Notes under the pieces: model-generated
Told to the model about the DNA's origin: nothing
What the model saw: only the letters and a program-made list of their open reading frames with translations
The model's database searches: none
Shown: piece by piece, positions 1 through 33,772 of the stretch
How the letters are laid out: each line of letters begins with the position of its first letter
Position numbering within the stretch: the first letter of the stretch is position 1
Source: a virus
Reading direction: 5' to 3' (one strand)
Length of the DNA: 33,772 nt
Virus record (IMG/VR): IMGVR_UViG_3300038463_000594
Program-made: the position numbers and the translations under genes

Positions 1-127
1 GAATGCTACAGTTCCCACGGTTACTACTTCATTCGCTCATAATTACACAAGCACTGATATCATCCGTATCGTTATTCCTAGTGGCTTTGGTATGTCGCAA
101 ATAAATGGGCTTGTATCGCCGATTGTG
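1..127. repeat. Terminal direct repeat, copy 1 (identical to 33646..33772); circular-closure / assembly-overlap signature
   Basis: Letter-for-letter identity of 1-127 with 33646-33772. Unique unit = 33,645 bp. Confidence 0.97.
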
Positions 128-301
128 GTTACAGGCCCTACTACGTTTACTATCAGTATTAATACACTTAACTTTGATGCTTTTAGCGACCCTAACAATG
201 GCCAATTTGCACAGTCAATTGCTATGGGTGAAAATAGTAGTACGATATATGGCGCTACTATGAATACCGCGCCAAGTTATATAAGATATTTCGTGCCATG
301 A
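1..301 (+). CDS. 3' part of a 123-aa structural-module protein whose gene spans the circular junction (5' part at 33575..33772)
   Basis: Frame 2 is open from base 2 and in phase with ATG 33575 (33575..33645 + 1..301 = 372 nt). Protein MPANNGAVATPLYQPAMRVITNITNATVPTVTTSFAHNY...RYFVP. Carries the ITNIT...H...I.I module shared with three other structural ORFs. Confidence 0.8.
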   Translation, partial: NATVPTVTTSFAHNYTSTDIIRIVIPSGFGMSQINGLVSPIVVTGPTTFTISINTLNFDAFSDPNNGQFAQSIAMGENSSTIYGATMNTAPSYIRYFVP

Positions 302-345
302 TGGCTCCATGATGTTAGGATGGTAGACAAAAGAAAGGGTTTACA

Positions 346-1452
346 ATGCCAGATAGTTCACTTGTAGCGATTCAAACTAAAGTTCGTAGGCTTACCCGGT
401 CTCCTTCCGAGAACCAGTTGGATACTCCTACCCTTAATGATTATATTAACACTGCCGTTATCTATGATTTTCCTTCACAACTGAGACTTTTTAGCTTGCG
501 TTCTACCTTCACGTTCTGGACGATTCCTAACGTAGATCAATATGCTACTAACACTACCGAGCCCAATAACCCACTCTATAACTTTCAGAATCAATATATA
601 ACCACCCATGAACCTGTGTACATTGGTGGCTTTAAATCTTACTTTACACAGTCGCGAGAAGAGTTTTTTGGCATGTGGCCTCTTATCAACTCGCAGCAAC
701 AGATTGCCGTAGGTGATGGCGCTACCACACAATTTAGTAACGTGGTAGGAGCTTTACCCGGTACTTCTCAAAACGTACAAGCCCCTATTATTCAGAATAA
801 CGTTACTTTCAGTGCTATTGCTGCTGATAACTCAGCGCTTACCCTGCATGATGTGCCAATCGTTGATCTTGCAGGAAATCCAACGCAATTAGGTAATCTT
901 TATGTTCCTGGTTATGAACCTGCGGTACCACCAACCGTCCAAAATCCCACTAATTATATTAACTACTTAACTGGTCAATACTTTGTAACGTTCATGAATG
1001 ACCAGAATGCTATTACGCCACCATCGGCAAGCTCGTTAGCCACTTCTCCAAGTCAAAATGCTATTTGGATGCAGGCAATACCTTATATAGCTTCTATTCC
1101 TACTTCTATGCTTTATTACGATAATATGTTCACACTTCGTCCGGTGCCGGATATCTCATACCCGGTTACGATGGAAGTATATACGCAGCCTACACAGATT
1201 CTTGCGGCAGACCAAAGCCCTCAACTTCAACAATGGTGGCAATATATAGCATACCTAACAGCTAAGAAGTTTTTTGAAGACCGTATGGATCTTGATAGTG
1301 TTCAGTTATTAATGCCAGAACTTAAGAATCAAGAGCTCCTGGTGTTGAGAACAACACTTGTACAAGAGGCTAACCAAAGAGCGTCAACCATATACCTACA
1401 GCAAGCTTCTATGTCTGCCGGTCCTATTGGCGGCTGGTATGGAGGATGGTAA
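346..1452 (+). CDS. Virion structural protein, function unknown (adaptor/tail candidate by position only)
   Basis: 368-aa ORF. Its stop abuts the next start (TAAATG). It lies between the capsid genes and the fibre paralogues. I can name no motif. Confidence 0.75.
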   Translation: MPDSSLVAIQTKVRRLTRSPSENQLDTPTLNDYINTAVIYDFPSQLRLFSLRSTFTFWTIPNVDQYATNTTEPNNPLYNFQNQYITTHEPVYIGGFKSYFTQSREEFFGMWPLINSQQQIAVGDGATTQFSNVVGALPGTSQNVQAPIIQNNVTFSAIAADNSALTLHDVPIVDLAGNPTQLGNLYVPGYEPAVPPTVQNPTNYINYLTGQYFVTFMNDQNAITPPSASSLATSPSQNAIWMQAIPYIASIPTSMLYYDNMFTLRPVPDISYPVTMEVYTQPTQILAADQSPQLQQWWQYIAYLTAKKFFEDRMDLDSVQLLMPELKNQELLVLRTTLVQEANQRASTIYLQQASMSAGPIGGWYGGW

Positions 1453-2070
1453 ATGGCATATAATTCCGCAATACCACAATCAACTGATGCGACCAATGTT
1501 TCTCAACCGCAGATATTGGCTAATTTTACTTCAATAAATACGACACTGTTAGGTGTTGATAGTGCGGGAATGCTTTTTAATGATCAAGCGCCTGCATATC
1601 CAGGGTCGGTGGGTAATGATATAGAAATATTCAGTCGCGTAGCTCAGAATCCCGCTCAAATTGGCGAGAATGTTAACGTATTATGCCTTTCTCAAGCTAA
1701 TGAAATTATAGAATTTACCGGTGGCCTTACGACAATGCCCGGATGGACACGATTGCCAAGTGGTAACCTTATTAAATGGTTTACTGCTGCTGTTCCTTTA
1801 GCGGCCATAGGTGTAAGATCCCAAATCTATACCTATAACTGGACCGTTTCGGCCACTATTCCACGCTTTACTGCTGTCCCTAATATATGGCAAGTAACGA
1901 GCGTTACCGGTGCAGCTAACTTCGATGCCGGTGCGGTGTTTATATCCGACAGAAACCTTACGGCCCTTCAGGCATCTATTCAAGTCGATAGTTATAATCA
2001 ATTGTCACCGGGGTTTATTGGGGGCTGGCAAGCGTTTACGGTATTTTTCTTAGCGATCGGACAAGGATAA
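1453..2070 (+). CDS. Short tail-fibre / receptor-binding-type protein, paralogue 1 of 3
   Basis: 205 aa. GGAGGA SD 7 nt upstream. N-terminus MAYNSAIPQSTD, motif PGWTRLPSGNLIKW and C-terminal FLAIGQG resemble the distal knob domain common in phage tail fibres (from memory). Confidence 0.6.
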   Translation: MAYNSAIPQSTDATNVSQPQILANFTSINTTLLGVDSAGMLFNDQAPAYPGSVGNDIEIFSRVAQNPAQIGENVNVLCLSQANEIIEFTGGLTTMPGWTRLPSGNLIKWFTAAVPLAAIGVRSQIYTYNWTVSATIPRFTAVPNIWQVTSVTGAANFDAGAVFISDRNLTALQASIQVDSYNQLSPGFIGGWQAFTVFFLAIGQG

Positions 2071-2084
2071 TATATGGCATATAA
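2057..2084 (+). repeat. Junction repeat, copy 1 (stop-SD-start between paralogues 1 and 2)
   Basis: TCGGACAAGGATAATATATGGCATATAA. 27/28 identical to 2687-2714. Confidence 0.9.
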
Positions 2085-2700
2085 TTATAATATTCCTCAA
2101 TCAACCGATAAATTTAAGAATTCATATGCTCAATTACAGGGAAACTTCCAATCTATTAACACGGCGCTTCTTGGTGTGGATAATGGGGGCATTCTTTGTA
2201 CCAATCAAGCAACTGACCCTGCAACATCAGCCACGCAGATGGCCCTTTATAGTCGTATCGCCCAAAATACGGTACAGCCGGGAGCATTTGCTAATACCCT
2301 TTGTGTGAGAAAGAATACAAGTGGTAATGTATATGAGTTTACGGGAGGGGCTGCAAACAATCCTGGATGGACACGGTTGCCAAGTGGCATGCTTATTAAA
2401 TGGATGCCCGTAACTATCCCCGCAGAACTTGCTGATACATTTGCTACTTTTAATCAAACATGGCCTACCACGACAGGTGGGTATAATATTCCTGCTTTTA
2501 CTTCAGCACCCACCTATTTCAATCTTATGCCGGTAGCTACCACGGTTACTTCTCCAACGTATGCTAATCCCTATCTGGTGTCAGGATCTCCTACTACCAC
2601 AACGTATACCATTAAAGTTAATAGTTATAACTATGGCATTTTGTTTATAGAGGGATGGGAATCCTTTAATATAAACGTTATTGCTTTCGGACAAGGATAA
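2074..2700 (+). CDS. Short tail-fibre / receptor-binding-type protein, paralogue 2 of 3
   Basis: 208 aa. MAYNYNIPQSTD..., PGWTRLPSGMLIKW ... VIAFGQG. Alignable end to end with the neighbouring paralogues, with a divergent centre. Confidence 0.6.
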   Translation: MAYNYNIPQSTDKFKNSYAQLQGNFQSINTALLGVDNGGILCTNQATDPATSATQMALYSRIAQNTVQPGAFANTLCVRKNTSGNVYEFTGGAANNPGWTRLPSGMLIKWMPVTIPAELADTFATFNQTWPTTTGGYNIPAFTSAPTYFNLMPVATTVTSPTYANPYLVSGSPTTTTYTIKVNSYNYGILFIEGWESFNINVIAFGQG

Positions 2701-2714
2701 TCTATGGCATATAA
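2687..2714 (+). repeat. Junction repeat, copy 2 (between paralogues 2 and 3)
   Basis: TCGGACAAGGATAATCTATGGCATATAA. One mismatch to 2057-2084, 630 bp away. Confidence 0.9.
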
Positions 2715-3327
2715 CGCTAATATTCCACGACCCTTTGATTTCAGATCCGTATCTCAGGCTCAGATTCTTGGCAACTTTGAAGGCATAGGAGCTTCACTTT
2801 TAGGAGTAGATGTTGGTGGACTTGCCATGGGAACCCAGAGAGCTCCTGTTTTAACGGGAACTAATCAAATGGCATTCTATGCACGAAATGCTCAGAATCC
2901 TGCCATACCTAATGATCCTTTTCTTAATGTTGCTTGTGTTCAACGACTTTCCAATGGCGCCGTAACAGAATTCTCAATTTCAGGAGATGATGGCGCTAAT
3001 GATGGGTGGTTTAGGTATCCCAATGGCATATTAGTCAAGTATCAACTTATACAGATTCCGGGCAATAACACCACCTCATTAGGAAGATCAGTTACCTATA
3101 ATTGGCTGGTAAATGCAGGATTTCCGATGTATACCTCAGTGCCATTCCTTATTCAAGTTACCCCGGCACAATATGGCAACATGGCAACCAACTATGTAGG
3201 GGCAAGAGTGTTCTTAGATAGTACTAATCCTGCCACTACGACCGGATTTACTCTTTCAATACAAAGTTATCAAGGTGGCGGCTGGGCTGGATTTCAAGCG
3301 TTTGTTCTCGCTTACGGGTTAGGATAA
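2704..3327 (+). CDS. Short tail-fibre / receptor-binding-type protein, paralogue 3 of 3 (most diverged)
   Basis: 207 aa. MAYNANIPRPFD..., DGWFRYPNGILVKY ... VLAYGLG. Confidence 0.55.
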   Translation: MAYNANIPRPFDFRSVSQAQILGNFEGIGASLLGVDVGGLAMGTQRAPVLTGTNQMAFYARNAQNPAIPNDPFLNVACVQRLSNGAVTEFSISGDDGANDGWFRYPNGILVKYQLIQIPGNNTTSLGRSVTYNWLVNAGFPMYTSVPFLIQVTPAQYGNMATNYVGARVFLDSTNPATTTGFTLSIQSYQGGGWAGFQAFVLAYGLG

Positions 3328-3329
3328 TT

Positions 3330-5591
3330 ATGGCACAAGATAGATTTCTTATAGGGCCCCAATCAGGGGGTATGCAGACGAGTGTTAAGCCGTGGGCTAT
3401 CATGGATCAATCGTTTGAGCGCTTGCGTAATATGTATGCATGGCGTGGCTCATTACGTAAAAGATTCGGCACCCGTGTCATGAATGAAGGAGTATCATCT
3501 CTTCAGCAAGAACTTCTCACTCGGTTCAGAATTGAGGTGGGCACAACGGCCAATGTAACAGGAAACTTAACATCAACTGATATGCCAGGTGCCATATTTG
3601 CGGTAGGTCAGATGTTTTCAATAGGAAATACGATACTTACGGTATACCAAACAGGAACTCCTGCTGCTACTCTAACCACCGGTCTTGCTACGGCAACCTA
3701 TAATACTACTTCAGGAGCGCTTGTAGTTACGGGCCATGGTGAGAATCCTGCTACTACCGTATGGTTCTATCCCTCAACACCCGTTATGTGCTTAGCAACG
3801 TATGAAGATATTGCCCTCAATCAAGAGACTCTTATAGGATTCGATCAGCAATTCGCGTATCTATTTACCTACGCAACGGGATGGAATCAGATTGATATCG
3901 GCAATGACGATGCGGTATGGACCGGAACGGATAGTCAGTTTTTCTGGACGGTTAATTATCGCGGCGTAGGCGCTCAAGATTATTTACTTTTCGTTACCAA
4001 TAATAATATCGACGACGCAATGCGTTACTATGATGGTACCAATTTCCATGTCTTTGGTAGTGCTGACACAACCGCCATCAATGCCGCGGGAGACTATGTG
4101 GTAACATGTTTAGTAATGGCTGCATTCAAAGGTAGACTAGTTCTCTTTAATACCACTGAAAATGTATCATCTGCTAACCAAACCTATACCAATAGGGCAC
4201 GATGGTCATCGGTGGGAGATCCTACTACTAACCCTGCGTGGCGCCAGGAGGCGGGTTATCAGGGTGGATTTGTAGACCTTCCTATCAAACAAGCTATTGT
4301 GACGTGCGAGTTCGTTAAAGACCGGCTTATTGTCTATGCAGAGGCTTCGGCATGGGAACTGGTATTTGTGGGCAACATTCAATTCCCTTTCGTTTGGCAA
4401 CAGATCAATACTGAATTAGGCGCTGAATCAACAAACTCTATTATACCTTTTGATAAAGCAGCTATTGGCATAGGCAATGTTGGTATCCATGAATGTAATG
4501 GTATCAACGTTGACCGTATTGACGAGATTATTCCATACACAGTTTTTGATATATCTAATGGCAATCAAGGCCCTCAACGGGTCACGGGTATTCGTGACTA
4601 TTATCCCGAGCTCGTATACTGGTCTTATAATTCAACTGAAGCTTCTTCTACATACAATAACGTTTACCCCAATAGAGTGCTGGTATACGATTATATCAAT
4701 GAGACATGGGCATATAATGACGATTCTATCACGGCCTTTGGTAACTACCAATATGAGACAGATTCGACGTGGGGCGGTACTTCAGCTACATGGCAGCAAT
4801 CACCGATCTCATGGGTTGATGGGTCAACGGTTAACCAATTCAAGTCAGTTATATGTGGCAACCAGCAAGGTTGGACCTTTATAGCAGATATTAGTAGGCC
4901 ATCTAATGCCATGAGTTTAGAAATAACTAACTTAACACTTGCGGGCAACGTCGCCACGCTTATCGTAATCAATCATAATTTGCCCTTAAACAGCTGGATT
5001 AATATTCAGAATGTGCAAGGCACGGATACTATGTCTACTTACTTTGTAGGCGCTAATTTCCTTGCATCAGCTATTGACGCTAACACCTTAACAATTCAAA
5101 TTGATGCCGTGCTTTTGACTGGTGTATATGCCGGGGGTGGGGTGATATCTAAAGTAAGTGAAATAGGTATATGGAGTAAGCAATACAACTTCTACAATCA
5201 GGCGGGTGTTAACATAGCAACGCAGAAAGTAGATTTCTTAGTAGATGCCAACGAAACACCACCCGTGACGGTTCCTATCACGCCGGGTGCTCAGATTTTG
5301 GTAGATTTCTATGTGTCATCATCCGACCAAGCACAAGTTGGGCAGGCAATTGCTACCGGAACGCTTGTAGGAACGAGCATATTGGAGACAACTCCGTATG
5401 CATTATATCCTATCGAGTCTACCCAAGATAGGTTCTGGCATTCAATATATTTCAATGCTCAAGGTGAGAATATACAGATGTTTATCTATTATGATCCGGT
5501 TGCCCATTTACCTTATCCAAGCGTTACGAATGCGGATTTTCAGATAAACGCATTTATATTTTATGGACAAAAGACCGGAGACTTCATCTAA
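3330..5591 (+). CDS. Large tail protein, nozzle / tail-tubular-B-like (tentative)
   Basis: 753 aa, the largest ORF. The N-terminus FLIGPQSGGMQTSVKPW...LRNMYAWRGSLRKRFG and the repetitive beta-rich body recall podovirus nozzle proteins (T7 gp12 class). That is pattern memory only. aa ~529-600 carry the shared ITNLT module. Confidence 0.45.
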   Translation: MAQDRFLIGPQSGGMQTSVKPWAIMDQSFERLRNMYAWRGSLRKRFGTRVMNEGVSSLQQELLTRFRIEVGTTANVTGNLTSTDMPGAIFAVGQMFSIGNTILTVYQTGTPAATLTTGLATATYNTTSGALVVTGHGENPATTVWFYPSTPVMCLATYEDIALNQETLIGFDQQFAYLFTYATGWNQIDIGNDDAVWTGTDSQFFWTVNYRGVGAQDYLLFVTNNNIDDAMRYYDGTNFHVFGSADTTAINAAGDYVVTCLVMAAFKGRLVLFNTTENVSSANQTYTNRARWSSVGDPTTNPAWRQEAGYQGGFVDLPIKQAIVTCEFVKDRLIVYAEASAWELVFVGNIQFPFVWQQINTELGAESTNSIIPFDKAAIGIGNVGIHECNGINVDRIDEIIPYTVFDISNGNQGPQRVTGIRDYYPELVYWSYNSTEASSTYNNVYPNRVLVYDYINETWAYNDDSITAFGNYQYETDSTWGGTSATWQQSPISWVDGSTVNQFKSVICGNQQGWTFIADISRPSNAMSLEITNLTLAGNVATLIVINHNLPLNSWINIQNVQGTDTMSTYFVGANFLASAIDANTLTIQIDAVLLTGVYAGGGVISKVSEIGIWSKQYNFYNQAGVNIATQKVDFLVDANETPPVTVPITPGAQILVDFYVSSSDQAQVGQAIATGTLVGTSILETTPYALYPIESTQDRFWHSIYFNAQGENIQMFIYYDPVAHLPYPSVTNADFQINAFIFYGQKTGDFI

Positions 5592-6130
5592 TTGGCAATA
5601 TATTCAAGAACAACGTAACAAATAGTGAAGTTTGTTCCATTGCCCGTAGTCGTTACATATACAAATGTTTCATCGGCATAAAGTTCTATGTTGCCAGCTA
5701 TGATTGTTCCCGATACGCTCACAAAAGGAAGGGGGATGTACGTTCCTGTCTGATCAGTTGCGGCTCCATATATTCTGGTAAAGCTGTATGTACTTGTTAT
5801 AGGAATCCCATGGGCTACGGATAATGTATCATCATCAAGCAGCGCTCCCATGTTAACGACGGTTCTAAGCACTTGTCTAAAGGGGGCTGGAGTATCGGCG
5901 CTTCCTGTTAAGGCGGGATTGGGGAACCAAGATTGGCCATTATAGAGTTGGTTCGTTGTATATATGCCGGTATCTTTATAGTTTATGTTGATCGACATGT
6001 TATTGAGTTGTTGATATAAGCGAATAATAAGCTCTTTAAATTCAGGACTATCAAGCGCTTTCCCTTTTAGATTAGATACATCGACAGTGACGGTAGTAGG
6101 AAGAAATAAAGCGTTAGTGAAAATTGCCAT
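5588..6130 (-). CDS. Structural-module protein on the opposite strand, function unknown (fibre/assembly candidate)
   Basis: 180 aa. GAAGGAA SD 6 nt upstream of the ATG. Its TAG overlaps the TAA of the convergent 753-aa gene (plus-strand text CTAA at 5588-5591). Confidence 0.75.
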   Translation of the reverse strand: MAIFTNALFLPTTVTVDVSNLKGKALDSPEFKELIIRLYQQLNNMSININYKDTGIYTTNQLYNGQSWFPNPALTGSADTPAPFRQVLRTVVNMGALLDDDTLSVAHGIPITSTYSFTRIYGAATDQTGTYIPLPFVSVSGTIIAGNIELYADETFVYVTTTGNGTNFTICYVVLEYIAN

Positions 6131-6196
6131 AAAAATTCCTTCGTATTTGATAACACATGCGTTATAGTTTGAATGATTCTAACATAAAGGAGTGTC

Positions 6197-6961
6197 ATGG
6201 CACGAAGAAAAAACAGACAAGCCGCCCCCGTTGAAGCACCTCGTGCGGTAAACCGTAATATGTCTCCCCTCGATAGGGAGCTTGCCCGCATAGAAGAGCA
6301 AAAACTGAAAAGCATCGCCGAAAGAAAAGCAGAAGAAAAGGCAAAGGGGTTTCTGGAAAAAACTGGAGAGTTTTTTACGGGAAAAGTTGAGCGCCCCGAG
6401 TGGCATTCAAATGTTGGCCCTGAAGAACAAGCCTCAAAAAACTTAATTTTTAGATACTTAACACCAGAACTGATAGAGCAATACCAAAGAGATATCAATC
6501 AAAGCAGACTTCCTCTTGGAGAACAGGTTCTTGGCGCTCAGGGAAACCAGATGCTTGGATCTCTCTTGCCTGCTTTATTGCAGCAGCATCTTAAAGGTCC
6601 TTCAGAATTCCCTGAATATGGCGGCAATGAATTCAATGATCTCCTCCCGGCTATATTAGGATCACTTCTCGTCCCTCATGCGCAAAAATATTTTGGGGGA
6701 AATCCTAAATCGCTGCAAGAATATAATCCTGATACCCCACAATATATGCCTCCCCAGGAAGAAGAATATAAGCCAGATTATAGACCAATGCTGCCTAAAT
6801 CACATAAAGATCCTCAGCTTAATATGGCTCTTCAAGGGCTGCATGCACAAGATTATCCCATAGGCGATCAGCAATATAATATTCTTAAAGAGCGCATAAA
6901 TACGCAAAACAGAAGACAAAATGGTAAACGATTTAGGCTTATCAATGGCCGATGGCAATAA
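6197..6961 (+). CDS. Internal virion / ejection-protein candidate 1
   Basis: 254 aa. AAAGGAG SD. Basic termini, Q/P/E-rich. First of three consecutive ORFs, a layout comparable to podovirus ejection-protein sets. Confidence 0.5.
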   Translation: MARRKNRQAAPVEAPRAVNRNMSPLDRELARIEEQKLKSIAERKAEEKAKGFLEKTGEFFTGKVERPEWHSNVGPEEQASKNLIFRYLTPELIEQYQRDINQSRLPLGEQVLGAQGNQMLGSLLPALLQQHLKGPSEFPEYGGNEFNDLLPAILGSLLVPHAQKYFGGNPKSLQEYNPDTPQYMPPQEEEYKPDYRPMLPKSHKDPQLNMALQGLHAQDYPIGDQQYNILKERINTQNRRQNGKRFRLINGRWQ

Positions 6962-6984
6962 AATTATAAAATAAAGGATATATC

Positions 6985-7698
6985 ATGCCCTTACCAGCCG
7001 CCTTATTAGCATTTCTCGCATCTCCGGCAGGACAAGCAGCCTTAGCAACCGGTATTCCTCTTGCGGCTCAAGGATTGCAATCAGCCGGTGGCTCTATACG
7101 CCGAGGAATATTTGGTCGTAATGAAGGTGAACAGCGCCAATATCGTATGGGACAGCTTCAAGATCGACTCTTAGATCAAGCAGAGGAGCCCTATGACTTT
7201 GAGCATGACTTTGCTCCTATCGAAGCACGCGCACGGACCCAATTTAGAGAAGAAACGTTGCCAGAAATAGGTAACTATTATGCAGGGCTCGGCAATATGC
7301 AATCATCTGCTTATCAGAACGCCTTGTCTGGCGCGGGTGCAAGCCTTGAAGAAAGACTCGCCGCTCTCCGTGGACAAGGAAGATTGCAAGCACGAGGATT
7401 AGAACAGGGTCGCCAGAATGCTTTATTCAACTATCTGTCAGGACAGCAAGGATTAGCGCAACAGCAACACCAATTTAGGCAAAATAGAGGCCTTCAGCAG
7501 TCCCAACAGGGTGCTAATGCGTTTCAAGGGATTGCTAATCAGCAGAATCTGCGTAATCCCCTTGAAGGATTGCAACGAGGCTATGGCGGCGCAACCGGAC
7601 AGCCATGGAATGTGACACAACAAAGAACCCAAGGGATATTGCCTGACTTGATTAGAGCCGCCGGACAAGCAGCTGGCGCTGGTTTAGCAGCTATTTAA
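6985..7698 (+). CDS. Internal virion / ejection-protein candidate 2 (hydrophobic termini, Q/G-rich)
   Basis: 237 aa. AAAGGA SD. N-terminus MPLPAALLAFLASPAGQAALATGIPLAA and C-terminus AAGQAAGAGLAAI are hydrophobic. The centre is Gln/Gly/Arg-rich. Confidence 0.5.
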   Translation: MPLPAALLAFLASPAGQAALATGIPLAAQGLQSAGGSIRRGIFGRNEGEQRQYRMGQLQDRLLDQAEEPYDFEHDFAPIEARARTQFREETLPEIGNYYAGLGNMQSSAYQNALSGAGASLEERLAALRGQGRLQARGLEQGRQNALFNYLSGQQGLAQQQHQFRQNRGLQQSQQGANAFQGIANQQNLRNPLEGLQRGYGGATGQPWNVTQQRTQGILPDLIRAAGQAAGAGLAAI

Positions 7699-7710
7699 AG
7701 GAGATGAGAA

Positions 7711-9498
7711 ATGCCTATACAAATTATTGATAAACCAAATTGGGGTAATAGCCTCAGCGCATTGCTTTCAGGAGGCCTTGAAGGATTTGCGGGTGCTCGT
7801 AAAGAGCGAAAGCAACAAGGCGCCTATGAGCAAGCCGGATTGCCACGTAGTTACGTAAATCTACCTCCTGAAGTAGTGAAAGAACTTATAAAGCAACGTG
7901 GCGCTCAATCTGCTCAAGGAATCGTGCAAAAATCACAAGGCCCTGAAGGTCAAGAGATTGAACACGTCATATCACCCGCAGATCAGAAAGATATAAATAA
8001 ACGATACTCGCCTTATATTACGGAACTGCGTAAAAAACAATACGTATTCTCTGAGATAGATAAGATCACCAAAGAATCAATGGAACTGCTCAATTCTGGT
8101 GAAGTCAATACCGGAACCTGGTTTAGCGGCCTTCGCCCTGATAGATCACAGAATGAAAAAACACGTAAATATATGAGTAATATTGAGAAGCTTGTAGCGC
8201 TTCAAGGCCAAGCAATGGGCGGTCGTATAAGTGACGCTGCTCGCGAACAAATAAAAGCCTCGAAGCCATCTATTGATCAGCCTATAGGGACTCAACTGGC
8301 AATTTTGAATGATATTCGAGAGCCGGCAGTGCGTGGATTAGTAGAATATAACACTGCTTTAGATCGTATAAAACAAAACGGCAATCGCATTCCTGATAAT
8401 CTTGATATAGAAGTCCGAGACTATATCAACAATCTTTCTGCGCCACAACAATCAGAAGTTGGTGCTGTTTATGAAGATGATAATGGTCAAAAGGTAAATG
8501 GGTTGCAGTATAGTCCCGAAAAAGCCCCTCAGCAAGAAGTCGCCGCCAGTCCTGAAGAATCTCTCCCCGCTCAAATTGGCCGTAACCTCGTTTCAGGTGC
8601 GGCCAATGCAGTCGCGGGCTTTGGTGCTGTTCCAGGAAATATCGCTGGATTGGTCAAAAATATCAGGGAAGGTTCTGCCCAAAGAGCAGCTCAACGTATT
8701 CCCGAGCACTTAAGGGAGCAATATCTGCAAGGACAACAATCATTGCCGGGAAATAAAGTAATTAATACAACACAGCAGATTCTGCCTTCAGCCGAAGGTA
8801 TTAAGAATGTGGCATCAAATGTATTGCCAAAGGATTATCTTAAGCCTCAAGGGGAGTCTGAACAGCTTTTGCAAGACATCGCACAAGATATTGGGGCGTC
8901 CATGTTTCCCTTTTTAGGAACGGGAGCTAGGCTTGCCAAGACCGGTATCAAAGGAGCCGCAAAAGCAATCGCTCCGGCCATAACAGGAAATGTAGCCAAG
9001 TACTTTGCCAAGTCAGCAGGCGCTTCTGAAAAAGAACAGGAGGGTGTTAAGATTGGCACCATGCTGCTCACTTCATTTAGACTTGAACCTCAAATAAATG
9101 AGCGCGCTGATAAATTATCACCGGTTGATCGATGGAATGTTTGGTCTAATATGGAGAAGTCTGAGCGCGCCGTATCAAACATACAGAAAGCAGTTAAAGA
9201 TAAGTTATCTAACAAAACACTTAATGCTCTTGCTTACTATAATATACTCACCAACCCTACTACGGCGATTCCTAAAATTGCTGCTGCCGAGACCGCAAAG
9301 CGAGTAGCGCCCTTCGCTGTAGGTAAAGGCGTTCAACTCGCGTATGCCGTCAAACATCTATTCACCGTACCGGCTATACGTAATGAGTATGCAAAAATGG
9401 TAGCGGCAGGCGTGAGAAATAATGTGCCCGCGATTATAAAATCTGCCAATATGCTGGCGAAAGTAACTGAAAAAGTAGTATCTAGAGAAAATCCTTAA
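7711..9498 (+). CDS. Internal virion / ejection-protein candidate 3 (large, helical, Gly/Ala-zipper segments)
   Basis: 595 aa. AAAGGAG SD. Segments such as GAANAVAGFGAVPGNIAGLV and GTGARLAKTGIKGAAKAIAPAITG. Size and position resemble P22 gp16-class proteins. A tape-measure role cannot be excluded. Confidence 0.45.
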   Translation: MPIQIIDKPNWGNSLSALLSGGLEGFAGARKERKQQGAYEQAGLPRSYVNLPPEVVKELIKQRGAQSAQGIVQKSQGPEGQEIEHVISPADQKDINKRYSPYITELRKKQYVFSEIDKITKESMELLNSGEVNTGTWFSGLRPDRSQNEKTRKYMSNIEKLVALQGQAMGGRISDAAREQIKASKPSIDQPIGTQLAILNDIREPAVRGLVEYNTALDRIKQNGNRIPDNLDIEVRDYINNLSAPQQSEVGAVYEDDNGQKVNGLQYSPEKAPQQEVAASPEESLPAQIGRNLVSGAANAVAGFGAVPGNIAGLVKNIREGSAQRAAQRIPEHLREQYLQGQQSLPGNKVINTTQQILPSAEGIKNVASNVLPKDYLKPQGESEQLLQDIAQDIGASMFPFLGTGARLAKTGIKGAAKAIAPAITGNVAKYFAKSAGASEKEQEGVKIGTMLLTSFRLEPQINERADKLSPVDRWNVWSNMEKSERAVSNIQKAVKDKLSNKTLNALAYYNILTNPTTAIPKIAAAETAKRVAPFAVGKGVQLAYAVKHLFTVPAIRNEYAKMVAAGVRNNVPAIIKSANMLAKVTEKVVSRENP

Positions 9499-9583
9499 CG
9501 GAAAGGTAAGCTATTGTATAGTCCTAACCAGAAAACAGGGACTAAAGATACTCCCCTAAAGCGAGGGCGACTTCTTTACAGTC

Positions 9584-9805
9584 CTAGTCAGGCTGCTCCC
9601 ACCCAATAACGAATTTAAACCCAAGCCAAAACCCATAGAATAACGCTATTATTCCTTCTAGGAGTGCTTCAATAACACCCATAAGAATAATAGTTGCTAT
9701 AATACTCCACGGTGTTGAGCCGCTAAAGCTATTGCCATGTATGAATATCCATGACATTAAGAATGAAGATAAAGATACGCAGATAGGGAGTGATTTTATT
9801 TCCAT
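9584..9805 (-). CDS. Small integral membrane protein (holin or exclusion-type candidate)
   Basis: 73 aa with 2-3 hydrophobic helices. GGAGGAAAT SD. Has its own promoter-like element directly upstream. Confidence 0.65.
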   Translation of the reverse strand: MEIKSLPICVSLSSFLMSWIFIHGNSFSGSTPWSIIATIILMGVIEALLEGIIALFYGFWLGFKFVIGWEQPD

Positions 9806-9836
9806 ATTTCCTCCATGTTAATACCCATCTACTTAA

Positions 9837-9866
9837 ATAGTACCCTATAATACGCCATTGTGTCAA
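9837..9866 (-). promoter_or_regulatory. Sigma70-like promoter for the membrane-protein gene
   Basis: Minus strand reads TTGACA-18 nt-TACTAT. -35 = revcomp of 9861-9866, -10 = revcomp of 9837-9842. About 30 nt upstream of the ATG at 9805. Confidence 0.5.
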
Positions 9867-9869
9867 GTT

Positions 9870-10016
9870 TTATGTCTCCCTGCGAATCTTTTCCATGATG
9901 GCTCGGAGTATCCATCTCGTTATTGTTATGTTATATGTTTTTGCCGTTTCTTTTACCATTCCGTGAATAGGGAGTGGCACATCAAATGTTAGGCGCTTTC
10001 TGTTGGGTCTCTTCAT
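9870..10016 (-). CDS. Ribbon-helix-helix (Arc/CopG/MetJ-type) DNA-binding protein
   Basis: 48 aa from ATG 10016 (AAAGGA SD 4-5 nt upstream): MKRPNRKRLTFDVPLPIHGMVKETAKTYNITITRWILRAIMEKIRRET. Beta-strand then two helices. The ORF-track TTG start at 10064 has no SD. Confidence 0.65.
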   Translation of the reverse strand: MKRPNRKRLTFDVPLPIHGMVKETAKTYNITITRWILRAIMEKIRRET

Positions 10017-10131
10017 CGCATCCTTTCTATTTGTAGCGAATGTATTACACCGTATTTCTATCAATCATAGCTTATACCTTGTTCATATGTTTTTATGTGC
10101 TTAATAACTTATTACTTATAAAGGGTTTACG

Positions 10132-10767
10132 ATGGCAAATAATTTCGCCTATGGGTTAGGCGCCCCTCTCCAATACGTGTTTGCAGCTCCCGTAGTTGCA
10201 TTGCGTAATCCTGCTAATACTGATACGGGATATGACATTGGCCAAATATGGGTCAACAGTTCTGCTTTCAGCAGCTATACGTTGACTGGATTTAATAGCA
10301 ATGGCGTTCCTCAATGGGTTGTTAATACTCAAAGTGGTGCAGGGTCATTTGCCAGTTTGATTGTTACCCCCGGACCGGTAACATTGTCTGGAACGACTAA
10401 TATAAACGCTTCAGGCGCATCGGTTACTACTATCGGCACGGGCGGCACCGGTGCAGTTCATATTGGTAATGCTACGGGAAATACGGCGGTTACCGGATCT
10501 CTCACGGCGTCTACCACGCTTACCGCTGCTGCGGGAAATATTACCGCAACTAATGGCAATGTCGTTCTTTCGACAGCGGCTACTTATCTCGCTCTTCCCG
10601 GGCCTATAAGAATTCAGTCTGGGGCATCTGGTGCAGGAGCTCCTGCCGCGGGATTGGCGGTTGAAGTGGGGGATATATATATCAATACCACGGCAGCTTC
10701 AGCGGTAACTCGTATATATGTTGCTACCGCAGCGGGAACGTGGACTAACATTACGTGTGCCGCATAA
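10132..10767 (+). CDS. Fibre-like protein (Gly/Thr/Ala beta-helix-type repeats)
   Basis: 211 aa. Repeats such as GTTNINASGASVTTIGTGGTGAVHIGNATGNTAVTGSLTASTTLTAAAGNITATNGNVVL. Flanked by a divergent control region and a downstream hairpin. Confidence 0.6.
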   Translation: MANNFAYGLGAPLQYVFAAPVVALRNPANTDTGYDIGQIWVNSSAFSSYTLTGFNSNGVPQWVVNTQSGAGSFASLIVTPGPVTLSGTTNINASGASVTTIGTGGTGAVHIGNATGNTAVTGSLTASTTLTAAAGNITATNGNVVLSTAATYLALPGPIRIQSGASGAGAPAAGLAVEVGDIYINTTAASAVTRIYVATAAGTWTNITCAA

Positions 10768-10784
10768 TAATTTCTGGTTCCTTT

Positions 10785-10814
10785 GATCCCCGCGAGGTTG
10801 CACTTGTGGGGATC
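10785..10814 (+). terminator. Hairpin after the 211-aa fibre-like gene (terminator candidate)
   Basis: GATCCCC-16 nt-GGGGATC followed by ATATATCTTTTAT. Confidence 0.45.
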
Positions 10815-10862
10815 ATATATCTTTTATAGGCTTAGACAAAACTTAACTTTAAAGGAACCTTT

Positions 10863-11060
10863 ATGAACATAGTTCAATCAGTTGTGCTCGAAACAAATCG
10901 CTCAGGTCGTTATATCTTTTTGTCTGTTCCGGTAGGCGTAAGCTATGATGAAGCTCTCGATGCTATTCAAGAAATGAGTGCAGCAGTACAAGACATGAAA
11001 GACAAAGATCCAAGAAGTAAGCCTGTAGAAGAGCCAGAAGTTAAAGCAGAATTAGTGTAA
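10863..11060 (+). CDS. Small acidic hypothetical protein
   Basis: 65 aa. AAAGGAA SD. Confidence 0.65.
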   Translation: MNIVQSVVLETNRSGRYIFLSVPVGVSYDEALDAIQEMSAAVQDMKDKDPRSKPVEEPEVKAELV

Positions 11061-11089
11061 TAATAACACTTTACTTTAAAGGAAGTGTA

Positions 11090-11446
11090 ATGAGCTTTGG
11101 AAATAGAGCCTTATTTGAACCCTTGAGAAGACTAGCAGAGCCTCTACTGGCTACGTATCAGCCGCTTGAAACTGCGGCGCCAATAGCACCTCTTTTGAAT
11201 CAATCGCGCATGTTGATCATTGTTAACAATCTCAATACCGATATTTTAATATCATTTGATGCCGTTAATGATCATCTTTTTATGCCCCAGTCGAGCCAGA
11301 TAACATTGGATTTCACGAGTAATGAAGTTGATATGAATGGCTTATTTATCGCTTTGGGTACTACCATATATGCAAAATATAGTTCAGCTGCTGCAACAAC
11401 GGGTGCCGTATATGCTTCTTCTATATATGCATATGGCGATAACTAA
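11090..11446 (+). CDS. Hypothetical protein in the fibre locus
   Basis: 118 aa. AAAGGAAG SD. Confidence 0.7.
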   Translation: MSFGNRALFEPLRRLAEPLLATYQPLETAAPIAPLLNQSRMLIIVNNLNTDILISFDAVNDHLFMPQSSQITLDFTSNEVDMNGLFIALGTTIYAKYSSAAATTGAVYASSIYAYGDN

Positions 11447-11457
11447 GAGGAGATGCT

Positions 11458-12009
11458 ATGTCACAGTTTACGAGAAGTAATATAGGAACTATGCCGGTAG
11501 GCCCTTATGTAGCGACCTTGACCGGTGATGATATGGTGGTTGTCCCCGCATCAGCATCTAATAATATTAACGTTGTTGGTGATGGCGTTAATATAACCAC
11601 CACCGGCAATGCAGGCGCTAATAAATTAACTATATCCCTTATTAATAACCTCGATGTTGCGGCTACGACTACCGATAATACACCAACACTTGCCTATACC
11701 TTAGCAACAGCTAACAATAAGGGGTATGCGATATTTGTTAAGGCAGTTGGCTCTTATGCCACCTATGCTAATGCATTGGCGCAGGCCGTATCGGGCGTGG
11801 CCCTCAATGATGCCGGAACCCTTACTACGGTGGGAAGCCAAGGTACGGCGGTAACGACGGGTGGATTTCCTGCCAACATAGGACCAAGTAACCCAAACCG
11901 TTATGGGGTGAGCTTTACCGTATCAGGCACCAATGTCTTAATTAATGTTACGGGTGTGGCAGCTACCAATATGAACTGGACCCTTAACATCCAATATTTC
12001 GTGGCATAA
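11458..12009 (+). CDS. Fibre-locus structural protein
   Basis: 183 aa. GAGGAG SD. T/N/G/A-rich beta-type composition like its neighbours. Confidence 0.65.
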   Translation: MSQFTRSNIGTMPVGPYVATLTGDDMVVVPASASNNINVVGDGVNITTTGNAGANKLTISLINNLDVAATTTDNTPTLAYTLATANNKGYAIFVKAVGSYATYANALAQAVSGVALNDAGTLTTVGSQGTAVTTGGFPANIGPSNPNRYGVSFTVSGTNVLINVTGVAATNMNWTLNIQYFVA

Positions 12010-12018
12010 GGAGGATAT

Positions 12019-13326
12019 ATGGCTATTATACAGACATTAGATACCTTTGCAGGAAGCCCCTTTCTCTACCAAGAGTCAGTAGCTTCTATGGCATTTGGTA
12101 TTGATACGGCATCAAGTGATGCAATTAAATTGGTAGCGCTGGCAACGAATGGCGCTGTAGTTTCAGGAACAGCTCAATTAACGATTGGCACCACAACTAA
12201 TGGTGCAATTACCCTAGCGCCCAATGGTACTGGTGCAACTGTTCTTGCCAATGGTGATTTAGATGTAGACGCTGGTAACATATTCATGCCTGCATCTACT
12301 TCCGCACAAGGCATATACTATATAAATGCAACGCCATTTATGAGTGATTTTGGTAATTCTAATAACGTTTTTCTTGGCGCTAATGCGGGTAATTTCACTG
12401 GTTCATTCAACATGAGTGTTTTTGTTGGTGCATCAGCAGGAGGTGCTTCAGTAACTTCTCAAAATAATACACTTATAGGTTCTGTTGCAGGCGGAGGGCT
12501 TACAACGGGTAGTAATAATACTCTTATAGGTAGCGATTCATGCGAGTTTCTTACGACCGGTTCAAGTAATATCGCATTGGGTGCTGCTTTCTATGCCACT
12601 TTTCCTAATTCAGGTGGGGCTCTTGCTCGTTTAGTTAGTGGAAACAACAATATTGCCATAGGGTCTATGTTTAATAGTTCTCCTAATGGTAGTGGTCCTG
12701 GTTATAATTACACAACTTCAGAGTCAAATAACATCGTTATTGGGGGGGCAACAGTTGGCACTACTGGTGAATCAAATGTAATGCGCCTGGGAACATCAGG
12801 ATCTGGTTCCGGTCAAGTTAATGCCACGTATGTTGCTGGTATCTACGGCGTCAATGTGGGCAGTGTTGCATCAGTTGTATCAATAGATTCAAGTGGTCAG
12901 CTAGGAGAAACAGTCATTACGGCTGGCGCTGGCGTTTCTGTCACGGCCGGAGCTAATACTATCACTATAGCTTCTTCTGGTGGTGGTGGTGGATTGACCT
13001 GGTATGATGTTACCGGTGGATCAGCTACAATGGCAGCAGGGAGTGGTTATATTGCTGATTCAGGAAGCTTAACAACGCTCACATTACCAGCTAATAATGC
13101 CTTTGGTGATACTATTAAGGTTGTAGGTAAGGGCGCTGGTGGGTGGAAGATTGTATACACCACCGGCCAGAATATTGTATTTGGCACTTCAACAAGTGCG
13201 ACCACAACAGGTGATATTTCCTCAAATAATGCCAGTGATTGTGTAGAAATAGTATGTACTACCGCAAGCGCTACAGCTCCAATATTTACGGTAATATCCT
13301 CCATAGGTAATATAACGATTGTCTAA
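12019..13326 (+). CDS. Tail fibre protein, paralogue A (YadA/Hep_Hag-like shaft repeats, own C-terminal domain)
   Basis: 435 aa. Repeats of N.[LI].[IL]G..[AS]G type. Neck motif ESNVMRLGTSGSGSGQVNATYVAGIYGVN shared with the next ORF. The C-terminal ~115 aa are unrelated to those of the next ORF. Confidence 0.7.
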   Translation: MAIIQTLDTFAGSPFLYQESVASMAFGIDTASSDAIKLVALATNGAVVSGTAQLTIGTTTNGAITLAPNGTGATVLANGDLDVDAGNIFMPASTSAQGIYYINATPFMSDFGNSNNVFLGANAGNFTGSFNMSVFVGASAGGASVTSQNNTLIGSVAGGGLTTGSNNTLIGSDSCEFLTTGSSNIALGAAFYATFPNSGGALARLVSGNNNIAIGSMFNSSPNGSGPGYNYTTSESNNIVIGGATVGTTGESNVMRLGTSGSGSGQVNATYVAGIYGVNVGSVASVVSIDSSGQLGETVITAGAGVSVTAGANTITIASSGGGGGLTWYDVTGGSATMAAGSGYIADSGSLTTLTLPANNAFGDTIKVVGKGAGGWKIVYTTGQNIVFGTSTSATTTGDISSNNASDCVEIVCTTASATAPIFTVISSIGNITIV

Positions 13327-13335
13327 GGAGTAAAT

Positions 13336-14544
13336 ATGGCAACGAATAATGGCTTAAATCATTCGTCTGCGCCGTTTACGGTTACATCAGGTGACCTGTC
13401 CGTATCGTCCGGTAATATTAATATGCCCACGCCAACTTCTTCGATAGGGGTATATAATATAAATGGATTCCGCTTTATGTATGAGTATGGTGCCAGTACG
13501 TTCTTAGGAAGAGCTTCGGGTAATTTTACGGCATCCGGTACAGATAATATTGGGATTGGTGTCAATTCTGCCCAAGCATTATCTACCGGTGCTTATAACA
13601 CGTTGATTGGTAACTCAGCAGGGATAGCAATCAATAGCGGAAGTCAAAATTGTGCACTTGGTAGCTATTCTTTCGTGACGGCAACAAGCGCGGAAAATAA
13701 TATAGCTATAGGAAGCGGTATTGATCCCGCTATCGATGTAGGAGGGCCTTTGGCCCAACTGACTACGGGGAGAAGTAATATCGCCATAGGAAGTTGTATT
13801 TCCTCTAATCCATCTACCGGTGCCGGCTATAATTATATTAATGGAGAGTCTTCCAATATTATCCTAGGAGGTATGACACTAGGTACGGCAACTGAATCAA
13901 ACGTAATGAGGCTTGGAACGAGTGGAAGCTCTGAAGGTGAGATAAATACTACCTATATCGCGGGCGTGTATGGCGTTAATGCAGGATCAATAGCAAACGT
14001 TGCCACTGTTGCAACCACAGGTAAATTCGGTACGGCAGCAATAACTGCTGGCGTAGGAATATCAGTGACGCCATCTGCTAATACTATAACGGTAGCGGCG
14101 ACTGGTTCCAATTCATCATTACCGGCGTTCTTAGCGATTCTTGAGTCCAATGATAATAATGTGACAGGCGATGGAGCGCTTTACACCATGGGAACCAATG
14201 TCGCTCTCACCAAGATATATGATCAGACAAGTAGCTTCAATACCAATGGCACTTTTACCGCTCCGGTGACGGGTAAGTATTTCCTTCATACACAGCTCAT
14301 CATAGGTAGTTGTACGACTGCCTTTACGTTTAGTACGTACATTGTTACGAGTTCAAGAACATATCAAACTCAATTTGAAAGAACTGCTTCAAGCCACAAT
14401 GGGTTTGGTAACAATAGTATTGTTGCTCTCATGACTGCGGGCGATACTGCCATAGTGCAAGTATCGTCAGGAGGAGAATCAGGTAATACTAACGGTCTTG
14501 ACGGGTCGGGCTCCTGTTTGTTTACGGGATACTTAGTCTGTTAA
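13336..14544 (+). CDS. Tail fibre protein, paralogue B, with C1q/TNF-like C-terminal globular domain
   Basis: 402 aa. Shaft and neck align with 12019..13326 (ESNVMRLGTSGSSEGEINTTYIAGVYGVN). aa ~262-402: PAFLAIL...FNTNGTFTAPVTGKYFLHTQL...SIVALMTAGDTAIVQV...CLFTGYLVC follows the C1q head pattern. Confidence 0.7.
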   Translation: MATNNGLNHSSAPFTVTSGDLSVSSGNINMPTPTSSIGVYNINGFRFMYEYGASTFLGRASGNFTASGTDNIGIGVNSAQALSTGAYNTLIGNSAGIAINSGSQNCALGSYSFVTATSAENNIAIGSGIDPAIDVGGPLAQLTTGRSNIAIGSCISSNPSTGAGYNYINGESSNIILGGMTLGTATESNVMRLGTSGSSEGEINTTYIAGVYGVNAGSIANVATVATTGKFGTAAITAGVGISVTPSANTITVAATGSNSSLPAFLAILESNDNNVTGDGALYTMGTNVALTKIYDQTSSFNTNGTFTAPVTGKYFLHTQLIIGSCTTAFTFSTYIVTSSRTYQTQFERTASSHNGFGNNSIVALMTAGDTAIVQVSSGGESGNTNGLDGSGSCLFTGYLVC

Positions 14545-14565
14545 TAACCATTTAAAGGATATATT

Positions 14566-15555
14566 ATGGCTACAAATAATTCAGCCGATTACAGTCCAAC
14601 GCAGTATAATGTGCAAGTTGGCGGGGCGAACGGCGCTTTAGCAAATATAGCTCCATCAGCCACTTCAGGTGTTCCGATAATCTCTGGTGGATCCTCTGCC
14701 AATCCTAGTTTTGGTACCGCGGTAGTAGCGGGAGGTGGTACGGGTGTGGCAACAATGACAACTGCTTACGCACCCGTTTGTGCTGGTACGACAGCAACAG
14801 GAGCACTTCAGGTAGCATCAACAGGATTGTCTACTTCAGGATATGTTCTAACAAGCAATGGATCTTCAGCATTGCCTAGTTTTAAAGCAGCTTCCGGAGG
14901 AATAGCATCTGTAGCTATACAAGTTTTTACCTCTTCTGGAACTTATACTCCTACTTCTGGAATGCTTTATTGCATTATTGAATGCGTGGGTGGTGGCGGT
15001 GGCGGTGGTGGCAATGCGGGGACTGCCCCTAACACAACTTCTGGTGGTGGCGGTGGATCTGGAAGCTATTCTAGAAAAGTATCAAGTGCTGCCGCAATAG
15101 GCGCCTCTCAGACTGTTACCATTGGAGCTGCCGGGGCTGGCGGAGTTTCTGGTCAGAATAATGGTGGCAACGGAGGAGATACTTCTGTAGGAACGATATG
15201 TATAGGTAAAGGTGGCGGTGGTGGTGGTGGCGCAGCTGGTAATATCATTGGTGGAGCCCCTGGCGCAGGTGGTGTAGCGGGTACGGGAGATTTTACAAGT
15301 ACCGGAACTCCTGGTGGCGTTGGTCTATATATCAATCAGACTGCTACCACCGGAAGTGCAAATGGTGGATCATTTGGTGGGCCATCTTTTTTTGGTGGCG
15401 GAGCCATAGCTCTTATTTTCACTAATACTGGTAATGGAAACGCGGCTACCAATTATGGGGCTGGTGGTGGAGGTGGCTATGGTTGGAATGTTACTGCTAA
15501 TCAATCTGGTGGCGCCGGATCAGCAGGGGTTATAATTATAACTGAGTATATATAA
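14566..15555 (+). CDS. Glycine-rich-domain fibre/tail protein
   Basis: 329 aa. The N-terminus MATNNSADYSP resembles that of the preceding gene. The core FTSSGTYTPTSGMLYCIIECVGGGGGGGG, further poly-Gly blocks and GAGSAGVIIITEY at the end fit the glycine-rich domain seen in phage tail proteins. Confidence 0.65.
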   Translation: MATNNSADYSPTQYNVQVGGANGALANIAPSATSGVPIISGGSSANPSFGTAVVAGGGTGVATMTTAYAPVCAGTTATGALQVASTGLSTSGYVLTSNGSSALPSFKAASGGIASVAIQVFTSSGTYTPTSGMLYCIIECVGGGGGGGGNAGTAPNTTSGGGGGSGSYSRKVSSAAAIGASQTVTIGAAGAGGVSGQNNGGNGGDTSVGTICIGKGGGGGGGAAGNIIGGAPGAGGVAGTGDFTSTGTPGGVGLYINQTATTGSANGGSFGGPSFFGGGAIALIFTNTGNGNAATNYGAGGGGGYGWNVTANQSGGAGSAGVIIITEYI

Positions 15556-15570
15556 ATACTAAGGATTGCT

Positions 15571-15801
15571 ATGGAATTATCATCAATATATAAAGTGATA
15601 TTGCTCATAGTCTCTCTTATTATTGGCGTGAGTGCACATATTATATACTTGCGCCAATCAACATCGCCTCTGGTTAAAGAGATTGCTCAAGATGTTGAAG
15701 AAATCTCTGAAGAAGTAATCAAGGATGAATCGGGTATGGATATTCGCTCATTTACTGATATGGTATCTACTCCTCAATCACCACAAATGCATCAGATATA
15801 A
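15571..15801 (+). CDS. Small single-pass membrane protein with acidic tail (holin/antiholin or unknown)
   Basis: 76 aa. TM helix IYKVILLIVSLIIGVSAHIIYL. Last gene of the rightward late block. Confidence 0.6.
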   Translation: MELSSIYKVILLIVSLIIGVSAHIIYLRQSTSPLVKEIAQDVEEISEEVIKDESGMDIRSFTDMVSTPQSPQMHQI

Positions 15802-15807
15802 AGAAAA

Positions 15808-15833
15808 CCCCTCGTCTGAAACATGACGAGGGG
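15808..15833. terminator. Intrinsic terminator at the convergence point (best oriented for the minus-strand erf operon)
   Basis: CCCCTCGTC-8 nt-GACGAGGGG. On the minus strand it is followed by TTTTCTTTAT. On the plus strand it is flanked by A-runs. Confidence 0.75.
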
Positions 15834-15840
15834 AAAAATA

Positions 15841-15862
15841 TTCTCCCTTAAAACAAGGAGAA
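15841..15862 (-). terminator. Second, weaker minus-strand terminator in tandem
   Basis: Minus strand TTCTCC-10 nt-GGAGAA followed by TATTTTT. Confidence 0.45.
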
Positions 15863-15933
15863 CGGAGTTGTCCCAGAAGGGCCACCTGGAAAGGAAAAAA
15901 GGAAGAAAAACCAGGCGCCCAAATTTATTAAAC

Positions 15934-16413
15934 TTATCGTTGATAACTTGCATCATTATCTTCATTTTGCGGCTGAAGTCCTAATATTGTCAATGTTTCA
16001 TATCTTCGTGCATATGTTCTTCTTGATCCTATCTGCTGCATAAGTGTTAGTTTTTCCTTACTTTTTTCATATTCCTCAGGAATAATCGCAGGAACAGTAA
16101 ATTGAGACTCGAAGAATTGGCCGCTTATATGAGTGATTCTGGTGTGCAATACACCATCTTTGGATGAATATTGCCTGAATGCTAAGCCATATTTATTAAG
16201 AATAGGAGTAACCATCTCAAGGATATCTTCAAGAACTGCATATTTTCCTACAAATGACTTATGAGTCTTAAGAACCGGCCCGAATTCCATTTGGGATGCT
16301 ATAAAAGCAGGAATAATCTGGTCTTGTTCCTGAGATTGCAACGAAGATAATTCCATTCCTCTTCGTATCAAAGCATCTCGCTCTTTAATCAGCTTTTCTA
16401 GTAGGTTTTCCAT
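15934..16413 (-). CDS. erf: ERF-family single-strand annealing recombinase
   Basis: 159 aa. GKYAVLEDILEMVTPILNKYGL and IGSRRTYARRYETLTILGL match the P22 Erf pattern (KY.Y..DIL..V.PLL..GL ... SYARKY.L..L.G). Confidence 0.85.
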   Translation of the reverse strand: MENLLEKLIKERDALIRRGMELSSLQSQEQDQIIPAFIASQMEFGPVLKTHKSFVGKYAVLEDILEMVTPILNKYGLAFRQYSSKDGVLHTRITHISGQFFESQFTVPAIIPEEYEKSKEKLTLMQQIGSRRTYARRYETLTILGLQPQNEDNDASYQR

Positions 16414-16484
16414 TATTTACCTCTTACAGCATTCATTGTTTTTATCATGCAATGGGCTCGTATCATGTCTAAATTATTTTCCAT
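16413..16484 (-). CDS. 23-aa micro-ORF translationally coupled to erf (tentative)
   Basis: AGGATAATTT-ATG. MENNLDMIRAHCMIKTMNAVRGK. Its TAA shares an A with the erf ATG (ATAATG). Its initiation region is the 29-bp repeat copy. Confidence 0.35.
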   Translation of the reverse strand: MENNLDMIRAHCMIKTMNAVRGK

Positions 16485-16502
16485 AAATTATCCTATCGTT
16501 TG
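16474..16502. repeat. 29-bp perfect direct repeat, copy 1
   Basis: TTATTTTCCATAAATTATCCTATCGTTTG, identical to 16885-16913. Confidence 0.97.
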
Positions 16503-16555
16503 GAGGGGACCGCCATAAGCAGTGAAAGACGGCCCTCAGAGTAGTAGTGAAGTCT
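16502..16555 (-). repeat. Conserved intercistronic hairpin element, copy A
   Basis: GGAGGGGACCGCCATAAGCAGTGAAAGACGGCCCTCAGAGTAGTAGTGAAGTCT. Shares a 23-nt core and a 16-nt tail with 18082-18133. Stem 5+3 bp with a 2-nt bulge. Confidence 0.85.
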
Positions 16556-16895
16556 ATATCTCTATATTTTTAATATTTATTTCAATATCTAATAAATCTG
16601 CAATTGTGTTTATAAATTCTCTAAGAGCAATACTCTTCTTCTCTACAATTTCTTCTGAATCAGTATTATGTATAGAAAAAAATATTGATTGTTCTTCTAA
16701 GGTAAGAGAAAAAGTCACTGCATTAATGAGAGAACATAAATCTGGCATACAATTAATAACTTTTTTTCTATCTTCTTCATTGGATATGCTTGTATATACT
16801 TTAAACAGAAACTTTTCTAATTTTTCTTCTCCAGCTTTAAATAATTCTGTTCCTATCTCTTCTATTCTCATTATTTTTATTTCTTTATTTTCCAT
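16554..16895 (-). CDS. Acidic early orphan protein (cassette cargo)
   Basis: 113 aa, Glu/Asp/Ile-rich, very AT-rich coding sequence. SD AGGATAA. The first 11 nt lie inside repeat copy 2. Confidence 0.7.
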   Translation of the reverse strand: MENKEIKIMRIEEIGTELFKAGEEKLEKFLFKVYTSISNEEDRKKVINCMPDLCSLINAVTFSLTLEEQSIFFSIHNTDSEEIVEKKSIALREFINTIADLLDIEINIKNIEI

Positions 16896-16913
16896 AAATT
16901 ATCCTATCGTTTG
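16885..16913. repeat. 29-bp perfect direct repeat, copy 2
   Basis: Identical to 16474-16502. 411 bp between the copy starts. Confidence 0.97.
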
Positions 16914-17143
16914 CAGCAGTTTTCATCATTATCATGTAAGGGGAATCCATGCTGATAATATTCATCTTTATGTTCAATTATTCCCGACAGTCCGAAGCTC
17001 TGTCCATCTTCATAATTACTTACACACGTCCTACTGCAGAACTCTTCTTTCTCAAATGCTTTAAACTTAAACACTTCGTCTTTTAACTTCGAGAAGCATG
17101 AATAACATTTGATAGAGTTACGAGATTTAATAGTTAAATACAT
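16904..17143 (-). CDS. Small Zn-ribbon protein (C-x2-C ... FCS-x2-C type)
   Basis: 79 aa. KCYSCFSKL...EEFCSRTCVSNY. AAAGGAAAAAG SD. Confidence 0.65.
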   Translation of the reverse strand: MYLTIKSRNSIKCYSCFSKLKDEVFKFKAFEKEEFCSRTCVSNYEDGQSFGLSGIIEHKDEYYQHGFPLHDNDENCCKR

Positions 17144-17164
17144 CTTTTTCCTTTGTTTTAATTA

Positions 17165-17192
17165 TTGACTACATTAATATAACTGATATAAT
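17165..17192 (+). promoter_or_regulatory. Rightward early promoter 1 (drives HTH paralogue 1)
   Basis: TTGACT-16 nt-TATAAT. Confidence 0.6.
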
Positions 17193-17204
17193 TAATATTA
17201 TCAA
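17176..17204 (-). promoter_or_regulatory. Leftward early promoter 1 (drives the Zn-ribbon...erf operon), overlapping the rightward one
   Basis: Minus strand TTGATA-17 nt-TATATT. Its -10 lies in the spacer of the + promoter. Confidence 0.5.
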
Positions 17205-17242
17205 GATAAATGTGATAATTAACATAAGCATAGGGGTCATCG

Positions 17243-17458
17243 ATGGAATACTTTGAAGAAGAAGAAATAGAGGCGCATGAATTGCGTAAGAGATTGTGGA
17301 AACTGGTTAATAATTCTAAGTTAAGTCTCAATCAGCACAGTAAAGGCATGGGAGTTAACGGAGGTACTCTTACTAACTTTCTCAAGATGAGGATTGAGAA
17401 TCCTGCATATCATACACTGGTAAAGATAAAGAATTATTTAGAAGCTCAAAAAGGATAA
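17243..17458 (+). CDS. Small HTH (Cro/CI-like) regulator, paralogue 1
   Basis: 71 aa. LSLNQHSKGMGVNGGTLTNFLK...LVKIKNYLEAQKG. Aligns with 19075..19284. Confidence 0.6.
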   Translation: MEYFEEEEIEAHELRKRLWKLVNNSKLSLNQHSKGMGVNGGTLTNFLKMRIENPAYHTLVKIKNYLEAQKG

Positions 17459-17460
17459 TG

Positions 17461-17610
17461 ATGTTTGATAGAGAAGATATCACCTATGCAATGAAACTTA
17501 TTGTAGTGAGTATATTTTTGCTGTTCTTCTCTATCACTACGTTTGTTGTCGTGGGATCATTTTTTCTGTATATACTTTTTTACTTACTCTTGTACGTCGT
17601 TATGCGCTAG
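17461..17610 (+). CDS. 49-aa double-TM micro-protein coupled to HTH paralogue 1 (tentative)
   Basis: MFDREDITYAMKLIVVSIFLLFFSITTFVVVGSFFLYILFYLLLYVVMR. The AAAGGA encoding the QKG end of the HTH gene serves as its SD. An alternative ATG is at 17458. Confidence 0.45.
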   Translation: MFDREDITYAMKLIVVSIFLLFFSITTFVVVGSFFLYILFYLLLYVVMR

Positions 17611-17763
17611 GGGTGCTTTAGTGCCCATTGGCTTGCGACGAATAACACGTTTTTTGATGATTGGTGGTATGGCGGGAGAAGATTGGCTTACCTCATCCCC
17701 TTTTAGGCGTAATATAATTATTCCTGAAACTATAAGTACCAATATTAGGGTGCTGTATATCAT
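17584..17763 (-). CDS. 59-aa membrane-anchored basic protein, below the ORF-track cut-off (tentative)
   Basis: GAGGAATACG-ATG. MIYSTLILVLIVSGIIILRLKGDEVSQSSPAIPPIIKKRVIRRKPMGTKAPLAHNDVQE. Last gene of leftward operon 2. Overlaps the convergent micro-ORF by 27 nt. Confidence 0.45.
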   Translation of the reverse strand: MIYSTLILVLIVSGIIILRLKGDEVSQSSPAIPPIIKKRVIRRKPMGTKAPLAHNDVQE

Positions 17764-17790
17764 CGTATTCCTCGAGCATAACTTATCTTT

Positions 17791-18069
17791 TTATTCATAC
17801 TTATTTACTGGTTTTTGTTCAACATCGTATATTATTGTTACTTTTTTGGTCTTATCTTTTGGGCGTATCGATACTTCTATTTTTTCAAAGAAAAAATACT
17901 GAGAAGGATGTATAATTAATGTTTCATCTTCCTTAACAGATGCGACTAATGTGCCATTTATGGTTATGAATACAGTTTCATTTGAATTATTTAATATACC
18001 CAACATTTCATTATCATTTAGTCTTTCAACAATTAACTTTTGTTGTAACCCTATTTCTATATTATTCAT
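17791..18069 (-). CDS. Early orphan protein
   Basis: 92 aa. Follows hairpin copy B. Confidence 0.65.
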   Translation of the reverse strand: MNNIEIGLQQKLIVERLNDNEMLGILNNSNETVFITINGTLVASVKEDETLIIHPSQYFFFEKIEVSIRPKDKTKKVTIIYDVEQKPVNKYE

Positions 18070-18081
18070 ATATCTTTCTTA

Positions 18082-18133
18082 GGCGGGGACCGCCATAAGC
18101 AGTGAAACGGTCCCCGCAGTAGTAATGAAGTCT
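18082..18133 (-). repeat. Conserved intercistronic hairpin element, copy B
   Basis: GGCGGGGACCGCCATAAGCAGTGAAACGGTCCCCGCAGTAGTAATGAAGTCT. Perfect 10-bp stem GCGGGGACCG/CGGTCCCCGC and 15-nt loop. Confidence 0.85.
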
Positions 18134-18321
18134 CAATTGTTAAGGGGCATCAATGCCTTGTCGATGATCGTATAATATTTTGTAATAGTTTCAATATCTC
18201 TGATGTAATTATCCAATCTGCTCTTGTCGCTATTGAGTTTCCTCTGGCGCTCTTCAATCAACTTAGTTTCTCTTTCAATGAGCGCCTTAAGATCATCAAT
18301 CATCTTCTGAATATCTATCAC
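18133..18321 (-). CDS. Small coiled-coil early protein
   Basis: 62 aa from GTG 18321 (AAGGA SD), or 56 aa from ATG 18303. Heptad-rich (DDLKALIERETKLIEERQRKL). Confidence 0.6.
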   Translation of the reverse strand: MIDIQKMIDDLKALIERETKLIEERQRKLNSDKSRLDNYIRDIETITKYYTIIDKALMPLNN

Positions 18322-18703
18322 TTTTTTCCTTATGATATAAGTTTATAGAGTTATCCCAGTTTTTTATTGCGTTGGATAAGACTAAATCTTCCTTTTTCAT
18401 CTTGGTTTTTCTTATGGGCTCTCTTATTTCTTTCTTTTTATTCTCCCACACTCTCCATTGATACAGCTCTCTCATCATCTTCTCCATACGAGGGAATGTT
18501 CGTATGATCCATTGGTCCCATGGACGAACCGCATGGGCGATGCGAGCCATTTTACTGTACATATCAGTTAAGTTATCCTTATCTCCATAGGGACTTTGCA
18601 TCAAGATATTGAATTTATCCGCAAGATCCATTAGTTCATTAACTTTAGCATTGAGAAACTCTTCTGTTTCAATGATTGACTTGTTAATTAGTTTCATAAC
18701 CAC
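18296..18703 (-). CDS. Early orphan protein
   Basis: 135 aa, helical and charged. I recognise no motif. Confidence 0.7.
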   Translation of the reverse strand: MVMKLINKSIIETEEFLNAKVNELMDLADKFNILMQSPYGDKDNLTDMYSKMARIAHAVRPWDQWIIRTFPRMEKMMRELYQWRVWENKKKEIREPIRKTKMKKEDLVLSNAIKNWDNSINLYHKEKSDRYSEDD

Positions 18704-18713
18704 TCTCTTTTAG

Positions 18714-18986
18714 TTATTTATTACATGGACAGCTAGCGCAGTGAGAAATAGCATTAACGGGAAATTTAGGCAACAATGCGAAATATGTTGGTTCAGGTAT
18801 TTCATGCTCATCATCATGAGCGTAAATAGATAGTTGCCATTTTGGTTTATTGAGGCGCTCATCTTCTGACCATAGTGCTACGGATACACTCCCTCTATGA
18901 TAAATAAGTACTTCTATCCCTTCTTCTGGATAGCAATCGCCTATTTTAATCCATGATACTGAACTTACTTTTTCTGTATTAACCAT
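18714..18986 (-). CDS. DUF551-like early protein
   Basis: 90 aa from ATG 18986 (AAAGGA SD 8 nt upstream). SWIKIGDCYPEEGIEVLIY...VALW...LLPKFP fits the DUF551 pattern. The ORF-track TTG at 19022 would sit at the predicted transcription start. Confidence 0.55.
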   Translation of the reverse strand: MVNTEKVSSVSWIKIGDCYPEEGIEVLIYHRGSVSVALWSEDERLNKPKWQLSIYAHDDEHEIPEPTYFALLPKFPVNAISHCASCPCNK

Positions 18987-19008
18987 TTTATTGTCCTTTA
19001 TGTGTTTA

Positions 19009-19037
19009 TTGACTTTACTCAATTACTAGATTATCAT
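19009..19037 (+). promoter_or_regulatory. Rightward early promoter 2 (drives HTH paralogue 2)
   Basis: TTGACT-17 nt-TATCAT. Confidence 0.55.
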
Positions 19038-19055
19038 ATTAATATAATAAGTCAA
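19028..19055 (-). promoter_or_regulatory. Leftward early promoter 2, overlapping the rightward one
   Basis: Minus strand TTGACT-16 nt-(TGA)TAATCT, with an extended -10 TG. Confidence 0.45.
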
Positions 19056-19074
19056 ACAATATATAGGATAATTA

Positions 19075-19284
19075 ATGAATCGATACGACTTTATCACCAA
19101 CCAGAATCGTGAAGCTATTGTTAAAGTTCTTAAAACGGTAGATATAGCGAGCCTCTCAAAAGAGATAGGCATAAACCCTATAACACTCAAGTCGTTCGCT
19201 TCAGGAATGTGGACGCCAGAGATGAAGACTCTTGCAAAGATAGAAAACTATCTTAAGAAACAAAAAGGATCTTATGGTGAATGA
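19075..19284 (+). CDS. Small HTH (Cro/CI-like) regulator, paralogue 2
   Basis: 69 aa. ASLSKEIGINPITLKSFASG...LAKIENYLKKQKGSYGE. Confidence 0.6.
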   Translation: MNRYDFITNQNREAIVKVLKTVDIASLSKEIGINPITLKSFASGMWTPEMKTLAKIENYLKKQKGSYGE

Positions 19285-19477
19285 TTATATATTCAACGGC
19301 ATTATGGGTACGTTAGGAGTTCTGTTAGTCATAATGATTATTAACCATGTGCGAGATTATCGTATGACTAAAGCGCGCATAGAGATATTGGCGACCAAGG
19401 AGATCATGACGCCAGAAGAGCGAGCGGAGCTGAGTGATTTAATGAAAAAACTTATGCCCGACAAGAAGGATAGATAA
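19274..19477 (+). CDS. Small single-TM protein coupled to HTH paralogue 2
   Basis: 67 aa. TM helix GIMGTLGVLLVIMIINHV. Its SD is the AAAGGA inside the QKG codons of the HTH gene. Confidence 0.6.
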   Translation: MVNDYIFNGIMGTLGVLLVIMIINHVRDYRMTKARIEILATKEIMTPEERAELSDLMKKLMPDKKDR

Positions 19478-19641
19478 TGAAAGATATATGGAAAGTTAAT
19501 CTCATGACTATGGTTCTCTATATTGCATTGCATGTAGACACTGATCCTTCCATGGAGACCCTTGAGATGGTAGGAAGGCTCGCTATTATAGGCCTTTATT
19601 TGATGGTTATATTTGTATTCGTATCAGAATTAGAGCATTAA
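19477..19641 (+). CDS. 54-aa membrane micro-protein (tentative)
   Basis: AAGGATAGATA-ATG overlapping the previous TAA (TAATG). MKDIWKVNLMTMVLYIALHVDTDPSMETLEMVGRLAIIGLYLMVIFVFVSELEH. Confidence 0.45.
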   Translation: MKDIWKVNLMTMVLYIALHVDTDPSMETLEMVGRLAIIGLYLMVIFVFVSELEH

Positions 19642-19645
19642 AAAA

Positions 19646-19662
19646 GGGAGCTTTTCGCTCCC
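19646..19662. terminator. Short GC hairpin after the HTH2 mini-operon
   Basis: GGGAGC-TTTTC-GCTCCC, with AAAAA upstream. The U-tract exists only for a minus-strand transcript. Confidence 0.4.
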
Positions 19663-19735
19663 CCTAACGCGCTCTTGCTTAAGTCGGAAACTTATATTAG
19701 CATAGAGCAATTGATAATAACGTTTAGAAAACAAT

Positions 19736-19762
19736 AAAGAGAACTTTGAACGAGTTCTCTTT
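19736..19762. terminator. Perfect 10-bp hairpin just upstream of the rep-like gene (terminator/attenuator candidate)
   Basis: AAAGAGAACT-TTGAACG-AGTTCTCTTT. T-rich on the 3' side in both orientations. Confidence 0.45.
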
Positions 19763-19785
19763 ATATCCAAGCAACAAGGATCATC

Positions 19786-21210
19786 TTGTTACATGTAGAA
19801 AAGAATAAACCAAAACATTCACGAAGTCAACAAGAGGCTCGACTAAAGGGTTATAACCTTCTAGCTCACGAGTTTAATGACAAAGAGCATATCGATGATG
19901 TCAATATGCGCCTCCAGAGCATATATCCAGCTGCAAGAGATACATACTCCTTCCTCGTCAAACAATACGCCCTCTATGGTAAATGTTTTCCCTCAGTTGA
20001 TACTATCGCTCGGCGAGGTAGAGGAAATGACTACGTAGTGAGTCCTCGTACTGTTCATCGTCACCTTAGACTTTTAGTTAAGGTTGGATTGCTTCACATG
20101 CAATATCGCCACTTTAAGACATCGCTCTATACAATTGATGCATGGTTTATGAAGAACCGTGATTTCTTTAGGAAGTATCTCCCCTCAGTTGCCTTCCTCA
20201 GCCTATCGTTACTTCTCAGTTCTGTAGATGCTTTTGAGGGCCGTGTCATACAGAATAAATATAAGTTAAATACCAATACCTCTTCTTCACTTATTTTTTC
20301 AAAAAACAACTTACCACTTAATAAGTTTAGGGTAAGTGATATGTACGTTACTAAAAAAGGACTACTAATGAACTCTATCCCACCGTATATCTTAGCTATA
20401 ACTGAACTTAACTTAGAGCCTGCTGGCGCTATAGAGCTTTCGGCGTTCAGTGAAGCCGACATTCTGTATGGAAGAAAGGCTCTCCAGAAGCAAACAGTTA
20501 AGTTGCTTAACCCCTTTGCATGGTTGGTCTCAGTCTGCAAGGTAAGTGCTACCAATGCCGGTAGACAGCCTAACTGGGTGCTCGTCAACCAGATGAAGCT
20601 TATTGCCGGCGTTACGGATAAGTGTTTAAGATATACAGAAGTAGAGGGAAGATCAGAACTCAGCCCTTACGGATCTTCGTTCATGAATAACAATTATAAA
20701 AAGAGTTCCCACAAGGGGAAGGTCAAAGATGTTGCTTACGAGCCATATAAGCCGGTGGAAAGAGTGGCTGAAGAGGATCCCTTGGTAGCAGCGTTCAAGG
20801 TTGCCAAAGCCGTGTGTACGGTCAACTATTACTTCGGCAACCCTTGGTATGATAAGCTTACCCATGACCAAAAGGTATCATTGCACCAAGAATATCCAAC
20901 GTATGCACGTCTGGCACACGTAAATTCTCCTTCAGTTGAAAGTTTGTCTAAAAACAACTCTACTAACTTAGACTTAGAAGATGAATCGATCTGGGTTGAG
21001 ATTGATGAGATAGTGAGTGGCATGTCTAACTTCAAGCGTGAGCCATTAGACGAGGCCAGCTTGCCCCTATATACCGTGGAGAAAGATGAGTTTGATGAGA
21101 TGGTTGAGCGGTATGTTTCGCGGCCAAGCGAAGGAGGTAGAAATTTGTCACGATCTCATTTCCAACCGATAGGAAATATTCTAGAATCGGTGTTAGGAAC
21201 TCAACCGTAA
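19786..21210 (+). CDS. Replication-initiator / DNA-binding protein candidate (N-terminal winged-helix)
   Basis: 474 aa from TTG (AAGGA SD 5 nt upstream). The first in-frame ATG is 40 codons in. CFPSVDTIARRGRGNDYVVSPRTVHRHLRLLVKVGLLH looks like a wHTH. It is the only large early ORF. Confidence 0.45.
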   Translation: MLHVEKNKPKHSRSQQEARLKGYNLLAHEFNDKEHIDDVNMRLQSIYPAARDTYSFLVKQYALYGKCFPSVDTIARRGRGNDYVVSPRTVHRHLRLLVKVGLLHMQYRHFKTSLYTIDAWFMKNRDFFRKYLPSVAFLSLSLLLSSVDAFEGRVIQNKYKLNTNTSSSLIFSKNNLPLNKFRVSDMYVTKKGLLMNSIPPYILAITELNLEPAGAIELSAFSEADILYGRKALQKQTVKLLNPFAWLVSVCKVSATNAGRQPNWVLVNQMKLIAGVTDKCLRYTEVEGRSELSPYGSSFMNNNYKKSSHKGKVKDVAYEPYKPVERVAEEDPLVAAFKVAKAVCTVNYYFGNPWYDKLTHDQKVSLHQEYPTYARLAHVNSPSVESLSKNNSTNLDLEDESIWVEIDEIVSGMSNFKREPLDEASLPLYTVEKDEFDEMVERYVSRPSEGGRNLSRSHFQPIGNILESVLGTQP

Positions 21211-21225
21211 AAAATTGGATGTATT

Positions 21226-21525
21226 ATGAATCATAAAATAGTAACGATGGTCCTCCTCCTCTCTAGTATCCCGCATGTAACAGTGCGGGGTGTAATCACT
21301 GATAAGCCGGTAGATACTTTTGACATTGTAGAAGATCAAGATGAAGAAGAAGCAGGGTGCTGTTATGAAGCTGCCATGCTTAATATTGATTATGCTACCC
21401 CTGAAGATCTGGTACAAGATGTTGTTGATATAGCGTGCTATGCCGTGAACAAGATTGCCGTTATAGAAAATAGGCAAGAAAGCTTAGAGAAAAGAGTTTC
21501 GGTGCTTGAAGGAAATATTAAATGA
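21226..21525 (+). CDS. Small protein with hydrophobic N-terminus and C-terminal coiled coil (i-spanin-like? tentative)
   Basis: 99 aa. MNHKIVTMVLLLSSI... and ...IENRQESLEKRVSVLEGNIK. Confidence 0.55.
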   Translation: MNHKIVTMVLLLSSIPHVTVRGVITDKPVDTFDIVEDQDEEEAGCCYEAAMLNIDYATPEDLVQDVVDIACYAVNKIAVIENRQESLEKRVSVLEGNIK

Positions 21526-21806
21526 ATAATAAAATACTTATAGCACTTATTCTATCAACTACGTCTGGGTGCTCGCAGGATCTTTATGATTATTCGGCTG
21601 TATGTGAGCCACATATTGACCACATCGTTCGTAACTTAGATTACTTGTCTGATAATAATTCTCTTATGAAAGAAACGATAGGCAAACTTCGTGAAGAAGT
21701 GGATGAGTTACAACATCATGTAACTTTTTTGTTAAAGAGAAATGCCGTGTTGGAATCGACGGTGCTGAGATTATGTGAGGATATGACGACGTTAGAAGCT
21801 CGATAA
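21522..21806 (+). CDS. Putative lipoprotein with coiled coil (o-spanin-like or exclusion lipoprotein? tentative)
   Basis: 94 aa. MNNKILIALILSTTSGC (signal plus Cys, atypical lipobox). ATGA overlap with the previous gene. Confidence 0.55.
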   Translation: MNNKILIALILSTTSGCSQDLYDYSAVCEPHIDHIVRNLDYLSDNNSLMKETIGKLREEVDELQHHVTFLLKRNAVLESTVLRLCEDMTTLEAR

Positions 21807-21830
21807 CTTTATGCTATATGAAGGGATAGT

Positions 21831-22226
21831 ATGAATGGAAAGAGGACATACGTTATTAAGGGTGCTCCTATTGCGTGGAAGAGGTCTGGGCGCCAAGGCA
21901 ATTACTATTATGATTCACAGATATTTGAAAAAGAAAGAGCTCGTATAGAGATGCTCACCCAGGATCCTTATGAAATAGTTCAAGGCCCTATTTATATAGA
22001 CTTAACGTTTTACTTACCTATTCCTTTGTCTATAGGAAGAGTAAAGCGTGAGCTATTAGAGGGTAAGCCCCATGATAAAAAACCTGATCGCGATAATCTT
22101 GAGAAGTTTATTTTTGATGCGCTACGTGGTGTTCTTTATACCGACGATGCGCAAATAGCCGATGGTATAGTTCGTAAGATATATTCTTTAGAACCCCGTA
22201 CCGAGATCGTAATCTATAAACTCTAG
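21831..22226 (+). CDS. rusA: RusA-family Holliday-junction resolvase
   Basis: 131 aa. KPDRDNLEKFIFDALRGVLYTDDAQI is the RusA signature region. Confidence 0.85.
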   Translation: MNGKRTYVIKGAPIAWKRSGRQGNYYYDSQIFEKERARIEMLTQDPYEIVQGPIYIDLTFYLPIPLSIGRVKRELLEGKPHDKKPDRDNLEKFIFDALRGVLYTDDAQIADGIVRKIYSLEPRTEIVIYKL

Positions 22227-22234
22227 GAGCTTCT

Positions 22235-22591
22235 ATGGAACTTGTACAATCCCAAGCAGATTTCTCTCTTGATGTTGCAAAACTTATATCGTTTATACAC
22301 GCCCAGAACTATTACTGTACTTTTGGCGAAGCATTCCGGACGCCAGAACAAGCTGCTATCTATGCACAAGAAGGGAAAGGTATATCAAAATCACTCCACA
22401 CTAAGCGATTGGCTATTGATCTTAATATCTATGATGCTAAGGCTAACCTTCTTACTGATAGTGCCGACTATGAGAAGTTTGGTATCTTTTGGGAATCACT
22501 TAATAAGACTAATAGATGGGGTGGCTACTTTGTGAGTAAATATGGTGGGCATATCGTAGATGGCGATCATTTTGAGAGAAATGTTACATGA
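22235..22591 (+). CDS. Endolysin, peptidase M15 (VanY / L-Ala-D-Glu peptidase type)
   Basis: 118 aa. SLHTKRLAIDL (H-x6-D) and DGDHFE zinc-ligand motifs. Confidence 0.8.
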   Translation: MELVQSQADFSLDVAKLISFIHAQNYYCTFGEAFRTPEQAAIYAQEGKGISKSLHTKRLAIDLNIYDAKANLLTDSADYEKFGIFWESLNKTNRWGGYFVSKYGGHIVDGDHFERNVT

Positions 22592-22662
22592 GGAATATGA
22601 TTATATTTATTGTGTTTATTGTAATTACTGTTATTTATTATATCAATATCGTTAATAAGTAG
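22588..22662 (+). CDS. 24-aa hydrophobic micro-ORF overlapping the endolysin stop (tentative)
   Basis: ATGA overlap. MRNMIIFIVFIVITVIYYINIVNK. Confidence 0.3.
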   Translation: MRNMIIFIVFIVITVIYYINIVNK

Positions 22663-22670
22663 GAGGTATA

Positions 22671-22898
22671 ATGGATAGTGGTATAGAAAAGATGTTAGAA
22701 GAATATCCCAAATTCCTGTCATCACAAGACCTTATTGATTTAGGTATTTATAAATCGATAGATTCTTGCTATATGAGTAGAGTTCGACTAGAGGGTCCTC
22801 AGTGGATAAAATTAGGACGTAAAATACTTTACCCTAAGAATTTATTAGTTGAATTCCTCACAAGTCGTATGATGAAAAAGAGGAGGAGTAATGGATAA
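22671..22898 (+). CDS. Excisionase/AlpA-type (MerR-like) HTH protein preceding the terminase genes
   Basis: 75 aa. GGAGG SD. FLSSQDLIDLGIYKSIDSCYMSRVRLEGPQWIKLGRKILYPKNLLVEFL fits the HTH_17 pattern. Confidence 0.5.
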   Translation: MDSGIEKMLEEYPKFLSSQDLIDLGIYKSIDSCYMSRVRLEGPQWIKLGRKILYPKNLLVEFLTSRMMKKRRSNG

Positions 22899-23367
22899 AA
22901 AAAGAGAGAGTAGCAAAGAGATAACTAATGTGTCAAAAAGTGAGACTCCTTTTAAAACCGCTAGAGATATGCTTTCTTGGAACACTGTTAATTACTCAGA
23001 AAAGCTCATAAATAAGATATGTGAAGATGTTTTAGAATGGAGTCGAAGAGATGACGCTGAAGACATGTTAAGTTTCTTTAGGATTTATGGAATTCCTCGT
23101 CAAAAGTATTATTTCTTGAAAAAGAGAAACGATAATTTGTCGCAAGTTCATGAAATAGTTCTTGATAATATAGGCGAGAGGCTCCAAAAAAAGGCACGAT
23201 ATAAAGACTTCAATTGGGATAATAAAGCAGTTATACCCGTCCTTAAGATTTATCACCCTGACTGGAGACAGGTATGGGAAGAAGATCAAGCAGCTCAAGC
23301 TAAACTTAACGAAGCAGTAGAGATACATATGAAGACCTATCATGACCAAAATAATAAACCTGGATAA
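22891..23367 (+). CDS. terS: Terminase small subunit candidate
   Basis: 158 aa, immediately upstream of and overlapping terL. Helical and charged. The call rests on position and size. Confidence 0.55.
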   Translation: MDKKRESSKEITNVSKSETPFKTARDMLSWNTVNYSEKLINKICEDVLEWSRRDDAEDMLSFFRIYGIPRQKYYFLKKRNDNLSQVHEIVLDNIGERLQKKARYKDFNWDNKAVIPVLKIYHPDWRQVWEEDQAAQAKLNEAVEIHMKTYHDQNNKPG

Positions 23368-24700
23368 GTTTGTCCCCCGAGCTTATCAGATACCTCTTAT
23401 CAATGCCCTCGAGTCTGGCAAATACAGACGTATATTGGCCATATGGCATCGCCGTGCTGGCAAAGATATCGTAGCATTCAACCTTATGATTCGTGCAGCT
23501 CTGACCAAGGTGGGAGTCTATTATTATATATTCGGTACCTATTCACAATGCCGTAAAGTAATATGGGATTCTATTACCTCTTCTGGGCAGAAGTTCTTAG
23601 ACTTTATACCCAAAGAACTGGTGACTAATACTCATTCTACTGAGATGAAGATAACCCTGCTCAATGGATCAATCATACAACTGGTTGGATCGGATAATAT
23701 AGATTCACTTATGGGAACCAATCCTATAGGTGTTTGCTTTTCTGAGTATGCTTTACAGGATCCTACCGCATACCAATTTATTCGCCCCATACTGGTAGCT
23801 AATGGTGGGTGGAGTATATTCATATCAACTCCTCGAGGAAAGAATCACCTGTTTGATCTGTATCGCATAGCTGTGGATAACCCAGAGACATGGTTTACTT
23901 CTAAGTTAACCATTGAGGATACGGGAATTATATCCAAAGAAGAGATAGATCGTGAGATAAAAGAGGGACTTATTAGTGAAGATCTGTCACTTCAAGAGTA
24001 CTATTGTAGCTTTACCATGGGTGTTGAGGGTGCATATTACAGTAAATATATAGATAATCTTCGTCTTCGCACGCAGATCACAAATGTTCCGTGGGAGGCC
24101 GCTTTCCCTGTTCATACCGCATGGGATATAGGGGTACGTGATAGTACTGCCATCATATTTTTTCAGCAAATTGGTACCACGGTTCGCATCATAGATTTCT
24201 ATGAGAAGTCCAAAGAGGGCTTAGAACATTATATTAAGTACTTAGACTCCAAACCTTATAAGTATGGAAAGCATATAGCGCCTCATGATATAGCGGTACG
24301 AGAGTTTGGATCAGGAATGACGAGATTGGAGAAGGCTAAGAACTTAGGGATACGATTCATAGTTGCTGATAACATAAGCATAATGGATGGGATAGAGGCT
24401 GTGCGATCCGCTTTTAGTAAAGTATATATAGATCAAAACAATTGTTCATTGCTTATCAAGGCGCTCGAGAACTATAGGCAAGAGTGGGACTCTAAGAAAA
24501 AAGTATATTCTCCTCATCCTCTGCATGATAATAATTCGCACGCGGCAGACGCGATGCGATATCTGTGTGTATCGTTGTCCAAGACTTCAGATGGTATGAG
24601 TGCTAAGGATGCACAGAGCCTTAAGTCTATGGCTATGGGTGGGCATGCACGAGTAGGTGGAGATTTCTTTAATGATCCTATGGGAATGCAGAAATATTAA
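23342..24700 (+). CDS. terL: Terminase large subunit
   Basis: 452 aa. Walker-A-like HRRAGKD. Nuclease-domain motifs AWDIGVRDSTAIIFFQ and NSHAADAMRY. Confidence 0.9.
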   Translation: MTKIINLDKFVPRAYQIPLINALESGKYRRILAIWHRRAGKDIVAFNLMIRAALTKVGVYYYIFGTYSQCRKVIWDSITSSGQKFLDFIPKELVTNTHSTEMKITLLNGSIIQLVGSDNIDSLMGTNPIGVCFSEYALQDPTAYQFIRPILVANGGWSIFISTPRGKNHLFDLYRIAVDNPETWFTSKLTIEDTGIISKEEIDREIKEGLISEDLSLQEYYCSFTMGVEGAYYSKYIDNLRLRTQITNVPWEAAFPVHTAWDIGVRDSTAIIFFQQIGTTVRIIDFYEKSKEGLEHYIKYLDSKPYKYGKHIAPHDIAVREFGSGMTRLEKAKNLGIRFIVADNISIMDGIEAVRSAFSKVYIDQNNCSLLIKALENYRQEWDSKKKVYSPHPLHDNNSHAADAMRYLCVSLSKTSDGMSAKDAQSLKSMAMGGHARVGGDFFNDPMGMQKY

Positions 24701-24709
24701 GGAGATGCT

Positions 24710-25168
24710 ATGGCGTGGAATGCGGTGGATATGAAAGAACTTATTGGAAAAGTGATACATAAAATATATATCAACGAAGATGACAACGTTCTTAAGTTCA
24801 TAGTGGAAAATGGCGAGATGTTCTATGGAGCAGTAGGAGATTGCTGCTCTCGCTGCTGGTTTAATGATATTCTCTATCCGCATCTTAATGATGGCGATGT
24901 CATGTTTGTTTTCGATGTAAAAAATCTAGATGGAGATAATGTTTCTTCAGATCCAAGCCCTAAAGATGAAAAGTATAATGATTTTATAGGCGCCTGTATC
25001 GATTATCATGGCATACAAATAAGAACATCTAAGGGAGATATTACCATTACTTATAGAAATGTTTCTAACGGTTATTATAAGGGATCATGTTTTTTAATGG
25101 ATGATCGTTATAGTGAATTAAGAGATAGGCATAATCGAGAAGATACTTGGCGAGAATGGAAGGAGTGA
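24710..25168 (+). CDS. Hypothetical protein inserted between terL and portal (GDCCS..W / SNGYY motif family)
   Basis: 152 aa. GGAG SD. Followed by a 117-bp non-coding gap holding a promoter-like element. Confidence 0.7.
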   Translation: MAWNAVDMKELIGKVIHKIYINEDDNVLKFIVENGEMFYGAVGDCCSRCWFNDILYPHLNDGDVMFVFDVKNLDGDNVSSDPSPKDEKYNDFIGACIDYHGIQIRTSKGDITITYRNVSNGYYKGSCFLMDDRYSELRDRHNREDTWREWKE

Positions 25169-25229
25169 CTATCAAAGTCAAGGACAGCATGAGTTCTATT
25201 CTCGTCCGGGGCGCCATATAAAGAATAAC

Positions 25230-25258
25230 TTGCCTTACCATCTGTTGCTTTTTAGAAT
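25230..25258 (+). promoter_or_regulatory. Sigma70-like promoter upstream of the portal gene
   Basis: TTGCCT-17 nt-TAGAAT. Confidence 0.4.
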
Positions 25259-25291
25259 GGGTCTATATTAAAAAGATTAAAGGGGATGTCT

Positions 25292-27424
25292 ATGTCACAG
25301 TTTCCTAATATTCCACAGATGTTTCAGAATACAGACAAGTATGGAAGCACCGGCATTCTTCAGCGATACGAAACATTTTACCTTGATGCGGTCACTCCCA
25401 ATCAACAGTTCTGGAGTGAGGCGTCGGTTGATACACGATTTTATGCGGGTGATCAGTCTGTATGGAATGAATATTATGGAAACACGCGCATATCCAATAA
25501 CCGACAATTTAACTTTAACTTGATTCGTCCCGTTGTAGAAATGATCAGCGGCTACCAACGTCGTAACCGTAAATCGACGGTCGTGGTTCCGGTATCCAAT
25601 GCAGATGACCATACAGCCGACCAGTTTACTAAGATACTTATGTGGCAAGCAAACCAAGAAGGCACGCTTGAAACCATATCTGAAGCATTCCAAGGCGCTC
25701 TCATATCAGGCATGAACCTGTTACAGGTATGGGTGGACTATCGTGCCGATCCTATATCAGGAGATATTAAAGTTACCAATCGTTCGTATAATACGGTGGT
25801 GCTTGATCCTTACTTTAAGAGACAGGATCTTTCTGATTGCCGGTTCATTATGACGCGTTCATATATGTCCAAGCAGGAGATTGCTTCATTGCTTCCTGAT
25901 AACGCAGCGCAGGTTATGAATATGGATGCGATTGGTAATCGTGATGGCAAGTTCCAGTATATGCCCGAGACTTATAACTATAATATGAACAACTTACTTA
26001 TGTATGATGAGTTTTATTATAGGGACTACCGTGAGCAAAAACTTATTGTTGATGAGCGCACCGGCGCAACCATGGAATGGACCGGTACGGACGAAGAGCT
26101 TAAGATGTATTTGTATGCTATGCAAGGTGTATCGGTCGTTAACCAAACCATTCCGACCGTCAAGATGGCCATTATTGTTCAGGGCCAAGTTATGTATGAT
26201 GGGCCCAATCCTTTGGGGATTGATGAGTATGGATTCGTTCCTGTTCTAGCCTATTATACTCCTGAGCTCCCCTACCTTCAGTTCCGTATGCAAGGGGTGG
26301 TTCGTTGCTTAAGAGATGCCCAATATCTCTACAATCGCCGTAAAATTATTGAACTTGATATTCTCGAGTCGCAAATCAACTCTGGTTGGATAGCAAAAGA
26401 GGATTCGGTTGTTGATCCTCAAGAGCTCTATAAGACCGGCCAGGGCCAAGTTATATGGAAGAAATCGCACACGATGCCTGAAGATCTTATCCAGGTGCAG
26501 GCAGCACAGGTGCCACCATCTATGTTCCAAGCTTCAGATAACCTTGCTGATCTTATCAATAAGATATCAGGAGCTAATGAAGAGCTTATGGGATCTGCGG
26601 TTGATGATAAAGCCGGCATACTCTCTATGCTGCGCCAAGGTGCAGGTCTTACAACCCTGCAAAGACTCTTTGACCAGCTTGATTTCTCTCAAAAACTACT
26701 TGGTCGTATCATGATACAGATCATCCAGGCTAACTTTGCACCAGGCAAGATAGGCATGATTCTTTCAGAAGAGCCGTCAGAGCGATTCTTTAGTAAGAAC
26801 TTTGGGCGCTATGATGCTGCCGTTGAAGAAGGGTTTAATACGTCTACCCAACGACAAATGCAATTTGCTCAATTGTTACACCTTCGTGAAGTGGGCATTA
26901 ACATTCCTGAAGAAACTATTATCAATGCTGCTACCTTACAAGATAAAAGGGATCTCATTGAACAACTTAAACAGCAGCAGCAACAGCAGCAACAAATGCA
27001 GCAGGCGCAAGCGCAATCGGAGATGCAAGAACAGCAAGCAACCATACAAATGGCGCAAGCGCGTGCAGATGCTGATAGAGGATTGGCTGAAGAACGCATA
27101 AGCAGAGTTAGTGAGAACCAGGCACTGGCGGTAGAGCGTATGAGCCAAGCCTATAAAGAAGAAGAAGAAGCGCTCCTTAATAAGGTTAAGATCCTTAAAG
27201 AGCTTCAATCAATAGACTTAACTCACTTAGAAAAGCTCAATTCATTAGCGCGATCTATGAAGCAAGAAGAGCATGAGGACATTATCCGTCATGCGGCACA
27301 GCAAAGTGCTCTGATGCGGGAGATGGAAAACTCTTCCAATAATAATAGGATGCAAGAACAGGCCATGGCGGCACAACCTCCCGTTATGGAACAAGTAGAT
27401 AGAGGTCAAAACCTTGCAGCTTAG
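25292..27424 (+). CDS. Portal protein with long C-terminal Gln/Glu-rich coiled coil
   Basis: 710 aa from ATG 25292 (AAAGGGG SD 6 nt upstream; an alternative ATG is at 25286). First large ORF after terL. C-terminus ...LKQQQQQQQQMQQAQAQSEMQEQQ..., reminiscent of P22-type portal barrels. Confidence 0.75.
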   Translation: MSQFPNIPQMFQNTDKYGSTGILQRYETFYLDAVTPNQQFWSEASVDTRFYAGDQSVWNEYYGNTRISNNRQFNFNLIRPVVEMISGYQRRNRKSTVVVPVSNADDHTADQFTKILMWQANQEGTLETISEAFQGALISGMNLLQVWVDYRADPISGDIKVTNRSYNTVVLDPYFKRQDLSDCRFIMTRSYMSKQEIASLLPDNAAQVMNMDAIGNRDGKFQYMPETYNYNMNNLLMYDEFYYRDYREQKLIVDERTGATMEWTGTDEELKMYLYAMQGVSVVNQTIPTVKMAIIVQGQVMYDGPNPLGIDEYGFVPVLAYYTPELPYLQFRMQGVVRCLRDAQYLYNRRKIIELDILESQINSGWIAKEDSVVDPQELYKTGQGQVIWKKSHTMPEDLIQVQAAQVPPSMFQASDNLADLINKISGANEELMGSAVDDKAGILSMLRQGAGLTTLQRLFDQLDFSQKLLGRIMIQIIQANFAPGKIGMILSEEPSERFFSKNFGRYDAAVEEGFNTSTQRQMQFAQLLHLREVGINIPEETIINAATLQDKRDLIEQLKQQQQQQQQMQQAQAQSEMQEQQATIQMAQARADADRGLAEERISRVSENQALAVERMSQAYKEEEEALLNKVKILKELQSIDLTHLEKLNSLARSMKQEEHEDIIRHAAQQSALMREMENSSNNNRMQEQAMAAQPPVMEQVDRGQNLAA

Positions 27425-27448
27425 CTGCAGTTTCTACAAGGATGTAGT

Positions 27449-27703
27449 ATGGCAAAACACAAAAGACATCATGATGCAATGATGAATCGTGATGTAGCGG
27501 GACGTGAAGGACAACAACATGGCGCAATGATCAAAAATGATCGTTCAATGCCATCTAATCTTCCTCAAGACGTGATGATGAAGTCATATCCTGAGCAAGG
27601 TTTCTTCAATAGCTACATAGATGACAGCATCTATGGGATTGATGGCCAGCATGAAGAAGGCGTTAAAGGTCTGAAAAGACAAGTTCGCTCACGCATGTTC
27701 TAA
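27449..27703 (+). CDS. Small basic head-module protein
   Basis: 84 aa. MAKHKRHHDAMMNRD...NLPQDVMMKSYP...DDSIYGIDGQ. Confidence 0.65.
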   Translation: MAKHKRHHDAMMNRDVAGREGQQHGAMIKNDRSMPSNLPQDVMMKSYPEQGFFNSYIDDSIYGIDGQHEEGVKGLKRQVRSRMF

Positions 27704-27714
27704 AAACATTATTG

Positions 27715-27744
27715 GGGGAACGGACCACAGCATGAAAGTTCCCC
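27715..27744 (+). other. Hairpin, possible diverged third copy of the 16502/18082 element
   Basis: GGGGAACGGACCACAGCATGAAAGTTCCCC. 7-bp stem. The loop ...CCACAGCATGAAA compares with CCATAAGCAGTGAAA. Confidence 0.35.
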
Positions 27745-27763
27745 TGATAAATAAAGGTAAATC

Positions 27764-27937
27764 ATGATAATGCCAAGGCCTAAAACTAAAGCCACTAAGA
27801 TAGCTCAAGCCATTACGGGGATTCCACAGAACCTCAAGAATGGTAATGATGCGGTCTATAAGAAGTCGGGGCCTGACTATGGGTTCACCTATGGTCATCG
27901 TCTGACGGGAACTATTCTACGAGGTGGAGGAAGTTAA
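27764..27937 (+). CDS. 57-aa basic protein below the ORF-track cut-off (tentative)
   Basis: MIMPRPKTKATKIAQAITGIPQNLKNGNDAVYKKSGPDYGFTYGHRLTGTILRGGGS. Same strand as its neighbours. It fills the gap better than the antisense 27689..27898 ORF. Confidence 0.5.
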   Translation: MIMPRPKTKATKIAQAITGIPQNLKNGNDAVYKKSGPDYGFTYGHRLTGTILRGGGS

Positions 27938-27938
27938 T

Positions 27939-28238
27939 ATGAAAAAGAAAGTAGCAGTTGCTAAGGGAGTGAAGGTTGCCCATGGCGTTGAAAGCAAGAT
28001 GCGAGAAAAGGAAGGATCCTCTTCAGCAGGAAAATATAAGCATGTTGCTCCTAAAGATTTCGCTGGCAAAGCTGGCGGCGCAAGCAGCTATTCTTTTCCT
28101 ATCAATACTTTGGCTCACGCGCGTAATGCGCTAGCACGCGCTCACTTTGCACCAGACCCTGAAGGCATCAAGAGATCGGTGTATGCGAAGTGGCCTGAAT
28201 TAAAGGCAAGGAAGAAAGCTCGTGAGAAAAAGGACTAA
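27939..28238 (+). CDS. Small basic protein (FPI...HARNALARA motif family)
   Basis: 99 aa from ATG 27939 (GGAGGA SD 8 nt upstream). The ORF-track GTG at 27924 is less likely. Confidence 0.65.
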   Translation: MKKKVAVAKGVKVAHGVESKMREKEGSSSAGKYKHVAPKDFAGKAGGASSYSFPINTLAHARNALARAHFAPDPEGIKRSVYAKWPELKARKKAREKKD

Positions 28239-28296
28239 CTTTAACTTAAGTAATTTTGTATCTCAAAAATTAACCCGTAAGGGAAGGAAGTATACC

Positions 28297-28602
28297 ATGC
28301 CAAAATCTGATAAAATGTGTGATTCATGCAAATGCAAAGTTAATATGATGCATGAGATGAAAAAAGATAAGCATAAAGAAGATAAATCAAAGAAGCATGA
28401 AGAGCATAAAGATAAAATGAAAAAAGATCCTAAGTCTAAGCAGGTAAGTGTTGGTCGTGAAAAAATCGACAAAGTTATGCATGAATATGGCATGGGAGAA
28501 CTTCACTCTGGTTCAAAAATGGGCCCTAAAGTAACCAGTCCACGTCAAGCAGTTGCGATAGCATATTCAGAAGCTAAGCGCTCCCGAAAAAAGAAAAAAT
28601 AA
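28297..28602 (+). CDS. Small Lys/His-rich protein with DUF6496-like C-terminus
   Basis: 101 aa from ATG 28297 (GGGAAGGAAG SD). KVMHEYGMGELHSGSKMGPKVTSPRQAVAIAYSEAKR matches the family pattern I recall. Confidence 0.6.
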   Translation: MPKSDKMCDSCKCKVNMMHEMKKDKHKEDKSKKHEEHKDKMKKDPKSKQVSVGREKIDKVMHEYGMGELHSGSKMGPKVTSPRQAVAIAYSEAKRSRKKKK

Positions 28603-29183
28603 TGACTAAATCATTAAAGCATGACCGACCTACGGTTGGAACACTGGTTTATGATACATTACAGCAAAGCCCTGATACTCATGATGTAAGAGATCAGGGT
28701 GGCGAGATGATAAAGCCTTACTTAGGAGAGCTCTTCAAGTCTGTTGATACGGGAAAAGAGCTCTTCCCTGGCGATTTCTTTATTGAAGTACAACAACAAC
28801 GGTTCAGGCTTTTACACAAAGTATTACGCAACTATTTTATTCCGCGTTCTACGTGTCCTACACCCAATTATGATCAATCCGTATACCGATTTGACCGTAA
28901 AAAAGATGAACTTGAGTATATTTGGACCCTTCCAGATCGGGAAAGCGCTTTTGATTTAATCGCCAATGCATTGACAATCGAAGATGAATATCGTGAACTG
29001 TTGCAGTATGTGCTTGAATTTAAAGATGGAACCCTTTTTAAGTTAGCACAGAAGCTCAATAATGAAGATAGTCTCAAAACCGGTGTTATATTAAAGGTGT
29101 TGGATGACAAACAATCAAATGAACCAGAAAAGCATAGTAGAAGAGTTGACCGACTCGTACAACCAGATGGCTCAGCCTGCTGA
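28602..29183 (+). CDS. Head-module protein, function unknown
   Basis: 193 aa. ATG overlaps the previous stop (TAATG). Confidence 0.7.
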   Translation: MTKSLKHDRPTVGTLVYDTLQQSPDTHDVRDQGGEMIKPYLGELFKSVDTGKELFPGDFFIEVQQQRFRLLHKVLRNYFIPRSTCPTPNYDQSVYRFDRKKDELEYIWTLPDRESAFDLIANALTIEDEYRELLQYVLEFKDGTLFKLAQKLNNEDSLKTGVILKVLDDKQSNEPEKHSRRVDRLVQPDGSAC

Positions 29184-29988
29184 ACAAGCAGCATCTCAAG
29201 AGCAACTGGTCGAGTCAGAGCCATTAGAGGAATCATCCCCGGTTAATGAAGAAGAGTCTACCCCGATAAACAACCAAAGACCGGTCATTGAAGAAGCTGA
29301 ATCGGCACCACAGTCTGGTCCAAGCAAAGCTATGCGAGATATGCGTCTTAAAGCTGAGCGAGCAGATCAATTGCAACGTGAACGCGATGAAGCAATACAA
29401 TATGCGCAAGATGTTGAAAGGCAGATAATGCGTGCTATGCAACAGCAGCAAATTCCTTTTGAACAAGAAGAGCCTGATTATGATTATAATAACTTAGACG
29501 ATGATGACTTAATAAGCGCTAAGGATCTTAAAAGATCTCTGGCCTCAGAGCAAAAGAAAAGAGCTCAACTTGAAGCTCAGATGCGACAGTCACAACAAAA
29601 CTCATATCGTACTTCTACCATGGCTAACCTTAAAGCTTCCTACAATGACTATGACCAGGTCATGAGTAAGGAAAATATAGCCCAATTAGAACAAATGAGA
29701 CCAGGGCTCGCCCGTTCATTAGCAACTAACCCTGACTTGGCTGAAATGGCCCGAGAGACATATAATATTATTAAAGACTTAGGTATATACCGGGCGGAAC
29801 AACCATCCTATTCGGCGCCTAAGAAACAAATACAGGCCAATACGGCCAAGCCTCGCTCGGCTAACTCGGTATCCCCTCAATCGGGAGACACCCCTCTTAA
29901 TAAAGCAAATATGTTTGCTAATGGGTTAACTGCTGAAGTCAAAGCGGCACTATGGGCCGATATGCAAAAAAACAGAAGTTGGTCATAA
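29104..29988 (+). CDS. Scaffolding-protein candidate
   Basis: 294 aa (or 273 aa from ATG 29167). Acidic N-terminus, Q/E/R-rich coiled coil. Last head gene before the capsid gene apart from the HNH island. Confidence 0.55.
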   Translation: MTNNQMNQKSIVEELTDSYNQMAQPAEQAASQEQLVESEPLEESSPVNEEESTPINNQRPVIEEAESAPQSGPSKAMRDMRLKAERADQLQRERDEAIQYAQDVERQIMRAMQQQQIPFEQEEPDYDYNNLDDDDLISAKDLKRSLASEQKKRAQLEAQMRQSQQNSYRTSTMANLKASYNDYDQVMSKENIAQLEQMRPGLARSLATNPDLAEMARETYNIIKDLGIYRAEQPSYSAPKKQIQANTAKPRSANSVSPQSGDTPLNKANMFANGLTAEVKAALWADMQKNRSWS

Positions 29989-30063
29989 GTTCTTTCTTGT
30001 TCTCCTTGTTTTATTCGATCAAGGCTGTTCATATTACTATCATGGTATGAATGGCCTTGTAAT

Positions 30064-30837
30064 TTATCTCTTTCTATTATTTGAATTCTCTTTGGGTGTA
30101 ACCCATCGACAGTTTTCTTTCTCATAGTTTCCATTATTATCGATTCTATCAAGTTGTTTCCCTTCAGGTCTAAATCCCATATCTAATAAGAAACCACTAA
30201 ATGTATGCCATCTATCACAAATCTTTATTCCACGAGCACCATAGTATTTATAATTCGAATTTGTCTCACTGTTGCATCTTGATTTCATTGATCGCCATGT
30301 TATATAAGTTGGTTCATTATTCATACCATGCTTAGTAATATTACATCTATTGCATTGCCTTGTTCTTCCAAGTTTCAATCTAGACGCTGCTATCTTTAAT
30401 TCTCTTCCGCATTCGCATTGACATAATACATATCGAGCGGTTGGTTTTTTTGAAGCGCTAATATGCAATAATAGTTCTTCATCTTTATAGATTCTTTCAT
30501 TGCCTACTATCTTAAATTCTCTACAAAATATCTTTCTTTCTTCCCTTGGTACATAAATAACGACTTGTTTAACAAGCCACTTACCATATATTTTCCCAAT
30601 CATTTCTTCGGTATTTATATATCGTTCTTTTTTGCTACATTCAGAGCACTGTGATGATCTACCATTTTTTAAATTAACTGATCTTACGGGTTTTATGGTT
30701 CCGCATTCACACTTACAGTTATAATATTTATATATTGCCGAACTGTTCTGATTAACTTTTATTTCTTCTATAACTTTCCATCTTCCAAACGTATTTCCTA
30801 TCATTCCTACTATTCCTACTTGCTTGTCATTTGTCAT
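30064..30837 (-). CDS. Free-standing HNH-like endonuclease with two N-terminal Zn-ribbon repeats
   Basis: 257 aa. C-terminus TYITWRSMKSRCNSETNSNYKYYGARGIKICDRWHTFSGFLLDMGFRPEGKQLDRIDNNGNYEKENCRWVTPKEN, a family usually annotated as HNH endonuclease in phages. Two CxCxCG...CxxC repeats. Visibly more AT-rich than its flanks. Confidence 0.7.
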   Translation of the reverse strand: MTNDKQVGIVGMIGNTFGRWKVIEEIKVNQNSSAIYKYYNCKCECGTIKPVRSVNLKNGRSSQCSECSKKERYINTEEMIGKIYGKWLVKQVVIYVPREERKIFCREFKIVGNERIYKDEELLLHISASKKPTARYVLCQCECGRELKIAASRLKLGRTRQCNRCNITKHGMNNEPTYITWRSMKSRCNSETNSNYKYYGARGIKICDRWHTFSGFLLDMGFRPEGKQLDRIDNNGNYEKENCRWVTPKENSNNRKR

Positions 30838-30855
30838 TATTGTATATCTAATCTT

Positions 30856-30954
30856 AGCGCATCGGAGAAGTCGCTACCTCCATCTATTCCTATCGAGCGT
30901 ATCGAAGAAGTCGCTCCCTTCAATAAAAGGCGTATTTTTAAGAGTCGCCACCTT
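30856..30954. repeat. Three spaced copies of a GTCGC[TC][AC]CCT[CT] motif upstream of the capsid gene
   Basis: Cores at 30870-30880, 30910-30920 and 30944-30954. The first two sit in ~27-nt imperfect direct repeats, AGCGCATCGGAGAAGTCGCTACCTCCA and AGCGTATCGAAGAAGTCGCTCCCTTCA. Confidence 0.7.
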
Positions 30955-30992
30955 AAGTAAAAGTATTCAATCATTAATACTAAGGATAACTT

Positions 30993-31940
30993 ATGGCAAT
31001 AACAACCACAAGTACTCTTCCTAGCCCAGTGCAGCAAACATTTAATATGAAGCTGTTGGCGGTGCCTGTTCCGTATCTCATCATGAAGATACCTGCAATG
31101 AAAGAAAAGCTACCACGCAATGGTGGTAATACCATGAGATTCAGACGTTACAATCCACTTGTACCTTCAACAGTGCCATTGGGTAACTCTGGTATAACTC
31201 CCCCATCTCAGAACTTGACCGCATTAGATATTGATGCGCAAATATCTTGGTATGGGCAGTGGTTAGAAATTAACGAACAAGTAGTATTGCAAAACCAAGA
31301 AGCAGTTCTTAATGAAGCTGCTATTCGTCTTGGCGTAGCAATGAGAGAAACTGAAGATTTACTCGTTTCTACTATGTTGGCTACTACCGCAACACAAATT
31401 AACTGCGTGTACGGTACTAACGGTCAAAACCCAACCAATCTCACTAAGACTGATATCGACAATGTGGTTAAGACATTGCTTGGTGCTAGTGCTCATATGT
31501 TTACTGATAACATTGAAGGTGATTTGAAGTTTGGTACATCTCCTGTTCGTCCGTCTTACATTGCGCTGGCGCATACGGACTTAACCAGCAACTTGAATAA
31601 CGTTCAGAACTTTATTAACTCATCTCAATATCCTAACCAACAACGCGTGTTGGATGGCGAGTGGGGATCAGTTGATAACATGAGATTCTTGGTATCACAA
31701 TACGGATCTATATCTGCTAATGCTTCTTCTGCTGCACAGAACGTATACAACATATTCTGCTGCGCTAAAGAATCTTATGCCGTTGTTGATCAGGAAGGTG
31801 CAACACCAATATTTATTTACAGACCTGCGGTATATTCTGGTCCATTGGCTCAGAACGTTACGGTTGGCTATAAATTTGCTCAAGTTCCACGCTTACTCAA
31901 TGATGCATGGTTGGCTAATCTTCGTGCAACATTAAGTTAA
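30993..31940 (+). CDS. Major capsid protein (HK97 fold, N4-gp56-like family)
   Basis: 315 aa. AAGGA SD. Position after the scaffold candidate. Overall pattern (GGNTMRFRRY...ISWYGQWLEINEQ...) resembles the N4-gp56 capsid family from memory. Confidence 0.75.
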   Translation: MAITTTSTLPSPVQQTFNMKLLAVPVPYLIMKIPAMKEKLPRNGGNTMRFRRYNPLVPSTVPLGNSGITPPSQNLTALDIDAQISWYGQWLEINEQVVLQNQEAVLNEAAIRLGVAMRETEDLLVSTMLATTATQINCVYGTNGQNPTNLTKTDIDNVVKTLLGASAHMFTDNIEGDLKFGTSPVRPSYIALAHTDLTSNLNNVQNFINSSQYPNQQRVLDGEWGSVDNMRFLVSQYGSISANASSAAQNVYNIFCCAKESYAVVDQEGATPIFIYRPAVYSGPLAQNVTVGYKFAQVPRLLNDAWLANLRATLS

Positions 31941-31955
31941 TTTAAGGAGATTATT

Positions 31956-33008
31956 ATGGCTATAATTGGTCAAGGATCGTTTATGCAACCAGCTGCTCCG
32001 GCAGGTGGAATTGCGCAAACCATTATCGTTCCTTCAAATCTTGATTCTCTTGAAGTCTGGAACTATACCCAAGCCGCATCTGGTGGTGCAACTACTAATG
32101 CTGTCTATTCATATTGGCAACGTCCCAATGGTTCAATAATGATGGGTGATGGTACTCAAGGGGTTTATTATTCAGCGAATGCTGCTGCTCTTGCAGTAGG
32201 TGCAAGCGCTTCTGGATCATTTGTTCTTTTCAATCCTTCGACGCTTACCTATGGTCCTGTTAATAATGGATCGACACAGCTTACTGCGTTAACTGCTGCT
32301 AATCCTGCGGTTGCAACAGTTGGGTCTACCACAGGTATGAGTGCTGGAAACATAGTTCGCTTTGATACTATGGCTGGCGCTAAACAAAGTTTATTTGCAG
32401 GTATTGATTTCAGTGCAGGTTACGGAACATTGACTGGTACTACATTTAGCGTTGATTATCTAAATGCTACTGGTTCTACTACTGGGACAGGTAACTGGAG
32501 ATTCAGAGTTTATGCACCACAGTGGTATCCTGAACGTCGTGTTATCACTAACATTACGGCAGCTGCTTCTGCGGTTATTACTCTTTCAGTAAATCATAAC
32601 TTTACTGTTGGCCAGCAGGTTAGACTTGAATTCCCTGGTGGATCAACCTATTGGGGATCATATGCTAATTTAGTTACTGACCCTAACATGTCATATACGG
32701 TTACTGCTGTTGATACTGCTACTGGTAATGGTCATAACACTATTACTATTAATGCTAATACGACCGGTTATACCGCATTCTTAACTCAATGGTTAACGAA
32801 TGGTATTCCTTACACATGGGCACAAGTTGTACCAATTGGTGAAAATAGCGCACAGGCTATTGCAAGCAACTTAAATATCCTTTCTGATGCAACTACTAAC
32901 TTAGGATATTTGGGTATGACTCTTGCTTCTGGTGCATTATTACCTGCTGGTATAGCAGCCGACGTTGTATTCTGGAGAGCTTTAAAAGCTGACTTCGGCG
33001 GTCTGTAA
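31956..33008 (+). CDS. Capsid-associated protein (decoration/second shell protein candidate) with two copies of the shared ~65-aa module
   Basis: 350 aa. AAGGAG SD 7 nt upstream. Tightly follows the MCP gene and is followed by a strong palindrome. Modules at aa ~108-170 and ~196-275. Confidence 0.5.
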   Translation: MAIIGQGSFMQPAAPAGGIAQTIIVPSNLDSLEVWNYTQAASGGATTNAVYSYWQRPNGSIMMGDGTQGVYYSANAAALAVGASASGSFVLFNPSTLTYGPVNNGSTQLTALTAANPAVATVGSTTGMSAGNIVRFDTMAGAKQSLFAGIDFSAGYGTLTGTTFSVDYLNATGSTTGTGNWRFRVYAPQWYPERRVITNITAAASAVITLSVNHNFTVGQQVRLEFPGGSTYWGSYANLVTDPNMSYTVTAVDTATGNGHNTITINANTTGYTAFLTQWLTNGIPYTWAQVVPIGENSAQAIASNLNILSDATTNLGYLGMTLASGALLPAGIAADVVFWRALKADFGGL

Positions 33009-33027
33009 ACTGTTTTGACTATCTTCA

Positions 33028-33049
33028 ACCCAGTAAGGCCTTACTGGGT
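33028..33049 (+). terminator. 22-nt perfect palindrome after the capsid gene pair (attenuator / mRNA-stabilising hairpin candidate)
   Basis: ACCCAGTAAGGCCTTACTGGGT. No clean U-tract. Confidence 0.4.
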
Positions 33050-33074
33050 ATGGACAATCAGGGGAGAGAGTTTT

Positions 33075-33572
33075 ATGCCCTCTCCTATATCTCTTAAACC
33101 TAGGAAGGAACCTATGTCAGAAATTATTAATCAATCAGAATCAGTAGAAAATAAGCCCCTTGAAGATATTGAAAATAAACTTAGTAAGTCCAAGTCTAAA
33201 GTTACTATAAAAACTAAGACTCCGTTTGAACTTAAAAAAGAAAAAGATCTTTCTATAGTTAGAGGGCGTTTTGAATTTACTGAGATATCCGGAAAAGGAG
33301 CTCCTCTTGAGTTCTCTTACGGCTCTATCTATCAAGATGTTGCCATTAAAAAGTATGTACTTGTTGATAGCGAAACATACGAGCTCCCTTATATGGTAGC
33401 AAAACACCTTAATGAATCAGGAAAATATCCTGTTAACCAGTATATGCAAGACGAAAGAGGAAAATCTCACATGAAAGTAGGATCATATGTTCGCCGCTAC
33501 AACTTTGTACCATTAGATTTTTCAGACGTTGGTCAATTTGATAGCCACATAATCTCTGTAACTAAGGTATAA
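33075..33572 (+). CDS. Structural-module protein, function unknown
   Basis: 165 aa from ATG 33075 (GGGGAGAG SD), or 152 aa from ATG 33114 (AGGAAGGAA SD). The ORF-track TTG at 33015 would include the palindrome. Confidence 0.65.
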   Translation: MPSPISLKPRKEPMSEIINQSESVENKPLEDIENKLSKSKSKVTIKTKTPFELKKEKDLSIVRGRFEFTEISGKGAPLEFSYGSIYQDVAIKKYVLVDSETYELPYMVAKHLNESGKYPVNQYMQDERGKSHMKVGSYVRRYNFVPLDFSDVGQFDSHIISVTKV

Positions 33573-33574
33573 CT

Positions 33575-33772
33575 ATGCCAGCGAATAATGGTGCGGTTGC
33601 AACCCCTTTATATCAGCCCGCAATGCGGGTAATTACGAACATAACGAATGCTACAGTTCCCACGGTTACTACTTCATTCGCTCATAATTACACAAGCACT
33701 GATATCATCCGTATCGTTATTCCTAGTGGCTTTGGTATGTCGCAAATAAATGGGCTTGTATCGCCGATTGTG
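33575..33772 (+). CDS. 5' part of the junction-spanning 123-aa gene (continues at base 1..301)
   Basis: ATG 33575 lies 2 nt after the previous TAA. It reads through the window end in phase with 1..301. Confidence 0.8.
   Translation, partial: MPANNGAVATPLYQPAMRVITNITNATVPTVTTSFAHNYTSTDIIRIVIPSGFGMSQINGLVSPIV
33646..33772. repeat. Terminal direct repeat, copy 2
   Basis: Identical to 1-127. Confidence 0.97.

Follow-up and report, generated by a model that had tools for sequence, protein, structure and literature searches.

A probable moron-like insertion between duplicated 29-bp gene junctions in the erf operon of an uncultured phage

Known routes of gene gain and sampling of the phage

The systems closest to the locus described here concern the accessory genes of tailed phages. 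Morons and their accretion were described by Hendrix, Juhala and colleagues and are summarised in PMC2839356. Promoter-early stem-loop (PeSL) cassettes are known from T4-like phages (Arbiol et al. 2010, PMC2839356; Comeau et al. 2014, PMC4122927). In lambdoid phages, relaxed homologous recombination by Rad52-like recombinases takes place at mosaic boundaries and linkers (De Paepe et al. 2014, PMC3945230). An earlier, sequence-only reading of the DNA analysed here had likened one of its loci to PeSL cassettes. This likeness holds in part: a stem-loop at variable-gene boundaries and a chimeric hairpin are shared, whereas promoter content and copy number differ.

The window, meaning the whole stretch of DNA that was analysed (33,772 nt; IMG/VR record IMGVR_UViG_3300038463_000594), is circularly closed, positions 1-127 being identical to 33646-33772, which gives a unit of 33,645 bp with an overall GC content of 41.2%. 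Exact-protein look-ups with ORF113, Zn79, Erf, HTH71, ORF76, orf62 and orf59 recovered at least 12 contigs from ∼12 samples and three assemblers (Logan k=31, MEGAHIT k141 and JGI). Complete genomes among them measure 33,612-33,674 bp, and four complete genomes read through the repeat region, three of them of 33.6 kb, seen in full or in part. The near-identical contigs share 99.9-100% identity with the window over 17243-15934.

Beyond this set, relatives are scarce. Matches to INPHARED phages in tblastn did not exceed 44% identity for TerL and 38% for Erf, which leaves the phage with neither a cultured relative nor a host call; a blastn search of INPHARED with the region returned no match. An Erf-based locus search of IMG/VR and GTDB found no locus, the 5′ 32-mer of erf is absent from IMG/VR, and a 25-mer search of JGI metagenome contigs gave a single match, to a contig already known. 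The three IMG/VR loci retrieved with TerL (L019, L020 and L021) are relatives too distant for comparison; in L020, Erf shares 30% identity and both hairpin and cassette are absent. The phage clade is uncultured and poorly sampled.

The junction repeat and the genes around it

The features of the region are listed in the order of leftward transcription, by window coordinates and strand.

18083..18131, minus strand: stem-loop element A, between orf62 and orf92; preface ACTTCATTACTACT, 12-bp stem, 11-nt loop, dG -24.1, z -3.6
17144..17242, no strand assigned: divergent promoter region for Zn79 (leftward) and the Cro/CI-like HTH71 (rightward), with the region's best sigma-70-like matches
16904..17143, minus strand: Zn79, a 79-aa CxxC...CxxxC protein, first gene of the leftward erf operon
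16885..16913, minus strand: J2, the promoter-proximal junction copy; last three codons of Zn79 and TAG, Shine-Dalgarno sequence (SD) GGATAA, and ATGGAAAATAA, the start of ORF113
16554..16895, minus strand: ORF113, the cargo gene; acidic (pI 4.65), GC 24.3% and GC3 14.9%, both the lowest of the genome
16503..16553, minus strand: stem-loop element B; 14-nt preface ACTTCACTACTACT (16553-16540) and an imperfect hairpin, dG -15.3
16474..16502, minus strand: J1, the erf-proximal junction copy; identical to J2 over 29 nt, its SD and ATG starting ORF23 (ORF155 in variant contigs)
16413..16484, minus strand: ORF23; its first nine codons, MENNLDMIR, are those of ORF155 and its stop overlaps the erf ATG
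15934..16413, minus strand: erf, an Erf-family single-strand annealing protein (PF04404, E 1.5e-14; phrog_2324, E 1.6e-23)
15808..15863, minus strand: two canonical intrinsic terminators closing the erf operon (GC stem and T-run)

The perfect 29-bp direct repeats that had been reported at 16474-16502 and 16885-16913 were confirmed. The 29-mer (J; TTATTTTCCATAAATTATCCTATCGTTTG, plus strand) occurs exactly at these two positions; a search allowing up to 3 mismatches found no further copy in the genome, nor did any of 100 dinucleotide shuffles contain a match. It is the longest exact repeat of the 33,645-bp genome and reaches 32 nt if one mismatch is allowed. The second-longest exact repeat, a 23-nt hairpin core at 16505-16527 and 18085-18107, abuts it. 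Neither the exact 29-mer nor the hairpin core has a match in IMG/VR. Between the two copies lie, as had been stated, exactly ORF113 and stem-loop element B.

Each copy had been read as the end and stop of the Zn-ribbon gene, a Shine-Dalgarno sequence and the start of the next gene. This description fits 16885-16913 but not 16474-16502, where the CAAACGATAG part terminates no gene and is a non-coding duplicate. Because J1 thus carries a functionless piece of the Zn gene 3′ end, the two copies reflect duplication, not convergence. Ten nucleotides of J are coding sequence belonging to a single, specific gene. The core of J, AGGATAAT-N-T-ATGG, is frequent in this genome as a ribosome-binding site (RBS), the other copies of which share only ∼13-15 nt with J, and an M-E-N start is common to three consecutive genes.

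The cargo gene is a compositional outlier, with neighbouring genes at 34-37% GC. An exhaustive HMMER search of 1.84 billion representatives returned a sole homologue, P0004, encoded on the relative L040 (34% identity over 98 aa, pairwise E 5e-16). In a search of 5.8 billion clusters, ORF113, Zn79 and ORF155 gave self-matches and no homologues, and ORF113 has no match in Pfam, PHROG or PADLOC. AlphaFold2 models of ORF113, alone and with its single homologue, reached a pLDDT of 55-57, too poor for a fold search. Since its GC content is extreme while that of the L040 homologue (31%) blends with its neighbours, ORF113 seems to have been imported recently from a phage richer in AT, and not transposed internally. 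Two kinships proposed for it, with ORF155 as a tandem paralogue and with orf92, were rejected because no similarity was found.

The spot next to erf shows a second change in gene content. A 23-aa ORF overlapping the erf ATG had been placed at 16413..16484; the location is correct, but that reading missed that ORF23, on comparison of contigs, is evidently the remnant of a 155-aa gene and not a gene of its own. In contigs L005 and L010, the ORF that begins in the erf-proximal repeat runs on as a 155-aa protein (ORF155, MENNLDMIRELNSY...). The window and these contigs agree as far as 16457 and again from the erf ATG (16413) onward, the right breakpoint falling exactly on that ATG; in the window, 43 unrelated nt (16456-16414) stand in for the remainder of ORF155. 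Since ORF155 is intact in otherwise identical contigs, the ATG of the repeat starts a real gene. A further contig, L006, breaks off at exactly the left breakpoint, which would be expected of a sample containing both forms. Gene content at this spot is demonstrably in flux among otherwise 100% identical contigs. Derivation of the 43-nt tail from the 3′ end of an L040-type HTH_17 gene was rejected, the alignment being no better than shuffles (p ∼0.48). In L005, the 33 nt upstream of erf match the leader of the L040 Zn78 gene at 32/33 positions, and 14 nt are shared with the Zn79 leader of the window.

Recombination between the repeats had been predicted to join the Zn-ribbon gene to ORF23, with its stop overlapping the erf ATG, and this geometry holds. 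The 411-bp presence/absence polymorphism that would accompany it was sought and found in none of at least 12 near-identical contigs: ORF113 and both repeat copies are present in every contig spanning the region, and no contig joins Zn79 straight to the ORF behind J. A circle would carry the form CC-J-A and a precise deletion the form G-J-T. The diagnostic 31-mers of the deletion junction Zn79-J-ORF23 (GCAAACGATAGGATAATTTATGGAAAATAAT) and of the circle junction (CCAAACGATAGGATAATTTATGGAAAATAAA) were each found in 0 of 50 loci. Because the population is essentially clonal, these missing variants are weak evidence against low-frequency excision.

The relative L040 and the stem-loop element

L040, a 36-kb contig (Logan ERR10755945), is syntenic with the window, with amino acid identities of 89% for Erf, 83% for TerL, 80% for RusA, 73% for orf62 and 46% for Zn79, whose L040 orthologue has a sub-threshold zf-FCS match. 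Its gene order is Zn78, one junction copy, ORF86 and erf, ORF113 being absent there. The single junction (CTGCTGTAAAAGATAGGGTAATTTATGGAAAGTAG) matches J at 24 of 29 positions and has no second copy. The gene behind it encodes an HTH_17/MerR protein whose N-terminus (MESRQKVIKELNAY) matches that of ORF155 (MENNLDMIRELNSY). By its sequence, and on the strength of one informative relative at ∼20-25% DNA divergence, the L040 Zn78 junction is to all appearances an empty site. Since the window copies are identical at 29/29 positions while the L040 junction has diverged at 5/29, the duplication post-dates the split of the lineages. The identity of the 29-mers could also persist through gene conversion, in which case a young event is not required.

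In L040, the ORF113 homologue lies downstream of the orf62 orthologue and is followed directly by ACTTCACTACTACT and the hairpin, whereas at the corresponding window site orf62 is followed directly by hairpin A, with no ORF113-type gene. At the level of DNA blocks, the presence and absence of ORF113/ORF121 are reciprocal at two sites between the window and L040. A candidate decayed repeat flanks the L040 homologue (19/24 nt, p ∼0.01, a post hoc comparison). Together with the recurrence of duplicated leader and translation-initiation-region (TIR) segments, it hints at a process more regular than random illegitimate joining.

Three copies of the stem-loop are available: two in the 33.6-kb genome and one in 16.4 kb of L040, all co-oriented with transcription. 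The L040 copy has a 10-bp stem and the loop TCACTGCTTA (dG -23.4, z -3.2). It and copy A form strong hairpins, whereas copy B is weak (z -0.6). In the alignment of A, B and L040, 86% of cells are paired in a common register, compared with 33-58% in a slid register, and two stem pairs carry compensatory changes on both sides. DNA identity of the element is 77-83% between the window and L040, with differing genes on both sides. At sites that separate A from L040, the preface and 5′ arm of copy B are four L040-like to one A-like, and its loop and 3′ arm are zero to five (Fisher one-sided p ∼0.024, counted on alignment A1). This distribution suggests that copy B is chimeric, with a crossover or conversion inside the loop, an event that would account for its imperfect stem. 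The orf62-orf92 site of copy A is the native position of the element, L040 having it at the same place. The element is most likely native after orf62 and accompanies ORF113-family genes.

The nature of the stem-loop was narrowed by exclusion. No T-run follows any of the three copies, their loops measure 11-13 nt, and a terminator scan makes no call. An ordinary intrinsic terminator is therefore out, the element having no U-tract, while the genome has canonical terminators. A sigma-70 scan found no promoter in the element, with counts at shuffle level and a stem-to-ATG gap of just 13-18 nt, and a promoter-containing PeSL is out by the same scan. Rfam returned nothing on the stem-loop at E≤1, the only match in the early region being a sub-threshold one on the terminators, and a degenerate hairpin pattern had no match in IMG/VR and GTDB genomes. 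The element is most likely a putative transcript-level intercistronic element, such as a 3′-end stabiliser or a processing or factor-binding site.

Origin of the probable insertion and its place among known systems

We hold, with moderate confidence, that a foreign module made of ORF113 and the 51-nt stem-loop was inserted into the early leftward operon, at the very initiation junction that links the Zn gene to its neighbour, and that the 29-bp repeat is a fresh duplication of the junction. The best reading is a recent, moron-like insertion whose joints, made by microhomology, duplicated the junction. The ancestral order would have been promoter, Zn gene, junction, next (MENN) gene and erf, because L040 retains the single-junction arrangement. 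The module would have come from a more AT-rich relative, as we infer from its composition, through two microhomology or illegitimate joints. The route may have been template switching, or unequal crossover between co-infecting genomes in which different genes followed this junction. The departure joint would lie 11 nt inside the resident gene, after ATGGAAAATAA, and the return joint 18 nt upstream of the ATG, within the last codons of the Zn gene and 29 nt above the departure joint, so that the 29 nt between the joints would have been copied twice. No donor with ORF113 in its original setting was found, and microhomology at the joints would amount to at most 1-3 nt, a value that is partly guessed.

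In template switching or illegitimate crossover, a return joint upstream of the departure joint yields a direct duplication of arbitrary length, with joints of a few nucleotides. This is a class of mechanism, not a family of elements, and the joints at the present locus are inferred ones. Translation of ORF113 would start at the SD and ATG of the resident gene and use its first codons, while the displaced gene would retain an identical copy of them. Because both genes thereby keep an SD and an ATG, the insertion product would be functional by construction. The fossil of the event would be the useless Zn gene 3′ end (CAAACGATAG) behind the hairpin. Since the J core is common as an RBS and three genes share an M-E-N start, short homologies between initiation regions would have been available as crossover points; the near-identity of the sequence upstream of erf in L005 to the L040 Zn leader is a second example supporting crossovers of this kind.

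The locus had further been called a unit of gene gain and loss. The gain part stands, supported by the empty site in L040, the other location of the gene there, the GC outlier and the CAAACGATAG duplicate; the loss part has found no deletion variant behind it. Later precise loss through the repeats, by Erf-type annealing or replication slippage, is plausible. That no loss was observed implies that ORF113 is probably under selection, or that the event is very recent. The companion proposal, that the junction served as the recombination substrate driving the insertion, gained no supporting evidence, and the repeat is more simply a product of insertion. On this reading the repeat is what the gain left behind and might later serve for loss, any role as a driver being putative.

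Compared with morons, the locus shows two of three defining traits: an extra gene stands between genes that are adjacent in L040, and its composition is deviant (ORF113, GC 24.3% and GC3 14.9%). In addition, a stem-loop trails the gene, and the setting is a non-essential early region. The third trait, a promoter and terminator of its own, is missing, as ORF113 borrows the SD, ATG and first codons of its resident neighbour and no U-tract follows the hairpin behind it. Nor does the moron definition include a perfect 29-bp duplication of the target junction.

As in lambdoid mosaics, exchanges stop at gene boundaries, leader or initiation segments recur at module borders, and the phage encodes an Erf-family annealase, a type active on short or diverged homology (PMC3945230). 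Unlike in those mosaics, the short sequence is duplicated here in cis and not shared in trans between two genomes. Because Erf belongs with the Rad52-like annealases, which are efficient on such homology, repeat-mediated loss is plausible, although it was unobserved. Two other kinds of element were considered and rejected. An integron cassette has attC-type core sites and an integrase; no core site (RYYYAAC...GTTRRRY) was found in or beside the hairpin and no integrase among the scanned ORFs. An IS/MITE-type element was set aside for want of terminal inverted repeats and a transposase. The case is a clean, datable accessory-gene gain, not a new kind of element.

Resemblance to PeSL cassettes goes further. 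An ORFan is bracketed by a repeated intergenic regulatory sequence, a conserved G-run/C-run stem-loop lies just 3′ of the upstream stop at variable-gene boundaries (in three copies), ORFan indels or replacements bounded by the motif distinguish relatives (one relative only), within-loop exchange has left signs, and scarless excision is geometrically possible. On the other side, the element here lacks a -35/-10 promoter; the repeat consists of 29 bp of SD, ATG and coding ends, compared with ∼100 bp of promoter and terminator; two copies are present per genome instead of dozens grouped in hyperplastic regions; the genome is one of 33.6 kb with Erf and RusA, not T4-like; and neither indel polymorphism nor mini-circle junctions were found among the contigs searched.

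The alternative that survives best builds on this resemblance. ORF113, stem-loop and junction would form a small circle, a PeSL-like mobile cassette that enters and leaves at initiation regions or stem-loops by Erf-catalysed short homology, with the 29-mer and the hairpin as working recombination substrates, as the sequence-only reading had proposed. We consider this unlikely, although it explains several observations. Campbell-type entry of a J-bearing circle yields exactly the order J-cargo-J; retention of the stem-loop amid differing flanking genes is linker behaviour; its stem shares the GGGG...CCCC pattern of PeSLs; leader/TIR segments reappear where modules meet; the chimeric look of hairpin B points to exchange within the loop, by crossover or conversion, which has been reported for PeSLs (PMC2839356); and Erf-family recombinases are efficient with short or diverged homology (PMC3945230). 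Against it, the element is devoid of a promoter, both in the short space between stem and ATG and by the shuffle-level sigma-70 scan, each genome has just two hairpin and two J copies, and a J-bearing circle presupposes the very structure to be explained. Moreover, J is not a generic linker, as 10 of its nucleotides belong to the coding sequence of one gene, and deletion variants and circle or deletion junctions are absent from the contigs searched. A bolder form, in which ORF113-family genes and their stem-loop are PeSL-like cassettes that hop between initiation junctions, driven by Erf and possibly as mini-circles, and duplicate ∼25-30 bp of target each time, is speculative and also unlikely. 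If true, it would extend the shuffling of regulatory cassettes from T4-like myoviruses to small Erf/RusA phages, in a promoter-less variant.

A dedicated mobile element, in which an enzyme of unknown kind moves ORF113-family genes and leaves ∼24-29 bp target-site duplications at gene junctions, is very unlikely. It would account for the family's two independent locations, one per phage, both flanked by direct repeats that derive from the 3′ end of the gene upstream (29/29 in the window, 19/24 in L040). However, target duplications of known prokaryotic transposons measure ∼2-15 bp; there are no terminal inverted repeats, and no inverted repeat links the cassette ends. Domains of a transposase, integrase or nuclease are missing from ORF113 and its neighbours. 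The window repeats enclose the hairpin, whereas those of L040 leave it outside, and the L040 repeat is weak and post hoc (p ∼0.01).

Still less probable, and close to refuted, is a history free of recombination, in which the 29-mers are alike as strong translation-initiation regions, through selection or gene conversion. The recurrent RBS AGGATAAT-N-T-ATGG and the three consecutive M-E-N genes speak for it, but the identity runs 10 nt further upstream, where one copy is coding and the other has no function. The other RBS copies share too little with J, only the core being common, so the 29-mer is not an initiation region conserved across the family, and the 5/29 drift of the L040 junction indicates that its bases are not strongly constrained. 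An assembly artefact, a collapsed or chimeric join at a short repeat, has a negligible chance, being backed by nothing more than the general risk of metagenome contigs and contradicted by the same structure in ∼12 samples and in Logan (k=31, which exceeds the repeat length), MEGAHIT k141 and JGI assemblies.

It is debated whether accessory ORFans arrive at gene boundaries through the homology of conserved linkers or through random illegitimate joining followed by selection. The insertion described here is young enough for its joints to be intact, with a perfect 29-bp duplication running from the 3′ end of one gene across an SD into the first codons of the next. The locus combines an empty site in a relative, the same kind of gene and stem-loop elsewhere, and a second gene-content polymorphism a few bases off. 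While it reveals no new mechanism alone, it is a good natural substrate for measuring the gain and loss of genes mediated by junctions.

Genome ends and genes of the other modules

The first 127 nt of the window (1-127) are identical to its last (33646-33772). The window represents a genome of 33,645 bp, assembled as a closed circle or with terminal redundancy. At 33028-33049 lies a perfect 22-nt palindrome, ACCCAGTAAGGCCTTACTGGGT, longer than any other exact inverted repeat in this genome. Several genes of other modules were also recorded.

Genes elsewhere in the window
1453-3327, plus strand: three tandem paralogous genes, 205-208 aa
13336-15555, plus strand: putative tail-fibre genes
30064-30837, minus strand: free-standing gene for an HNH endonuclease (phrog_374, E 4e-58)

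The tandem paralogues are 65-76% identical in DNA and share conserved ribosome-binding sites and MAYN starts. One putative tail-fibre protein (402 aa) has a C1q-like C-terminus by a sub-threshold match; the other (329 aa) is glycine-rich with GGX runs. The HNH endonuclease gene lies antisense inside the structural module, a short distance upstream of the gene for the major head protein (30993-31940).

orf92 and the region between erf and orf76

17791-18069, minus strand: orf92, the gene downstream of the stem-loop hairpin A

With a GC content of 26.2% (GC3 19.4%), orf92 is the second-lowest in the genome, and the 9-mer TATGAATAA is found at both of its ends (18070-18062 and 17799-17791). Unrelated genes occupy its position in L040, a related syntenic phage contig, and orf92 is possibly another recent insertion. 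Between erf, which encodes an Erf-family annealing protein, and orf76, an Rfam anti-hemB match (window 15800-15866, minus strand) scored 29.7 bits, below the gathering score of 49.5; it coincides with the canonical terminator pair and most likely reflects nothing more than the hairpins of that pair.

Variable segment and leader sequence upstream of erf

In L040, ORF121, the homologue of the window's ORF113, is bracketed by an imperfect direct repeat with the exact core AAATCAGTAA. This repeat was noticed post hoc, and its score (19/24) is reached by ∼1% of segment pairs at equal spacing. Directly before erf, some contigs carry a 155-aa gene (ORF155) plus a 33-nt leader-like stretch, while others, elsewhere 100% identical, carry an unrelated 43 nt.

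Repeat, variable segment and leader coordinates
L040 7971-7994 and 8353-8376: imperfect 24-nt direct repeat
Window 16414-16457; L005 2173-2672; L010 467-934: ORF155/43-nt variable segment
L005 2640-2672; L040 9413-9444; window 17161-17174: recurring leader segment

The right breakpoint of this difference is exactly at the erf ATG, and contig L006 ends at the left one. In the ORF155-bearing contig L005, the 33 nt directly 5' of erf match the 5' leader of the L040 Zn-ribbon gene at 32/33 positions, and ATGTAGTCAATAAT is common to this stretch and the leader of Zn79, the window's Zn-ribbon gene. The erf-upstream stretch is a second, nested instance of a leader/initiation segment duplicated at a module border.

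Follow-up and report, generated by a model that had tools for sequence, protein, structure and literature searches.

A two-copy intercistronic stem-loop in the plastic early region of a small peat-bog phage

Intercistronic hairpins and the phage genome

Intercistronic hairpins that stabilize mRNA include the E. coli REP sequences and those of the T4 and T7 early mRNAs, in which tetraloops or short loops are typical. An intrinsic terminator consists of a GC-rich stem with a loop of about 3–8 nt, followed within 0–2 nt by a U-rich tract. A nut site combines a boxA (CGCTCTTA-like) with a short hairpin whose 5-nt loop binds the arginine-rich N protein, and an RNase III site is formed by roughly 20 bp (about two helical turns) of double-stranded RNA, in many cases interrupted by an internal loop. 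REP- and MITE-like elements are present in multiple dispersed copies, in either orientation, in a host or phage genome.

The closest described system to the repeat reported here is the promoter-early stem-loop (PeSL) of T4-type phages (Arbiol et al., 2010, PMC2839356; Comeau et al., 2014, PMC4122927). PeSL stem-loops, often polyG/polyC, lie between the stop codon and the Shine-Dalgarno (SD) sequence of orphan genes in hyperplastic regions (PMC2839356). They mediate gene shuffling, and their definition includes a sigma-70-like early promoter (-35/-10) within the motif (PMC2839356). One stem-loop of this kind was tested and lowered reporter expression about as much as a strong terminator (PMC2839356).

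The window, that is, the whole 33,772-nt stretch of DNA that was analyzed (IMG/VR record IMGVR_UViG_3300038463_000594), is a complete circular phage genome of 33,645 unique bases and 41% GC; positions 1–127 and 33646–33772 are identical, and this 127-nt terminal overlap indicates a circularly closed assembly. The phage comes from a peat bog and is described as small and podovirus-like. It encodes a P22-type portal, a large terminase, tail-fibre proteins, RusA, an endolysin-like protein, and an ERF annealing protein; no tRNA genes were found in the window. Megablast and blastn searches of GenBank phages returned no close relative of the window, and the best portal matches, to phages of Proteobacteria, did not exceed 25% identity. 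Contigs 99.7–100% identical to the window were recovered from more than 12 sequencing runs or assemblies (Logan, ENA, JGI). Elsewhere in the genome, two 27-nt direct repeats, AGCG(C/T)ATCG(G/A)AGAAGTCGCT.CCT.CA, stand 40 nt apart at 30856–30922 in a divergent gap (30838–30992), and beyond them comes a third copy, which is partial (AGAGTCGCCACCTT); the repeats resemble operator or iteron sites.

The early region contains two leftward operons, the first running from 18986 to 17584 and the second from 17143 to 15934. The last gene of the second operon was assigned to the ERF family of single-strand annealing proteins (15934–16413, minus strand). Each operon is opposed by a rightward small-protein gene (17243–17458 and 19075–19284) with weak similarity to Cro/C1-type helix-turn-helix (HTH) proteins, and sigma-70-like promoter matches are present in both divergent gaps. 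The occurrence of two such HTH-like small genes suggests, as far as sequence can tell, that a divergent-promoter control module was duplicated. The two genes are apparently related, with both proteins ending in ...NYLxxQKG, and each stands first in a rightward unit.

The first operon contains copy B of the element discussed below, between ORF62 (18133–18321, minus strand) and ORF92 (17791–18069, minus strand), and the second contains copy A, after ORF113 (16554–16895, minus strand). The ORF62 gene call is present in every strain contig listed, and no family assignment was found for its product. ORF92 (26% GC) and ORF113 (24% GC) are AT-rich in comparison to the genome as a whole (41% GC), and neither had a homologue among 5.8 billion proteins.

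The repeat and its folds

Copy A (16502–16555, 54 nt) and copy B (18082–18133, 52 nt) are direct repeats in the same orientation on the minus strand, 1,580 bp apart. Read along that strand, copy B consists of a tail (18133–18118, AGACTTCATTACTACT), a 5' arm (18117–18108, GCGGGGACCG), a loop (18107–18093, TTTCACTGCTTATGG), and a 3' arm (18092–18083, CGGTCCCCGC). An earlier note on this DNA had described a 23-nt core and a 16-nt tail common to both copies, each copy starting at the stop codon of an orphan ORF and ending just before the signals of the next gene, and all of this was confirmed. The core, TTTCACTGCTTATGGCGGTCCCC on the minus strand, occurs exactly twice (16505–16527 and 18085–18107), with no third match in the genome even at 3 mismatches and none in any of 100 genome shuffles, and the shared tail is AGACTTCAYTACTACT. 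The upstream stop codons overlap the first two bases of copy A (TAG of ORF113, 16554–16556) and the first base of copy B (TGA of ORF62, 18133–18135), and the distance from the end of the element to the next ATG is 18 nt and 13 nt, respectively.

In the minus-strand alignment, B reads TTGAGACTTCATTACTACTGCGGGGACCG--TTTCACTGCTTATGGCGGTCCCCGCCTAAGAA and A reads TATAGACTTCACTACTACTCTGAGGGCCGTCTTTCACTGCTTATGGCGGTCCCCTCCAAACGA. The loop is identical in the two copies, the 3' arm is mostly the same, and the tail has a single mismatch, while the 5' arm has diverged (CTGAGGGCCGTC). Six of the 8 differences fall in the 5' arm, as 4 substitutions and a 2-nt insertion, so that mismatches occupy 6/12 alignment columns in this arm versus 2/41 elsewhere (Fisher p = 0.0009). 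Copy B has a GC content of 58% and is flanked by genes of 26% and 36% GC. The 63-nt gap that holds B and the ~70–140-nt gap that holds A are retained in every contig spanning them.

The perfect 10-bp stem that had been reported for copy B was found as a palindrome with a 15-nt spacer (18083–18117). As RNA, the stem of copy B extends to 12 pairs, two of them U·G (free energy -23.3 kcal/mol, range -23 to -25 kcal/mol; z -3.6 to -3.8), and no shuffle folded equally well. The best fold of copy A is an interrupted hairpin of 5+5 pairs with a 2-nt bulge and a free energy of -14.1 kcal/mol, a net loss in stability of ~9 kcal/mol relative to B; in context its z-score is -1.2, and 26 of 200 shuffles fold equally well. 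The pairing proposed for A in the earlier note scores -8.8 kcal/mol. In both copies the transcribed strand folds slightly better than its complement owing to U·G pairs (12 versus 10 pairs in B; z -1.2 versus -0.3 in A), and the loop of the element measures 11–15 nt.

Compared with B, copy A shows a single compensatory change (C:G to A:U) and lacks 2 nt of the arm, and an inserted UC pairs with GG of the former loop, giving one to two new pairs and partly restoring the fold. The compensatory change and the unchanged loop that had been noted for A are real, but the stem that they belong to is interrupted and folds at z -1.2. The compensatory change and the pairing of the UC insertion hint that foldability was kept, although two sequences are not evidence of covariation and permit no statistic for it or for selection. 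The wider claim of an invariant loop on a covarying stem was overstated: the covarying stem came down to a single double change and a 2-nt bulge, with the differences clustered in one arm. Because of this clustering, a single template-switch or recombination event is also sufficient to explain the changes. The apparent invariant-loop/covarying-stem signature came from a local duplication of two copies and not from a conserved RNA family; the earlier interpretation, partly supported overall, was over-read.

No U-tract follows the stem in either copy (B continues CUAAGAAAGAUAU and A continues CAAACGAUAGG), and neither copy appears in a terminator scan that does detect the hairpin at 15808–15833, in agreement with the earlier statement that the element is not a standard intrinsic terminator. 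The hairpin at 15808–15833 is a canonical bidirectional terminator with a T-tract, part of a cluster of three hairpins (15802–15933) between the converging operons; the existence of this real terminator places A and B in a different hairpin class. The same cluster also holds a large-loop GC hairpin (GGGCGCCTGG...CCAGGTGGCCC), is kept with changes in a relative (L053:1380–1510), and gives a weak, chance-like Rfam match to anti-hemB (29.7 bits, under the gathering score). An RNase III or processing site, which had been listed among the candidates, is not consistent with the folds: with no more than 12 contiguous pairs in B and 5+5 in A, the stem falls short of a classical RNase III site.

Several other readings of the element were rejected. 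Translational bypass or readthrough across it does not fit, since the 2-nt indel puts the frames of A and B out of register, A is without matching take-off and landing codons, and both downstream genes have their own SD and ATG. A reading as coding sequence or as an antisense ORF (16522–17064) was inconsistent between the copies, and a tRNA-like origin was likewise rejected.

Strong hairpins were found in other same-strand gaps as well. Only 9 such gaps of at least 25 nt exist in the genome, and five of them fold at z <= -3 (10768–10862, 11061–11089, 18070–18132, 19642–19785, and 27704–27763); the gap with copy A, at z -0.4, misses this level by itself. The hairpin at 27715–27744, which had been called a looser look-alike of A and B, is genuine but separate, with a 7-bp stem, a 16-nt loop, and a z-score of -3.3 to -3.9. 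Its resemblance to the element is at background level (alignment score to B of 19, genome background 18–22), it went unreported by a covariance model built from A and B, and the homologous junction in relatives holds unrelated strong hairpins (L003, L014, L030) or, in the others, no hairpin or no spacer; it was therefore rejected as a third copy. Because five of the nine gaps fold strongly and the relatives carry unrelated hairpins at the 27704 junction, punctuation of operons by hairpins looks like a general habit of this phage group. The gap at 19642–19785 contains two strong hairpins upstream of a putative replication-initiator gene, GGGAGCUUUUCGCUCCC and a 13-bp AAAGAGAACU.../...AGUUCUCUUU stem (z -5.3), which could be a regulatory or origin-related feature.

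Distribution of the element and gene turnover around it

The element is restricted to one near-clonal phage lineage. Rfam 15 gave no match at the gathering threshold over the whole window, and none on A or B at E-values up to 10 (scan of 15780–19100). In GenBank phages, megablast and blastn searches with the region, a 7.6-kb block, and the 61-nt element returned nothing better than E = 5. Scans of viral, metagenomic, and cellular genome collections used exact 18-mers; they yielded one chance match in a Gly-rich gene in IMG/VR, 38 matches in JGI metagenomes, which apart from this phage itself were all due to chance (mostly coding, many in one Haemophilus gene), and 39 matches in GTDB (185,579 species genomes), all due to chance. 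The covariance model from the two copies was run on 414 kb of sequence, comprising the window and 34 loci (33 of them in portal relatives). It matched only A and B, and its next match (L009, E 0.72) corresponds to an ordinary terminator that follows a capsid-like gene. With no further copies and no covariation in homologues, the outcome that the earlier note had named as its refutation, the reading of A and B as a conserved structured element fails.

A separate observation concerns the contig IMGVR_UViG_3300002930_001129 (L028; portal 57% identical), in which a capsid-like gene is apparently split into at least 4 exons (15500–18200). The inserts, of ~350–650 nt, are repeated, share conserved blocks of 89–103 nt, and contain an internal 7-bp/GAAA hairpin with compensatory changes between copies. 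Sub-threshold matches to the Rfam family Intron_gpI were obtained at 17237–17395 (30 bits, E 4e-5) and, more weakly, at 17720–18058, and the inserts may represent multiple group I introns within a single phage gene.

Contigs encoding the exact proteins of this phage were all from strains 99.7–100% identical to it. The elements are the same in every strain contig, without a single SNP, but overall divergence among these contigs is 0–0.3%, which makes them uninformative on conservation of the element. No relatives of the replication protein or of ERF were found in IMG/VR; two diverged relatives of ERF were found elsewhere (L053 and the P0005 contig). L053, with an ERF 88% identical, is the only diverged relative with DNA around ERF; there, a homologue of ORF79 is followed by a different gene, ORF116 (116 aa), which overlaps ERF, with no hairpin at this place. 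The absence of the module from L053 indicates that it is not needed for the operon.

The same searches bear on the possibility that the element is an RNA anti-CRISPR, a solitary repeat unit that mimics a host CRISPR repeat of a type I-F-like form (GTTCAC...CTAAGAAA). This idea drew on a by-eye alignment between B and type I-F repeats and on the intergenic position of the element among early genes. However, I-F, I-E, I-C, and V-A repeats score 9 against B, under a genome background of 10–13, no CRISPR-DR family of Rfam matched A or B at E-values up to 10, and the 18-mer occurs in no array among the 185,579 species genomes. In addition, the CTAAGAAA stretch is absent from copy A, and the dominant fold is without a Cas6f-type hairpin. 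SRUfinder requires both identity and coverage of 90% or more relative to a CRISPR repeat (PMC10651486), levels that the element does not reach with the repeats compared. The mimic was rejected on its sub-background score and the lack of a CRISPR-DR match, and an anti-CRISPR role is barely credible.

The early region is a hot spot of gene gain, loss, and swapping. A 32-nt junction repeat (J) brackets ORF113 and copy A (411 bp), with 31 of 32 nt identical between its copies: the upstream one (16885–16916, minus strand) covers the end of ORF79, the ribosome-binding site (RBS), and the start of ORF113, and the downstream one (16474–16505, minus strand, CTCCAAACGATAGGATAATTTATGGAAAATAA) abuts and overlaps the 3' arm of copy A. 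The G-to-T change in that arm falls inside the J repeat. Directly before the ERF start, at 16414–16484 (minus strand), a remnant joins the first 28 nt of a 155-aa gene to a 43-nt ORF79-like 3'-end remnant (...PLHDKNNECCKR, stop). In the strains L048 (2173–2640) and L052 (468–934) the 155-aa gene, which is without homologues, is intact and lies directly after A, before ERF. A gene-junction motif, (C/A)GATAGGATAA..ATGGAAAA, was observed at several early gene boundaries (16474–16505, 16885–16916, L053:170–195, and L053:985–1000), and a related RBS/start context, AGGATAATNTATGGC, at 1443, 2064, and 2694; these recurring junction motifs are candidates for the boundaries at which cassettes are exchanged. 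The stretch 1453–3327 consists of three paralogous genes in tandem, each of ~205 aa (1453–2070, 2074–2700, and 2704–3327), and the sequences at their junctions are conserved.

It had been suggested that the hairpin might be the recombination end of mobile cassettes. Of the three functions suggested there, this is the one for which circumstantial support was obtained, from the J repeat, the strain polymorphism, the AT-rich orphan genes, and the remnant, but the mappable crossover points fall within the J repeat and gene interiors, not demonstrably in the hairpin. The phage would be capable of short-homology recombination, given that it encodes ERF and RusA. In a more specific form of the idea, A and B would act at the level of DNA as recombination sites or as a small mobile palindrome, for example through a Campbell-type insertion of a mini-circle that the two copies now delimit as a 1,580-bp block. 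The direct repeats with their exact 23-nt core, the two most AT-rich orphan genes just inside the block, the presence of ERF and RusA, and the precedent of PeSL mini-circles (PMC2839356) are consistent with such an origin. However, the linkage of ORF79 to ERF within the block is ancestral, being common to L053 and the P0005 contig, so the stretch from B to A is not a simple insert. Every contig examined has the block, none has a junction at the hairpin, and the ORFs that were scanned included no integrase or transposase. With two copies in one orientation and neither terminal inverted repeats nor target duplications, a DNA-level element is improbable.

Proposed function

The element is best classed as an ordinary intercistronic stem-loop that was duplicated within a plastic early region. 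In the explanation preferred here, which is tentative and falls somewhat short of being probable, A and B are an intercistronic mRNA stem-loop (a stabilizer or attenuator) with a second role as portable homology, and its duplication came about through recombination. We infer both the function in RNA and the route of duplication, as follows. The two copies would represent one 52–54-nt intergenic module, each inside a leftward early operon of sigma-70 type. In the RNA, the single-stranded tail of 15–16 nt would place the stem just past the region covered by a ribosome that stops at the upstream stop codon, and a hairpin without a U-tract would then most likely impede 3'-to-5' mRNA decay, attenuate transcription weakly, or do both, splitting each early operon into proximal and distal expression units. 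In the DNA, the identical 23-nt core may provide portable homology where small genes swap at conserved boundaries, and such gene shuffling would have produced the second copy of the module. The invariant loop would then reflect shared and fairly recent ancestry, not recognition of the loop, and the cluster of changes in one arm would be the trace of one event, either template switching at a quasipalindrome, which made B perfect, or a junction left in A by recombination. Against a stabilizer or attenuator, a structural hairpin should drift in its loop and keep its arms paired, and the reverse is seen. A 15-nt loop is also unusually large for a stabilizer or terminator hairpin.

The main alternative to this explanation is that the element is a functionless relic, one hairpin or quasipalindrome copied by segmental duplication or illegitimate recombination, with neither copy active. 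The presence of just two copies in one near-clonal phage, their absence from L053, the partial decay of copy A (z -1.2), and the many duplication and deletion scars of the region all fit such an origin, as does the one-arm clustering, which is consistent with a single mutational event. Yet a very compact genome still keeps the gaps of 63 nt and ~70–140 nt in all spanning contigs, and copy B is perfect, very stable, and far richer in GC (58%) than the genes on either side (26% and 36%). The partial restoration of the fold by the 2-nt insertion in A, and the presence of hairpins in other same-strand gaps both here and in relatives, also speak against a relic, which is possible but doubtful.

The pattern of change has a further potential explanation in a sequence-specific RNA operator, whereby a phage or host protein, either a translational repressor or an antitermination factor of the nut/put type, would read the loop and tail and control the distal genes of both operons. 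One arm has drifted, whereas little or no difference between the copies is seen in the tail, the loop, and the 3' arm, and the end of the hairpin is directly beside the downstream ribosome-binding site. There is also one copy per leftward early operon, ~640–960 nt from promoter-like sites, a layout like that of nutL/nutR or putL/putR. Antitermination had been among the functions suggested earlier for the element, but the parts that it calls for were not found. Inspection of the element tail (AGACUUCAYUACUACU) revealed no match to boxA, the loop is not like the 5-nt GNRA-like loop of boxB, and no N- or Q-like protein or RNA-binding family was found among the early proteins. Moreover, no terminator stands between the elements and the operon ends, the only canonical one coming after ERF; the homologous operon of L053 is without the element, and Rfam gave no match even at E-values up to 10. 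An operator of this kind is quite unlikely.

Less likely again is a module that combines these roles, a PeSL-like boundary element without a promoter; a phage factor would read its invariant loop and tail, and the element would at the same time be a crossover site for cassettes of orphan genes. If true, such a boundary module would be a combined regulatory and recombination signal outside the T4 group.

Comparison with known systems

Of the systems described at the outset, the intrinsic terminator resembles A and B in having a GC-rich stem after a gene end, but differs in its U-tract, which A and B do not have, and in its small loop, compared with 11–15 nt here. REP- and MITE-like elements differ from the two copies in one orientation seen here, for which the scans returned just chance coding matches and this phage. 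The lambda/P22 nut and HK022 put sites are similar in their layout, with two similar copies, one per early operon, each a single-stranded stretch followed by a hairpin. In contrast to these sites, both copies of the element are in leftward operons, the stem of 10–12 bp and the loop of 11–15 nt are not boxB-like, no N-like protein and no downstream terminators to override accompany them, and the closest relative, L053, is without the element. The mRNA-stabilizing hairpins come nearer, as A and B are likewise GC-rich stem-loops that lack a U-tract and follow a stop codon within a polycistronic operon, where they could shield the upstream mRNA and make expression differ between the genes. They differ from the stabilizing hairpins in their loop of 11–15 nt and in being two copies in one orientation, with no family found in host genomes.

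The differences from PeSLs are several. No sigma-70 site scoring at least 9/12 lies inside A or B, and a single 9/12 site is present just upstream of B only (18164–18136). There are 2 copies here in comparison to ~50 in T4-type phages, and the phage that carries them is of a 33.6-kb P22-portal/ERF/RusA kind, not a T4-like myovirus. Indels adjoin copy A (the J repeat, the 155-aa gene, and ORF116 in L053), with no breakpoint seen inside the hairpin. The likeness nonetheless extends to a repeated intergenic motif between the stop codon of an orphan gene and the next SD, a stem built of a G-run and a C-run, a hyperplastic early region, and a proposed double role as attenuator and recombination homology. 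By analogy, A and B may work like the stem-loop half of a PeSL, without being members of the PeSL family. The check is mainly of negative value and opens no new question. If the preferred explanation is right, the element would carry the PeSL idea beyond T4-type phages, to a small podovirus-like phage of a peat bog, and add one more example of hairpins that punctuate early operons of phages and move along with shuffled genes of unknown function.
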